A DNA stretch of 64,000 nucleotides from Cyanophora paradoxa CCMP329 (GCA_004431415.1 QPMI01000546.1:116657-180656); one strand, 5' to 3'. Counted from the stretch's first letter, positions 1 to 64,000 are shown. Program-made: numbers and translations. The notes: generated from the sequence alone by a model not told the origin.

Positions 1-576
1 CGTTCGTACGCAGCGCTGCTTCTAGCTAGCTGTAGAGCTGCTGGTCAGTGCGCGCATGCTGGATATATAAGCACCCCGGGCGCCCTGCAGCCCGGCCGGC
101 GGCCGCGCGCGCCTACAGCATGCGCAGTACCGGTAGCTAAGGTCCCGATGTGCTCCCAGCTCAAGTTGGCTTGTACCCACCCCATGTGTTGGTTTTGCTT
201 GCTTCGAATATTCGTCAGAAAACAAAAACCGTGACTCGAGCTCGCCGCCGAGTCGCCGGCGCCGACTCCGCCGCCGAGTCGCCCGGCCCGGCGCCGGGCC
301 GGCGGTGTCGCCGCGCCGAGCCGATATTACGGCGATATACCGATATTATGGTCCGATAATGACGAGCTCGCCGGCGGAGTCGCCGCCGAGCCGATAATTA
401 TAATCATTGAATAACTCGATACACTAGCTATAGTAATCTGACTCGATATACCAGTAAATATAATTAGGACGACGTCCGAGTCGGTCCGACCAGTGATCAT
501 CACGGTCCTCATCATGGCATGATCATGATTCATGATCACGGACTCACACGGAGCCGCGCGCGGCTGGAGCCTTAGT

Positions 577-816
577 CTGTAGGATGGCTTTTTTAGCCGT
601 ACTTTTAAATTGCCGTATATTGCCAAGTTGCCGAGACGCCAAATTCGGCAATTTAGAGCCGCGGCAATTCTCGGGGGGTAGGGTTAAACGGCCGCTTTTG
701 TTTGGCGCCATAGAAGAAATCCAGAGTTTCGGCAATTTATCGCCACGGCAATTTCGGTTTTGGCCGAATTCGGCAATTTAACTAGTAACTACACGGCAAT
801 TTAAGCCATCCCACAG
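577..816. mobile_element. MITE (non-autonomous TIR element), copy 1 of a family also at 42076-42284
   Basis: Terminal inverted repeats CTGTAGGATGGCTT / AAGCCATCCCACAG (13/14 match); internal (A)ATTGCC/GGCAATT repeats; body aligns end to end with 42076-42284. Confidence 0.8.
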
Positions 817-990
817 TATTCATGATCGATATCGCGCGCGGCCGAGCTCGAGAGAGTCGTTCCATCCGCTGAGATTAATATTCCATCCGCGCCGGGCCGC
901 TCCGCGGCCGGATCCCGATCGAGTCCCGACTCCCGAGTCCCGACTCCCGAGTCGATCCCGAGTCGGACTCCCGACTCCCGACTATAGCTA

Positions 991-1241
991 CCGTAATGCA
1001 CAATATTAAGGTCTGTACTTTATTATGTCGTCCCGAAATTATGTCGCCTAAAGTTTGACAAAACGACATAATTTGGGGACGTCTTAATGGGGCGCGCAAT
1101 GAGGTATCCCCCCACTTTTACCGCCCCATACAAGCCTGAAAAGTTCATGCCGACATAATTTGGGGACGTCATATTTCGCATAGAGAAGGCTCGGGTTTTA
1201 AAACGACATAAATTTGCATGACATAATATTGTGTATTACGG
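991..1241. mobile_element. MITE with TA target duplication (Tc1/mariner/pogo-type ends)
   Basis: TIR CCGTAATGCACAATATTA / TAATATTGTGTATTACGG (1 mismatch), flanked by TA at 989-990 and 1242-1243; internal repeats of (A)CGACATAA(T)TT(T)GGGGACGTC. Confidence 0.8.
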
Positions 1242-1311
1242 TAGTACTCCCCGGGCCCGAGTCTTGAGTCTTGACTGAGTTGACTCCCAAGTAAGAGTCC
1301 CAACTCCCGAC

Positions 1312-1796
1312 TAGTGCTGGGTTCAGTCAGGCTCCAACCCTGACCCAGTCGCTCAGCCCCCCTGACTGTGACTGAATCAGTCAACCCGAGGTTCAGTCAG
1401 GCTACCGTGCAAAAACTGAGGAAAATGACCCGGAAATGACCCAGATGCGATCCATCGATATCTAAGTTGCCAAGCACAGTGCGCGGGCAGTAGGGACTCT
1501 AGGGAGTGATTAGGCGAGCAAAGCTTAAGAACACTTGTGAAAGGAATTCGGCCCCCGTTAGCCTCGTTGGCGCGGGCGGTTTTGTTCAGATTTCGTTGTT
1601 TTTCTGGAGGTAAGACGACAGAAGATCCTTTTTAGGTCGATCCACGTCGAGCTTCAGATGGAAAAAGCCCACAGGGGGGCACGCTCCCAGCAGGGTTTTG
1701 TATGGGACTGAGAGAACCTCAGTCGGCCAATTTGTTGACTCAGTCGGGTCAGTCAGACCCTCTGACTTTGACTGACAGTGACTGAACCCAGCCCTA
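1312..1796. mobile_element. Non-autonomous hAT element
   Basis: TIR TAGTGCTGGGTTCAGTCA / TGACTGAACCCAGCCCTA (17/18); exact 8-bp TSD CTCCCGAC at 1304-1311 and 1797-1804; subterminal TGACTG/CAGTCA repeats. Confidence 0.9.
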
Positions 1797-2186
1797 CTCC
1801 CGACTCTCGAGTCCCGACTCCCGACTCCCGACTCCCGAGTCCCGGAGTCCGACGGTCCCCAGCCCCATTTACTCCCGAGTCTGATTTCGGACAAGCCGCG
1901 AGCCTTGAAGTTGGGACAAGTTTCGGATCTACCCTGTCTTCTTTTAAATGCAATCATTGAATATATATATCTTTTTAGCTCTCCTCAGTGACCAATTTTC
2001 AGGATAACAGTACATGCCAGTGATGCCACAATGCATGTGCATGATTCATGCCGCGAATCATGCGCATGTCTTCATTCCCAAGTTAAAAAACCGTGCCACG
2101 CCGCCCACGCGTACGGTCCACGCCGACTCCACGGACGGTTATAAATAACAGAGTGAAATATACGGACGGGACGCCGCCGTCACGCC

Positions 2187-4008
2187 TAGGGCACTGGCCG
2201 TCGGGGCTAGACCCTTGCACCGGGGCTGGCCCAAACTCTCAAGTCCTTGCACCGGGGCTGGCCCTAGCGGCTAGGCGGCTCCGAAATTTCGGCTGGCTTG
2301 CCAGCGGCTAGGCCGGACTTGGTGCGCGAGGCGGCTGGCTTGGCGGCTGGCTTGGCGGCTGGCTTGGCCCGCCGGCCAGCGCCTTCGCGGAAGTTCGCGC
2401 GCGCCGCGCGCGCCGGCCTAGCTATCATAGTATAGCCTGCTGCCTGCATGGCGCCCCGCGGGCCCCGGCTCATGCAGCGCTCATGATCGATATCATATAT
2501 ATATATATATGCATCAGCTGCAGATCACAATTACGAGCTAACAAGAGGCTCCTCGGCCTCAAGCTCCACTACCTCTAGATCTGCGTCCTGCAGCTGGCCC
2601 TGGGACTCAGCTGCCATGCGATCTGCCTGCTCAACGGTCTCACGCAGCTCCTGAACGGAATACAGCTGGGGGAAAATCTCTACGTCTCCGAAGCGAGCTG
2701 CCTCATGCAGGAAAAGATAGGCCTCGCACGTCTCCGGCTTAAGGGTGGAGCGCCAAGCGGAAATGAGCTGGCCTGAGTGCGAAAAGCAGCACTCGCTAGC
2801 TGTGGAGCTGCCGGCAATCGGCCCAAACTTAAGGAAAAGGCGGGCGGGGACGGGGAAGCGCCGCCGGATCTCGGCGTCCTGCCAGAAGGTAAGGGGGTCC
2901 GAGGTCGCCTTCGCCCGCTTGAAGGCCGATATAAAATGAATTCGCACACACCGAGACAAATGGCTAGAGATATAACTGAGGTGTCCATCTGTGTCAAGTC
3001 GAGAGATGAGCCGCTTGAAGGCCGAGCCCAGCTCCTGCAGAGCGGTCACTGCATGAAATATAAACAGTCAGGTGCAGATTGTACCTTTGAGGACCCGGTG
3101 AACCAGAGGTTCATGTTGTCCTCCACGGCCTGATCCGTCAGGTCGTTCGTGGGGACGCGGCGGCCCGGGGCCCCCGGCGCCCCGCGGCCGTCCTCCTCGT
3201 CGCTGCTGACGTAGATCTCGTCCAGCGTCGAGTCGATGACGCCCTTCTCGCGGGACTCCTCCGCCCCACCGGCGGGGGCGTTGCCGCCGCCCGCCGCCGC
3301 CGCCGCCAACGCCGCCGCCTCGGCGGCCATCACGCGCGCCTCCGCCTTGGCGATCTCGATGAGGTTGGCCCGGAGCTGCTCAACTTTGCTGCTCAGCCGG
3401 GCCTCCCACTCATCGTCGCTGTAGGGCACGAACGGGCCCAGCTCGGCGGCTTCGCGGGCGGCTCGCGCGTATTGCCCACCTTCGCCTTCTTCGCAACGGA
3501 CTCGGCGGGCCGCGAGGCATCGCCGCTGCTGGACGAGGCGCCGCCTTCGCTGGACGCCGACACCGCAAAACGGCGGCCGGCTAAGAAGTTGAGCATCTTC
3601 TCCTGCGTCGGCTTCGACTGCACTTTGGCCTTGCCGCTGGGGGCTGCCGACGCTGCCTTCCCGCGCCCGCTCATGGCGTCCGCGCTCTAGATCTAGATCT
3701 GCCTTCGAAGTTTGAATTCGAATTCGAACTCCCGCGCTGCCGTACGTATACGTATACGCATGGCATAGCGTATACGTAGAGCGCCGTAGACAGTAGACTG
3801 CTGCAAGTGGTACGTAGTACGTACCTGGCACTGCGGCAGCCTCTGAGAGGTACGGCTGGTACGGCTGGCTGGCTCTTTGGCTGGCAAGCCGCCGGAAACC
3901 GGCCAGGTCCCCTTGGCTGGCAAGCCGGGGTTTCGGCTGCCTAGCCCGTCGCCCCCCGGCCCAAACTGGCCGGCTAGCTAGCCGGCTTGGCCGCCGGCCA
4001 GTGCCCTA
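2187..4008 (-). mobile_element. Internally deleted hAT DNA transposon
   Basis: TIR TAGGGCACTGGCCG(T/G)CGG (17/18); exact 8-bp TSD GTCACGCC at 2179-2186 and 4009-4016; subterminal GGCTGGC/GGCTAG repeats; carries transposase remnants. Confidence 0.93.
2531..3674 (-). pseudogene. hAT transposase remnant: N-terminus joined out of frame to the C-terminal dimerisation domain; BED finger and most of the catalytic core absent
   Basis: DPLTFWQ...RFPVPARLFLKF..IAGSSTASECCFSHSG....WRSTLKPETCEAYLFL matches the hAT C-terminal dimerisation domain pattern; GT-AG intron 3035-3084 joins TGSSK to ELGSAFKR; the ATG at 3674 opens a frame that stops at 3393. Confidence 0.82.
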
Positions 4009-4068
4009 GTCACGCCGGCGGTCGGCGGCGGACCGTCGGACCGACTCGGACGCGTACGGTCAGTGGGT

Positions 4069-4573
4069 TAGGCTTGCGAGTCGTTGCGACTAGCTCGGAG
4101 CCCCCCCGGCTCTAGTCAAGTCAAGCCGCCCGGACTCCTGGCTCTAGCCGCTAGCTAGTTTGGCTAGCGGAGGCGCCTTTGGCGCCTAACTAGCCGGCTA
4201 GCTAGTTTCGGGCTTCTCCCCCCCCCTCTAGCCGCCTCTAGTCCCGCGAAAAGCACGTCAATCGTGTTGTTGAACGCGAAAACATGCTCGCAATCACCTT
4301 AACATCACCTTGACACTCTTTTGAGGCTTCAAATCACAAGTTTTACACTCTTTCCTAGCCAATTTTCCCCCTTTCTGTACCCCTTCTGAGGGGTAGCCCC
4401 CCTCCTGGGGGCCCGGCTGGCCGCCGGCTGGCCAGTCGCGATCGGCTAGCCTGATGGCCCGCTAGTCGGGCTGGCCAGCCGACTAGCGTTCCCAAGAGGG
4501 CGGCTAGAGTCGCGGGCCGAGGGCCGCTAGTCAAGCCGGCTAGCTAGTCGGCTTGACTAGAGCCGCAAGCCTA
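4069..4573. mobile_element. Non-autonomous hAT element (third family)
   Basis: TIR TAGGCTTGCG / CGCAAGCCTA; exact 8-bp TSD CAGTGGGT at 4061-4068 and 4574-4581; subterminal CTAG/GGCTAG repeats. Confidence 0.9.
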
Positions 4574-4683
4574 CAGTGGGTCACCGCCAAGTTATAATTA
4601 ATTAACGTTGCCAAAAAAGTTGGCGCCAACTCATCGCCGAGTCACCGGCCGCCGGGCTACCGTCGGACGGACTCGGACCAACC

Positions 4684-4775
4684 GTTGAACGGGGCACGCG
4701 CAAGCGGCGCAACTGAAATCTCCGCCTCCGATCGAACCTCCGTGATCATGATTCATCATTCATGCCCCGTTCAAC
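4684..4775. repeat. 13-bp perfect inverted repeat (small fold-back)
   Basis: GTTGAACGGGGCA (4684-4696) / TGCCCCGTTCAAC (4763-4775); no TSD seen. Confidence 0.6.
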
Positions 4776-5027
4776 CTCAAAATCGATTGATCATGACGTC
4801 GCGATCGCGATAGGCCTGATGCTTGACCCCCCCCGGCTTCAAGCCAAGCCAAGCCAAATTTTGGCCTTCCGGAGTCAAGCCAAGCCAAGCACCCCAGCCG
4901 GCCGGCTCAAATGCTTGGCCCCTCGGCTAGGTCAAATATTTGTCAAATGCTTGAGGGGGGGTACCCCATGTACGCCCCTCTTTTTCTCTTCCCTAAGGCG
5001 CGCGCTAGCTAGCTACGCACGTACGTG

Positions 5028-5098
5028 TACGATCTTGCTCAAATTGTTCAGTGAAACATAAACAACTAAGTCGTATACGATCTTGCTCAAATTGTTCA
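5028..5098. repeat. 23-bp exact direct repeat, two copies
   Basis: TACGATCTTGCTCAAATTGTTCA at 5028-5050 and 5076-5098. Confidence 0.85.
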
Positions 5099-5792
5099 CT
5101 GAGTCGGTGAAACTTCCGCTGGCGCGCGTGCTCCGCCAGGATGATCCGCCTGATCGTCCCGCGATATCGATCGATATCCGTCGGACGATAGCTTCTGCGG
5201 CCGAGTGAGCGGGCGTCGCGCGCGCGCGCGCGGGCCGGGCGGGCCGCCGGGCGCGGGGGCCGGGCGCACGGGTTCAGGGCCAAGGCCCAGCGCTAGCCGC
5301 GCATCCAGTGCGCGCTTCGCCGGCGCCAGGTTATCTTCATGATCATCCGAGAGCGGCTTCACGGCCTCAAAGGCTGGGCCGAGCGTCGCCTGCCCATGCC
5401 GCGTGCTGAGCCGCTGAGCGGATTCGCCATCTCGAGTCTGTCGGCGCTCGAGCTCCGAGTCCCGACTTGCATGATGTTGCATCAAAAACAGTCGCAAAGC
5501 CGAATCCGGATTCGCGCGTTATGACTCCCCACGCCGAATCCTTCGGAACATTTTTTGAATCGGAAGTACTCAGTACGGATGACTGTTCAACGGTTCGACC
5601 CAGGAGCTTACTTTTCCTAATCGTTCAAGTTACCGTTGACGTCGATCGCGACTTGTCGTCGTTCGTAACGTCATCGAATCGTAAGTTGTCGATGAACGAT
5701 GGATGAATTGTCACATGTATACGTACAGACTGACGGTATAAACATTCCTGCCCTTGGGGCAGTGCAGCCTCGGGTCACTGGGGTGGCGCCGG

Positions 5793-6116
5793 CTTGAAGG
5801 CTATAGACTGAGAGCTAGCAGGCTATATCGCTAGCCGCTACTAGGCTACAAAGCTGGCAGGCCAGCCGCACTGCGGCAGGCAGGCCTACCCTGGCGCAGC
5901 CTTATAATTCTATACTATGAATCTATGATAGCAATTGCTGGCCAACAGGTTCGGCTCACCGAACCTTTGGAAGTTACCGGGTACATAAATTGATTGATCT
6001 TGAAGGCCATAAAGCTAGAAGGCTATATAGCTAGCCGGTAGTAGCCGCTACAAAGCTAGCAGGCCAGCCGCAGGCAGGCCTACGTACCCTGGCGCAGACT
6101 TATATATAATTCTATA
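5793..6116. repeat. Diverged direct duplication of about 120 bp
   Basis: CTTGAAGG..AGCTAG.AGGCTATAT.GCTAGCCG..GCTACAAAGCT.GCAGGCCAGCCGCA..GGCAGGCCTAC..CCTGGCGCAG..TATAATTCTATA at about 5793-5915 and 5999-6116. Confidence 0.75.
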
Positions 6117-7006
6117 GCTATTACTGGTCGTTCAGGGAGGAGGGAGCTCGAAACGGGTACCGGTCCACGTCGAACGACTGTTTTACACGGTCGTTCGCAG
6201 AGGAGGGTACAGTATACATGGTTATTATAACTTGTTTAATTTATTTATTATCTGGTTATTGTATATATCTAACGTATATATATAACTAGTATATATAAGG
6301 TTATTCAGCGAATTTTCATTAATTATATATATGCTATATATATAGAGTTTAATACTTTAATTATTATGTTATTTAATTTATTTACAATTGATTGTAAACC
6401 ATTGCCAATGACTTGGAAGGCCGATTGTTAAATCGGCAAACCGTTGCGATTGCGATTGACAATGAAGCATTGTTAACCGGCGACAGACAACATGACCGTG
6501 AAAAGAGAAGCCTCTTGGTCACCCACCGACCAGGTGACCCGAGGCTGACAGTGCACAGGGAAGATCTAGCGATGCAATTGAATAGAGAATCTCTATGCGA
6601 GCATGCTCGCAGCGCTACGGGAGGCGGGCACGCAGTGCCACGCACTGCAGGCGTTGGCGTTGGCTGGTACCGGTGCGACGAACTTGAAGCAGCTCCTGCG
6701 CAAGCGATCGCCGGTCAGTGTTTTGATTAGAAGTTTTAAGTTTTAACAACCAGAAACATGAAGCGCAACTTCCTGCTCCCATTTTTTAATCATGATCATG
6801 ACTATCTTGTGAGATGATATCGATCCGGTGTGAGTCGGTCCAGTCGGACCGTGTGACTTTGTTTCTTCCGAAAGTTCGTGCACGCGCTAGGCTACGCCGG
6901 ACTACTAGGCTACTAGGCTACGCTCATGATCATGATCAGGACGGCGTCGTCACGGCGAAAGCTAGGCTAGCGCTGGAGCCGGACCTTCAAATTTTCTGGA
7001 TCCCGA

Positions 7007-7090
7007 ATTCGAATCTTCTGAACACGCATCAAACGTAGGCTGCAACATATTCGAATCTTCTGAACACGCATCAAACGTAGGCTGCAACAT
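7007..7090. repeat. 42-bp perfect tandem duplication
   Basis: ATTCGAATCTTCTGAACACGCATCAAACGTAGGCTGCAACAT x2 (7007-7048, 7049-7090). Confidence 0.9.
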
Positions 7091-7776
7091 AAACGTATAC
7101 CTAGCAGCTAGCGCTAGCATGGCCAGCACTCTCTCCGTCTTGTTGTTCCGCTTGCTTGTACATGTCTGCTTCCTGTGATTCATCTTTCAAGTTTCTCACT
7201 TCCGAGTTCCGAATTCGAAGTTCTGTCCTCCGTCGATTCCGTCGAGTCGACGTCGACGTCTGCTGTGGCACGTACCATTGGATGTCGATCTTAGCTCTAG
7301 CTCTGAAACGTGTCTGTCCTCCTCATAATCTTCTGGTCTCGGAACTGGTCTCGCTCGTCCGATCCCGGAGTCCGACGCGTACGTTCTCTCTCTTCGAGTC
7401 TTCTTTTGAATTTTGTTGTCGCTTTTTTATTTGGCTCTTCGTCTTTGGATCGCTATATATCAGTGAGAATTCGCGATGGGATGGGAAAGTGCGAGAATTC
7501 GGACGTGTTACGAACACGCGTACGCGTACGCGATTTTAATCAATGGCCAATGGCCATGTGCACGTGCATGGCCGCTCGCCCGCGCGCAGCCTGCAGTGCC
7601 CTGCACCAGGCTGCATGCACTGATTCTAGTTACGATTATTCTGCCCTCGCTCAATGCACGTGCACGGTGTGGTTGCAGCTCATTCGCGGAGCGAGCGTCC
7701 GACGCAGAACGAAGCACAGCCATTGCGGCCTCGAGATCTCCGACTCGAGAGACTCCGAGACGACCCGAGGTCATGA

Positions 7777-10700
7777 TCAGCCCTGGGGCCGGACGGGCAC
7801 CGCCACGCCGCCCATGCCCCACACGCCGGCGGAGGGGTACGACGCGCCCGAGTACGCTCCGCCGTACCCGTAGCGGATCTGCTCCTCCACGCCCGGCATC
7901 GCCGCTGCGGACCCCGGCACCACCCATCAGCGACGGGGACGCGAGGGCGGGCGGGCGGGGCGGGGCGGGGCGGGGCGGGCCCTCGGCCTCGAGGAGGAGG
8001 GCGACGAGCTGGAGGATGTGGTGGTCCGTCCCGCTGATGTGCACCGTCGGGCTCCGGATCTGCCCGCACCCGTACGCCCCCGTCGCCTCGAGCTCGGAGT
8101 GCGGGGGGTGGGGCCGGGCAGGCAAGCCCGGCGCACCTGCCGCTCGACGAGGCCGTCCACGGCGGTGCGGAGGGCGCCCAGCAGCTGGGCCGTCTCCCAG
8201 CTGCACGTGAAGGAGACCCAGGGGTCGGGCCCCACCTGGATCACCGCGTTCGCCTGCGCAATCGCGGCGATCACGAGGGAGCGGGGGGGCCGGGCGGGGC
8301 GGGGAAGAGGGGGGGAAGGGACCTCGGGGGGGGCGGCGGGGCGCGGGAGGCAGTAGAGCTGGGCCGGGGCGAAGAGGACGAGCTGCAGCGGCGTCGCCAG
8401 CGTGCACGTCCGCAGGAAGACCTGCGGGCGCTCGGTCAGCGGCTGCGCTCGGCTGTGGCGGGCGGCGTCGCTGGGGCTGGAGCTGGGGCGGGCGGGCCTG
8501 GGAGGTGCGGATCTTCTCGTGGAAGACCACCCAGCGGTGCCGCGCCAGCTCGAAGGCCTGCGCCCCGGCGTCAGGCGAGGGCGAGGGCGAGGGCGAGGGC
8601 GAGGAGGCGGGGGCGCGCGCCTCGCGGTCGTTGGCGAGGACGGAGGAGGGGTGCGGCGCCGCCTTGCAGTTCGCCCCGAAGCCCCGCCCCGTCCAGTCCC
8701 GGGTCCGGAACTTGTACCCCCGGCTCCCCTTCGTGCCCCTGCGCCCGCCTCGGGTCGGGGGGGGAGGGGGGGTACGAGGGGCGGGGATACGACGCACATG
8801 GGGGGGAAGATCTCCGCGAGGGAGGGGTACAGGCAGGCGACGAGGACACCCCGCACGATCGGGACGGACGCGCTGCGGTGATTCTCAGTTCAGACCGCCG
8901 ACTCAAATGGCGCGAACGGGCGAGAGGACCTGTAGCAGTTCGGGTCGAACGGCTGCGTCGGCTTCGGGGCCGCCTCCGACTCGGCCTCCTTCGGGGCGAG
9001 GCGCGCATCAGGGAGCTACGAGATGGAACGCGTTCGGGCGGGCGGGCGGGCGGGCCTTCGGGGGCGGGGCGGAGGAGAAGCCGCCGGCGAGGGAGGCGCG
9101 GGTGAGGGGCAGGGGCGCCCCCGCCGCGCTCGAGCGGAACCTGCGCGGTAGCGAGCGTCGGCGTCGGGCCGAGCCCAGGTGGAGAGTTGGTGCAGGCTCT
9201 GGTGGCGGGCCGCCGGGCGGGGCGGGGCGGGGCGGGGCGGGCGGACCCGATCTCGGCGAGGAGGGACTCGAACTGGAGGCGCAGCGAGGCCATCGAGCGC
9301 AGCACCGTGTGCGACAGGAAGTTGCTGCGCGGCGGGGGGACCCGTCGGGCGGGCGGCGGGAGGCGGGGGGAGGGGACAGGGGAGGGGGCTCACTCGTAGG
9401 CGAACTGCGGTCGGAAGGACGTCGATGCGCGTCAGAGGTGGCGGGCGTGGAGGGGGTGCGGGAGGGGCGGCGGGCACCTGGCCCTCGACGCCGGCGGCCT
9501 TGGCCTTCTCGTACTCGTCGAAGGCACGCTGCATCCCGATCGCGTCGCTGCGGAGGGGCCCGTCACGCTTCCTTAGAAAGAAACCACCGAGGCTGGGGGA
9601 GGCCCGTCTAGGCAACGTCCCCCACCCGTCCTCTCGGGGGAAGGGAGCGGACCTGCCCGTGCCGGCGGCGAAGCGGCGCTTGCGTTCCTCGGAATCGGGG
9701 CGCTTCTCCAGCGGCGGGCACACGAACGGGTCCCGGTTCCCTGCGGAGGGGCGGGCTCGAAGAGGAGCAGTACCGCATGCGCGCGCGCCTGCTCTTGGGC
9801 GGGGCGGGGGGCGGACCGAGGCCGGCGGCGATGGTGAGGACGCTCCCGAGGCAGCCGAAGATGCAGCCGTAGATCAGCGCCTTGCCGAGGGAGGGGTCGA
9901 GCGGAAGGTGCGAGAGGTGCCGCCCCAGCGCCGTCAGCTCCTGCCGCCGCCGCCGCCGCCGCGTCAGAGGGGCTGTCATGTGCGAGGGGAAGGGGCGTGC
10001 GGGCTCGCCTCCTCCATCTCGCCGGCGAGCGGCTCGACGAACTCGGGCGGGGGCGACGGCGAGGCCGACGGCCGCGGGCGCCGCCTGCGGCGCGCCGGCG
10101 CCGGTCAGGCGGCGGAAGAAGCGGGGGGAGCGAGGGGCCTGGCGCACGGCGACCGGGAGCGGGAGCGGGAGCCGGAACGGGAGCGGGAGCGCCGGCGGCG
10201 CTTGCTGCGCCGCTCGGGCGACGAGCTGCCGCCGAGTCAGCGGAGCGATGAGGCGGAGCGGCGGATGCGAGCACGGGCAAACCTGCGGGAGCGGCTGCGG
10301 GAGCGCTTGCGGTCCTCCTCCTCGCGCTTGAGGGCGGGCGGGGAGGGGGAGGGCCGGGGGGCGGGGGGGCGCTCGCGGAGGGTGACGGCTCCGAGGTCGC
10401 GCAGGCGGAGCAGCGCCGCCCGCACCGCGTCGTCCGACGGCGGCTCCAGCGCCTGTCGGACGTGAGGCCGGGGCGGGGCGCGGCGGTGCGGGGCGCGGCG
10501 CGGCGGGGCGTGGGCGGGCCTTGGCGAGGAGGGTGCCGGCGCCGCCGGGCCCGAAGCCCAGCGCGTGGATCGTCAGCACCAGCTCCTCCAACGGCGCTGC
10601 GGGCGGGCCGGCGCCCCCGGCCGCGTCGGCGGACGGCGGCGGAGGGCGGCGGAGGGGCGGCGGGGCGGGGCGCACTGCGGAGGATTTCGGGGGTGTCGTT

Positions 10701-13700
10701 GGGGGCGAAGCGCTCCCAGCGCGCCCGCGAGTAGAGGCGGTAGGCCATCCCCGGCCTGCCGCGCGACGTCAGAGAGCAAGGGGCGGGGGAGGAGCCGCGC
10801 GCACCGGACGCGGCCGGCGCGCCCCGCGCGCTGCCGGGCGCTCGCCTTCGAGATCCACGTCGCCTGCGGGCCGGCCGCGGCCGGCGTGAGGTCCGGGCGC
10901 GGTGGGGGCGCGCGGGAGGCGCTGTGGGGCTCGCCTGGAGCTGGGCCATCTTGCGGATGACGTCGTGGGACTTCTCCTTGTGCCGCCCGAAGTCCACCAC
11001 GTACACCACGTCGTCTGCAAGGCGCGGGGCCCGGTCGGCGCGGGTCGAGGAAGGGGGCGGAGGGCCGGGGGCCGGGGGCCGGGGGCCGGGGGGCGGGGGG
11101 GGCGCGCCGACGGTGATGGAGGTCTCGGCGATGTTCGTCGCGAGGACGACCTTGCGCACCCCCGGCGGCATCCGCTCGAAGATCTGCGGCGGGCGAGCGG
11201 ACCTTCAGAAGGGGCGGGGCGGGGTCGGGTCGGGGCGGGGCGGGGCGGGGCGGGCCAGCTGCTGGTCGGAGGAGTTGAGGGTGGAGTGGAGGGGCAGGAT
11301 GCGGAGCGTCGAGGGGTCCAGGCGCCGCGACATGCGCAGCCGCTCCTGCGCCTTGCTGATCTGGTCCCACCTGCCCCCGCCTCAGCCTCGAGCCCCTAAA
11401 GCTCCTCTAATCGCCGTACCCCGGGAGGAAGACGAGGACGGCGCCGAGGAAGCCGTCGTCCCCCGCCACGTCCCACCGCTGCTTCCGCTCCTTCCGCCCG
11501 CTCGAGCTGCGCCCCGGCCTCAGCGGCGAGGCCCGAGAAGGAAGGAGGGGCGGGGCGGGGCGCGCGCGCGCCTTTCGGCGGCGCCCGACTTGCGGCCGTC
11601 GCTGCGGGGGGCGCGGCGTCGGCGCGCGCGAGAGAGAGCGGCCGGGGGCGCCGGGCCGGGGCGCACCGCTCGCCGCCCTCGTCGCGCTCCCGCCGCTCCC
11701 GCCGCTTCCCCTCCTCGTCCTCGTCCGAGCGCTCCCGGTCGCGCTTCCGGTCCTTGTCCCGCTCGCGGTCCTTGTCCCGGTCCTTGTCCCGCTCCTTCTC
11801 CTTCTCCTTGTCCCGCTTGCGGTCCCGGTCCCGGTCGCGCTCCTTGTCTTTGTCGTCCCGGTCCCTGTCCCTCTCTTTCTCCTTGTCCCGCTTCCGATCC
11901 TTGTCGTCCCTGTCCCTGCACCGCGCGCGGTCCGTGTCAGAGGCGGGAGCCGCGCGGCCGGCGCGGCGAGCGGACCGGTCCTTCCTGTCACGGTCCCGGC
12001 TCCGCTCGCGGCTCCGGCTCCGGCCGCGCTCCCGATCCCGGTCCCGGTCGCGGTCCCGGTCGCGGCGCCGTCCCTCCTCCGCCTCTCTGCGCGGCGGTCG
12101 CCAGGGCTCAGTTTGCTGCTTGCTCCGCGCCGGCGTCGGCCGGGCCGGGGCGGGCGCGCCTGTGCGAGCGGGACATCTCGGCCTCGCGGCCGCCCTCGCA
12201 GGGCCGCTCCTGCCGCGCGCGTCAGGTCGAGCGCAGAGGCGCGGAGGCGCGGGGGGGGGGGGGGGGGGGGGGAGGGGCGCGCCGTGTGGATGTGCCAGAT
12301 GACGTGCTCCTGCGCAAGACAGGACGGAACGCGGGCGGTCAGCAGGGGCGCGGAGAGCAGGCGAGAAGGCCGGCGAGGCGGGCGGGGGGTACGGACGAGG
12401 AGGTCGTAGTCGAAGTCCATGACGTCGTCGTCCTCCCCGTCGCCCCCGAACGGCCCGCTCGGCCGGCTCCTGCCCCCGCCGCACCGCCCCGCTCAGCGAG
12501 AGCGGGGGCGGGGCAGGGGGGCGAGGGGCGGGGGCACCGGCGGAGGGGACGCCCGAACGAGTCGCGGGACATGCCGGGGGGAGGCGCCGTGTACCGCGTC
12601 GCCGACGTCACGTCCTCCAGGAACAGCTCTGGCGGGGGGGGTACGCGCTCAGCGGGGGGCGGGGGGTACGGCGCTTCGCGTGCGTGCGCCCCGCCGCACC
12701 CTTGACGGGGTGCAGGTTGCCCGGGATGGTGAAGAGCGGCGGCCGCTCCCCGCCTGTTTGAGTCAGCGGGGGGTACGGGCGACGGACGAGGGAAAGGGGG
12801 TACCGCAAACGGGGGCGAAGTAGTCGGCGAAGCGCTCGGGATCGAGTGTAGCGGACATGAGCACGACCCGCAGGTCCGCCCTGGGTACGTGAATGGGTCA
12901 GAAGACGGGTATGGTGTCGCGGGGCGCGGGAGGGGTACCGGACGCGGAGCAGGTCCCGCAGGACGATGAGGAGCACGTCCGAGTTTAGATCTGCGGGGTA
13001 CGGTGTCAGAGGGGGGTACATGGCGGAGTCGGGCGGGGGCGGGGGGTACCGCGCTCATGGATCTCGTCGACGATGACGTGCGTGACGCCGCCCTGCGAGG
13101 CGCCGGGCCTGCCTCAGCGCCGGCACGGGTGGGGCCCAAGAACGAGGGGTACGGCGCGCCTGGGACGAGGTGAGGGACTTGTCGGACTGCATCCTGCGGG
13201 GGCGCTCAGGGAGGGCGGCGGGAAGGGGCGGAGGGGAGGGGCGAGTGGCGCCTGCGGAGGAGGATGCCGGTGGTGCAGAAGAGGATGAAGCCCGGCGTGG
13301 TCGGCATCACCGACTCCAGGCGGATCTGGTACCCCACGCTCTGCCCGCACCGGCCCTCCCCACGCTCCGCCGCGATGCGCTCCGCCACCGAGATCGCCGA
13401 GATGCGCCGCGGCTGAGGGGCGGGAGGGTCACGGGAGCTGGGCGGGCGGACGAAGAGGAGGGGCACGGCGCGGGGGCGCAGGGGCGTGCCTGGGTGACGA
13501 CGATGCGACACGAGGCGCCGCGGCCCTCCTCCACCCACCGGTCGAACACGAACTGGGGGACCTGCATGGCGGCGCTCAGCGGGGGGGTACGGCCGGCTCG
13601 GAGGGGGTACGCTCGCCTGGGTCGTCTTGCCGGAGCCCGTCTCACCGCAAACGACCACCACGCGGCTCGCGTCGACGAGCCTGTACCCCCGGGGCGTCAG

Positions 13701-15877
13701 GGCCGGGCCGGGCGCGAGGGCGGGGTACACGCGCCTGGCGATGTCCTCGCGGTGCTGCCAGACGGGCAGCTGCCGCCGCCTCTCCTGCGCGGCTGCGCGT
13801 GGGCGGCGGCCGCGGCGGAGAAGGAGGGAGATTATGGCGGGGAGGTACGGCGCACGAGGAACGAGCGGTAGCGGGGGTCGCTCTCCGACTTTCGCCGCAG
13901 CGCTTCGCGCATCGCGGCGCTCTGGCGCCGCGTTGGCGGGCGGGCGGCGGGCGGGTCTACAGGGGGCACGGGGGGCACCTGCAGGGCCTCGGCGGGGGTA
14001 CTCTTCATGGCGACGGGCTGCGAGGGGTCCAGCGGGGCGGCGGTGTGCCGCCCGAGGACGAGGGGCGTCGGCGCCGCCGCGCCGTCGGGCGGGGGCGGCG
14101 GCGGGGGCGCGTCCTGCGCGAAGCTAAGCGGCGGGCGGGCCGGCGGGGCGCGGCGGGGCGCGGCGGGGCGCACGGCGCGGCAGGCGTGGAGGAGCGCCTG
14201 GATGGAGCAGCGGTGCTGCTCGGAGAGCGTGATGTGCATCGGCTGCTGCGCCCCGGGCTCCCCCTGCGCCCCGCCCCGCCCCGCCTCAGCTTCAGCGGAC
14301 AGGGCCCCGCCCGGATTCGAGCCGGCGCGCCTTCTTCGCGGTGTTGGACTGCAGGTCCTGCGAGGTCATCTGGCCCACCGCCTGCAGCTGCGCAGGCGCG
14401 GGGAGCGGGTGCGTTCGGTCCGGGGTACGCGACAAATAGGGGGGTACGGCGCACCGCAAGGCAGCAGCTTTTCGCGGCGGCCTTTTCGGCGTCCTTCTTC
14501 GACGCTCCGACCGCCTCTCCGTATATCCGAGCGTCCCTGTACCCCGGCTCAAACCGGGAGGGGGTGGGGGCGGCGCGGGGGGGGGGCACCAGGGCACGCA
14601 GACGCGCATGGTCCAGCTGCGCCCGCCGGGCTGGGGCATCCCGATGTACTGCGGCTGCCCGCACCTGCGCGGCAGCCGGCGTCGGCCAAGAAGAAGAGGG
14701 GTCGGGAGGGGGAGGGAGAGGGGTACCGCCGCTTCTGGAACAGGGCGGCGAGCATGGACTTCCAGTTGTACGGGTCCGTGTCCCCGCCGCCGCCGCCGCC
14801 GCCGCCGCCGCGCCGCCGGCCGCTTCCGCCCATGTCGGCCGGCGACTGCATGCCGAGGGCGCCGAGGCCGCTGCCGGCGGACTGCGCGTAGCCGGGGAGG
14901 AGCGCCGAGGGGGGTGCCGGCCGCCCCGCCTCCAGGCCGCACTCCTCCACAAAGGCCAGAGCCGCGAAGATCTAGACGCCCGGGCCGCCTCAGACCGCGG
15001 CGGGCGGACCGGGGCGGGGCGGGGCGGGGCGGCGCACGACGGCGGCCTCGGCCTCCTTCTTGGATCCTCCGTCGGCGCGCACCAGCGCCGCCTCCGAGTC
15101 CGCCTCATCCTCGCTGCGCCCCGCCGTCCCGTGAGCTGCGCGCGGCGCGGCGGGGCGCGTGTGTGTGTGCGGCGCGCGAGCGCGCCTGTCGCTGCTCTCT
15201 TCTTCCTTCTTGATGCCGCCCGCGGCGCCGTCGCCGCCGCCGCCGCCGGCGCCGCGGCGAGCGGGGAGCGGGAGCTGGAGGACGGCGCGCCAGCTGGAGC
15301 CGCCCGTCCGCTCGAAGTCGGGGAGGCAGAGCCAGGCCGCGCCGAACGTGCCCTTCAGCAGCCGCCGCGCCTGCTCCGCGCTGCTCACGATCGTGCCGCT
15401 CCTCCGGCTCACGAAGCCCCCCAGAGCGCCCGAGGACGAGGCCCCGGGCATCGGCGAGGCGCGCGGCGCGAGCGGCTGCGGCGAGGAGGACGGGAGCGCG
15501 ACGCCGCGGGCGGGGCCCGAGGCCCGCCGCCTCTCGAAGGCCTCCAGCGCCGCCAGGCAGCACAGGCGCTCTGCCTCCTTCTTGTTCGCCGCCTTCCCCT
15601 CTATCACGAGCGGCTGCGCGGCGGCGGCCGCGGCGTTAGGCGGGAGCGGGTGGGGAGCGGGAGCCGCGCGACGCGCCTCGGTTCCGGACAGCGGCGCGAG
15701 CGCCAAGCGCGCGATCCATTGCCGGTCGTGGTCCGCTGCGGTGGCGGTCAGAAGGCGAGGACCGAGGCTTTCGCATTGGGCGCGCGCACCGCCGGAGCAC
15801 TCAAAGGCGAGCGCTGGCGGCTCCTGTCCCATGTAGCGCCGCAGCGCGTTCTTCGGGTTACGCTCCCGCTCGCCCAT
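7777..15877 (-). CDS. Multi-exon DExH/RHA-family ATP-dependent RNA helicase (DHX36/DHX57/DHX30-like) with N-terminal dsRBD-like domains, HA2 and OB-fold
   Basis: Spliced motifs: [135 protein letters not shown]; dsRBD-like ends [15 protein letters not shown] and [19 protein letters not shown] at 15877 and TGA at 7777-7779 inferred by hand splicing. Confidence 0.93.
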
Positions 15878-16452
15878 CGCGCCGCCGCTCCCGCGCTCGT
15901 CCTCGAAAACTCAGGCCGAACGGGCAGCACGACGATGGTGCGGTTCTGACTCGTCTCGTAGCCGGGCGAGCGCGAATTCGACGGCTTCGAGAACTCTGTC
16001 GCGCCTCCGAGAACTCGGCTCGGCTCCGCTGGGCGCCAATTTGCATGTCAAACCATCGAAATCCGCCCCGATTTCGCGCGGCGCCGTCCCGCTCACCGCA
16101 GCACCTCGGAAGCATTGCCATAGCTCGCTGAGACGATTCTCGGTCTCGCCAGGAGACGCCGCCGAGCGACGAAGCTAAGTGCGCAGGGAGACGCGAGCGG
16201 CTGTGATCGATATCGCTCTGGCAGCAACCTGCTCGCGTTTTAGGAAGCAAGCGAATCCAGCTGACCCCAGCACCACTTAGCACCGCAGCGCAGGCGGCTA
16301 TTGCTCGACCGCGCGGCCGCGGCTGCGGCCGAAGCTCCCGAAGCTACGTATACACGTAGCTAAAGATTAAGTGCATCGCTATGCACGTGATCGCCGACCC
16401 TGCGAATCGATGGGCGACCGCGGCCGGCCAGCCGAGGAGGACGGTGTTGCAG

Positions 16453-18657
16453 GCGCATCCGAACAAGGGACGACCCCAGACGTTCACCCTGGCGGACATA
16501 TCAGAGGTCCGAGCGCTTAATCGTACGCGCGTGTTTGCTTGTGTGTCCGCCGCGCGCATGCGCATACGCGTACGCTCATCAATCTCGTTTCATGATCAGG
16601 ACGGCCAATACGTAGTCGCCGCGCTTCGCACGGAGGAGAACGGCACCGTTACCGCGCACGCGCACGGCGCCATGGCGCTCTGGGCTGTCCGGAACCGGCG
16701 GGTGGTGAGGTGGTGGACCAACAAAGCGCACGGCAAGAAGCGAATCACTGCCCTCCGTTTCGTCGCGGACGGGACCAAGATCCTCTCTGGGGGCGAAGAC
16801 GGCGTCGTTCGTCTCTGGTCCACGGGCCTCAGTCGTGAGTCGGATCTAGACCCGCAGGTCCCGCTGGCGACGTTCAAGTGCCGCGGGGCGGTCTGCTCCG
16901 TCGCCGCAGCCTTCTCCCAGGCATGCGCATGACTTGCCCTGCGCATGCCGGCTTCCGACACATCCTGATCCTGACGTCGCGCGCCCCCAGGATCCGGCTC
17001 TGATAGTCGCTGGGGCGGACGGCGGCACCGTATCAGCGTGGAGCTCGCAAGGAGGGCCCCCGCTGCTCGTTCGCTCCATGGTCGCCGACCGCGTCATGCA
17101 GCCGAAGTCAGTCTGCGTCTCGCCGGTTCGAACTCCGCCTTCGTTTTGCGGGGCCTCGTTGGTAAACGATGAGCAGGACGCGTCCTGGGCGGCTGCGTGC
17201 TCGCCCGAGGGCTCGATACGCGCGTGGGACATCTCCAGCAAGGAAGACCTGCTGGCGGAGCTGAGCAGTGGATCGGCCATCCCGATTGCGTGCTTCGCTG
17301 TTCGTCCCCTCGGCCCGGCCCGCGCCCCGTACGCGTTCGCCGGGCGACGTTTTTTCTGACAGCTACGGGGCCCCGCGCGCAGACGGAGGAGACACTTGCG
17401 GTCTGCGACAAGAACGGATCGCTCCGGTTCTGGCAACGCGATCGAAGCTTAAGGGAGGGCGCCCCGGGCGCGGGCAGCCGCCTCGTGGAGGGCGCGAGGG
17501 CCGTGCAGCTCGCGCAGGACTCGGCGTGCACGTGTGCCGCCTCCTCGCACGACCTGAGCCTGTTCGCGATGGAGGTCGGCAGCGGGACCGTGCGGCTGTA
17601 CGGCCGCGACGGGCGCTGCATCCGGGAGCTCTACGGCCTTGGTTCTGACAGGGAGCGCGTGAAAAGCATAGCCGTCTCGCAGGTGAGAGCGGCCTCTCCC
17701 CGGCGCTTCATGATCAGCCCCGCGCGCGCGCGCGGGGCTCGCCTCGCCCTGCAGCTCATCCGTTCGCCGACAGGACGCGAACTCGATCGTGGCGTGCTAC
17801 GAGCGGAGGCTCGTCGTCTGGAGCCTCCAGGGGGTCCGCCTCCTCCCCTCTCGCTTGCCTCTCTGGCATTCTCTGAGCGCGCGTGCTCCAGGGCGCAGAG
17901 GCGGGCCCCGCGTCCCCTCCGCCTGTGGATTGCCAAGCGCCGCCCGTAGAGCGGCAGGCTGCGGCTGGCGCCGCGGGGCCGCCCGCCGCCCCTTTGGACG
18001 TGCGCCCGGCCCCTCCTCTTCGCACCGAGCGCTCCTTCTCACAACTCTCGGCAGCGGTTCTTGGCGACGCTGCAGGAGGCGGCGGCCGGCGCCGCGGCCG
18101 CGCAGCGCGAGATCGCCGAGCTGCGGGAGCGGGCGGGGCGGGCCGAGCAAGCCGAGCGGGAGCTGGAGGAGGCGCGGCAGCGGGCGGAGCGGGCGGAGGC
18201 GGCGCGGGCGCGCGAGGCGGAGGGCCTGCAGCGGCGGCTGGCGGCGTCCGAGGCGCGGGCGGGGGAGGCGGAGGGGAGGGCGGGGCGGCTGGCCGCGCAG
18301 CTGGAGACGGCCGTGCAGCTCTCCGAGGGGCACCTCGCGGGGCTCTCGGCGGCGCAGCTGCGCGAGCTCTCCGAGCGGCTGGCGCGGGAGGTCCGCCGCG
18401 TGGACGACCTCCGCACGGAGGCCGCGCTGCGGGAGGCGCAGGCCGCCGCGCAGCAGCGGGCGGCCGCCGCCAAGGCCGAGGAGGAGAAGCAGTGCGTCGT
18501 CTGCCTCGAGTCGCTCGCCTCCCGGCCGCAGATGGCCGTGATCCCCTGCGGCCACGCCAAGCTCTGCGAGACGTGCGCCACGAACCTGCTGAGCAAGCAG
18601 GACCCGTGCCCAGAGTGCCGCAGCCCTATCATGAATTGCATGCGCGTGTTCACGTAG
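16453..18657 (+). CDS. Multi-exon WD40-repeat / coiled-coil / C-terminal RING-finger protein (putative E3 ligase); true start upstream and unresolved
   Basis: WD repeats AHGKKRITALRFVADGTKILSGGEDGVVRLW, IVAGADGGTVSAW, ACSPEGSIRAWD, VCDKNGSLRFW; long A/E/R heptad region 18061-18490; terminal RING CVVC...IPCGHAKLCETC...CPECRSPIMNCMRVFT-stop (IAP/MDM2-like spacing). Confidence 0.85.
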
Positions 18658-18975
18658 TGATTCCAATTATAATTATACCGATCCGTACATGTACAAAGTA
18701 CTTGCAATTGAAAGCTCGCTTTGATTTGCCCTCGAGCGCACGCCATGGCCAGTTGCGCATGCCCCGGGCCCGCTGCAGCTGCATGCAGTCGCCCGGCCCA
18801 TATTATGCATGCACGGTGATGCATCCGACCGCGGTCCGTTGCACGTCCTTTAAACGCGGGTTGGTGCGATTTAAATCTGCCCTAAGCCTACACGCTACGA
18901 GCCTCCGGCGCCTACAGAGGTTCGTGCCATCCTGCAGCTGCGGCGCACACGCTAGCGCTGCTGCACGCGTCGGTC

Positions 18976-19023
18976 CCTGCTGCCTGCCTGCCTGCTGCCT
19001 GCCTGCCTGCCCTGCCTGCCCGC
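18976..19023. repeat. Imperfect (CCTG)n microsatellite between convergent 3' ends
   Basis: cctgctgcctgcctgcctgctgcctgcctgcctgccctgcctgcc. Confidence 0.7.
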
Positions 19024-19024
19024 C

Positions 19025-22000
19025 TCAGCCGAGCTCGAAGAAGGCCCAGAAGTCGTCGCGCTCGCGGCCCTGCAGCTCGACGACGACCTCCACGCCTGCC
19101 TCGGCCAGGCCCAGGCGCTCCAGCGCGCGCCGCCCCGCCCAGCGCGCGAAGGCCACGCGCCGCGCCTCGGCGCTCGCCCCCTCGTCCGCCGGCGCCCCCT
19201 CCCACGACTCGGGGATGTCGAACTCGTCGCCGAGCCAGACGCGGGCCTGGGGCCGGCGGAGGGGCCCGGCGGGCCCCGCTGGGCGCGGGGGCACGAGGAG
19301 GCAGAAGAGCTTGTCGTCGGCGAGGTCGTCCGTGTCGAAGAGGTCGAGGGGCTCCCAGTTGGGCCACTCCAGCAGCCGCCCGCCCCCGCGGCTCTCCCGC
19401 CCCGCCACCCCCATCGCCGGGCTCGCCGGGCCCCGCTTCGCGCTCGGCGGCGGCGTCGCCGAGGAGGGCGAGGGGCCGAGGCCGGCGCGGGGGCGGCGCG
19501 GGGCGTCGGGGCCGGCGAGGAGCCGAAGACGCGCCTGTGGTCGCGCTCCTCGGCCCGCGCCGCCGCCTCGAGGTTCGAGTCGTAGGCGGGGACGCGCCCC
19601 GGGAGCAGGCGCCCGCCCAGGGCCTCCCAGAAGGCCGGCGGCTCGGCGCCCTCGGAGACCTCCTCCACGCGGCCCGGGGCCTTCTCGAAGCGCGTGAGCC
19701 GCGGGACGAGCCGCTCCAGGGCGTAGTGCCGGAAGCGCGGGTGGCACTTGGCGCCCGTCCAGACGTAGATCGCCGCCGGCGTGTGCAGCACCGCGCAGCC
19801 GCGGCTGTCGAGGCTGTTCGCCCGGTCCCGCTCGCTGACCTCCCGCGAGACGATGCCGACGGCGTCGCCGGGGCCCAGCACGGGGCCCTCCCGCCCCGAG
19901 GGCCGGGGCGGGTACTGCCCCGGGGACAGCACGACGGGCAGGGTGAGGTAGAGGCGGGGCGGGGAGCCGTCGGGGAGCCCCTCCATGCAGCGCTTGCGCC
20001 ACTGGAGCAGCTGGCACACGAAGCCCGTGTTCGGGTTGCAGATCCCCCGCTTCTCCTTCACGCCCTGCCAGCCAGCGAGCGAGCGGGCGAGCGGCGCGCG
20101 CCGTCAGCGCCGGCCGCGCCGAAGCGAGCGCCGCGACGCAAGCCGGGCCGGGGCCGGCCGCACCTGGTAGACCTCGTCGTAGGGCCGCCAGCCCTGGGAG
20201 TACATGAGGTAGCCGATCACCATCGACGAGGAGCGCGAGACGCCCTGCGCGGCCGCCGGGCGGCGTGAGGGGCGCGGGGCGGGCGGGGCGGCGGGGCGCG
20301 GGGCGGGGGCGGACCTGGTAGCAGTGGACGAGGACGCGGCCGCCGGCGCGGCGGGCGGCGTCGATGAACTCGATCACGTCGTAGAAGTAGCACGAGATGT
20401 CCTCGTTCGGGCTGCCGGCCCCGCGGGTAAGAGAGACGGGGGGGGGGGGGGCGGGCGGGCGGGCGGGCGGGGGCGGGCCTGTCGGAGAGGTAGAGGGTGC
20501 GGTAGATGAGGTCGTCGGGGAAGTGCTCGGCGCAGTCGCCGCCGGCGCAGTTGAGCACGTGCGTGATCCCGTGCTGCGCCAGCGTCGCCCGGTTCGACGC
20601 CACGTCGTTCGAGGCCAGGTACAGGAAGTCGGTAATCTGGCGGGGCGACGTCACGGGGGGCGCGGGGGAAGGAAGAAGGTGGAGGGGAGGGGCGAGGGCG
20701 CGCCTGGGAGCAGATGCGGTTGAAGTGCTCGAACTTGAGCTTGCGCGCCTGGCGCTCCGTCAGCTCCGCCCGCCCGTTCTGGAGGGCCGCCAGGTCCAGC
20801 GCCGGCGGCGGGCCCGCGCGGCTCGCCAGCACCGCGCGCCCGCCGCCCTGCGCGCCGCTGCTCGAGGCGGAGCCGGGCCGGCCGTTGTTGGCGCCCGCCC
20901 CGAGGGAGAGGGAGAGGGGAGCTTGAGCGGGGGCTTGGGCGGGGGCCCCGCGGCGTCGCCCCGTTGCAGTTGGGCGCCTCGTTCTGCGACTCGGCCGGGG
21001 CGGCACCGGGACGGGCACGCGGGGCGAGGGGCCGCTCGAGGTGGTCCGCGGGAGGGTCCGCTGGAGGGCGGGCCCGAGGCGGTGCGCGGGAGGAGCCGGC
21101 CGACTCGGCGGTCCGCGGGAGGGCCGCCCCGGGTTGCGCGGCGACGCCCGGGAGCCGCGGGGCGTCCGCGGCGAGGCCCGCACGGCCGCCGGCGAGCCGC
21201 TCGCCTGCTGCACGCCCGGCAGCGCCGGCTGCAGCGGCGCGAAGCCCATCGGCCCGGGGCCCGCCCGCGTCCGCGTGGGCGGCTCGGGGGAGTGGGGGGA
21301 CAGGCCGCCTCCCGAGAGGCGCCGCACCGGCGGCGGTCCGCCGAGCGCCGAGCCGCCGGCGAGGGCGAGGCGGGGGATCTCGACGGGCCGCCCCGCGGCG
21401 AGGGACCTGGGTTCTGCGGCGCGGGTCAGGCACGCGGGTGCGGGCAGAGGAAGAGGAAAGAATGAAGAGAAAAAGGAACGGACCAGGGGAGCGGGCGACG
21501 ACCTGGGCGTAGGTGACGGAGGGAGCGAGGGCGGCACCGTCCCCGGACGGGACGGAGGCGCGGGCGCGGGAAGGAGAGCCCGGCCGGTCGGACGGGCCGG
21601 AGATCGCGGGAGGTGCGCCGGCTGTGGAAGCGAAGAAGAGCGCGTGGGTGGCCCTGAAGGAGCGACGCGGCCGGGCGCCGCCGGAGCTCCTCCGAGGCTT
21701 CGCCTCCTCCCGCGGCTGCGCCTCCGGTTCGGGCGCCGGCACGTGCGAGACGTGCGCTGCTGCTTCCCAGAGCCTGCGGAGCAGGCCCTGACCGGAGAGA
21801 ACTGCGTCTAAGGAGGCCTTGCTGGCAGCTCCGGGAAAGAGCGATGAAAGTGGGACGGCGAACGGCGCGTCCGGTCCGCCGGCGGACTGCTCTCGGCTGC
21901 TCTTTCGAGACGACTCCCGCAGACGCTCCAGCTCCTTCTCGAGCTCGAAGCCGCGTGTCAGGGCGCACGCCCTCGTCACAGGAGCCGCGTTCTTCCCGTT

Positions 22001-22438
22001 CCAGACGTAGATGTCGTGCTCCACAGCGGACTCATCGCCGGAGTCGAGCGATCGCTTGCAGCCGCCTCCGCAAAACCGCGCGTCAAGCCCCCGGGGAGTC
22101 AGGCTGCTGCCCATTGCCTCCACAAGATCGCCAAGGTTAGGCTGGCTGCCAGAGCCGCCGGGCGCCACTTCAGCTGCTGCATCACCAGCGCTGATGCTGG
22201 CAGAGATGGAACGATGCGAGTGGAGCACGAGAAAGCAGCTGTTGGGGTCGAACTGCTTCAAGCTCTGCAGGTCGTGCAGTTCAAACTGCACTGCCCCAGC
22301 AGGGCCGACTGAGGTTCTCCATATCGATATACAACTAGAGAAAGGCCCAGCTGGAGCTGAAACGAGCGTGGCGGCGTGCTCGATGTGTGCCTCAAAGCTC
22401 TGCCGGCCCCTGAGCGCGACGGCTACTTGATTGCCCAT
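19025..22438 (-). CDS. MKP1: Multi-exon dual-specificity (MAP kinase) phosphatase with gelsolin-like domains, plant MKP1-like
   Basis: CSQITDFLYL...GITHVLNC...LYLSDSPNEDISCYFYDVIEFID...RVLVHCYQGVSRSSSMVIGYLM...VKEKRGICNPNTGFVCQLLQW; gelsolin-like SLDSRGCAVLHTPAAIYVWTGAKC...VSEGAEPPAFWEAL and VVELQGRERDDFWAFF. The start (MGNQ at 22438) is tentative. Confidence 0.85.
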
Positions 22439-22907
22439 CGTAGTCGCCCCAACGTGCTCAAGAAGAGCACGCTGTACTCGGGGACGACCTGCGGGGGGAC
22501 GCGGACTAATGAGCGAGGGCGAGGACGTGTGATCGACGAGAACCTCGCAGTCGAGGCTTTCCGTGGCCGGATCGGTCGGGCAGAGCGTTTTGCGAACCTC
22601 AGGGGTGCCTCCACGCGTCGCCGGCTGCAAAACGATGCTCTGTCCGGGGTACGATTGCAAATCTGCTCAATCCGCTTCCCGGCTGGTACCCGCTTCTGGT
22701 CTCTTACTGGGCTCTGTAACAGTCTGTGGCATCCACGCAGCTTTCCTGATTGCCTCGAGCGTAGCCCTGCACCCGGCGCGAGCCTGCCGGCTTGCTTCGC
22801 CTCCCGTGCCCCGCCCAGCAGCAGTTCGTCTAAGCTAGCTAGCTACAGCCCTCAGCCCTCAAGCCTCGCCAGCGCTGCGGCCGCGAGGGCCGTCCGCAAA
22901 AAACGCG

Positions 22908-24898
22908 ATGCCAGCGGGCGCTGCGATGCCCCGGCAGCCGTCGCCAAGGGCGCGCGTGGGGCTCACGGCTGCCGCCGCCGCTGGCGCCGTTGACATCCAG
23001 AAGCGCTTCCCCCCGCTGTGAGCCCCGCCCCGCTCCGGAGGTTCCTGGTTGCGAGGATTGACCTCCTGCCGCGATGTCGCAGAGATGCCGGCATCAAGTC
23101 CATCGAGACATGGCCCTCGACCCGGGAAGAGGTCAGCTCGACCGCCCAGAAGCCCGCTCTGCTGGTCCAGGTGGGCGCCCGCCTTGCTAGTTCGCTAGCT
23201 GGGCCGCGCCGCCGAGCTGAATCTCGCCCCGCCCCGTCCGCAGATCGAGGACGAGATAGAGAACGAGCTCGCGGCTCTCGGCGGCGCCGCGGACCCCGTC
23301 TCCCGCCTGAATGTCTTCCGGAAGGCCCTGGGTCCGCTCGGGGCCCGAATCCCAACCCGCCCCCCGCGCCCCCTGCCTTCTGACCGCGTACCCAGCGACG
23401 TACACGCGGTCCATGAAGTCGTACGCCCCGCTGCTTACCCGCATCCATGCGGAGTTCGAGCGCGCTCTCGGCACGCCGCCCCCTCCTGCCCCGACCCGGT
23501 ATCCCTCCGAACCGAGCCTGACGGGGGTACGCGCGCAGCGGAGACGACGAGGGCGCTGGACGAGGTCCTACCCCTCAAGTCCCGCCTCTCACTGATCGAG
23601 CTGGAGCATCAGAAGGAGATCCTCAGGCGCGGTTGTACCCCCGGCTCGCCCCGGCGCCTCCCCGTCTCAGACTCGGGCCGCGCAGGATACAGCGCGAGTA
23701 CGACGAGCGCATCGCTGTCTTAGAGTGCGCTGTCCCGGGGCACGGCCCGCCGGCTTTCCGGCCCTCCTGACCCCTACCCGCGCCTTCTCCAGAAAAGCGA
23801 TGCGGCGCGGGAAGGCAGCCAGGCTGAAGATCCAGGTGCTCCCTCCCGGCGCGGACGAGATTAGATTAGATCCGTGTGCGATTCGGTCTCATCCGCGGGC
23901 CGCGCGCGCAGGAGGAGAAGAGCCAGCTTGCGGCGAGGGCGGCGCGGCTCGAGAAGGAGGCGAAGGAGGCGAAGGCCGAGTACCGCGAGCAGGCGAGTCG
24001 CCCCGCTCCGCTCCCGCCCGTGCGACCCAGCGAGCGGCTCAGCGGGGCCCGGGGAGCAGTACGAGACGAACAGGTCGCTGGTGAGCAACATGCGGCACCA
24101 CGTGGACCTCCTCACCCAGGCCCAGCAGGACGCCGCCGCCCTCCCCGACCGTGCGCCGTACCCGTGGCCCTCCCTCTTTGTTTTCCGTACCCCCCTCACC
24201 CTCTGCTCCTCAGTCCAGGAGCGGTTGCGGGCGACCGAGGCCGAGCTGAGGGACGTCCGCCAGGCGCTGGCGATGTGCGTCCGGGGCGGGCGCGGGGCCG
24301 GGGTACGGCGCTCTTCTCCTTCTGAGGGGTACGGCAGCGCGGAGGCGGCGGGGCGGGACGCGAAGGCGGCCCTCCACTCGCTGCGGTCCGCCTCGCGCGT
24401 CGTCGCCGGGCTCGCCCCGGGAGCGGTACCCCCCTGCCTTCACCGAGAACCTGTACCCCCTTTGACCGGTCGGGGGTTACAGGCGGATACGGGGGACACG
24501 TCGCGCGCGTCGTCGCGGTCGGCGATGCGGTCGGAGGTGCGAGCGTACCCGTCTGTGCTGCGGCGAAAGGCGACCGGCCGCTCCGCTGAACCCGCCCCCG
24601 GCAGAGCCCTGGGCCGGACATTTCTGCCACGCCGCTGCTCAATGCGGCATCGGTGCGGATCGGAGGGGGCGGCATGAGCGCCGTAACTCCCTGCGGATCG
24701 GTTACGAACCTTCACTCTGCTTCGGGCTCTGGGCTCCCGGCGCCGGCCGCGCCGGCGCCGCTGCCGCACGGCGCCGGCATGCACACGCTCGGCGGCATCA
24801 CGCCCCGGGGATCCTTCACGAACCTGCAGCTGAAAGAGGTCCAGCTCCACCCGCCCGCCGCCCTGCCGCCGGCCGCGGCACCGGCGGGCGCCAGCTAG
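22908..24898 (+). CDS. Multi-exon coiled-coil protein with a TSNAXIP1 N-terminal-like segment
   Basis: Spliced IENELAALGG..SRLNVFRKAL/ATYTRSMKSYAPLLTRIHAEFE/..ALDEVLPLKSRLSLIELEHQKEILR resembles, from memory, the RLQ.YR..F...F.TY.PLL..I..EYE...LEPLK pattern; followed by heptad-rich exons. Start codon tentative. Confidence 0.6.
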
Positions 24899-25304
24899 CC
24901 GATCTCCGGGGCCCCTTGTCCAGCGACGGGTGCCACGATACGTGTGATCGTTTACATCAGCTTCAAAAAATAATCGATATCAATCTAGCGAACTACACTA
25001 CGACTAAGCGATCAAGTTAACCGTGAAGCATCGGCAAGCGAAAGCGAATACGACAATCTGGGTGGGAAGCAGCCAGCAGCGACTTGCGGGGGCGACAGAC
25101 TGGACTAAGGGAAAACTCCGAACGTAATATCAAGTGCTGCTGTACTGTACAACGGATCAAGCTGAGAGGACGGCCTGAAGCTCGGAGTGTGTAATCCGGC
25201 AAGCGCTGGGGGGGAAAGCGGTGGCTGTTAATCGCGCGCGGGGCTCGCTCTAGCGACATTCAAGGCGAAATCGACAGCAGCTCTCTGGCACGACTGAGCG
25301 GCCG

Positions 25305-27208
25305 ATGGACTGCATGCGCAGCACGCGGTCAAGTGCCGTGCTTGGCCAGAGTGCGATCGAGCTCGTCCACTTCAGCCGCGCTTCTCGGGCCGGGGCGCCA
25401 ACGGAACGTCGTCGGGCCCGTCCGTTGATACAGTTGTGTCTACGGACAGCCCTTTCTTCTTCGCGATGCCCTGCGTCCGCGGCCCGTCGTCAGCTTCGCA
25501 TGCGCACGGCCGCAGAGAGCGCGCGGCTTCCAGGAACGCTACTTGTCGGCAAATCGAACAGATAGTTTTAGGCCGGCAGATCTCTGTTGAACAGCTCAGA
25601 CCAAGCCAGCGAGGCCCGGCAAGCCCGTGCAGACAACGTTTCGCGGAGGAGCTCCGACTCGCTAGGGGGCGGGGCGCTCGTGTGGACGCTGAAACGACCC
25701 CTAGTGCTCTATGTTCGCAAGCCGCTCAAGTCGCAGCGCCCGGCGGCTCGCGGCCCGTCAGCCGTGCTCCAGCGTGCGTTGCTCACCTTCGCGTTTCCGC
25801 TGGGCTGCGGCGGGTGACCTGGCTGTGTAGGCTGCGGATACATCGGAGCCACTCCGGGATCCGAGCCAGAGCCGGGGCTCGGCCCCTTCGCTGCTTCGCA
25901 AGTGCTGTACCCCGCAAGAAAGTGACAAAATGTCAGCGACGCCCCCGGTTTCGATGCGAACGCGGTTTGCGCTCGCCGTGGCGATCCTTCAGGCGAGACG
26001 GCCCGAGTTCCGCGCCCCGGGCGCTCTCGCTCGGCTTCGAGTCTTTCTCGCACAGAGCGAGCTCCGCGACGCGCAAGCGCAGCTTTGTGCCGAGCTGTCT
26101 GAATCGCAGCGCCCCTCGAAGCAGCAGCGGATCTCGTACGCGCACGACACGCCGCGTCCCCAAGCCGCTGAGTTCGTGCCCGCCGGTGCGTGGTCGACGG
26201 CGTTGGCAAGTGTCTGCATATGCTCACTTTTCACTGTTGCAGCTAAGGTGGAGGGGAAGAGCTCCAGCGCTTCCGCTTCTGGGATGGAGGCCGACCGCGA
26301 CGCGGAGGCCGCGGCGCTGCGCGAGGTGCTCCAGAGAGCTGCGCGTATCCTCAGGCAGATGCGGGAGGCCGTCGAGGAGGGCTCGTGCTCGCGCCTTGCC
26401 CGCGGGCTGGATGCTTTCCTCGGTGCCCTTGCCCTGCTCGGACCCGCCGCGCCCGCTTGGCGTTGACCCTTTCCGCGTCGATCAGACTTGCTTCGAGATG
26501 TTCAGCTTCAGGCGTCCCAATCCGGACCGCCTCCGCTCCAATGGCGCGCCTCCAAGAACAGCGACGGCCGCGCACACGCACCCGTGGACGTCGAGGCCCT
26601 GTCCGAGGAGATCGCCGAGTTCTCCAGGTCTGCTGCACTGTAGCTCCGTGTTACTCGCTGGCCGACGCGGCGCGCAGGTGGCTGTTCGACCGCGTCCTCT
26701 CCGCCCCCGCGCCTTTCTGCGAGGGTGGGACGCTCGAGCGCCGCCCCGTTCCCATGCACGCTGAGAGGCGCCGCCGGCAGGCCTGGATCTGCGAGCGCAG
26801 TGGTGCCAGGCGGCTCGGGCGCTGGCCGCCGAGCCGGCGGCCCGGGAGGCCGTCCTCTCCGCGGCTTCCGAGGCGCTCCTCCGCCTGGCCCGGCGGCTCG
26901 CCCTCTTCGCCCCCGTCGCCGGCCCCCCGCCCGCTCCCAGTAGGCCCGGCCCCGCCCCCGGCTCCAGCGCCGTACCCCCCACCCTCTCCGAGCTCGAGCG
27001 GGCCCGTCTCCTCTTCTCGCTCCTGGAGGGCGCAGTGCACCCCTCGAGCCCGGGCGAGGCGTGGACGCGGGACGCTGCCGAGCTCGGGCGCCTGTGCTCC
27101 CGGCCCGACGTGGGGGCCAGAAGCCCAGGCTTCGCGGCGTGCGCGGGGCGGCTCCGCGACCTCGCCCCCCGGCCGCCGGACAGTCTTGTCTCCTCGGACG
27201 AGGTCTGA
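25305..27208 (+). CDS. Hypothetical multi-exon protein, no recognisable domain
   Basis: Plausible helical exons (MEADRDAEAAALREVLQRAARILRQMREAVEEG..LDAFL; VDVEALSEEIAEFSR/WLFDRVL) separated by GT..CAG segments; boundaries uncertain. Confidence 0.35.
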
Positions 27209-27507
27209 AATATGAATATGAAACCTGTAAATTCGAACCGTGAAGCGCTTTAATTTCGTGGCGCCCCAGCGCGCCCCCTGGCCGCCGCGCGCGCGCGCCT
27301 TCAGATCTCTCATCGCCCCCTGGCCGCCGCACGCACCTCTAGGTCTCTCACGTCAGCCAGTCACGTCGAAGTCACGCCAGCCAACCGCGAGCTGTACAGC
27401 GCGCGAGCTAGCGGCTCGGTGCCTCTGTACCCGTCCGCGCGCGTCTGTGGGAGCGTTCGTTTCGCGGAACTCCGGCCTCCTGGGCGCGTGGGGCCGCCGT
27501 GGGGCCG

Positions 27508-30500
27508 ATGAAGCTCAACGTGACGGTCGCTGGAACTTCTTTCGTCGTGCCGTGCGGCGACGGGCAGATTCTCGTCAGCGCTCTCATCGACCTGACGCTC
27601 CAGCGGGCGAAGAAGCGCCTCTCGACGGTGCGCAGCGCATGAACATCATTCTAGAGCCCGAAAGAAGGGTCTCAGCGCGTGCGGAGAGCGCGCCGATCTC
27701 TACTAGATCTGACCGGATATCGATCTCCCGACGTCTTTCCAGGGCTCCGATGCTCCGCTGCGCATTAGACTCCTCCGGAACTCGCATGGAGCGATCCTGG
27801 TTCGTCGGCCCCGCCGCGCCGGTCCGTGCGTATACGCGCACGCAAACGCCGCGCCATTCGCGCGCAGGACGACGAGGATCTGGTCGCCGACGTTTTGAAC
27901 GACAACGAACTCGTCATCGCGGAGGTGGAGGAGGGCTCCGCGCCTGCCCCCGCCGCTCCTCCGCAAGCCGCGGCGTCTCCCGCGACCGCAGCTGCTGCGA
28001 CGACACCGACGTCACCCGTGAGCGCTTCGCGCTATCGCATTGATACGCGATGGGATCACATGGTGCGGCAGCCTGCGCCGCAGCCTCGAGCACCGTTCGA
28101 ATTCCAGCCGGCCTCTGGCGGCCCCGAATTCCAGGTTTATCTCCGCTCTCTTTTTGGCCGGCTGCATCTTAGAGGGTGCAGCAGCCACAGCAGGCGCCGC
28201 CGGCCCCCGGGCCTTTCGTCTTCAGCGCTGGCGGGCGCGCTCCCCAGGTATTTGTACCGGTACCCCTGCCCCTGCCTCCGCTTGTTCTGAGCCGCGGGAT
28301 CGCATCTAGACTCCACCCCAGCAGCCGGCCGCAGGGCAGCCGGGTCAGCAGCAGCAGACGCCCCCAGCGCCCGGGACTTTCGCGTTCAGCTTTGGCGGGA
28401 GCGCCCCCCAGGTGCTTGTACCCCTGTCCCTGCCCACGGACCTCTCTCTGACGGGGAGGCTTGTACCCGGCGCGCAGCAGGGCACGCCGCCCGGCGGCCG
28501 AGGGCAGGGGGCGGAGCAAGCGCCGGCCCAGCAGCCGCGGGAGGAGGAGGAAGACGATCTGTACGGGGACGGGGGCGGGGAGCCCATGCAGGACGAGGAA
28601 GACGAGGAGGAAGAGGACGAGGAGGGCGACGAGGACGAGGAGGGAAGCGATGACGAGGAGGAGGACGAAGAAGGCTATGACGAGGAGGAGGAGGAATACG
28701 GCGAGGACGAGGACGAGGAGGAGGAGGGGGAGGAGGAGGTGGCCCCCAGGATCTAGAGCGCGCGATGGGATCCACTTCTTCTGACGCGTCGTTCAGGGAT
28801 ACGAGCCGGAGCCGCCATTCGGGTGCCCTTCGTGCGGGAACCCTTCGTGCGGCAGGCGCGCCGAGGAGGAGGAAGAGGAGGAGGAAGAGCAAGGTGGGAA
28901 CTCTGACGGCTCGCTGCCCCGGCCCCGCTCTCCCCGACCCGCGGGGCGGCAGGCGCCGCCGCCGGGGGACCGGCCGCGGCTCGGCCGGCGGCGGCGGCGG
29001 CCGGCGGGCGGATCCGCTTCCGGCGCTGGTGGAGGCGTGGCCTGGCGGGCCGATCGACGTGTACGCTCTCCTGTGCCCCGCGGCTCGGACCCGGAGCGCG
29101 CCGCCGAGCGCGAGCTCGCGGCGCCGCGGCCAACGCCGGCCGCCGAGCTGCGGCGGCACATCGGCGCGCTCGCCCGCCAGTTTCACCCCGACAAGGTTCG
29201 CGGCTGATTCGTTCCGATGCCGCCCGGCCGGTGGCGCTGCTGACCGGCCCGCGGCCCGTCCCCGCAGTTCCTGCAGGTCCACGGGGGCGTGCTGCCGCCG
29301 GGCGCCGTGCTGATCGCCAGCGCCCGGGCACGGGCCGTGTGCGAGGTGCATTCCCCTTAGATCCCCGCCCCGCCCCGCCCCGCTCCCACACCAAGGCGCG
29401 CCCCTCTGACCACCGGACCCGGACGATCCCCGCAGGCCCTCGTCATGGCCCGCGAGCTCCTCGTCGACGGGTACGTGCCCACTCGCGAGCTTTCTAGCCC
29501 CTCGCGCCCTTCGCCCGGCTCAAGGGGGTCTGCTTGCGCAGGAAGCGCGTGAGCGTCCTCGGGCGCCCCTCGGTCAACCTCGCCGAGTACAAGGGGCTCC
29601 TCAGTGCGTGTCTCGTCCCCCTGCTTCTCAGCTCCGCCTGCCCCTGCGGCTCACCCGCGCCGGGGGGCGCCGCGCCGCAGGGACCGCCCTCCGGACGCGC
29701 GCGGCGAGGCCGCGCAAGTGCGGGTGCGTCGCGCAGTCGTGCGGGGCGTGGTGCGCGTGCCGCGGCTGCCACGCCCCGGCGGCCGCGGCGGTGCCCGCGG
29801 CCCGCGCAAACGCCGGCCAGTTCGAGACCGTCTCCTTCCGCGTGCGCCCCCGATGGCGTTCTCTCGCACCGCGAAATCGGTTTTGCGGCTCACTCTCGCG
29901 GGGGCAGGTGAAGACGCTGGCCGGGGCGGCGAGCGTGGCGGTCCGCCTGCCCCGCACGGCCCTCGTGCGCGACATCGACCGCTTCGCCGCCGCGCTCGCC
30001 CCCGGCCCCCGGTCCCGCCCCGCCCCACGCCCGCCGCTCCGCCGTTCTGCCCCATCCCGTTTTTCTGACACCCATCTCTGGACCGCAGGGCGGCGGGGGG
30101 CGGCCAGTATGTCCGCCACGGCCGCACGCTCGGCCCCGAGCAGACCCTCTTCTGTGCGCCTCTTCTGGGTCTGTGAGCCGAAGACGCAGACTGATGCCGG
30201 CTGCAGCGGCGGGCATCCAAGAGGGGGAGACCCTCGTCTACATCGTCGGCGGGAGCGGCCCCGGTGCCCTTCTCCGATCTTCCTTCGTTCTCCTTCGCCG
30301 GCTGACCGCCGGCGGCGAGCAGCGCCGCGGGCGCCGGCGCGGCGGAACCCGGCGGCCGGCGACGACGGCGTGCTGTACCACGAGAGCCCCTTCGCGGCGC
30401 ACGCCGAGGCCTGGACTGCGGGGCTCGACGGCCCAGGCGCCGGCGAGGAGATCGGGGCCGGGGCCGGCTCGCTGCGGCTGGTGGTGACGGACGGGACGGG

Positions 30501-33500
30501 GCGGGCGCCCCCGCAGCCCCTCGTCGTCTCCCGCACCGTCTCCCTCGCCCACCTCCGCGAGGCGCGCTCGCTCGAAGGCGGCGCCGCGGCCCGCGCGCCC
30601 CCTTCCCGGCTCTCATTCGCGTCGGCGCGGCCTCAGGTCGCTGCGCGCATGGTGGTGCCCGGTGGCGGGGAGCCCCCGCCGGGGCGCGGCGTCCACCTCT
30701 ACACCCGGTCCGCGTCCGTCTCCTCGGCGCGGCCCGAACGCCAGCCTGGCTAACATGCATATGGCCGCCGCCTCCGCTCCAGGGAGATGGCGCTGGACGC
30801 GGACGAGGACCGGGCGCGCCTGCCCCTCTCCGCCTGGGGCCTCGCCAGCAACGACGAGGTCCGCCGTACCCGGCTGCGCGCGTTCGGATCACCTGATCCG
30901 ACCTGGCGCCTCATCTGAGCAGATCATCGCCATCCCGTACTCCTCGGAGCCGATCCTGCGGCGGGGCCCCGCCGCCGCCGCCGCCGCAGAGTACAAGGGC
31001 GCCGCCGGGGAAGACGATGAGCCGGAGCGCGCCCCCGCGGCCCCGTCACCGCCGCCGCCGGCGGCCGCGCCCCCCGCGGCGCGCCCCAGGCCGGCGAACA
31101 GCGACTCTGGGGCGGGCGCACGGGCCTCTTCGCGGCGTCGCCCTTCTGGCAGCCGGCGAGCGCGCGGCAGACGCCGGCCGGCGTCGCCTGCCTCCTCGCC
31201 TCCCTCTACGTCGTCTCCGTCGCCGCCCAGAACGGCACCGCCGGCGGCGGCGGCGGCGGGGAGGGCGAGGGTGAGGGCGAGGGCGAGGGCGGGGGCGCCG
31301 GGGCCCCTCCCTCCCGCCGCCCGCGCCTCGGTCGCCGTCGCGCGGCTGCTGCGCCTCTCGCGCCTCCCGCCGGCGGCCGCGGCGCTGGGCTCGGTGCTGC
31401 GGGGGGCGGCGCTGGGCGACGCGGGGCGCGGGGCGCTCGCGGAGGGCCTCTGGCGGGCCTTCCGGGCCCTCTCGCCGCCCTCGGTCCGGGGCGAGGCGCT
31501 CTTCGAGCGGAGCCAGGCGCTGCTGGCCTGGCTCCTCCGCGCGGCGGAGGGCCCCGAGGAGGAGGCCGAGGCCCGCGCCGTCGCGGCGGCCCTCGTGCGG
31601 CTCGACCTCTCGTGCCCCCTCAGCAGCGCCCGCGTCGTGCGGCCGGCCGCCGTGGACGGCGACCCCGCGGCGCCCGTCTTCAGCCACGGGGCGGCCTCGG
31701 AGCGGCTGCCCTGCGACGTCCCCGCCGCCTCGGGCTCGCTCCGCCTCTCCGGCGACGACGCGGCGCGTCTGGTGGACCTGCCGGCGCGGCACCCCGTCAG
31801 CCGCGCCCTCCTCGCCCACCCCGGCCTCTCCTGCCCCGTCCTCTTCTGCGAGGCGCTCCTCCCCGGCGCCGCCGAGCGCGCCGCGCTCCGGCGGCAGCTC
31901 CTCGGGGGCGAGGCCGCCGACGAGGCGGCCGCCGCCCTCGCCGCGCTCTCGGGCCCCGCGCCCCCCGCCCCGCTCGACGCCGCCGCGCTGGACGCCGAGC
32001 TGCGCCGCTCGGCGCCGTGGCTCTGCCTCAAGCCGACGCTTGCGCTGAAGGGCGCGGTGCGCTGGCCCTGCGTGACCCTCTACGTGGGCGAGTTTCTGGA
32101 CGAGTCGGCGGGGCCCCTCTGCTCCGTCGCCGTCGGCCGCGGCAAGGGCGGCGGGGTCCGCTTACGCTTCCCCCCGCTGCAAAACTCCTTACTGCTTCCT
32201 TCTGACCCGAGGAGCGCAGCCCAACAACACGGTGCTCTTCGTGCCGGTGCCCGGCGTCGAGGCCAACATCGACCCCGACGACCTCGCCCGCGCCGTGCGC
32301 CCGCCTTCGATTTAGGAGTCTGAGCCCCTCCTGATCATGAGCGGTCGGCAGCTGGGAGGGGCGGCAAGCGAGGCGGGCGGGCGGCTCGACGAGCGGCCGG
32401 CCCGCGAGGCGCGCCTCCCCCGACCCTACGCGCGCCCCGCTCAGCCTCTCGCTCCCCGCCCCCGCCCGCGCAGGCGGTGCTGGCGCTGCTGGACGTCTCG
32501 GACTCGATGGCGCTCCCCTGGGACACCACCGCCTCCCCGGGCGGCTCCGGCCCGCCCCTCAGCGCCCCGCCCCCAGCCTCTTCCTCCCCGCCGCTCACGC
32601 GGCCCGCTTCCGCGCAGAGGCGGGGACGATGAGCCGCATGGACGCCGTGAAGGCCCTCTTCCACGCCTTCGCCAACCGCACCATGGCCCGCCCCGCCCCG
32701 CCCCGCCTAAGACGCGCCTAAGACCCCGCCTAAGACTTTAGACTCGGGCGCAAGGGGGATCTGAGATAAGAAGGCGGCCTCAGATGATAAGCTGAGAATC
32801 AAAACGGGGCGCACGCGCCTCCCCGCCCCACCCCGCCCCGCGCACGTCCGCCCGCCCGTGCGACGGCGCGCGCAGGCGTACGACCTGTGCCACGAGGTCG
32901 GCCTCGTCCTCTTCGGCGAGAACGCGCGCCCGCCCCGCCCCTCCCCGCCCCTCCCCCCGATGAGACGGCGGCGGGGAGGCCGACGCCGGCTCGGGCGTGC
33001 GCGCAGGTGAAGACGACGTGCCCGCTCACGCCGGCGCTGGAGGCCTTCAAGCTCCACGTCGACAACGCGCGCCCCCTCTCCCCTCCCCCACCCCACCCCC
33101 CTCCTCCTCCTCCGGCCCCTAGGCCTCGATCTGACTTGGTCTCTCGGGGGCGGGGCGGCAGGCGAGCGTGCAGCGGGGCACGCGCATCTTCGACGCCCTC
33201 CAGGTACCCCCATCCTCCTCCTCCTTGCCCCCGCGCCTTCCCCTCGATCGGACACTGCCCGGCCAGCGCGCGCTGCGGGAGCTGGAGAGCGCCTCCGCCG
33301 CCGCCCGCGCCCGCGGCGCCCCGCCCTTCTTCCGGTGACCCCAACCTCTAGCTGAATCTCTAGATCTCCTTCAGCCACAGAGACGATAAATATCATGAGC
33401 TCTTCGGAGCATCGCGCGTCTTTTTCTAAAGCTCGCGCCCCCGCGCACCCCCCAGCCCGGCGCCACCTCCTCTAGATTCGAGCCCTCTGAGCCGCGCCCG

Positions 33501-35905
33501 CGGGCAGGCGGGTGCTGGTGTTCACGGACGGGGCGGACACGGGCTCGAGCGCGGACCCCTTCGAGCTCTGCCGCCTCCTCGCCGCCGCCCGCGTCGCCGT
33601 CGACGCCGTCCTCCTCGGTCCGCCCCCGCCCCGCCCAGCCCCTTGGCCTCCTCCAGCTCTCCCTGCGGCCCTCCGTCCCGCGCCTCCTCCTGCTCCCCCC
33701 CTCACCTGGGGGCAGGGCCGGCCGGGGAGACGGACGCCGACCTGAAGGCCCTCGTCCACGCCACCGGCGGGCCCGCCCCGCCCCGCCCCGCCCCGCCCAG
33801 CGTGGGCACCCGGCCTGAGCCGCCCCGCTCGGGCCGGGCAGGTACTGCTTCCGCCCGGGGAACCTCCCCGAGGCCATGCGCCTCTTCGAGAACGAGTGCG
33901 CCCGCCTCGCCCCCGGAGCCCGCGCCCGACGGGCGCCTCCGATTCTAGCTCTAAGCGCGCTCTACATTTAGCTCTGAGCTGTGAAGCGTCTGCAACTCTA
34001 AGCTTTTAAGCCTCCCCCGCTCACTTCTCCCGCTCCTCTCACGCCGGCCCGGCCCCGCAGGTGCGTCCTGCAGTACGAGGGGCGCGCGAACGCCGCCGCC
34101 CCCACCGCCGCCCCCGCCGTCCCCGGCACCCGCGCCGAGGTCCGGCCGCCCTCCCCTCCCCTCTCCTATCACCTCTCACCGCCGCCGCAGTTCGCGGCCT
34201 TCGCGACCCGGCCCGACGACCGGGACCCGCAGCGGCGCCCGCCCCCGCAGCTTTCCGTGAGCCCGGTGGGGCAGAGGCTCGCCCCGCGCGCTGAGCTGAG
34301 CTGGCGGGGGCCGGCGGGGTCAGGCGCGGGTGCAGCCGCTGGAGCGGACGGTGGGGAGCGCGGCGGCGCACAACGCGCCGGGGAGGGCGGGGGACCTCCC
34401 CTCGCGCCGCCGCCTCCAGCGCATCCTCCGCGAGGCCGCCCACTACCATGCGCGCCCCGGCCCCGGCCCCGGCCCCAGGCCCCCGCCCCCTCCTCGCCGG
34501 CTCACGCGTACGCGGGGGGCGCAGCGGGAGCCGCACGGGCGCATCCACGTCTTCCCCTGCGAGAGCGACCTCACCTTCTGGCAGGCCCGCCCCCGCCCCC
34601 GGCCCCCCCCCCCGGCCCCCCGCCTTCCTTTTTCGCGAGGCTTGGCGGCGCAGGCGCTGCTGGAGGGCCCCGAGGGTTCGCCCTACGCCGGCGGCACCTT
34701 CCTCCTCTACGTTCGCTTCCCCGACGCCTACCCCTGGCCCCCCCCCCCCCCCCCCCCCCCTCCCCCGCCTCTCTCCGACTGTACCCCTCTCTGACGGGGG
34801 TACAGGCGGCGCCCGAGGTGCGGTTCGTGACGCCAATCTACCACTGCAACGGCGCGCCCGGCCCCGCCGCCTCGCATATAACGCCTCCGGCCGCCCCCCT
34901 TTGAGCCGCCCCCTCATGCGCAGTGAACTCGGCGGGGCGGGTCTGCCACTCGGTCTTCGACCGCAACTGGACGCCCGACACCTCCACGCGCACCGTAGGC
35001 CCCGCCACCCCAGCCTCCCCCCCTCCCGACCCTTTCTCACATCTGTGCCCCCGGGCAGGTGCTGGACTGCGTGTACGGGCTGCTGCTGGAGCCGGAGCCC
35101 GACGACCCCCTCGACTCCACCGCCGCCGCCCAGTACCACGCCCAGGTCCCTTACCCCCCCCCCCCCCCCCCCCCCTCCCCTCCGCCCTCTCTTTCTTTCT
35201 GAAGGGGCGGGCAGTACCACGCGTACGTGGAGGCGGCGGTCGCCACCACCCGCGTGCGCCCCCGCCCCGCCCGCGCCCCTCGTTGCCTCGCTCGCGCGCC
35301 TCGCCTAGGCCTCCGGCTGACGCCTCGGCTCGGCGCGGCGCAGGAGAAGGCGGGGAAGACGGTGGCGCAGTGGCGCGCCGAGCTCCTCGCCGCCGGCCCG
35401 CCGCCCCGGGCGCCCGCCCCGTGCGCCCGCGCCGCCCCGCCCCGACTGACCCTGGGCCGAGGCCTCCCAGGGCCTGATGAGCTGAGGGGGCGGGGCGGGG
35501 GCAGGGCCGGAGGAGGAGCCGCCGGGGGACCTGGTGTGCCCCATCACGGGCGCCCTCTTCGTCGACCCCGTCCTCTCCCGCCCCTCGTCCGCACTCCGCG
35601 CCCGGGCCCCCTCCCCCGGCCCCCGAGCGCGCTGATCGGGGGCGGCGCGGGGCCAGGGGTGTGACGTACGAGCGGGGGGCGTTGCGGGAGCACATCGCGC
35701 GGGCGCAGCGCGAGGGGCGCCCGGCCCTCGACCCCGTCACCCGCCAGGCGCCCCTCCCCCCCCTCCCCCCTCCCTCCCCCCCTCCCCCCTGACGTGGACG
35801 CGCGCCGCGGGGCAGGCGATCTCGCTGCGGGACCTCATCCCGAACCGGGCGGCGCGGGACCTCGCGCAGCGCTGGCGCGCCCAGCACCCGGGCGCCCCCG
35901 CCTAG
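27508..35905 (+). CDS. Multi-exon multidomain protein: Par3/HAL-N-like, FxF repeats, acidic tract, J-domain, Cys cluster, two ubiquitin-like domains, VWA, UBC (E2), U-box (E3)
   Basis: MKLNVTVAGTSFVVPCGDG..DDEDLVADVLNDNELVIAEV; LARQFHPDK (HPD 29184-29192); KCGCVAQSCGAWCACRGCH; FRVKTLAG..GRTLGPEQTLFSAGIQEGETLVYIV; VWA LLDVSDSM..SRMDAVKALF..GTRIFDAL..LVFTDGAD; UBC WQALLEGPEGSPYAGGTF..IYHCNVNSAGRVCHS (Cys 34944-34946); U-box LVCPITGALFVDPV..SGVTYER..DPVTRQ..LIPN; TAG 35903-35905. Continuity requires a few 1-nt homopolymer corrections. Confidence 0.8.
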
Positions 35906-35960
35906 CCCGCCCCGGCCCCGGCCCCGCCCCGTACGTATATATATACCCGCCCCCCGCCGG

Positions 35961-38900
35961 AGATTCCGGTACCCCGGAAAATTGAGCGAAGGCCCGCGAG
36001 CGAGTAAGCCGGCGCAGTGGGGCTTCCCAAACGCGGGTGCCTGCTAGCACTGCACGTGGCTGGTCCCAAAACTCGCGCGGCCGACGCTCTGTAGCTTAGT
36101 TCAACCGAACGCGAGCTGCAGCCTCCCCCAGCCGCCCAGCCGCCTTCCCATGGCGGCAAGTCCCGCCAAAGAGGCGGCGACCACGTCGGAAGCGCCCCAG
36201 GACGCCCCGACGTCCCGTCCTCTCCTCACGGTCGCCTTTTTGAATGTCGAAAGCCTCGCAGGCATCTCTCGCCGCATCTGGCTCGCAGGCTGGCTCAAAC
36301 GCACCAAAGTCGACGTCCTCGGCATCATAGACCACCGACTCCGCCCGCGCCAGATCGCGCACTTCGCCCAGCGCATCGACTCCGCCTGGCGAGTGCTCAT
36401 TCCACCGGCCGCAGAGCTCAAACCCAACATCTGGAGCAGAGGAACGGGCTTCCTCGTCCGCAAGAACATCCCGGCTCTCCCGGGAGCGACAGCGACGCTC
36501 GTCCCCCTCCCCCCCACGCCCGGCGTCGCGCCGCACGACCTCACAGTCCTGCGCCTAGAGAGCGATACGAACGCGTACCATATCATCTGTATATACGCGC
36601 CTAACGACGTTGCCTCGCAGAAGCGCCTCACGGAGGGCGCAGCACTAGCGATCGACTCCCTGGCGATCCCCCCGGATGACGCCCTCATCCTCGGAGGCGA
36701 TCTCAACGCCTACGCACTCCCGCACCTAGAAAGCCGGCGCCGCGCCGGTGCCCCGCCCCCGTTCGGGCACTGGAAAACTCTCCTCGCAGACCTGAACCTG
36801 TTCGATGAGCACCGGCGCTGGCGCCCCCGTGACCGCATCTACACGCGATGGCACCGCAAGACGAACCGCTTCGACCAGAACGCGGCGCGCCTCGACCACG
36901 TCTTCCTCTCAGCTGATCTGTGCGTAGCCGCAGAACGCGTCGGCATCCTGCGCACGGCGGGAGCGGCCCCACGCCCCGACCACGACGCCGTCTACGCGCG
37001 CCTGCACACCGACGCCGTGCTGGAGCCCCGCAAGTCCCGCTTCCGGCTCCTCGATAGCGTCCTTCGCCTGCCCGACTTCCAGAGGGAAGTCCGGAAGATC
37101 ACGGCAGCCGCGCTCCCGCGCCAGCCGGCCCGTAACACCGCAGACTGGCAACGCTGGCTCGATGACCTCTTCGCCGAATACAGAGAGATCGCCCGCCACT
37201 CCCGCCCGCACGCTGACTCGGCCCGCCGCGAAGCGCGCGATACGATTGCAGGCCTCTGGCGCGACGCGGAACAGGCGCTCCAAGACGCCGAGCTCAACAC
37301 TACCGAAGAAGACTATGTCATCGCCGACATGGGCTACCTCGCCGTTCAGGAAGCCGCGCTTGACGCCGCCGACGCCGCTCTTAGCTCCCGCAAGCACCTA
37401 GAGCGCTCCCTAGCGCACGCGCACACCGTCCCCCCGGACCTAGCCCGCCACATCAAGTACTCCTCGGCTAACAACCGCATGCGCTCCCTACAGCCGTACC
37501 CCCCTAGCGAGGGTACCCCCGCGGCGACGACGGAGGAGGACATGGCGGCCTACGCCTGCGCATACTACACCGAGCTCCTCGCGGCCCAGCGCCCGCTCCC
37601 CCCCGACCTCCCGGCGACCCCGCCGCAGCCCCAGCCGCTGCGGTCGGACCCGCCGGCTCCGCCAGTTCCACGGGCGCAAGAGCATTCCCATGCTCGCCCA
37701 GCTACACCCGCGGGGTCTGAGCCAGACGGCGCTCGCTCGCATGCATCGGGGTCTGAGCCGGACGACGCTCGCCCGAGGACGACCACAGGGCCCTCGGGCC
37801 CGGTGGACGTGACCCCGGAAGCCGCCGAGGCTTTCCCGGCGGTGGTGGCCAAGCTCCGCGCTGCCTACCTCCTTACGCCTGAGGACCCCCTCTCCCACGA
37901 GGAGGCGGAGCTCCTCTCCCGCTGCACTGACACAGCGCCCCCGCACTTGTGCCCTCCGATGCGCGCCCCCTATACGGTCGGCGAAGTCGAGACATGCCTT
38001 AAAGACATGAATAAGTCAACGGCGCCGGGCGAGGACGGCCTCACCGTTAAATTCTATCTCACGTTCTGGGACATCCTCGGCCCAATAGTCACGGAGAGCT
38101 ACAACTGCGCACGGGCCCTGGGCACCCTTTCCGAGCGTCAGCGCACGGGCCTGATTCAACTGCTCTATAAGAAGGGCGACCGCGATAAGATACAGAACTG
38201 GCGCCCGATCACCCTCCTGCAAATAGACCGCCGCCTACTCGGGGCGGTCCTAGCCAAGCGCATTGCACCCGCATGCCAGCACACGATCAGCTCCGTGCAG
38301 ACGGGCTTTATGCAGGACCGCTGTGGCTCAGACAATGTCTGGCAGATGCAAGCTGTTATCCGTCATGCGGACCGGCAGGGCATGCACGTAGTCATTCTGA
38401 ACACCGACTTCGAAAAAGCGTACGACCGTGTGGAGCACCTCTATGCACTCCGCGTCCTCGCAGTGCAGGGATTCCCACTGGAGTTCCTAGCCGACGTCCG
38501 CGCCGTCACTAAAGGCGCGCGATCAAAACTGATGATCAACGGGACCATCTTCCCCATCATTATCCCAGTGACACGCAGCGCGCTTCAGGGCGACCCGTTC
38601 GCCTGTATGTTCTTCAACACGCAACAGGAGCCCACCACACGCGACATCCTCGCCGACCCGGAAATTACCGGTGTACCCGCCCCCCGAGAACCCCGGATCG
38701 AATCCAAGCTAGTCCAATATGCAGACGACGCAGCGCACTCACTCAAGATAGATCACCGCAGCCCCGATCCGGGCCGCCCGGTCAAGAAGACCATAGCTAA
38801 GTATCAGAAAGCGGGGAAATACAACGGCTCCTCGCTCAACCTGGGCAAAACCGAGGGCATGCTGGCGGGCGCGGCGGCACCAGCAAAGCGACCCGGCCAG

Positions 38901-41076
38901 CCAACGGCGCTCCCGGAATGGACCCAGTCAATCCCGATCCGCTGGGTCAAGACGACGTCCACGCTGGGCATCCCCCTCGGCCCACATGGTGACTTCGATG
39001 CTCGCCCCTATTGGGCTAAGCGAGTTGACGGCATGCGCAGCCGCCGCGCACGCTGGAACCTGCGAGGGATGCGCGTCCACCAGCGCGTATACGTCGCCAC
39101 GGCCATCATAGCGTCTGTCAACATGTACGCCGCCGCCTTCCTCCCGTGCCCCCCGGCGTCTCTCCAGGAGATGAAAGACGAATACTGGGCCGCAATCTGG
39201 CCCCCGTCCGCAGATGCTCCCGCGCAACGGCGCCGCACACGAGGCAGAATCTCACGCGCGCGCGCCGTGCTCCCGCTGTCCCACGGCGGCATCGGCGCCC
39301 TAGACATTGAGAGCCGCCTCCTGGCCCAAGCAGGCACGTACATCCGCGCGCTCTGCGACCCCTCGTTCGCCGTCTGGAAGCTCTTCGCAGCGGAGGACGT
39401 GCCGGACCTTGTACCGAAGAAGTACGCCGCGGCCGCAGCGGCCCTCGGGCTCTGCGCGCTAGGCGCCGACCTCCGCTTCAAACCGTACGCTTCTCTCCTT
39501 CCGAAACAAGGGCCCCTGGCCCCAGCCATACGTACACTCAGCCTCCTGCGCCCCCAAGCAGATGGCCCGCTGCCGCTACGCCAACCGCCCTACCGAGCCC
39601 TCTCCTCGCTCCCGCTCACCCGGGACAGCTTCCGTGCCGAGCCCCTCTGGCTCAACCCGATCCTCGCCCCCCCCGGCCAGACCTGGGGCCTGCTCGCCGT
39701 CGACGTACCCCTCGCCGCGAAGCTCACGTCTGTGTACCAGATCACGGGCCCGGCCCCGCAGAACCTCTCCCCGGCGGCGTATGCCCGCCTCAACGAGATC
39801 CGCACCCAGGTGCGACGGCGGGCCTCCCAGCTCGGCCTAGACCCGATTGATACCCCGCCCCGCGCCGTCCTCCCCGGCTCTGACCCTCGCCTTTGGCTCA
39901 CTGCCGCCCAGCCGGAAGCAGGGGCGGGCCCCCGCAGGCCGGCCTCCGGCCCCGTCCTCCTCACGTCACCAGGAAACCCACCCCTGGGCAGCGTCGCCCC
40001 CACCCTCCCGGACGGCACGGTGCTTGCCCCAAGAGGCCCGCCGGCCCCCCTCCCGGCCGCCCCCGCGCTCCTGCCCCGAGCCCTGATCATCACGGTCCCC
40101 CCGGGATCCGCCAAACAGAAAGCCCGGTGGCCCGAAGGCCGCCGAGTCTCCGCGGGCCGCCGCGATCGCGCACCCTGGATCCACGAAGGGCTCACGTATC
40201 GCACCCCCCTCGGCCCCCGCCCTTGGCAGCCGCCGCCGCCCCCGCGGCAGCCGCCGCCGCCCCCGCGCCGATCGCCGCTCCCGCGCCCGCCCCGGGCCCG
40301 GCCCCCGCCCCTGGCCCCGCCCCGGCCAACATCACGCTCGCCAACTACCAGGCCACCCAGAAGCTCCTCACCGAGCTCACGGCGGCCATCGGCGGCCCCG
40401 CCGCCGTCGAGGCCTACCTCGCAGGCCGCCGCGCCGCGGCGGAGGACAACGCAGCGGCGTAGACGCCCTAGGATCTTCCTAGAACTAAGGCCTCCGGCCA
40501 CCTCCTTTTCTTTCTTTCTTTCTCCTTAGTCACTCTGTCGTACCAGAGCGGCCCTACGGCCTCGCTCTCCTTTTAAGGGTGAGACACTCAGCTGTCCTGT
40601 ATGCTCTGTGAAGCAAAGCCAGGCGCCCGCTCACGACCACTGCTCAAGCCACCCACGCCACTCGCCCCGCACCTTAGCCCCGGCCCCGCAGGGCCCCCAC
40701 TTAGCCCGTGCTCACCTCCCTCCTGCGTACCTAGCCCCATCCCGGCTCCCCGGGACACCCGCCCCGCGCCCCTCACGCCCAAAGATAGGGGGATGTGCAA
40801 CCGCCCTAGGCCTGTACTACCCCCCACCCCACCCTACCCCCCCACCCCCCCCAACAGACCACGCACCGCCGACGCGAGCCCAAGTAGGACACCCCGCCCA
40901 AGCTCTCCCCCACCCTGAACGCTTCTAGTTAGCGTCGAAGCGCCTATCCCTGTGTAGCGGCCACAGGTTATGAGCTGACCCAGAGTTCGGCCCAGTCCGA
41001 ACCGGTAGTGCATACGATGAAGTTAGCTAACTGAAAATAACATCATCGCCCAAGAATTGGGCTATCCTGAAAAAAA
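35961..41076 (+). mobile_element. Non-LTR retrotransposon (APE endonuclease + RT, L1/Tx1-like RT), single ORF
   Basis: Exact 15-bp TSD CCCGCCCCCCGCCGG at 35946-35960 and 41077-41091; A7 tail at 41070-41076; intronless long ORF inside. Confidence 0.93.
36150..40529 (+). CDS. APE-type endonuclease / reverse transcriptase polyprotein (true C-terminus may be the shifted frame ending at 40462)
   Basis: EN: FLNVESL, GTGFLV, ICIYAPN, LGGDLN, YTRW..ARLDHVF, PDHDAV; RT: APGEDG, YKKGD..NWRPITLL, QTGFM, DFEKAYDRVEH, QGDP, QYADD, LNLGKT, GGIG..DI. Confidence 0.93.
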   Translation: MAASPAKEAATTSEAPQDAPTSRPLLTVAFLNVESLAGISRRIWLAGWLKRTKVDVLGIIDHRLRPRQIAHFAQRIDSAWRVLIPPAAELKPNIWSRGTGFLVRKNIPALPGATATLVPLPPTPGVAPHDLTVLRLESDTNAYHIICIYAPNDVASQKRLTEGAALAIDSLAIPPDDALILGGDLNAYALPHLESRRRAGAPPPFGHWKTLLADLNLFDEHRRWRPRDRIYTRWHRKTNRFDQNAARLDHVFLSADLCVAAERVGILRTAGAAPRPDHDAVYARLHTDAVLEPRKSRFRLLDSVLRLPDFQREVRKITAAALPRQPARNTADWQRWLDDLFAEYREIARHSRPHADSARREARDTIAGLWRDAEQALQDAELNTTEEDYVIADMGYLAVQEAALDAADAALSSRKHLERSLAHAHTVPPDLARHIKYSSANNRMRSLQPYPPSEGTPAATTEEDMAAYACAYYTELLAAQRPLPPDLPATPPQPQPLRSDPPAPPVPRAQEHSHARPATPAGSEPDGARSHASGSEPDDARPRTTTGPSGPVDVTPEAAEAFPAVVAKLRAAYLLTPEDPLSHEEAELLSRCTDTAPPHLCPPMRAPYTVGEVETCLKDMNKSTAPGEDGLTVKFYLTFWDILGPIVTESYNCARALGTLSERQRTGLIQLLYKKGDRDKIQNWRPITLLQIDRRLLGAVLAKRIAPACQHTISSVQTGFMQDRCGSDNVWQMQAVIRHADRQGMHVVILNTDFEKAYDRVEHLYALRVLAVQGFPLEFLADVRAVTKGARSKLMINGTIFPIIIPVTRSALQGDPFACMFFNTQQEPTTRDILADPEITGVPAPREPRIESKLVQYADDAAHSLKIDHRSPDPGRPVKKTIAKYQKAGKYNGSSLNLGKTEGMLAGAAAPAKRPGQPTALPEWTQSIPIRWVKTTSTLGIPLGPHGDFDARPYWAKRVDGMRSRRARWNLRGMRVHQRVYVATAIIASVNMYAAAFLPCPPASLQEMKDEYWAAIWPPSADAPAQRRRTRGRISRARAVLPLSHGGIGALDIESRLLAQAGTYIRALCDPSFAVWKLFAAEDVPDLVPKKYAAAAAALGLCALGADLRFKPYASLLPKQGPLAPAIRTLSLLRPQADGPLPLRQPPYRALSSLPLTRDSFRAEPLWLNPILAPPGQTWGLLAVDVPLAAKLTSVYQITGPAPQNLSPAAYARLNEIRTQVRRRASQLGLDPIDTPPRAVLPGSDPRLWLTAAQPEAGAGPRRPASGPVLLTSPGNPPLGSVAPTLPDGTVLAPRGPPAPLPAAPALLPRALIITVPPGSAKQKARWPEGRRVSAGRRDRAPWIHEGLTYRTPLGPRPWQPPPPPRQPPPPPRRSPLPRPPRARPPPLAPPRPTSRSPTTRPPRSSSPSSRRPSAAPPPSRPTSQAAAPRRRTTQRRRRPRIFLELRPPATSFSFFLSP

Positions 41077-41213
41077 CCCGCCCCCCGCCGGCCCCGTACG
41101 TGTACATACGACGCGTACGTACGGACAGTCGACGGTACGCCGGGTACGGTATACTTGTATCGAACTCCCGGAGTCCTGATGAAGTTGGGCCTGATCGTGA
41201 ACCCTAGCCTAGT

Positions 41214-41730
41214 AGGCCTGTGTCGCGATCGACTCGCGACGTCGACGGCGATATCGATCGCGAGTTGACGTTGCCAAGCATTAATATATATCCACGATGC
41301 GGGCCGTGCGGCCCTGATGCGGGCCGACATCGCCGAGTCGATGCGGCGCCGGCCGCATGCGGGCCCGGCCGCGGGCCCGGCGCGGGCCCGGGGGCCGGGC
41401 CCGGGGTGCCACGGTGGGGTGCCGGGGCCGCGGGCCGCGGCCGGCCGCCCGGGCCGGGCCCCCCAGGCCCCAGGGGGCCGGGCCGGGCCGGCCGCGGGGG
41501 CCGCACTGCGCAGTGCGGCAGGCCGGTGCCATCATACCGCCGTAGTACGGGGCCGGGGCCGCCCGGGCCGGGGATGCCCTTAAGCCTTGAAGCTTCGAGG
41601 CTTCGCGATCGCCCGCGGCCGGCGCCAACTTCGCCGCCAAGGTAAGTAGTCCCGTACTAGTACGGTACCCCGGAACTCGCGATCGGATTTAAGGTCGCGA
41701 GTCGCGACTCGCGAGTTCTCACGCGAGCTT
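41214..41730. repeat. Degenerate repeat-rich segment (TCGCGA words flanking a CGGGCC-rich core); probable transposon debris
   Basis: Begins TAGGCCTG like the hAT ends nearby; clustered tcgcga/gactcgcga at both sides; no partner TIR or TSD found. Confidence 0.35.
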
Positions 41731-42075
41731 GGGTCACTGCTGGCTCACTGGCAGTCTAGTGGCAGAGTCACTGCGGCTTATTGCAATTGGTCGGAGCGCC
41801 ATGGCCCCATGGCCAGGGGACACTGCATGGCCGGACATGTACACTGGTCACGGTGTTTTTTATACGTACCCGGATTGGCTGCGAAACGCCGAGCCAATGG
41901 TTGTCGCCCCATGACAAGCAGTACCCCCGGGCGGAAGCCGGCCGGACTCCCGCGGCAGCGTCCGTCATCGTCATGATCATATGCATATATGTATATATAC
42001 GTATATGCAACAGCTGAGATTGCGGATACTACCGGTATAGCTAGTAGTACGTATCGCGTAGTACGTCGACGCGTA

Positions 42076-42284
42076 CTGTAGGAATGCTTTTTTAGCCGAT
42101 GTTTTGGATTGCCGTAAATTGCCGAGAGGCCGAATTCGGCAATTTAGACTCACCGCAATTCTCAGGGGGTAGGGCTAAACGGCTGCTTTTGTATGGCGCC
42201 ATAGAAAAGATCCAGAGTTTCGGCAATTTATCGCCACGGCAATTCCGGTTTGGGTCGAATTCGGCAATTTAAGCATTCCTACAG
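42076..42284. mobile_element. MITE, copy 2 of the family at 577-816
   Basis: Perfect 14-bp TIR CTGTAGGAATGCTT / AAGCATTCCTACAG; body shares e.g. ATCCAGAGTTTCGGCAATTTATCGCCACGGCAATT with copy 1. Confidence 0.85.
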
Positions 42285-43163
42285 CATTCCATTTAACGCC
42301 GGATTCTCAGTTTCTGCACAGCGCAACTGTACTCCGGGCCAAGCCCAGCCTGGGCCAGCTGGCCAGGATTCCAGCTGCAGGAATTTCTTTCGAAGGCTCC
42401 CGCGCGCGCGCGGCGCCGGCGGGCGCATCGACTCGGCGACGGTGGCGCATCGATATCCGAGGATTCCCGTCGTCAATTTCCCGAGTCCGGCCCCGGGGCC
42501 CGGGCACATCGGAGTCGATCGGACCGCGGGCCACGGCCGCGGGCCAGCTGCAGCCGGTGCCAGCCGCCGGCGCAGCCGCACCGGCGCATGCGCAGCATTG
42601 CAATTGCGCGGCGGCGAAGGCGCCCGGCGAGGTTCCGAAGTGCGCACTGCGCAGTAGACTCGCAAGCGAGTCAGCCAAGCGGCTCGCAGCCTCGAGCTCG
42701 CACCAGCTGCAGACTCGCCGAACTCCGACCGCGTCCTCCTCTGGCCTGGTGCCAGGCTCGTGGCCATATGCATGGCGCCGACGCCCCGGCGCCGACGGGC
42801 TCATTAGGAATTAGCTCGGCTCTAATCTTAGAGACTGCACCGCTTCCGCAGCTGCAGCCCAAAGCAGCCCAACACAGCAGGTCCTCAGCAGCCTGACAGC
42901 AGGCTCAGCTAGTTATAGCGCTCCCACCGATCATATACGTATACGTACGTATACGTCTCCCCGGCCCGCCGCGGCCGGCTGCGCATGCATATGCGCATTT
43001 AATTTGTGTGCGTATACGTAGGAGGCTACGTATATATACATTTAATTTATATAGCTAAGCTTAAGCGTCAGCATCGACATTTCGGGTCGAGATAGTGCGA
43101 CTTTGAGTTGGTGCGGAGCTCGAGTCGACGGTCGGTGACCCTCTGGCCGCCTGCAGCTGCGCC

Positions 43164-46100
43164 ATGGACGTGGATCCCGCCTCAGGAGGCCTCGGCCGGG
43201 AGCACCGGCCCTCGGTGGGGATCAACGGCGCCGGCGCCGGCGCCAGCGCGGTCGGCGCGTCGCCCCGCATGTCGGCCGCGGCAGCAGCCGGTCAGGGGAG
43301 CGGCGCCGGCGCCGGCGGCTCTCGCTCCACGCGCAGCACAGTCGAGGACGCCTTCTACTCGGTCCTCTTCGTCATGCGGAGCCGGAGCACGACGGCCCCC
43401 GGCGCCCTCGCCCGCGCCCTCCCCGTCGCCCTCATTTTCCTCGACTGGATTCAGATGATGGCTTTCGGTGGGCTCCATCGGCCGCGTCGTTACAATAGTA
43501 TGCTTAATTCAAGGCTGGCTTTCGCTAACGCCTTCTGTCGCGTGCAGTTGCCGACTCCCGCCGATACGACTGGCTCAGTTTCGATGGCATCGACAGCGTC
43601 TTCAAGGTGCGCATCCGTATGCGCATGCTCCAGGATTAATATTTAACCGAGTCAAGAATCGCCCGATGCAATTTCGAAACCACCCTTACGTGATCAGCTA
43701 GAGAGCTCGCAAAGCGTGCTGCAAGTGCTGCAGCTGCTGACTGCGCATGGCCATGCATATGGGACGCTTTGCAGGTTGTCATGGCTCCCGTGCCTCGCCG
43801 CTTCCTCGCTTCATCGGGGTACGACACCGCCGCCGGGCCGCGCCTGCCTTCCCTTAGCGCAGTAGAAATACATAGCTTTAGCTAGCCCTTTTTGTTCCGC
43901 GGGGGCCAGGGCGGCGTGCCTGCCGCCGCTGCTGACGGCGGCGGCCGCCGGGCAGCTACGCCTCGTACATCGCGCTCTTCGCGATCGTGCTGGCGATCGT
44001 CGCCCTCTCCTTCGCGGACGTCGTGTGGGTCCTGCGCTGCTTCCACATCAACAAGTTCACGGCGATGTGGCCCGTCAAGATGCTCAAGTTCGTCGTCAGC
44101 GTCTTCTTCGGCAGGCGAGCCCCGCCCCGCCCCTTTCCTCAGGGCCTTCGAGTTCCTTCCTTGCAGATCGCCGACGATTGCAAATTTCTTCTTCTAATTT
44201 CATCTACATTTTGATCGATAATAGTCACGGCATTCTATCCAGATCCTTAAAGTTTTCCAAGAACCGTTCGCTCTATTAACTTTTGCGCAGCCTTTACCTC
44301 TCTACCTTCGGGATCCTGTTGATGAGCCTCGATTGGTGAGTTACAGTGCCGGAGTGCGCGTTTCCGTAATTTTTACTTGCTCCTGACTCGCTTCGGTCGC
44401 GCGCAGCCACTACTTCGACAGCTCCGGCAACGCGCCGCGCTTCGTCCTGACGGGGTACCCCTCCGTCGCCTGCTGGGGGTTCCCGAACGCCATCGTGGCG
44501 GTCCTGGCGGGAGTCGGCTCCATATGCGTCCTCCTCTTCGCCTTCTCGGTCAGCCCCGACACGCGAAACCTCTGGCTAACTTCACCTCACGGCTGTAAAA
44601 TTCGCGGGGGTCAGATGGCGCTGGTGGACGTGGACCCGAACCCGTCCTCGCGCTTCCCCTCGTCGACGGCGACGCCGTACGCCTCGCTGCACGGCTCCCT
44701 CTGCCGCGCCCTCCTCGTCGTCGCCGCCACCGTCTTCTCCTCCTACCCCGCCCTCCTCGCCCTCTCCGTCCTCCTCGCCTCCCTCTTCCTCGCCGCCAGC
44801 GTCGGTCCGCCGCCTCCGCCAGCGCCCGCGGCCTCGCAGTCGGAACAACTTTTCACGCGCCGCTCCGCAGTTTTCTACCTTCCCTACTACAGCTCCTCCA
44901 TCAACTATCTGGTGAGCGCGCCGCTCAAAACAGTTGAAATCATGTCCTCCTCACCAAATTCTCTTGCAGCGCTCCGGATTGTACGGTCTGCCCACGTGCA
45001 CGCTGTCGAGCGAGATGCGGGCTGCGTCCGCGGTCGTAACGGGGCGCGCGCGGGGGCGGGGGCAGGGGTCGTGGCGTGGTGCTCCGTCTGCGCCCTGGCG
45101 CTCTCGGGCGCCGCGAGCTCCGACCGGGCGCGCCCGGTGACCTACGCCTTCGCGGCCGGCGCGCCCTTCGCGTTCGCCGCGTTCTTCGCGGCGGCAGCGC
45201 TCCGCTTCCGGCGGCTCTGCAGCGCCACGCGGCACCTGACCATCGAGGCGGCCGACGAGGGGGACGAGCCGGTGTGGATCTACACCGCCGCCTTCCGCCA
45301 CCCGCACGAGGTCGAGGTCGCCACGCGGTGCGCGACGCGAGCGCCGCGGCCCCCGCCAGACGTCGACGGCGACAGAGACGGCGCAGGTTCCTGCGGCCGC
45401 TGGTGGAGCGCAAGGCGCGGGTGCGGTCGCGGGCGGAGCGCATGGCGGCCGCCCTCGAGCACGAGCTCGACGAGGCCCTCGAGAAGGCCGAGGCCATCTT
45501 CCAGGCCCGGACCCGCCCCGCCCAAGATCCGGAGCCCTCCGTTCTCTGGCTAATCCAGCTGTGCATGCGCAGGAGGGGATGCAGCAGTTCCCGGAGTCGC
45601 CCCTCGTCTACCTCGCATGTGCGTCCGCGTCGCTCAACGCCGGCAGCCGTCCCCACGACCGCAATCCTTGTAACCGCGAGGACACCGCTCCGCAGACTCG
45701 AACTTCCTGCAGTCGTACGCGGGGGAGAAGGAGGAGGCGGCGGCGAGTGTGGAGCGGGCGCGGCACTTCCCCCTCAGCTTCGCGCTGCGCTACCTCGTCT
45801 TCCGGAAGCTGAAGGAGCGGGAGGGCGAGGCGGCGACGCTCGGCACCTCGAAGAGCATGGACCTCGTCCGCTTCGTCGAGTTCAAGGAGAAGGCGCGCGC
45901 GTGCTCCCGTTTCATCGATCACGACCCGAATTTCCACCGAATTTCCGCATCTGAGACGGCCGCCGCAGATGCGGCTGGCGCGGGAGGGCCACCTGAAGGC
46001 GGCGAAGGCGAGCCGGGCCTTCTGGTCGAGCCTGCTGGACCCCGACGAGAGCGCGGCGGTGGCGAAGATCTCGCAGCTCGGGCGCGCCATCGACACCTTC

Positions 46101-49100
46101 GAGACGCAGGCGGAGAGGAACTACGAGGTGCTCGTCCGGAGCTACCCCCGCAACATCCGCCTCCTCCGCGCCTTCGGCTCCTTCCTCGAGCTTATCAAGA
46201 ACGACCCCGCCGAGGCCGAGGTGCCAGTCAGCGAGAGCGATCTTTAGATTTGGCACAATATATATATTATTGCAATCCGAATTCGACTGACGGTCGGGTT
46301 GGGCAGGTCCTCTACCGCCGAGCGGACGCCGTGGAGGACGAGATGTCAAAGAAGAAGTGGCGCCCGGGCACTGCGCGCCGCGCCCGCGCCCGAGCGCGCG
46401 CGCCGACTCACCGAGCGTGCGGCGCGGCAGGGGCGAGGCGGGCGCGAGCGGCGACATGGACAACGAGAACGGAACCGGCGGTATCGACCAGGAGGCCATC
46501 ATCGTCGTGCGCCGAGCTCCCGCCCTGTTGCATCGCTCGGCACTAGTGCGTCGCGACAAGCGGGAGCGGGGGTGCAGATGAACGCGCAAGAGATCATCAC
46601 GTCGGTGAACGCGTCGACGCTGCGAATCCTCGGCTACCGCGAGAAGAGCGAGCTCGTCGGCAAGAAGGTCGGCCCCGTGTCGGCGCAGAGACGTCGACTC
46701 GCCATCCGCTTCCGCATCCACGATTTCTAACATAGACGTTTCGCCTGTGCACGCATGCGCAGATCCACATCATGGTTCCGTCTCCTTTCCGGGAGGCGCA
46801 CACCGGATTCGTGCAGTCCTACCTCAAAACAGGGGTCGCGAGGGTCCGTCTGGCTCTGTCGTCTTCTCTTCTGCGTTTCGAAGGGCCGAGGCTGATAGCC
46901 GTGCACATCGCAGGTGCTGCGGATAGGGCGCGAGCTTCCAGCGCTACACCGCAGCGGCCACATCGTCCCGATTTTCCTGTGCGCTAGCGCAAGCGCTGCC
47001 TGCAGCTCTGCCTTGAAGCGGCTCGCGTATCTCCGACTTGACTTGCGAACGCGAACGGTCAGGAATGCGTCGCGAATGGATATCGGAGGCCAGGTTAATT
47101 TCGTGGGCTCGTTGCGGCCTGTCGAGGACAAGGTGAGCGGCTTGCGAAGTTCCTTAGTCGTGCACTACGGCTGGCTGAGCGACGCGCCGAGTTGCAGCCC
47201 TCAAACGCCATGCGTTGTCTAGATCTCTGACTAAAGCTCAACCGTGCGCAGTCTCCGAGCCTGCTTGCTGGTTTCGGCCACGCCTCGCGAATATGCGGAA
47301 TCAGCACCGCGATGGCTGAGCTGCTCGGAAACTCTGCCGACGAGCTCAGGCGCAAAACGTTCAAGGTATGGTTTCCCGCGCTGCCAGTCTCGTGGCGATG
47401 ATAAATTATCAATATATGATTCTCTGTTCGAATTCGCAGGATTTGGTCGCCCCATACAGTTGGGTCAATTTCAGCCGGAGGCTTGCAGCGATAGAAGCCC
47501 TAGGCGCTGGCCACCGGCGTGGTGCGCTCGCATGTTTTCCTCGCCGTCGCGTGAAATGCGGCCGCTGATTACAGAAATCTGTTTGCGAAGGCCCCGGCCG
47601 CTCGCGCCGCGAGAGCGACCTGCATGGCGCTGGCAGCCTGGCCCCCGAGAGCGCCCTGGGCAGCGCCCGCGGGGACACCAGCGCCGCCTCGAACACGTAC
47701 AGCACCCGGAGCGGGGGCGGCGTGCACCCTCGGGCGTCGCTGGCGGGCACGGCGGCGGGCACCGTGCGCGGGGCCGGCGACAGCTCGCGGCGGCGGCGCC
47801 TCGGGCTCAACCTCGAGCTCTCCGGGCTCCGAGGGGCCACCACGGACATCATCCCCCACATCGACGAGAACGTGCGCCGCCGGCACTTTGAATTTAAACC
47901 CGATTTCCGTTTCTTGACTCGTTCCGACGCTGACGGCGCGACGCGTGCGCGTGCGCAGGAGCCGTTGGACGTTGTCGGCGCGGACGGCGCGGGCCGCCGC
48001 GTCACCTGCCAGATCCGGCGCCTGACCGCGGCCGACGGCGCAGTCTCGGTGCGCTACCTTTTGCGGCCGTCCGTCTAAGCCGCAATCTGACAGGTTCTTA
48101 CCCTCGACTCGTTTTCAGGCGCTGTGGGCGTCCTTCGTTGCTCTGCCCGAGACAGCCGACGAGGCCATCGTGACCATCAACGCCGCCGGAAAGATATTGT
48201 GCGAAATATATTTCAAGTATTATTTTCGGCCCTCTCGCTCCGTTCCCGTTCGTAATCGTGTACGTGCACGTACACGTGTGCAGGTCCGTCAACCGCGCGC
48301 TTTGCTCGATGTTCGGGTGCGTCGCAATTCGCAGATCTAGATAAATCCCCGCGAACGTCGCAAAATTGGCGGCTGCGGCGTCTGATGCACATTTTCGCGT
48401 AGCTACCATGCGTCGGAGCTGGTGAACGACCGCGTGGAGCGGCTCATGCCCCATCCGTTCAGCGACCTGCACACTCGCTTCGTCGAGGTGCGCTCCTCTT
48501 CGCTCGCAAACCGGCATGTCTGGATTCCACCTGCAACTTCTAATTATAATGGCGGCCGTACATGGCGGCCGGCAGGCGTACATGAAGACGGGCGTGGCGA
48601 AGCTGCTCGGGTCGAAGCGGGGCGTGCCAGCTCTCCACCGCTCGGGCGCCACGTTCGACGTGATGCTCTCCATGACCCGCCTCGACGTCGATGGCGAGGT
48701 CATGTTCTGCGGGCACATGCAGAAGTGAGATGTCGCTGTGTCGCGCGCCGGTTCCTCCGGCGCGCCGCTCGCGCTCGCGCTCACCTTGCGGCAGGATGGA
48801 GGCGCAGGAGGAGACGGTCGTGTCGGTGGTGATCAACGAGCGGGGCATCGTGCAGAGCACGAAGGGCCCCGTCCAGGAGCTCCTCGGGTACAGGCCGCCC
48901 GAGGTGACCCAGGCCCCCGCGACCCGAAGCCGAAGTCGAACGCGACGGCGATATCGATTGCGAAGTCGACTGACGCGTGCGCAGCTCGTCGGGCGCTCGA
49001 TGAACATCCTGCTGCCGCGCTCCGTCGGCGACAAGCACGACGAGTACCTCAGGCGCGTCGTCGACCGGCCCTTCGAGGCCCGCGTCATCGGCGGCGCCGG

Positions 49101-52100
49101 CCAGACCCTCGAGGCCGTCCGCAAGACCGGGTGCGCGAAATGCATATGCGCCCGCCCGCTCTTTGCGTTTCGCTCGAGTATCTAATATATTTGATGGGTT
49201 TGGTTTCGTAGGGAGTCCATCCCGGTGCAGGTAGACGTCGTGCGGGACGAGTCGCTCGCGGCGCACGGGGTGACCCTCTTCACGGGACGCCTCACGCCCC
49301 TCTTCAACCTCGCCGGCTCCGTCACGGCCAACGCGGAGGGCGCCATCCTCACCGCCAACGACGCCGCCGCCAGGATATTTGGCTACCCTTCCGGCGACGC
49401 CCTCCGTGGGTCGCCCATTACGGTGCGCGCGTGCTTCCCGTCTCTTATTTCGATCTCCGCAGTCGCACGAGGGTCGCTCACGCCGATGCTGCAGGCACTG
49501 CTGCCGGACGAGGAACCCGGGCGGAGCCTTGGCGGGAAGCGCGCCACGGTGGGGAAGCACAGCAACGGCAGCCCGATCCCCGTCTTTGCAGAGGCGGCGA
49601 CGACGAACGTCGGGGGCGAGTCGTTCGTCTCGTACCGCGTCTCCTTCCGCAACACGCAGAAGGAGCAGCAGCTCGGCGGCGGCGCCGGCCTAGCCGCTCC
49701 CTCGATCGCGAGCGAGGCGAGAACCTCGCCGCTGTCTCAGCTGCGGAGCCGCGCTGACGTCGGGGCGCCGGCGCCGGCCCCGGCGTCTCTGGCGCCAGTG
49801 ACACTGGCAGCCACGACGACGGCAACCCCACAGGGCGCCGACCCTGTGCACCACGAGGCTCCAGTTGTTCCCGTCAAGCTGCCGGCAATGGAGCACCGCC
49901 CCGAGGCGAGAAGGAGCGTGAGAAGCTCGCGATCACGCAAGTCCAAAGCAAACGCGCAGGTGCTCCGATGTTAATATTTGTTTTTGCTCTGGGACTCGAA
50001 ACTTGCCTTATGGCCTTGACCGACTGACGCGCCGAGCAGCTGACAGAGTTGGGGGAAGCGGGGAGCGGGGGCGCGAGCGTCGGGGCGAGCTGGGTGGTGA
50101 AGAAGACGGACTCGCCGCAATTCACGCCGCTGCACTCGATCGCCGAGCTCGACGACTCCGAAACGCCCGGCTCACTGCTCCACCTGGGCGCCGCCGCCGA
50201 CCGCGAGGGCGGCGGCCGCGAGGGCGGCGACGGCGACGGCGAGTCGGACCGGGGCAGCGTCGGGTCCGTCGAGGGCGACTTCGACTCGCCCAACGCGAGG
50301 TCCGAGTGCCAGCTGCAGCGCCCGCGCGCGCTCGGTCCGCTGGCTTTGTCCGCCTAAAGTGTAGCCTTGGGCACCCGCAGCTTGGAATCCAATGAGCGCG
50401 ACAGGCATGCACAGGCGCCAAGGTAAATCAACCAATTTCGCACAGACTGTGACATGACCTGCATCCCTTCGCCCATGCCAGTTGCAATTGATGGCTTCAG
50501 AGAGGTCTTATTGCAGCGCGCGCCGCAGGCTTCTGGTGACGTCGACGTCGGGCTCGCGCTCAGCCGTCCTCGACTGGCAGACGCGGAACGGGTCCCGGTC
50601 AAGAGCCCTCAACGAGATAGGGGAAGATGCGGCCGGCGCGATCGGCGATCCAGCGGCGGCGCCGGGGCTGTCCGACGCAGAGCCCGCCAGCCCCCAGGAG
50701 CAGGCGCAGCTGGCCGAGCAGCCGGCGCACGCTGGCGCCGTCGCGCGGCTCAGGCGCGCCGATCGCGAACACAACGACGGCGCCTCTGTGGCGGACAGTC
50801 TCCTGTCGTCCACGGGGAAGCACCGCCGGCGGAAACGGCGGCGGCGAGTGCTGACCCTTCTCGCGACGGGGTCGAACCCGCTGATCGGCAAGCTCAAGCG
50901 CCACCTCATCATTTACACCACCGGTGCGACGAAATGTGTTGCGTGAAATCTCGCCACTTGCCGTTAGCTCATGCATGTGCACACTTTCGCTCGCTCGCGA
51001 TCAGTGCTCGCGATCATCGCCGTCGGGACGTTCATCGGGGCGCAGCAGATGGTGGAGAACTACAGCGCCCAGCTCAAGCACCTCTCGTGCGCCTCGAAGA
51101 CAGATTTGTGTTCATTGATTCCGCTTTGCAATTGATATGGTTTCTGGAGCAGGGCGTCGAGCAGCCGGGCCGTGCTCTCGCAGCTGATTTCCATCGAGGC
51201 GCGAAGCGTCGGGCTGGCCGCCGCCCTCGAGCCCGCCGCCGCCTCGCCGCTGGCGCCGGGCGGCGCGGCGGCGGCGGCCGAGCGGCTCGCCGGGCTCGCA
51301 GACGACTTCTACGGGACGCACCAGGACCTCTCGTTCGGCCTGCGCGGCTTCGACGCGCCCGGCGACGGCGAGATGGCCGCCCTCGTCTTCGCCCCCGACG
51401 CCGTCGCCCTCTCCGAGCTCCGCGAGGGCGCCCCCGCCCCCTCCCGCGCCGGCCTCTGGGCCGCCGGCCAGCGCCTCTACCAGCACGCCGCCATCCTCGC
51501 CGCCGCCGGCGGCGCCTCCGCCACTTCCAAGTACGCCTCCGCGTCGGCCTCGAGCTCGTCGCTGGCGAGCGGGCTCCCCGCCATCGTCCTCCCGGACTCG
51601 GTCTCCCGCGCGGGGGGCGCCTCGGCCGCCCAGGACGCGAACCGCACGGAGGTCGCGCGGGCGTGCCTCGCGGACCTCGCCCGCTGCCCCAGCTGGCACT
51701 TCGTCCTCCGGAACGGGCCCGACACCGGTGCCGCCACGCGCGCCCCGCTCAGTTTTGGCTCTGATTCGGCCCCGCGCAGTGTTCGAGGCGCTGAAGCGGG
51801 CGACGGCGCTGTACAAGGTGTCGATGCGGCGGGCGGCGGGGCTCCTCTCCGCCCTCTACATCGCCACCCTCGTCGGCGCCCTCTTCCTCGTCGCCGCCGT
51901 CGCCCTCCTCGCCATCCGCCCCGCCTTCACGGTCCGCCCCGCCCCTCCTTCGAATTCTTGTTGCCTCTGCTTATGATCAAGCGATGCCTTGAATCGTCCG
52001 TCGCGCCTCCTGTCTTGTGTTGCGACACGAGTCTGACGCTCTTGCGATTGCAGCGGGTTCTGGAGCTCCGGGACGAGATTCTGAACCTCTTCCTCGAGAT

Positions 52101-54874
52101 CCCCAAGCAGGTGACCTTGCAATTGTGGCCTTAACCAGATTAAATTCAGTGACCTTATGGATAAAGTGGTTCAATCCACTGATTCTATAAATTAAGCACT
52201 GGCTGGACTGAACGCGGCGCTGGCAGGTCGTCCGCGGACTCGCGAAGAAGCGGATGACCGTCGCCCTCGACTTGTGCGCGCCTTCGATTTGCGGACATCG
52301 ATTTCCAGATCTAGATTTCCGTGCGAGTGACCCCCGCTGCAGGACGGACAGCGACGACGACGACTCGGACGAGGACGGCCGCTCCGCCGCCGTCGAGCGC
52401 GACCGCGACGGCCACAGCGCCGGCGCCGGCGCGCCCGTCGCCAAGGGCGCCCCGGCGCACCAGCAGAGCCCGGGTGCGCTCAGCGGCTGCAGCCGCCGAC
52501 CGCGCGCCATTCGGAAGTCTGAAGCAAAGTCTGAACCGCGTGCGCTTGGAATATTTGCCAGGTGCCGACCGGGCGCATCTCCCGCTGGTGGCGTCCGATA
52601 GCTCGTTCGATATCGTGCGCGTGCCGGCATCTCCCTCGCCCCCGGTTCGTTGAGTTCGAATTCTGCACTTGATTTATTTCGCGGCGCTGACGGCGCCCCC
52701 GCGCGCGGGCAGCCGCCGCCGTCGATGTCCGCTGTGGTCATTTCTATGGAGAGCCCGTCCGACTCTCCCGCCAAGCCTAGGCCGGGGGCGAGCGCCGGCG
52801 CCGACCGCGGCGCCGGCGCGGGTGGCGACAACGACCGCGGGACCGGGACCCCGACGAACGCGAACGGGAGGGGCGACCGCGAGCGGCCGAGCAGGAGGGC
52901 GCAGCAGGCGCCGGCGCGGCAGGTGCACCCGCAGCCGGACATCGGGGCCCGCATGCAGGTCCTCTCGGGCACGGCCGGCACGGGCTTTTCGGCGGCCTCG
53001 CTGAGCCTCTTCGCCCGGCGGCTGCTCGCCCGCGTTGCCTGCTGCGTCCCCCGCTGGCGCGCCTACGCGGCGCCGCTGCGCGTGAACCCGCTCCACGTCC
53101 GCCGCCGCTACATCCGCTCGGGATCGAACGCCGACAAGCTCTTCCGCATGGTGCGCGGGCCTCGATCTCCACTTAACTCCCGCCGGCCGGACCCGCTCTG
53201 AGCGCGCCCTCGCGATCGCCTCGGGCAGCTCTCGCGCATGTACGCCGCGTCGCTCGTCCTCATCGCCCTCTGCTTCGCCGCCATCTTCGTCGCCGGATTC
53301 GTCCAAGTCGAGGTGCCAGCCTTTGATAAATCTAAATTGCACCCCTGGGCGGACCGGCAGCCCGTCCGATCTGCGTCCGGCGCTGATCGCGCGCGCCGGC
53401 GCGTCAGAAACTGGAGGACCACGCGAATTTCGTTGTGCAGGCCGCGAATCTCCGCTCTGCCGCCGTTCACGCCGTCTGTGCGCTCCTCGTCGAACCCGTC
53501 GAATTTCCGCACAATCTCGGGGCTGACCGTCGCGCGCGCCGCGCGCGTGCACCGCGCCGCAGTCACCGCCCGCGAGGCCGTCCTCGGCGCCGGCGCGGCG
53601 GGGCCCAACGCGACGGCCAACGCACTCACGGCCCTGCGGACCTTCTACTCCAGCCCCTGGAAGGTCGGCCTGCTTCATTAGAGCATTTTCGCGCGCTGCA
53701 ACGCTGTTTTGACCTGTCTTGGTTGTCAAACATCGGCTCTCATCAAGTCTATCTAATCCCGCGCTTTCTCTGTCGCGATCGTATCCATTAATATTCCCGC
53801 AATCGCAAATCGCGCTCGCGCGTCGCATCCGACCGGGCCGAGGGCGCGCTCTCAGGTGCTGGGGGAGGACGCGGGGCTCGTGCGGGGCGCCCTCGCCTCG
53901 CTGGAGGCGAGCGCCACCGCCAGCCCCGAGCTCGCCGCCCTCTTCTTCGGGTGCGCGCCCGCGCCCCCGACGCCGATCCCGGCTTAAGCCTCAAGCCCCG
54001 AGACTCTACCGAACTCTAGATCTTGGCTTATATTGCTTAGCTTTACATTTACCGCGTAAATTACCGCGTCCGTTCTTCTCGCGGTCTGAATTTCCTCTTG
54101 GCAGGCACTGGCAGAACGCGGACTGCGCCGGGGCCGCCTCGGCCGGCGGCGTGGCCGGCTGCGGATCCCCCTCGGACGGCCTCCACGGTGCGCGCGCGCT
54201 TCCCTTAGGCGGCGGCAGCAGCCGGCCCGCGACGCCTCCGCGCTTATCCCGCCTGCTCTGAGCTCCCCCGGCGCAGCGCTGCTGGAGCTCTACTCGCAGC
54301 AGGCGCAGGAGCTGGCGCGGGCCCCGGCGGACGCCCGCACGGCCGGCACCGCCTCCTTTCAGTTCGTCTGGGGCGCCGGTGCGGCCGTACCTTGACGGGC
54401 TCGTCCGGGCGCCTCACAATGAAGCTCGCGCCTTCCCCTGACCGACTCGCTCGCTTGGAACTTTTCGAAGGCCTGACAAGCGTGATGGGGGGCCTGGCCT
54501 CGGCCGAGTGGGCCTACACCAAGCTCGCCGACGCCGCGGCGCGCCGTACCCCCCTTCCTCTCCCCCGGCCCCGGCTGAGCCTCTCGGGCAGGCGCGGCGG
54601 GTGGTGCCGGTGCACGGGGGCCTGATGGCGGCGACGCTGGCGCTGCTCGGCCTCATCCTCGCCTTCCAGTTCCTCCCCATGGTCCGCCGCCTCTCCGACG
54701 AGACCCGCCGCTCCCACCGGTCCGCCCCGCCCCTTCCCCCCGTTCTCGTGCTCGCGCTTCGCCTATAATAACGCTCGCGGCAGGATGCTGCAGCTGATCC
54801 CGGACGAGGTGCTCGAGCGCGTCGACGCCCTCTGCGAGTACGTCGACCGCCACGTCTCCGAGCTCGACAAGTGA
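43164..54874 (+). CDS. Multi-exon TmcB/TmcC-like (FXL-like) polytopic membrane protein with several PAS domains
   Basis: N-terminal TM block (FYSVLFVM..LIFLDWIQMMAF..WPVKMLKFV..FYLPYY), helical region (QFPESPLVYL, AERNYEVLVRSYPRNIRLLRAFGSFL..KND), PAS repeats at about 46490-49650, C-terminal TMs ending RMLQLIPDEVL..SELDK-stop at 54872-54874. Confidence 0.87.
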
Positions 54875-56323
54875 CCCGGCTCGCGCTCGCGGGCGTCGCG
54901 TCGCAATATTCGGATTCAAAGTATAATAGTAAACCGGCTCTCCGAGCCTAGTAAGTAGTATCTTTAAGCTTAAGATTGCATTACAAAAAGGTAGAGGCGA
55001 CCTAGTGACTGCATTCTCTTTTTCTGACTTTCGGTTTTCTTTTCCTCTCATTCTGCAGCTTGATTGCGTTTTGCCTCTGCTCTTCGTGTCCATATCTCCC
55101 TGATTCGGCCCTGAAAATCGGCCTGATCATGATTAATTATAGTGTGTGCATGTCATGTCTAGATTTCGCATTATTGAATTGCGATCGATAGCGCTAGCAT
55201 ATGCATGACGTCGACGATCGCGAAGCGGCTTCAGGCAGATCACGAGCATGAGCGCAGGGTCCGGCCCATACAGGGACGAGCCCGCAGTGGCCCCGCACGA
55301 GCTCAAGCTCGAGCCATGCATCATGGCATATGCATGCCGGCGCCCGGCCGTGGACGATCGGTACGAGCTCGAGCCATATGCATGCATGCCCATCTGCATC
55401 TGCATATCCGGCGTAGGGGTTGGGTTAATTATAACGTTTTGCAGCTGGAACTCGGCAAGCGCTAGCTCTGGCCCTTGGGGGCCGGGGCCTCTGGGTCTCG
55501 CGGACGCTTAACTTGCCCGACACACTGCGACAGTGTCAGAGACACTGCCCGACACAATAGGACAGTACTAGTGTCAGAGACACTGCCAGTGGCCCTTCGA
55601 ATTCTGGGCAATTTCTGGCAGGCTTCTGCGACTTCATCATGGCATGGACAGCTTGGACCACAGCTAGCCTCTTGAAGGAAAGGCCCTTAGAGCCGCCCTC
55701 TTCATGGCTTCAGGCTTGTTGCTGAAGAGGCTTTTTCGGAAGTTTTTCCCAACGTCGAGCCGCAATGATTGAGAACTTGCCTGGCAACTTGAAGGCTCCC
55801 CCCCCCAAGTTGGGCCCCAACTTGCTCATGAAGGGTTTTTTGTTGACTCGGATCTTTGTTTTGTTCCGAAGTTCGGGCCGCATTCGGGGTACTGCACTAC
55901 AATCCAACTTCCACGTCGCAATGGTCGCATCGCTCCCTGCATCCACGCAGCTGATTGAGGGGCCGGGGCGCGCATCGGGCGTCGGCTGCCGCGGCTGAAC
56001 TTTGAACGTCCGAATGCGAGGCAGCTGCAGCCTGCAGGCCTGCAGCTACAGCTGCAGCCAGTGAGCGCGCAGTGCGCAAGCTTGTGCCTCGGCCCGCGGC
56101 TGGCGTCCATGACCAGCTGCTGCATGCGCAGTTGAATCAGTGCTGAGCTCATCAGCGCGGCCGCGGCTCCGTTGCAAGTGGTAGCAAGACTGATGGCCAT
56201 GGCGCGGCGGCCGCGGTCGCCATATGCGCAGCTAGACCGCTCAGCTGCGCATGCAGCTGCAGTGGCGCGGATTTGGGTTTGGAGGGCCTCCTCCTGCATA
56301 TGCATATGATGCGGGACAGTCCC

Positions 56324-59300
56324 ATGCGGAGGCCTAGGCCTAGGCCTAGGCCTAGGGGTCTGGCCACGGATCCCCCGGAGGCCCTGTGCCTCGCCCTGGC
56401 CCTGGCCCTGGCCGTGGCCCTCGCCTCGGCCGCCACCCTCGAAGTGGACCCCAAAGGCGCCGACGCCGCCGGCTGCGGGCGCGCCCCCGCCGCCCCCTGC
56501 CAGACCCTCGCCCGCGGTGCGCGCGTGCTCCGCATTCCCGCCGCAGAGCGCGCCGCCCCGCGCAATAACATGCCGCCGCGCAGGCCTTGCGGAGGCAGCG
56601 GCGGGCGACACGGTGCGGCTCGCCCCGGGCACATATTTGGAAGTCCGCCTGCAGGTCAGGCCTTCCCCCGCCCGCCCCGTCCGGCCCCGCCGAGCGGCCG
56701 CGCGCGGTGGCGGTAGTGGGCCTGACGATCACGCGCAGCCGGCGGTGGGGCGCCTGACGATCGAGGGTACCGGCGCGAGCCCCGCTGACGTGGTCATTGA
56801 TGGCGAGGGCCGCGACAGGGTACGCCCCGCCCCGTCGACTCCGCGCGCGGGGCCTGGGCCCGGGGCAGGGTCCGAGAGCGGGCGGCGGGCCGGGCGCAGG
56901 TGATGACGCTCCTGGACGGGGCGGCGGGGGCGCGGCTCCGGATGCTGACGCTGCGCGGCGGCAAGGCCTGGACCGGCGGCTGCCTCCTCCTCGACATGCT
57001 CCGCAACACGAGGCGCGCCCGCCGGCCCCCGGCGGCCGCCTCGAGCTCGAGCGCGCCGCTGACGCTGCTAGCGCGCCCCGGCCCCCAGTACTGGCGTGTT
57101 GCTCGAGGACGTTGCGTTCGAGGGCTGCGCCGCCACGGGGTGCCTCCGCCCCCTCCCCGCCCCAGCTGCGGGGCGCCGCTCAGGCGGGGGCCCGGCGGGC
57201 GCGCGGCAGGCCGGCGCCAGCGTCGACGGGGGGCGGCCCGCTGCCGTACGTGGCGAACGCGGGGGGCGGGCTGTACGCGGCGAAGGGGGCGAGCCCGACC
57301 CTCCGGCGCGTCGTCTTCCGCGCCTGCTCCGCCTGGCTCGGCGGCGGCGGCGCCTGGTTCCACGACGACTCCGGTGCGCGTACCCCCCTCCCCGTTCCCG
57401 TTCCGCCTCGCCGACCGGGCGCCCAGCGGCGGTGCTGGAGGACTGTCTCTTCGGTGCGCCCCGAATCCCCGCGCGCCGCGCGCCGCCGCGCCGACGGGCG
57501 CGCCGCAGAGAGAAACAAGGCCGACAACTTCGGCGGCGGTGCGCATGCGCGCGCGCGACCGCTCGAGCTCGCTCCGTGCGACGCAGGAACGCGTGCAGGG
57601 ATCGTGCCGGAGGGCCGGAGCGCGATCGTCGTCCGCCGCACGCGCTTCGTCGCCAACGAGTCGCCCTACGGCGGTGCCCGCCGCGCGCCCGCCCGCCGCT
57701 CCGCTTCGCAGCGCGGCGCCTCGAGCTCACGGCGCGCGGCACAGGCGGCGGGGACTCCGGTACGACGTCGACGGCGCGCTTCGAGGACTGCGTGTGCGCC
57801 CGCCGCCCGCCGCTCCGCGAGCGCCGCGCCGCGCCGCGCCGCCCGACGGCCCCCGCTGCAGCTTCGAGGACAACTTCAGCGCCTGGAGCGGCGGCGGTGC
57901 GCCGGCCCCCGCCCCGCACACCCCGCCCGGCCCGAGCCCGCGGCGCCCCCGCCTGCCCCGCAGCGTTCTACCACTTCGGCGATGACCGCATCACATTCGT
58001 CCGGCGCGCCCGCCAACGCCGGCTCGACCGCCCAGCTCCGCTCACGCCGGGCGCTGCAGGACGGTGTTCCGGCGGAACCGCGTGCGCGCGGGCGACGGCG
58101 GGGCCGTCGCCGTCACGGGCTCCTGCGCCCCCGTCTACGAGGCGCGGCCCGCCCCGCCCCGCCCCGCCCCGCCCCGCCCCGCCCCGCCTCGCCGAGCGTG
58201 CGTGCGTGCTCCGGACCCGCAGGACTGCACCTTTCTGGACAACCAGAGCGAGAAGGGTGCGCGCGCGCACGCGCACGCGCCGCAGCCCGCGGCGCCCTCA
58301 GCTCCGGCCGGCGGCGTTCGCAGGGGGCGGGGGCCACGTGACGATGTCGGGCTCCTCGTCGCTCGTCGTGCGGCGCTCGACCTTCCGCCGCTCCTCCTCC
58401 TCCCAGGGCGGCGCCTTCTACAGTGCGCGGCAGGCCGCCCGGCCCCGCCCCGCCCGCCACCAACTCTGAGGCGGGGCAGACCGGGGGAAGACGACGACGC
58501 TGCTGGAGGACGTGGAGGCGGAGGACGGGGCGGCCTCCGACTGGGGCGGCGGCTTCGTCGGCGTCTGGGCGCGCCCCCGGCCCGGCCTTCGATCCCGATC
58601 CCGAGGGCGCGGCTGAGCGGGCGGGGCGCAGGGGGACGGGAGCTCGCTGACGATCCGGCGGGGCCGCTTCGCGCGCTTCTCGAGCCGCGCCAACGCCGGG
58701 AGCTTCCTCATCCTCCAGGGCCAGGTCCACGTCGCGATCGAGGGCGCCACCATCGCCAACTGCAGCGGCGGCGCCGGCACCCTCCACGCCTCCGGCCGCG
58801 TCCGCCCCCCGCTTTCTTCCGCCCCGAACCGCGGGGCGCGCGGCCCACGGCGCCGTGCGTGCGCAGAGCACTTTCCTCATCCGCGACACCGTTTTCGAGG
58901 GTGCGCGCTCGGCTCGGAAGGCAGGCGGGCGCGCCTGCTCCGCGCCAGCCGACGCTTGCGCCCCGGCAGACAACGTGGCGAGCCGCGGCGGGGCCATCGC
59001 CGCCATCGAGGACGCCCAGGTGCGACGCGGGTCGGCCCTCTCTCGGACGTGCGCGGCGAACCGGGGCGGCAGGTGGTGGTGGAGGGCGGGCGCATGGCGC
59101 GCAACCGCGCCCGCGAGCGCGGCGGGGCCCTCTTCGTCGCCGCCCAGGCGCACGTGCGCACCGCCCCTTCTCCGCCCCGCCCCACCGGCCGACGCGGGCA
59201 GCCGACGCGGGCGGGGCCGGGCAGGTGACCCTTAACGGGACCGTCGTGGAGGAGAACGCCGCGCCCGCAGGGTCCGCTCCGCCCGCCCCGCCCCACCGCT

Positions 59301-62300
59301 CGCCCGGACCCACGCGCGTGGCCACGCGCGCGCAGGGGCGGCCTGTACGTCGAGTCGGCGCACCGCGTGGCGCTCGTAGGGGCCACCTTCGCCCGCAACC
59401 GCGCCCAGTGCGTGGGCCGCCGGGCCCGGCCCCAGAAACGAAACGCGCGCGGCTGAGGGCGGGCGGGCAGGTACGGGGCGGCAGTGGGCGTGGCGGCGGC
59501 GCTGCCGGAGGCGGCGGTGCTGGAGGCCAACGGGACGCTCTTCGAGGCGAACGAAGCCGCCTTCGCCGGAGGCGTCCTCTACGACGAGGGGTACGCGCGC
59601 TTCACACAATCCTACGAACAAGAGCTCTGGATCCGCGGCTGCGGCGGGGGCCCTGGCTGACGTCAGGGGGCGCGGGTGCAGCACGCGCCCGCGGCTGGCG
59701 CTGGACGAGGCGGTGCGGCTGCGGGGCAACGCGGCGGACTGGGGCGCGGGGCTGGCGACGCGGCCGCTGCGGATCGTGGTGAACGGGACGGGCCTCGCGG
59801 GGGCCCCCGGCGAGCCCCTCGTCGTCTCCGCCAGCCTCATGGACGGCCTCGGTTCGCCCCGCCCCGCCCCGCCCCGCCCCGCCCCGCCCCGCCCCGCCCC
59901 GCGCCGGGCGCGGCCGAGCGCCTCGCCGCAGGCCAGCTCGTCACCTCCGCGTTGCCGTGACCGCCCCGCCGCTCCAGCCCTCCGCGCCGCGCGCCCCGCC
60001 GCGCCGAGCCGCCGCGCCTGCAGGCCCGTGCTGGTCCAGCTCGAGGCACCGAACGGCCTCACCGTCAACACCCTCGCCCCCATCCAGGCCCGCTCGCCCC
60101 CCAGCCCCTGCCACCCGCCCTCGCCCTTCTCACCGCGCCTCCTCCAGGTCTTCAAGCGGGGTACGGTGCAGTTCGAGCTGGACTTCTACGTCAGCGACAG
60201 CGCCGATCGCTCCTTCCCCCTACGCCTCGTCTCCGGTGCCGCCGCGCCGGCGCCTCCCCGCCCCGCTTTGGTCGGGCGCGACCAGGCGGGGCGCGGCAGA
60301 CGCGGCGACAGCGGAGGTGAAGCTCGAGGTGCGGCCGTGCGTCGCCGGCTTCTCGTCGGTCGCGACCGCCACATCCTTCCGCTGCGTCCCCTGGTGCCCC
60401 GCCCCGCCCCGCCCCGCCCCGCCCCGCCCCGCCCGGCCCTGCTCCCCGGCCCCCGCCGACTCTGGCGGCAGCGCGGCGGGGAGCTACGGGCTGGAGGCGG
60501 ACTCGGGGTGCCGCCCGTGCCCGGCGGGGGCCTCCTGCCCCGGGAAGACCGTTCTCCTCGTGGAGGAGGGCTTCTGGCTGGAGCCGGCCTCCCTCGCCCG
60601 CGCCCGCCCCGCCCTCTTCCGCTGCCCCCGCGGCTACTGCTGCCCCGGCGGCAAGTGCCCCCCCGAGCGCCAGTGGTGCGCCGGGCCCCGGGCGCCCCGC
60701 CCCGCCTTCCGCTGCCCTCGCTGAGGTCGGCGTACTGCAGTGCCCCGCACCGCACCGCCACCCTCTGCGGCACCTGGTGGGCCCCCCGCCGCCCCCGCGC
60801 TCCCCCCGCGTGCGCGGGCCAACGCCCCCGGCCCCCGGCGCAGCGAGGAGGGCTACAGCGACTGGGGAGGGCAGTGCACGCGATGCGACACGCCGCAGTG
60901 CGCGCGAGCGCTCCGCCGCTCCGCTTGGTCGAGCTGAGCTGAGCGAGAGCACGCGAACGCGCTGCAGGTACGCGCTGCTGCTGGTGCCGATGGCGGCGGG
61001 GGCCCTCCTCGTCGTCGGCGCCTGGTTCCTCTCGTGCGCCGCCCTCCCCGCCCCGCCCGGCCGCGCCGGGCCCCTCGCGAGCCCCGCCCCGGCGCCAGGG
61101 CCGGCCTCCCCAACTCGGGCAAGGTCAAGTCGGTGGTGCGCCCCGGCGTCCCCCCTCCCGCGGCCGCCCGCGCGCCGCCCGGCCGGCCCTGGGCTCACCC
61201 GCCCCCCGCAGATCTTCTTCGTGCAGGCGGCCGCCCTCATCGTCAAGGTCCGCGGCCGCGCCCGCCCGCTGTACATGTCGCGCGCGGGCCCGGCGGCTGA
61301 GGGGCTGCGCGGCGGGGCCGGGCCGGGGCAGGACGAGGCCGGCTCCTTCGTGTCGCAGCTCAGCTGGGACTCCCTCTTCTCCTCCTCCCTCCGCTGCCCC
61401 TTCGAGCTCGCCCCCGTCCAGCGCACCCTCCTCGGCTACTGGCCCGCCCCGCCCCCGCCCCCCCCCCTCCCCACTCTAGCCCCTGACCCCCCCCCCCCCC
61501 GCCCCCCACAACAGGATCCCGGCCTTTGCCTTCGCCGGCCTGTGCCTCTTCGTCGCGGGGGCGCTCGCCGTCGAGGCGCGCGCGCCCCTCTTTGCCGCCG
61601 CCGCTGCCGCTGAAGGCTTGGCGGGCGGGGGCCGGGCGCAGGTTGTGCGGGGCCGGCTCTCGCGGAAGCGGCGGGACGGCGCGCTCCCCGTCCTCCAGCG
61701 CCGCCTCTTCGTCATGGCCTTCCAGATCGCCAGTCCGCCCGCCCCGCCCCGCCCGCCCCGTCCCGCCCGCGCCCCGCCCCGCGGCCCGTGACTGGCCTCG
61801 GGACAGCGGTGGCGTACATCGCGATCGCGAACACGTCGATCCAGTTCCTCGACTGCGTCTCCGTCGGCGACGAGTGCGGCCCCGGCCCCCGCCCCTGCCC
61901 CGGCCCCGGCCCCCGCGCTCTCCGTTATTCACACTGCGCAGGCGGGTGCTGCGGCGCTTCCCGTCGGTCTCGTGCGGCTCGGGGGAGTACCGCCGGTGGC
62001 TCCCCGTCGTCTACGTCATGCTCGTCGCCTACGTCGTCGCCCTCCCGGTGCCCCCCTGCGCCCCCCGGCCCGCCCCCGCGGCCCCCGCACCCCGCCCCGC
62101 CCCTGTGCCGACGCGGCGGCGCCGGCAGGTGGGCCTTGCGGGGCTGGTGGTGCGCCTGGGGCGGCGCGGCCTCGGCTGGCTCTACTCGGACGAGGCCGTC
62201 TGGCGCTACGGCGTCGTCTTCGCCTGCTACCGCGCCCCTGGCGCTTCTACGAGGCCCGCGCCCCCGCGCCCCGCCGGCCGAGCGCCGCGCCTGACACGGG

Positions 62301-63882
62301 GACAGGTCGTCGTCATGGCCCGCCGCATCGCCCTCATCGCCCTCGACACCGCCGTGCGTGCCCGCCCCGCCCCGCCCGCCCGCCTTGCCCCGCGCCGTCC
62401 GACGCCCGCGCCAGTTCGCCAGCGCCGACAACGCCCGCGCCCTCGCCCTCTTCCTCGCCTGCGTCTGGTGCCCCGCGGCCTTTGCCTTCCAAAGCCGCGC
62501 GGCTGAGACGGAAGCGCGCAGCTTCGTGGTGCTGCACGGGCTGGCGAGCCCGTACCGGCAGCCGCTGGACAACGCGATCGAGGCGCTCTTCCTCCTCGTC
62601 CTCGCCGTCACCTCCAGCATGGAGATGGCGACCTCCGCCGCCTTCGCCCGCCCCGACTGTCCGCCCCGCAGCCGCCGCCCGCGCCGCCGCCGCCGTCCCC
62701 GCCCGCTGCTCCTTTGAACCGCCCAGTGCTAGCCGCCTTAAAAGCCCGGCGCACATGCACCGAGCGCGGGCGCTCGACGTCTCTCACACGCGCGCGGGGC
62801 AGACGACGTGCGGGCGGTTCAGTACGTCTTCCACGGGGCGGCGCTGCTCGTCGGGGGCGGCCTCATCGCCGCCTACTACACCCGCTTCCTCCTCCGCGCC
62901 CGCGCCCGCGGCGCCGCCGGCGCCGGGGGCGCCTCCGCCCCCGCCTCCGCCTCCAACCGCTCCGCATCCTTCACTGCGGCCGGCGGCGGGGGAGCGGGGC
63001 CGGGCCGGCCGGGGCGAGCGGGCGCGGGGCCGCCTCTTGCTCGGCAAGGACGAGGAGGAGCGCGGCTCGGAGCTGACCCCGCTGCCCGGCGGCTCGCTGG
63101 ACGATGGAGCGGCCGGCCCCGAGGCCGCCGCCGGCCTGCACGCCCTCGCGCCCCGCGCCCCGCTCGCCGGCCCCGCGGGGGAGGAGGCGGAAGAGAGCTG
63201 GGCCCAGCGCCGCCCCCGCCCCCGCGCCTCCCCCTCCGTGGGGGTTGCGACCCCCCTCGCCCTCGAGGGGGTCTCCCTCCACGGCGGGGACGACCGCGCC
63301 TCCTCGCGCTCCCCCGACGGTGCGCGCTGCGCGTTCGCGCCCCGCGGCCCCGCATTCCGCGCCCGACGGCCCCGCCAGGCTCCGTGCGGGCCGCGCTGCT
63401 AGGGACGGCGGGGGCCCCCGCGGCCGCCTACGATCGGGGGAGGCCCACGCGGGCAGCGCGCTCCCCGTCCTGCGCGCCCTCTGGCGGGTGCGTGCGCCGC
63501 CTCGGGCGGGGCCGGCGCGCGCGGCTCAGCGCGCGGGGCGCGGGGCCGGCCGCAGATGACGGACCCGGAGCGGCCGGGGAGCGCGGGGGGGCGGGGGAGC
63601 GGGGCCTGGGCCGGCGAGGAGGGCTCCGACCCGCCGAGGCTCTCCGTCACCCTCCTCGAGGCGGACGCCCCGCCGCCCTCCCGCTCGCCTCGGACCCGCC
63701 TGCCGCCCCTCCCCTTCCTCCTCCGCCCCAGCAACCCCGTCCACCCCGCGGCCCCCGACAGCGAGACCCCGCGGGGCAGCCGCGCGCCCCCTCCGACCGC
63801 CGATCCCGAGGCCGCCTTCCCCCCCATCGCTGCAGCTGCGCAGGGAGACCCCGTGGCCGACCCTGCGGCCGCCCCGCGCTAG
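56324..63882 (+). CDS. Multi-exon cell-surface protein: signal peptide, pectin-lyase-like/PMP-type beta-helix, Cys-rich stalk, multi-pass (about 7) TM domain
   Basis: [16 protein letters not shown] signal; VDPKGADAAGCG..PCQTL..GDTVRLAPGTY; repeated F..N....GG(A/G) motifs; CRPCPAGASCPG..GFW..FRCPRGYC..HRTATLCGTC..GY; TM segments (IFFVQ, FPSVSCGSGEY, RYGVVFACYR, PYRQPLDNAIE). Confidence 0.85.
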
Positions 63883-64000
63883 CCAGCCGCATGTGCATGC
63901 GCACGTGGGGTAGCGCTTCAAGCTGACAGCTGCAGCTGGCGGTTGCGCCCATCGTATCGCTTATGTTTAAATATTAATGGAGAGGCCGCCGCGGCGCCGA

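Follow-up and report, generated by a model that had tools for sequence, protein, structure and literature searches.

The question raised by this locus is whether one gene of Cyanophora paradoxa CCMP329 encodes, on one chain, a protein that recruits Hsp70 clients, ubiquitylates them with its own E2 and E3, and docks at the proteasome. The preliminary description, made from the DNA sequence alone, proposed such a protein at positions 27508-35905 of the window, the whole 64,000-nt stretch that was analyzed.

Gene Model and Expression

The region 27508-35905 is a single gene on the plus strand. The public protein for the locus (P0001; tig00021094_g18116, 1670 aa, uncharacterised) was identified through EukProt accession EP00741_Cyanophora_paradoxa_P018768. 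It maps onto the window with zero mismatches, from the ATG at 27508 to the end of the TAG at 35905, exactly the limits first proposed. The introns of this gene are 50-190 nt long and 11 of the 42 have GC donors; a GC donor in Ubl2, at 30562, was verified by RNA.

The exons were compared with RNA reads as far as 34949. Contigs of spliced RNA, built from three runs belonging to two studies, cover the locus from exon 7, the acidic exon, to 31229 (contig A, which extends 30-53 nt into the 3' end of that exon) and from 31317 to the start of the UBC, plus about 750 nt beyond (contig B). The contig gaps equal the annotated exon sums: 177 nt (in the J-like region), 122, 147, 418+1 and 254 nt. In addition, the share of sampled words found in these runs was 0.39-0.41, where 0.40 is expected with all 43 exons and 0.33 without exons 1-7. 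Exons 1-6 are tied to the remainder solely by frame continuity, word share and homology. The mapping and the spliced contigs together bear out the claim of one gene, as one expressed transcription unit.

Domain Architecture

The features of the gene are collected in Table 1. The domain order that had been read from the DNA was recovered for every element except the J-domain, and the E2 and the U-box E3 do stand in cis beside a MIDAS-type VWA and Ubl domains.

Table 1. Features of the tig00021094_g18116 locus, in window coordinates.
Feature	Position	Strand	Basis
Coding region, tig00021094_g18116	27508-35905	+	43 annotated exons; exact P0001 mapping
Par3/HAL N-terminal-like beta-grasp domain, aa 1-81	27508-27933	+	exons 1-3; Pfam PF12053
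FG-like repeats, 3 tandem exons, each PAPGxFxFSxGGxAPQ	28072-28411	+	sequence and exon map
Acidic Glu/Asp tract exon	28478-28738	+	sequence
Cys-motif exon, FGCPSCGNPSCG then poly-Glu	28797-28893	+	RNA frame logic
J-like region, four exons (28953-29195, 29268-29345, 29436-29470, 29542-29603)	28953-29603	+	RNA and sequence
Second Cys/His cluster, CGCVAQSCGAWCACRGCH	29719-29772	+	sequence
Ubl1, aa 510-590	29818-30256	+	YukD E 1.7e-4, weak ubiquitin match; exons verified by RNA contig A
Ubl2, aa 642-728	30469-30943	+	family alignment; exons verified by RNA contig A
Exon 19, family-conserved middle region	30923-32155	+	RNA and tblastn
Internal U-box/RING-like domain, aa 945-1024	31592-31831	+	predicted fold
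Small beta-barrel (Tudor/SH3-like), aa 1095-1161, just N-terminal to VWA	32042-32363	+	VIA-align
VWA with complete MIDAS	32480-33851	+	Pfam VWA and VWA_2; exon sums match RNA contig B
UBC (E2) core	34420-35238	+	Pfam UQ_con, tblastn
Linker helix after UBC	35344-35395	+	tblastn of P0011 to 35338-35400, 67% identity
C-terminal U-box, aa 1590-1665	35522-35887	+	Pfam, family alignment
Stop codon TAG	35903-35905	+	end of tig00021094_g18116

The N-terminal domain matches Par3_HAL_N_term (PF12053) over profile positions 1-81 of 83 (E 2.9e-16, 59.9 bits vs a cutoff of 21), and single-exon fragments match it as well. The acidic tract proper occupies 28535-28738. Two Cys clusters are present where one had been noted; the first has the pattern C-x2-C-x4-C, and the second gives a weak zf-CHY match (E 0.0044) that lies below the cutoff. 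Both ubiquitin-like domains align with the beta-grasp pair of the family, Ubl1 with its second beta-grasp domain and Ubl2 with the PF00240 ubiquitin domain of the relatives; the Pfam matches of Ubl1 itself are weak.

Given the family alignment, AlphaFold2 modelled the internal U-box-like domain at a pLDDT of 82. Its VIA-align Z scores are 6.2-6.7 to Ring1b, LubX U-box 2 and the CHIP U-box, its best Foldseek matches are RING/U-box, and one relative (P0016) has a zf-Nse match (E 4e-7) at the same position. The small beta-barrel reaches a middling VIA-align Z of about 5 to Tudor domains.

The VWA (PF00092, E 1.8e-07, 32 bits vs a cutoff of 23.8) has its MIDAS in DVSDS (DxSxS, 32492-32506), the Thr of RGTRIF (33174-33191) and the Asp of FTDGAD (33521-33538); residues D1183, S1185, S1187, T1267 and D1304 are invariant across 16 relatives. 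The UBC core matches UQ_con (PF00179) at E 6.8e-25 (87.7 bits vs a cutoff of 27), with an HCN motif at 34842-34850 and the catalytic Cys codon at 34944-34946 (aa 1522). The terminal U-box (PF04564, E 8.1e-12, 45.6 bits vs a cutoff of 21.4) contains the conserved CP(I/L) and DPV motifs, with DLVCPITGALFVDPV aligned to the relatives.

A Conserved Family

Sequence searches identified 21 relatives, with E values down to 4e-102; the best collinear relatives share 34-44% identity over 88-99% of the C-terminal 521 residues. A full-length alignment of 16 members is collinear over the Ubl domains, middle region, VWA, UBC and U-box. The order Ubl-Ubl-(helical plus internal U-box-like)-VWA-UBC-U-box was found in a sponge, a fish, a choanoflagellate, amoebozoans, a dinoflagellate and metagenomes, the named sources being Oscarella, Plectropomus, Pelomyxa, Salpingoeca, Mastigamoeba and Biecheleria. 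The Cyanophora protein carries the signature E2 motif of the family, YHCN...GR(V/I)CHS, together with its middle-region motifs. Judged by sequence comparison, the Ubl-VWA-UBC-U-box core is an old, widespread and conserved but functionally unstudied eukaryotic family. VWA-UBC fusions do occur among uncharacterised proteins, as the preliminary description stated; the full combination, for which it named no precedent, has its core conserved across eukaryotes.

For example, the proteins of Oscarella lobularis (P0006, 'uncharacterized protein'), Plectropomus leopardus (P0019, LOC121951668), Salpingoeca macrocollata (P0013) and Pelomyxa schiedti (P0021, 'ubiquitin-conjugating enzyme E2') share the collinearity from the first Ubl to the U-box, the MIDAS, the HCN and Cys-His residues, the U-box residues and the internal U-box-like domain. 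They differ from the Cyanophora protein in having no DnaJ and in lacking a ~430-residue insert that separates the first beta-grasp domain from Ubl1. This insert, which appears specific to Cyanophora among the sampled relatives, contains the FG-like repeats, the acidic tract, both Cys clusters and the HPD-containing J-like stretch. Mb_UBOXa (Marin) is described as an ancient protein with VWA and U-box found in choanoflagellates and protists (PMC3087547); judged by that description, it probably belongs with these proteins.

We favor, with a probability of about three in four, the reading that the locus is one expressed gene for a ~1670-residue protein of this family that would act as follows. 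In the family layout, a Par3-N-like beta-grasp domain or SAM and two Ubls precede a helical region that encloses an internal U-box-like domain; a small beta-barrel, a VWA with intact MIDAS and a UBC core with catalytic Cys come next, and most members end in a C-terminal U-box (E3). E1 would load ubiquitin onto the E2 cysteine of the chain; the U-box, tethered ~30 residues C-terminal to the E2, would activate its discharge, either in cis or across the chains of an oligomer; and the MIDAS face of the VWA may provide the contact to a substrate or adaptor. An in-cis E2-E3 ligase, as predicted here, is well supported by the architecture.

The J-like Region and Proposed Coupling to Hsp70

A chaperone-recruiting J-domain is weakly supported. 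The HPDK motif (29184-29195) is real and, as in J-domain proteins (DnaJ/Hsp40, PF00226), follows an amphipathic, basic helix; the RNA-corrected frame also places DVYALL, a DxYxxL-like motif resembling helix I, upstream of it. Our own DnaJ J-domain profile gave 5-7 bits on helix II plus HPDK, a score reached by 6 of 3000 flank shuffles, and local hhalign gave a probability of 53% (P 1.4e-4) over 26 columns; these P-values are optimistic because the region was chosen for its HPD. AlphaFold2, run on the single sequence, placed low-confidence helices on both sides of the HPD (pLDDT 53).

However, the domain itself, as first described, was not confirmed. Pfam DnaJ was not matched by the whole protein (E<=0.1) or by aa 373-470 (E<=10), in queries without helix I, which the public model puts in another frame. 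A PDB sequence search with the region gave no match, an Atlas search placed a DnaJ cluster only at rank 8 (score 0.81), and a fold search with the AlphaFold2 model returned no J-domain. Unlike J-domain proteins, the stretch has a long insert (16 residues) between helices I and II and no recognisable helices III and IV; in global mode the hhalign similarity stops short of helices I, III and IV. Lastly, DnaJ was absent from the precomputed and scanned Pfam domains of all relatives, and therefore the core function of the family cannot depend on Hsp70.

These results bear on the reading of the protein as a quality-control machine, in which a J-domain stimulates Hsp70, clients pass to the in-cis E2-E3, and the Ubl domains and VWA dock at the proteasome. 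Recruitment of Hsp70 clients would rest on a stretch that neither the curated profile, the PDB search nor fold prediction recognised. The Pfam matches of the whole protein included neither a TPR family nor a UIM, nor any further module tied to chaperones or the proteasome. The proposed docking fares no better: querying the PDB by sequence with the VWA gave no close solved relative and no Rpn10, which at the sequence level sets this VWA apart from the Rpn10-type proteasomal ubiquitin receptor. The chaperone-coupled machine is thus doubtful.

N-terminal Modules and Possible Self-assembly

The N-terminal module alternates among relatives between Par3_HAL_N, which also opens P0008 and others, and SAM_TNK. 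Both are self-associating domains. This exchange is consistent with a signalling or defence ligase that polymerises through its Par3-N-like or SAM module, senses a ligand through the VWA and builds ubiquitin chains on the assembly, as in TRAF6/Ubc13-type signalling. A role in innate defence was the alternative offered in the preliminary description, and the results weigh neither for nor against it. The closest solved E2s to the UBC core, Ubc13/UBE2N and UBE2D, and the patchy taxonomic distribution of the family point the same way, but the protein lacks death-fold, TIR and NTPase domains and its neighbourhood offers no evidence; we regard this reading as rather unlikely.

Chemistry of the E2 Core

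The E2 is unusual in two respects. In nearly all members HPN has become HCN, with Cys in place of Pro, and a His comes directly after the catalytic Cys where Cys-Leu is usual. These could mean altered E2 chemistry, and the H-C-N...C-H residues (H1512, N1514, C1522 and H1523, invariant in the 16-member alignment) might bind metal or be redox-regulated. That the core is unconventional to the point of being a non-catalytic, UEV-like scaffold, or of working by altered chemistry, is nevertheless improbable: the catalytic Cys and Asn are themselves invariant, the UBC domains of relatives match UQ_con end to end (E 1e-31 to 1e-37), and a PDB search with the Cyanophora core retrieves active E2s (E 1e-33).

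Integrity of the Reading Frame

The homopolymer frameshifts suspected from the DNA do exist in the window sequence, but the RNA contigs lack them. RNA of all three runs has an additional base at three points, a C after 29019 and a G after 29081 and again after 31108, and the frameshifts are thus single-base differences between genome and RNA, most likely assembly errors. The frame must shift once more, from 0 to 1, within 31230-31316, a GGCGAG-type repeat inside one exon that neither contig bridges. Upstream of it, tblastn of relative P0009 matches frame 0 at 31135-31230 (E 4.9e-12); downstream, contig B has no Met codon over >270 codons.

The RNA-corrected frame restores family-conserved motifs in tblastn with relatives, as does each of two homology-based exon extensions. 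In the UBC, the family motif VRFPDAYPW (34711-34737) is in frame but missing from the public model, and the window sequence has a non-canonical donor after it (34737). In the linker, annotated exon 40 is 18 nt; by homology it runs on to about 35395 and ends at a GC donor, the next exon then begins at 35505, and the exon phases fit the lengthened exon. In addition, 28894-28952 (59 nt) is an intron read through by the public model, by RNA frame logic (piece start 28951).

A locus of two genes, or a decayed gene, with real frameshifts and just the N-terminal product made, would account for the four frame breaks of the window and the contig break at 31230-31316, but is highly improbable, given that three breaks are missing from RNA in every run, the contig break falls on a repeat that was skipped in the read analysis, the gap is 87 nt within a single exon, and the frame beyond it has a third-position GC of 1.0, strong family conservation and no start codon.

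Comparison with Known Ubiquitin Ligases

Read as a predicted in-cis E2-E3 ligase, the Cyanophora protein can be set beside three known systems. First, CHIP/STUB1 is also a U-box E3, and the coupling of Hsp70 to ubiquitylation would be common to both if the J-like stretch works. However, CHIP binds the Hsp70/Hsp90 tails by TPR and uses a separate E2 (UBE2D), whereas the Cyanophora protein has no TPR, carries its E2 on the same chain and has a putative chaperone link. Secondly, the plant RGLG1/2 proteins join a VWA to a RING-class E3 domain and work with Ubc13-type E2s, the class nearest to the Cyanophora E2 core. RGLGs have a copine-like VWA, a separate E2 protein and no Ubl domains, whereas here the E2 is in the chain and Ubl domains are present. 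Third, UBE2O and BIRC6 are reported to be large E2/E3 hybrids that carry a UBC core and need no separate E3 (PMC12818219). The Cyanophora E2 is fused to a canonical U-box plus a second, internal one, whereas these hybrids have neither RING nor U-box, and their other domains are unrelated.

Gene Structure and Expression

The ligase gene is real and expressed, and it is already annotated but uncharacterised. The sequence throughout the locus is 0.70-0.80 GC, and because the window is so GC-rich, the long open frames found in all six frames are uninformative alone. Third-position GC indicated coding on the plus strand from about 27500 to about 35900 with the frame switching every 50-250 nt, which is the pattern of many short exons. 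Since the exons are short, Pfam searches of single stop-free genomic pieces gave only fragments of Par3_HAL_N_term, UQ_con and U-box. An attempt to enumerate GT-AG exon chains blindly, constrained by length and open frame, produced 67 solutions and could not discriminate among them, because stop codons are so few in GC-rich DNA. It was replaced by mapping of the public protein P0001 (1670 aa), which was identified, at 100% identity over the query, when the large middle exon was searched exhaustively with HMMER. The other matches were two weak, short ones and two to repeat proteins, and the latter were dismissed. P0001 is found in EukProt as EP00741_Cyanophora_paradoxa_P018768 and P018767, isoforms t2 and t1 of gene tig00021094_g18116. 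Its 43 exons align to the window with no mismatches, beginning with the ATG at 27508 and ending with the TAG at 35903-35905. The span that the preliminary description had assigned to a single gene is therefore exact. No paralogue was found elsewhere in the 64-kb window.

The introns are 50-190 nt in length (median 69.5). GT donors are used in 31 of the 42 introns and GC donors, which read GCGCGC or GCCCGC, in the other 11. GC donors usually represent about 1% of eukaryotic introns, so a share of about a quarter is far above the norm. At least 8 of the 11 are supported by the lengths of RNA contigs.

Seven sequencing runs contained 0.37-0.41 of the 31-mers sampled from 27400-36000. The expected share is 0.40 with all 43 exons present as spliced RNA and 0.33 without exons 1-7, and the observed share equals the expectation for all 43. 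Contigs from three of these runs, RNA-like and representing two studies, and from one DNA-like run were compared with 28950-34949. Each RNA-like run yielded the same two spliced contigs, A and B, and the DNA-like run yielded unspliced pieces, as expected. Contig A (1628-1688 nt) begins inside the acidic exon, 127-150 nt before position 28951. In contig B (2541-2610 nt), the first piece extends from 31317/31342 to 32154, later pieces are 33507-33616 and 34324-34445, and GT..AG joints occur at 32154>32219 and 32294>32352. The contig extends 740-760 nt past the 34324-34445 piece, the length required to arrive at the stop codon (633-702 nt of exons). The contig stretches between the listed pieces match sums of annotated small exons (177, 122, 147, 418+1 and 254 nt, ambiguous boundary letters counted). 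Thus, exons 9-33 of the public model are confirmed, several GC donors included.

The preceding plus-strand gene ends near 27205, about 300 nt before the ATG, and the retrotransposon frame that follows is separate, beginning about 250 nt past the stop codon. Three consecutive FG-like repeat exons, to judge from their sequence, look like a tandem exon duplication, and their motif resembles the FxFG repeats of nucleoporins.

Features of the locus (window positions) and domains of P0001 (aa)
Feature	Position	Strand	Basis or remark
Upstream gene, last coding exon	26765-27205	+	High third-position GC in frame 1
FG-like repeat exons, one copy each, ending ..GG.APQ	28072-28134, 28185-28247, 28310-28411	+	Sequence
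Contig A pieces	28951-29193, 29681-29841, 29908-30010, 30322-30559, 30921-31229	+	RNA contigs
Non-LTR (LINE-type) retrotransposon ORF, 1459 aa, intact-looking	36150-40529	+	Exo_endo_phos endonuclease and RVT_1 reverse transcriptase domains
Par3_HAL_N_term	aa 1-81		Pfam, 2.9e-16
YukD-type beta-grasp, weak match	aa 517-584		Pfam
VWA	aa 1181-1355		Pfam, 1.8e-07
UQ_con	aa 1451-1575		Pfam, 6.8e-25
U-box	aa 1590-1665		Pfam, 8.1e-12

Corrections to the Public Model

The RNA of all three RNA-like runs carries one extra base at each of three places: C after 29019, G after 29081 and G after 31108. The frame changes there, which the preliminary description had attributed to homopolymers, are not real breaks in the gene, as the RNA supplies the missing base. 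The affected sites lie in short G or C runs. Adding the first two bases and removing 28894-28952 as an intron gives the reading AAAGG...PIDVYALLCPAGSDPER...HPDK. A stop at 28901-28903 in frame 1 makes this splice necessary, and the start of a contig piece at 28951 is consistent with it, whereas the public model translates the intron in a different frame. Once the third base is added, 31109-31230 in frame 0 reads ...ASPFWQPASARQTPAGVACLLASLYVVSVAAQ and matches a motif conserved in the family (tblastn of the relative P0009, E 4.9e-12). Thus, the Ser/Arg/Pro-rich reading of this segment in the public model is wrong.

The frame must also shift from 0 to 1 somewhere within 31230-31316, a GGCGAG-type repeat where contigs A and B both end. 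This shift was taken as an assembly indel for three reasons. First, the downstream frame has a third-position GC of 1.0. Secondly, it is conserved in relatives. Third, it contains no Met for more than 270 codons. Further bases are probably missing within 31230-31316 and near 34737.

The public model also skips conserved coding sequence at two or three places. For example, its exon 35 ends at 34710, and the following 27 nt encode in-frame VRFPDAYPW, the FPxxYP segment found in every relative; in the window sequence, this segment is followed by a non-canonical donor. Exon 40, given 18 nt in the model, extends in frame as VAQWRAELLAA, which is 67% identical to the relative P0011, and a GC donor at 35396 and an acceptor at 35504 preserve the phase. 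The assembly probably carries homopolymer indels inside genes that corrupt public protein models, and single-base indels of this type are a lesson for the annotation of this genome.

Domains and Family

When the C-terminal 521 residues were searched against proteins of 918-2922 aa, 21 relatives were identified (E 4e-102 to 3e-51), with sources including Oscarella lobularis, Plectropomus leopardus, Pelomyxa schiedti, Salpingoeca macrocollata, Mastigamoeba balamuthi and Biecheleria cincta. Pfam scans indicate a common plan: an N-terminal module of Par3-N-like, OTU1-UBXL-like or SAM_TNK type, a second beta-grasp, a ubiquitin-family domain, a conserved middle of about 330 residues, VWA, UQ_con and U-box. 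The two ubiquitin-like domains of the Cyanophora protein, Ubl1 and Ubl2, align with the two inner beta-grasp domains of the family, so the pair is a family trait. Ubl1 was rejected as a processed modifier, its VGG end not being kept in relatives. Some members vary the plan. In P0024 and P0026 (about 1800 aa) the sole U-box is internal and the E2 is at the protein end, and P0020, from Mastigamoeba, continues past the E2 with a RING finger and a RabGAP-TBC domain.

In an alignment of 16 members, the MIDAS residues D1183, S1185, S1187, T1267 and D1304 and the E2 active-site residues H1512, N1514, C1522 and H1523 are invariant; the U-box residues of the Cyanophora protein are also intact. The Pro of the E2 HPN motif is Cys in nearly all of these members. 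The E2 site has an invariant or near-invariant His-Cys-Asn plus Cys-His in place of His-Pro-Asn plus Cys-Leu (34842-34850, 34944-34949), with four candidate metal or redox ligands surrounding the catalytic cysteine. The closest solved structures to the E2 core are Ubc13/UBE2N and UBE2D (E about 1e-33). The relative P0008 served as query, since nine residues of this region are missing from P0001. No solved structure is closely related to the VWA.

The middle region was modelled by AlphaFold2 with the family alignment (pLDDT 82). Residues 94-173 of the model (aa 945-1024) match RING, U-box and SP-RING domains almost exclusively, with VIA-align Z scores of 6.2-6.7 to Ring1b, LubX U-box 2 and CHIP, and the top Foldseek rows are also of the RING/U-box class. 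In addition, the relative P0016 has a zf-Nse match (4e-7) at the place of this predicted internal U-box. A putative small Tudor/SH3-like barrel follows, with a middling VIA-align Z of about 5.

No functional study of the family was found in the searchable literature. The one related paper there, Marin 2010 (PMC3087547), described an 'ancient' VWA and U-box gene in Monosiga, Naegleria and other protists, which, matched by description alone, is probably this family. The ligase gene is the Cyanophora form of this conserved family of E2-E3 fusions, which apparently nobody has studied.

The J-like Stretch

The HPDK-containing J-like stretch lies within an insert of about 430 residues between the first beta-grasp and Ubl1, present only in Cyanophora among the sampled relatives, none of which carries DnaJ. 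No homologues were found for the middle exon among proteins of 336-1069 aa or for aa 283-800; the insert is therefore without a detectable relative in the searched length range.

The preliminary description had placed a J-domain here. Pfam gave no DnaJ match on the whole of P0001 or on aa 373-470 at E<=10, and phmmer gave no PDB sequence match. An Atlas search placed a DnaJ cluster only at rank 8 (score 0.81), and the single-sequence AlphaFold2 model (pLDDT 53) had no J-domain fold match in Foldseek. For the Cyanophora protein, the database, curated-profile and fold searches took the public protein or single exons as queries. Helix I, where the public model is in the wrong frame, was thus absent from the J-domain queries. 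For comparison with the RNA-corrected peptide, a profile was made from 81 DnaJ J-domains, most of them proteobacterial. HMMER gave 5.1 bits, covering helix II and HPDK. With HPDK fixed and the flanks shuffled, the real score was reached in 6 of 3000 shuffles, and hhalign in local mode gave a probability of 53% (P 1.4e-4, 26 columns), chance figures that do not come from a blind choice, as the stretch was selected for its HPD; global mode gave nothing. Thus, the HPD context resembles J-domain helix II beyond chance, and the remainder of the domain is unrecognisable. The Pfam, PDB, Atlas and fold tests were all negative or uninformative. From these sequence comparisons, a functional J-domain is possible at somewhat less than even odds.

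Proposed Mechanism and Comparison with Known Systems

From the established behaviour of E2 enzymes, E1 would charge Cys1522 with ubiquitin. Activation of the E2~Ub, in cis or across chains, may then come from the tethered U-box at the C-terminus, with the internal U-box perhaps contributing. As in other VWA domains, an acidic residue of a substrate or adaptor would be bound at the MIDAS face, and the N-terminal module, Par3-N-like or SAM, may make the enzyme oligomeric. Any docking at the proteasome or coupling to Hsp70 is speculative. The quality-control machine proposed in the preliminary description depends on the weakest element, the J-like stretch, and the full Hsp70-client model is less likely than a functional J-domain. 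We assign a probability of roughly one in five to a bolder reading, an unstudied family of covalent E2-U-box fusions with an internal U-box, a MIDAS VWA and a polymerising N-terminus, whose Cyanophora member gained a working, highly divergent J-domain. If so, a single chain would couple Hsp70 directly to ubiquitylation with E1 as the sole added requirement.

The family ranges from glaucophytes to sponges and fish with invariant catalytic and metal-site residues and is of interest to ubiquitin specialists. As a compact system, it lends itself to studies of E2 activation by an E3 in cis and of the part that a MIDAS VWA domain plays in substrate choice, and the Cyanophora member adds a possible chaperone link. 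To our knowledge, the textbook ubiquitin cascade has no canonical E2 core and canonical U-box E3 in one natural chain. The E2/E3 hybrids that we know of, UBE2O and BIRC6, have no RING or U-box, whereas this family joins an E2 core to a U-box. With a working J-domain, the Cyanophora protein would have a CHIP-like function, reached by a different route than in CHIP.
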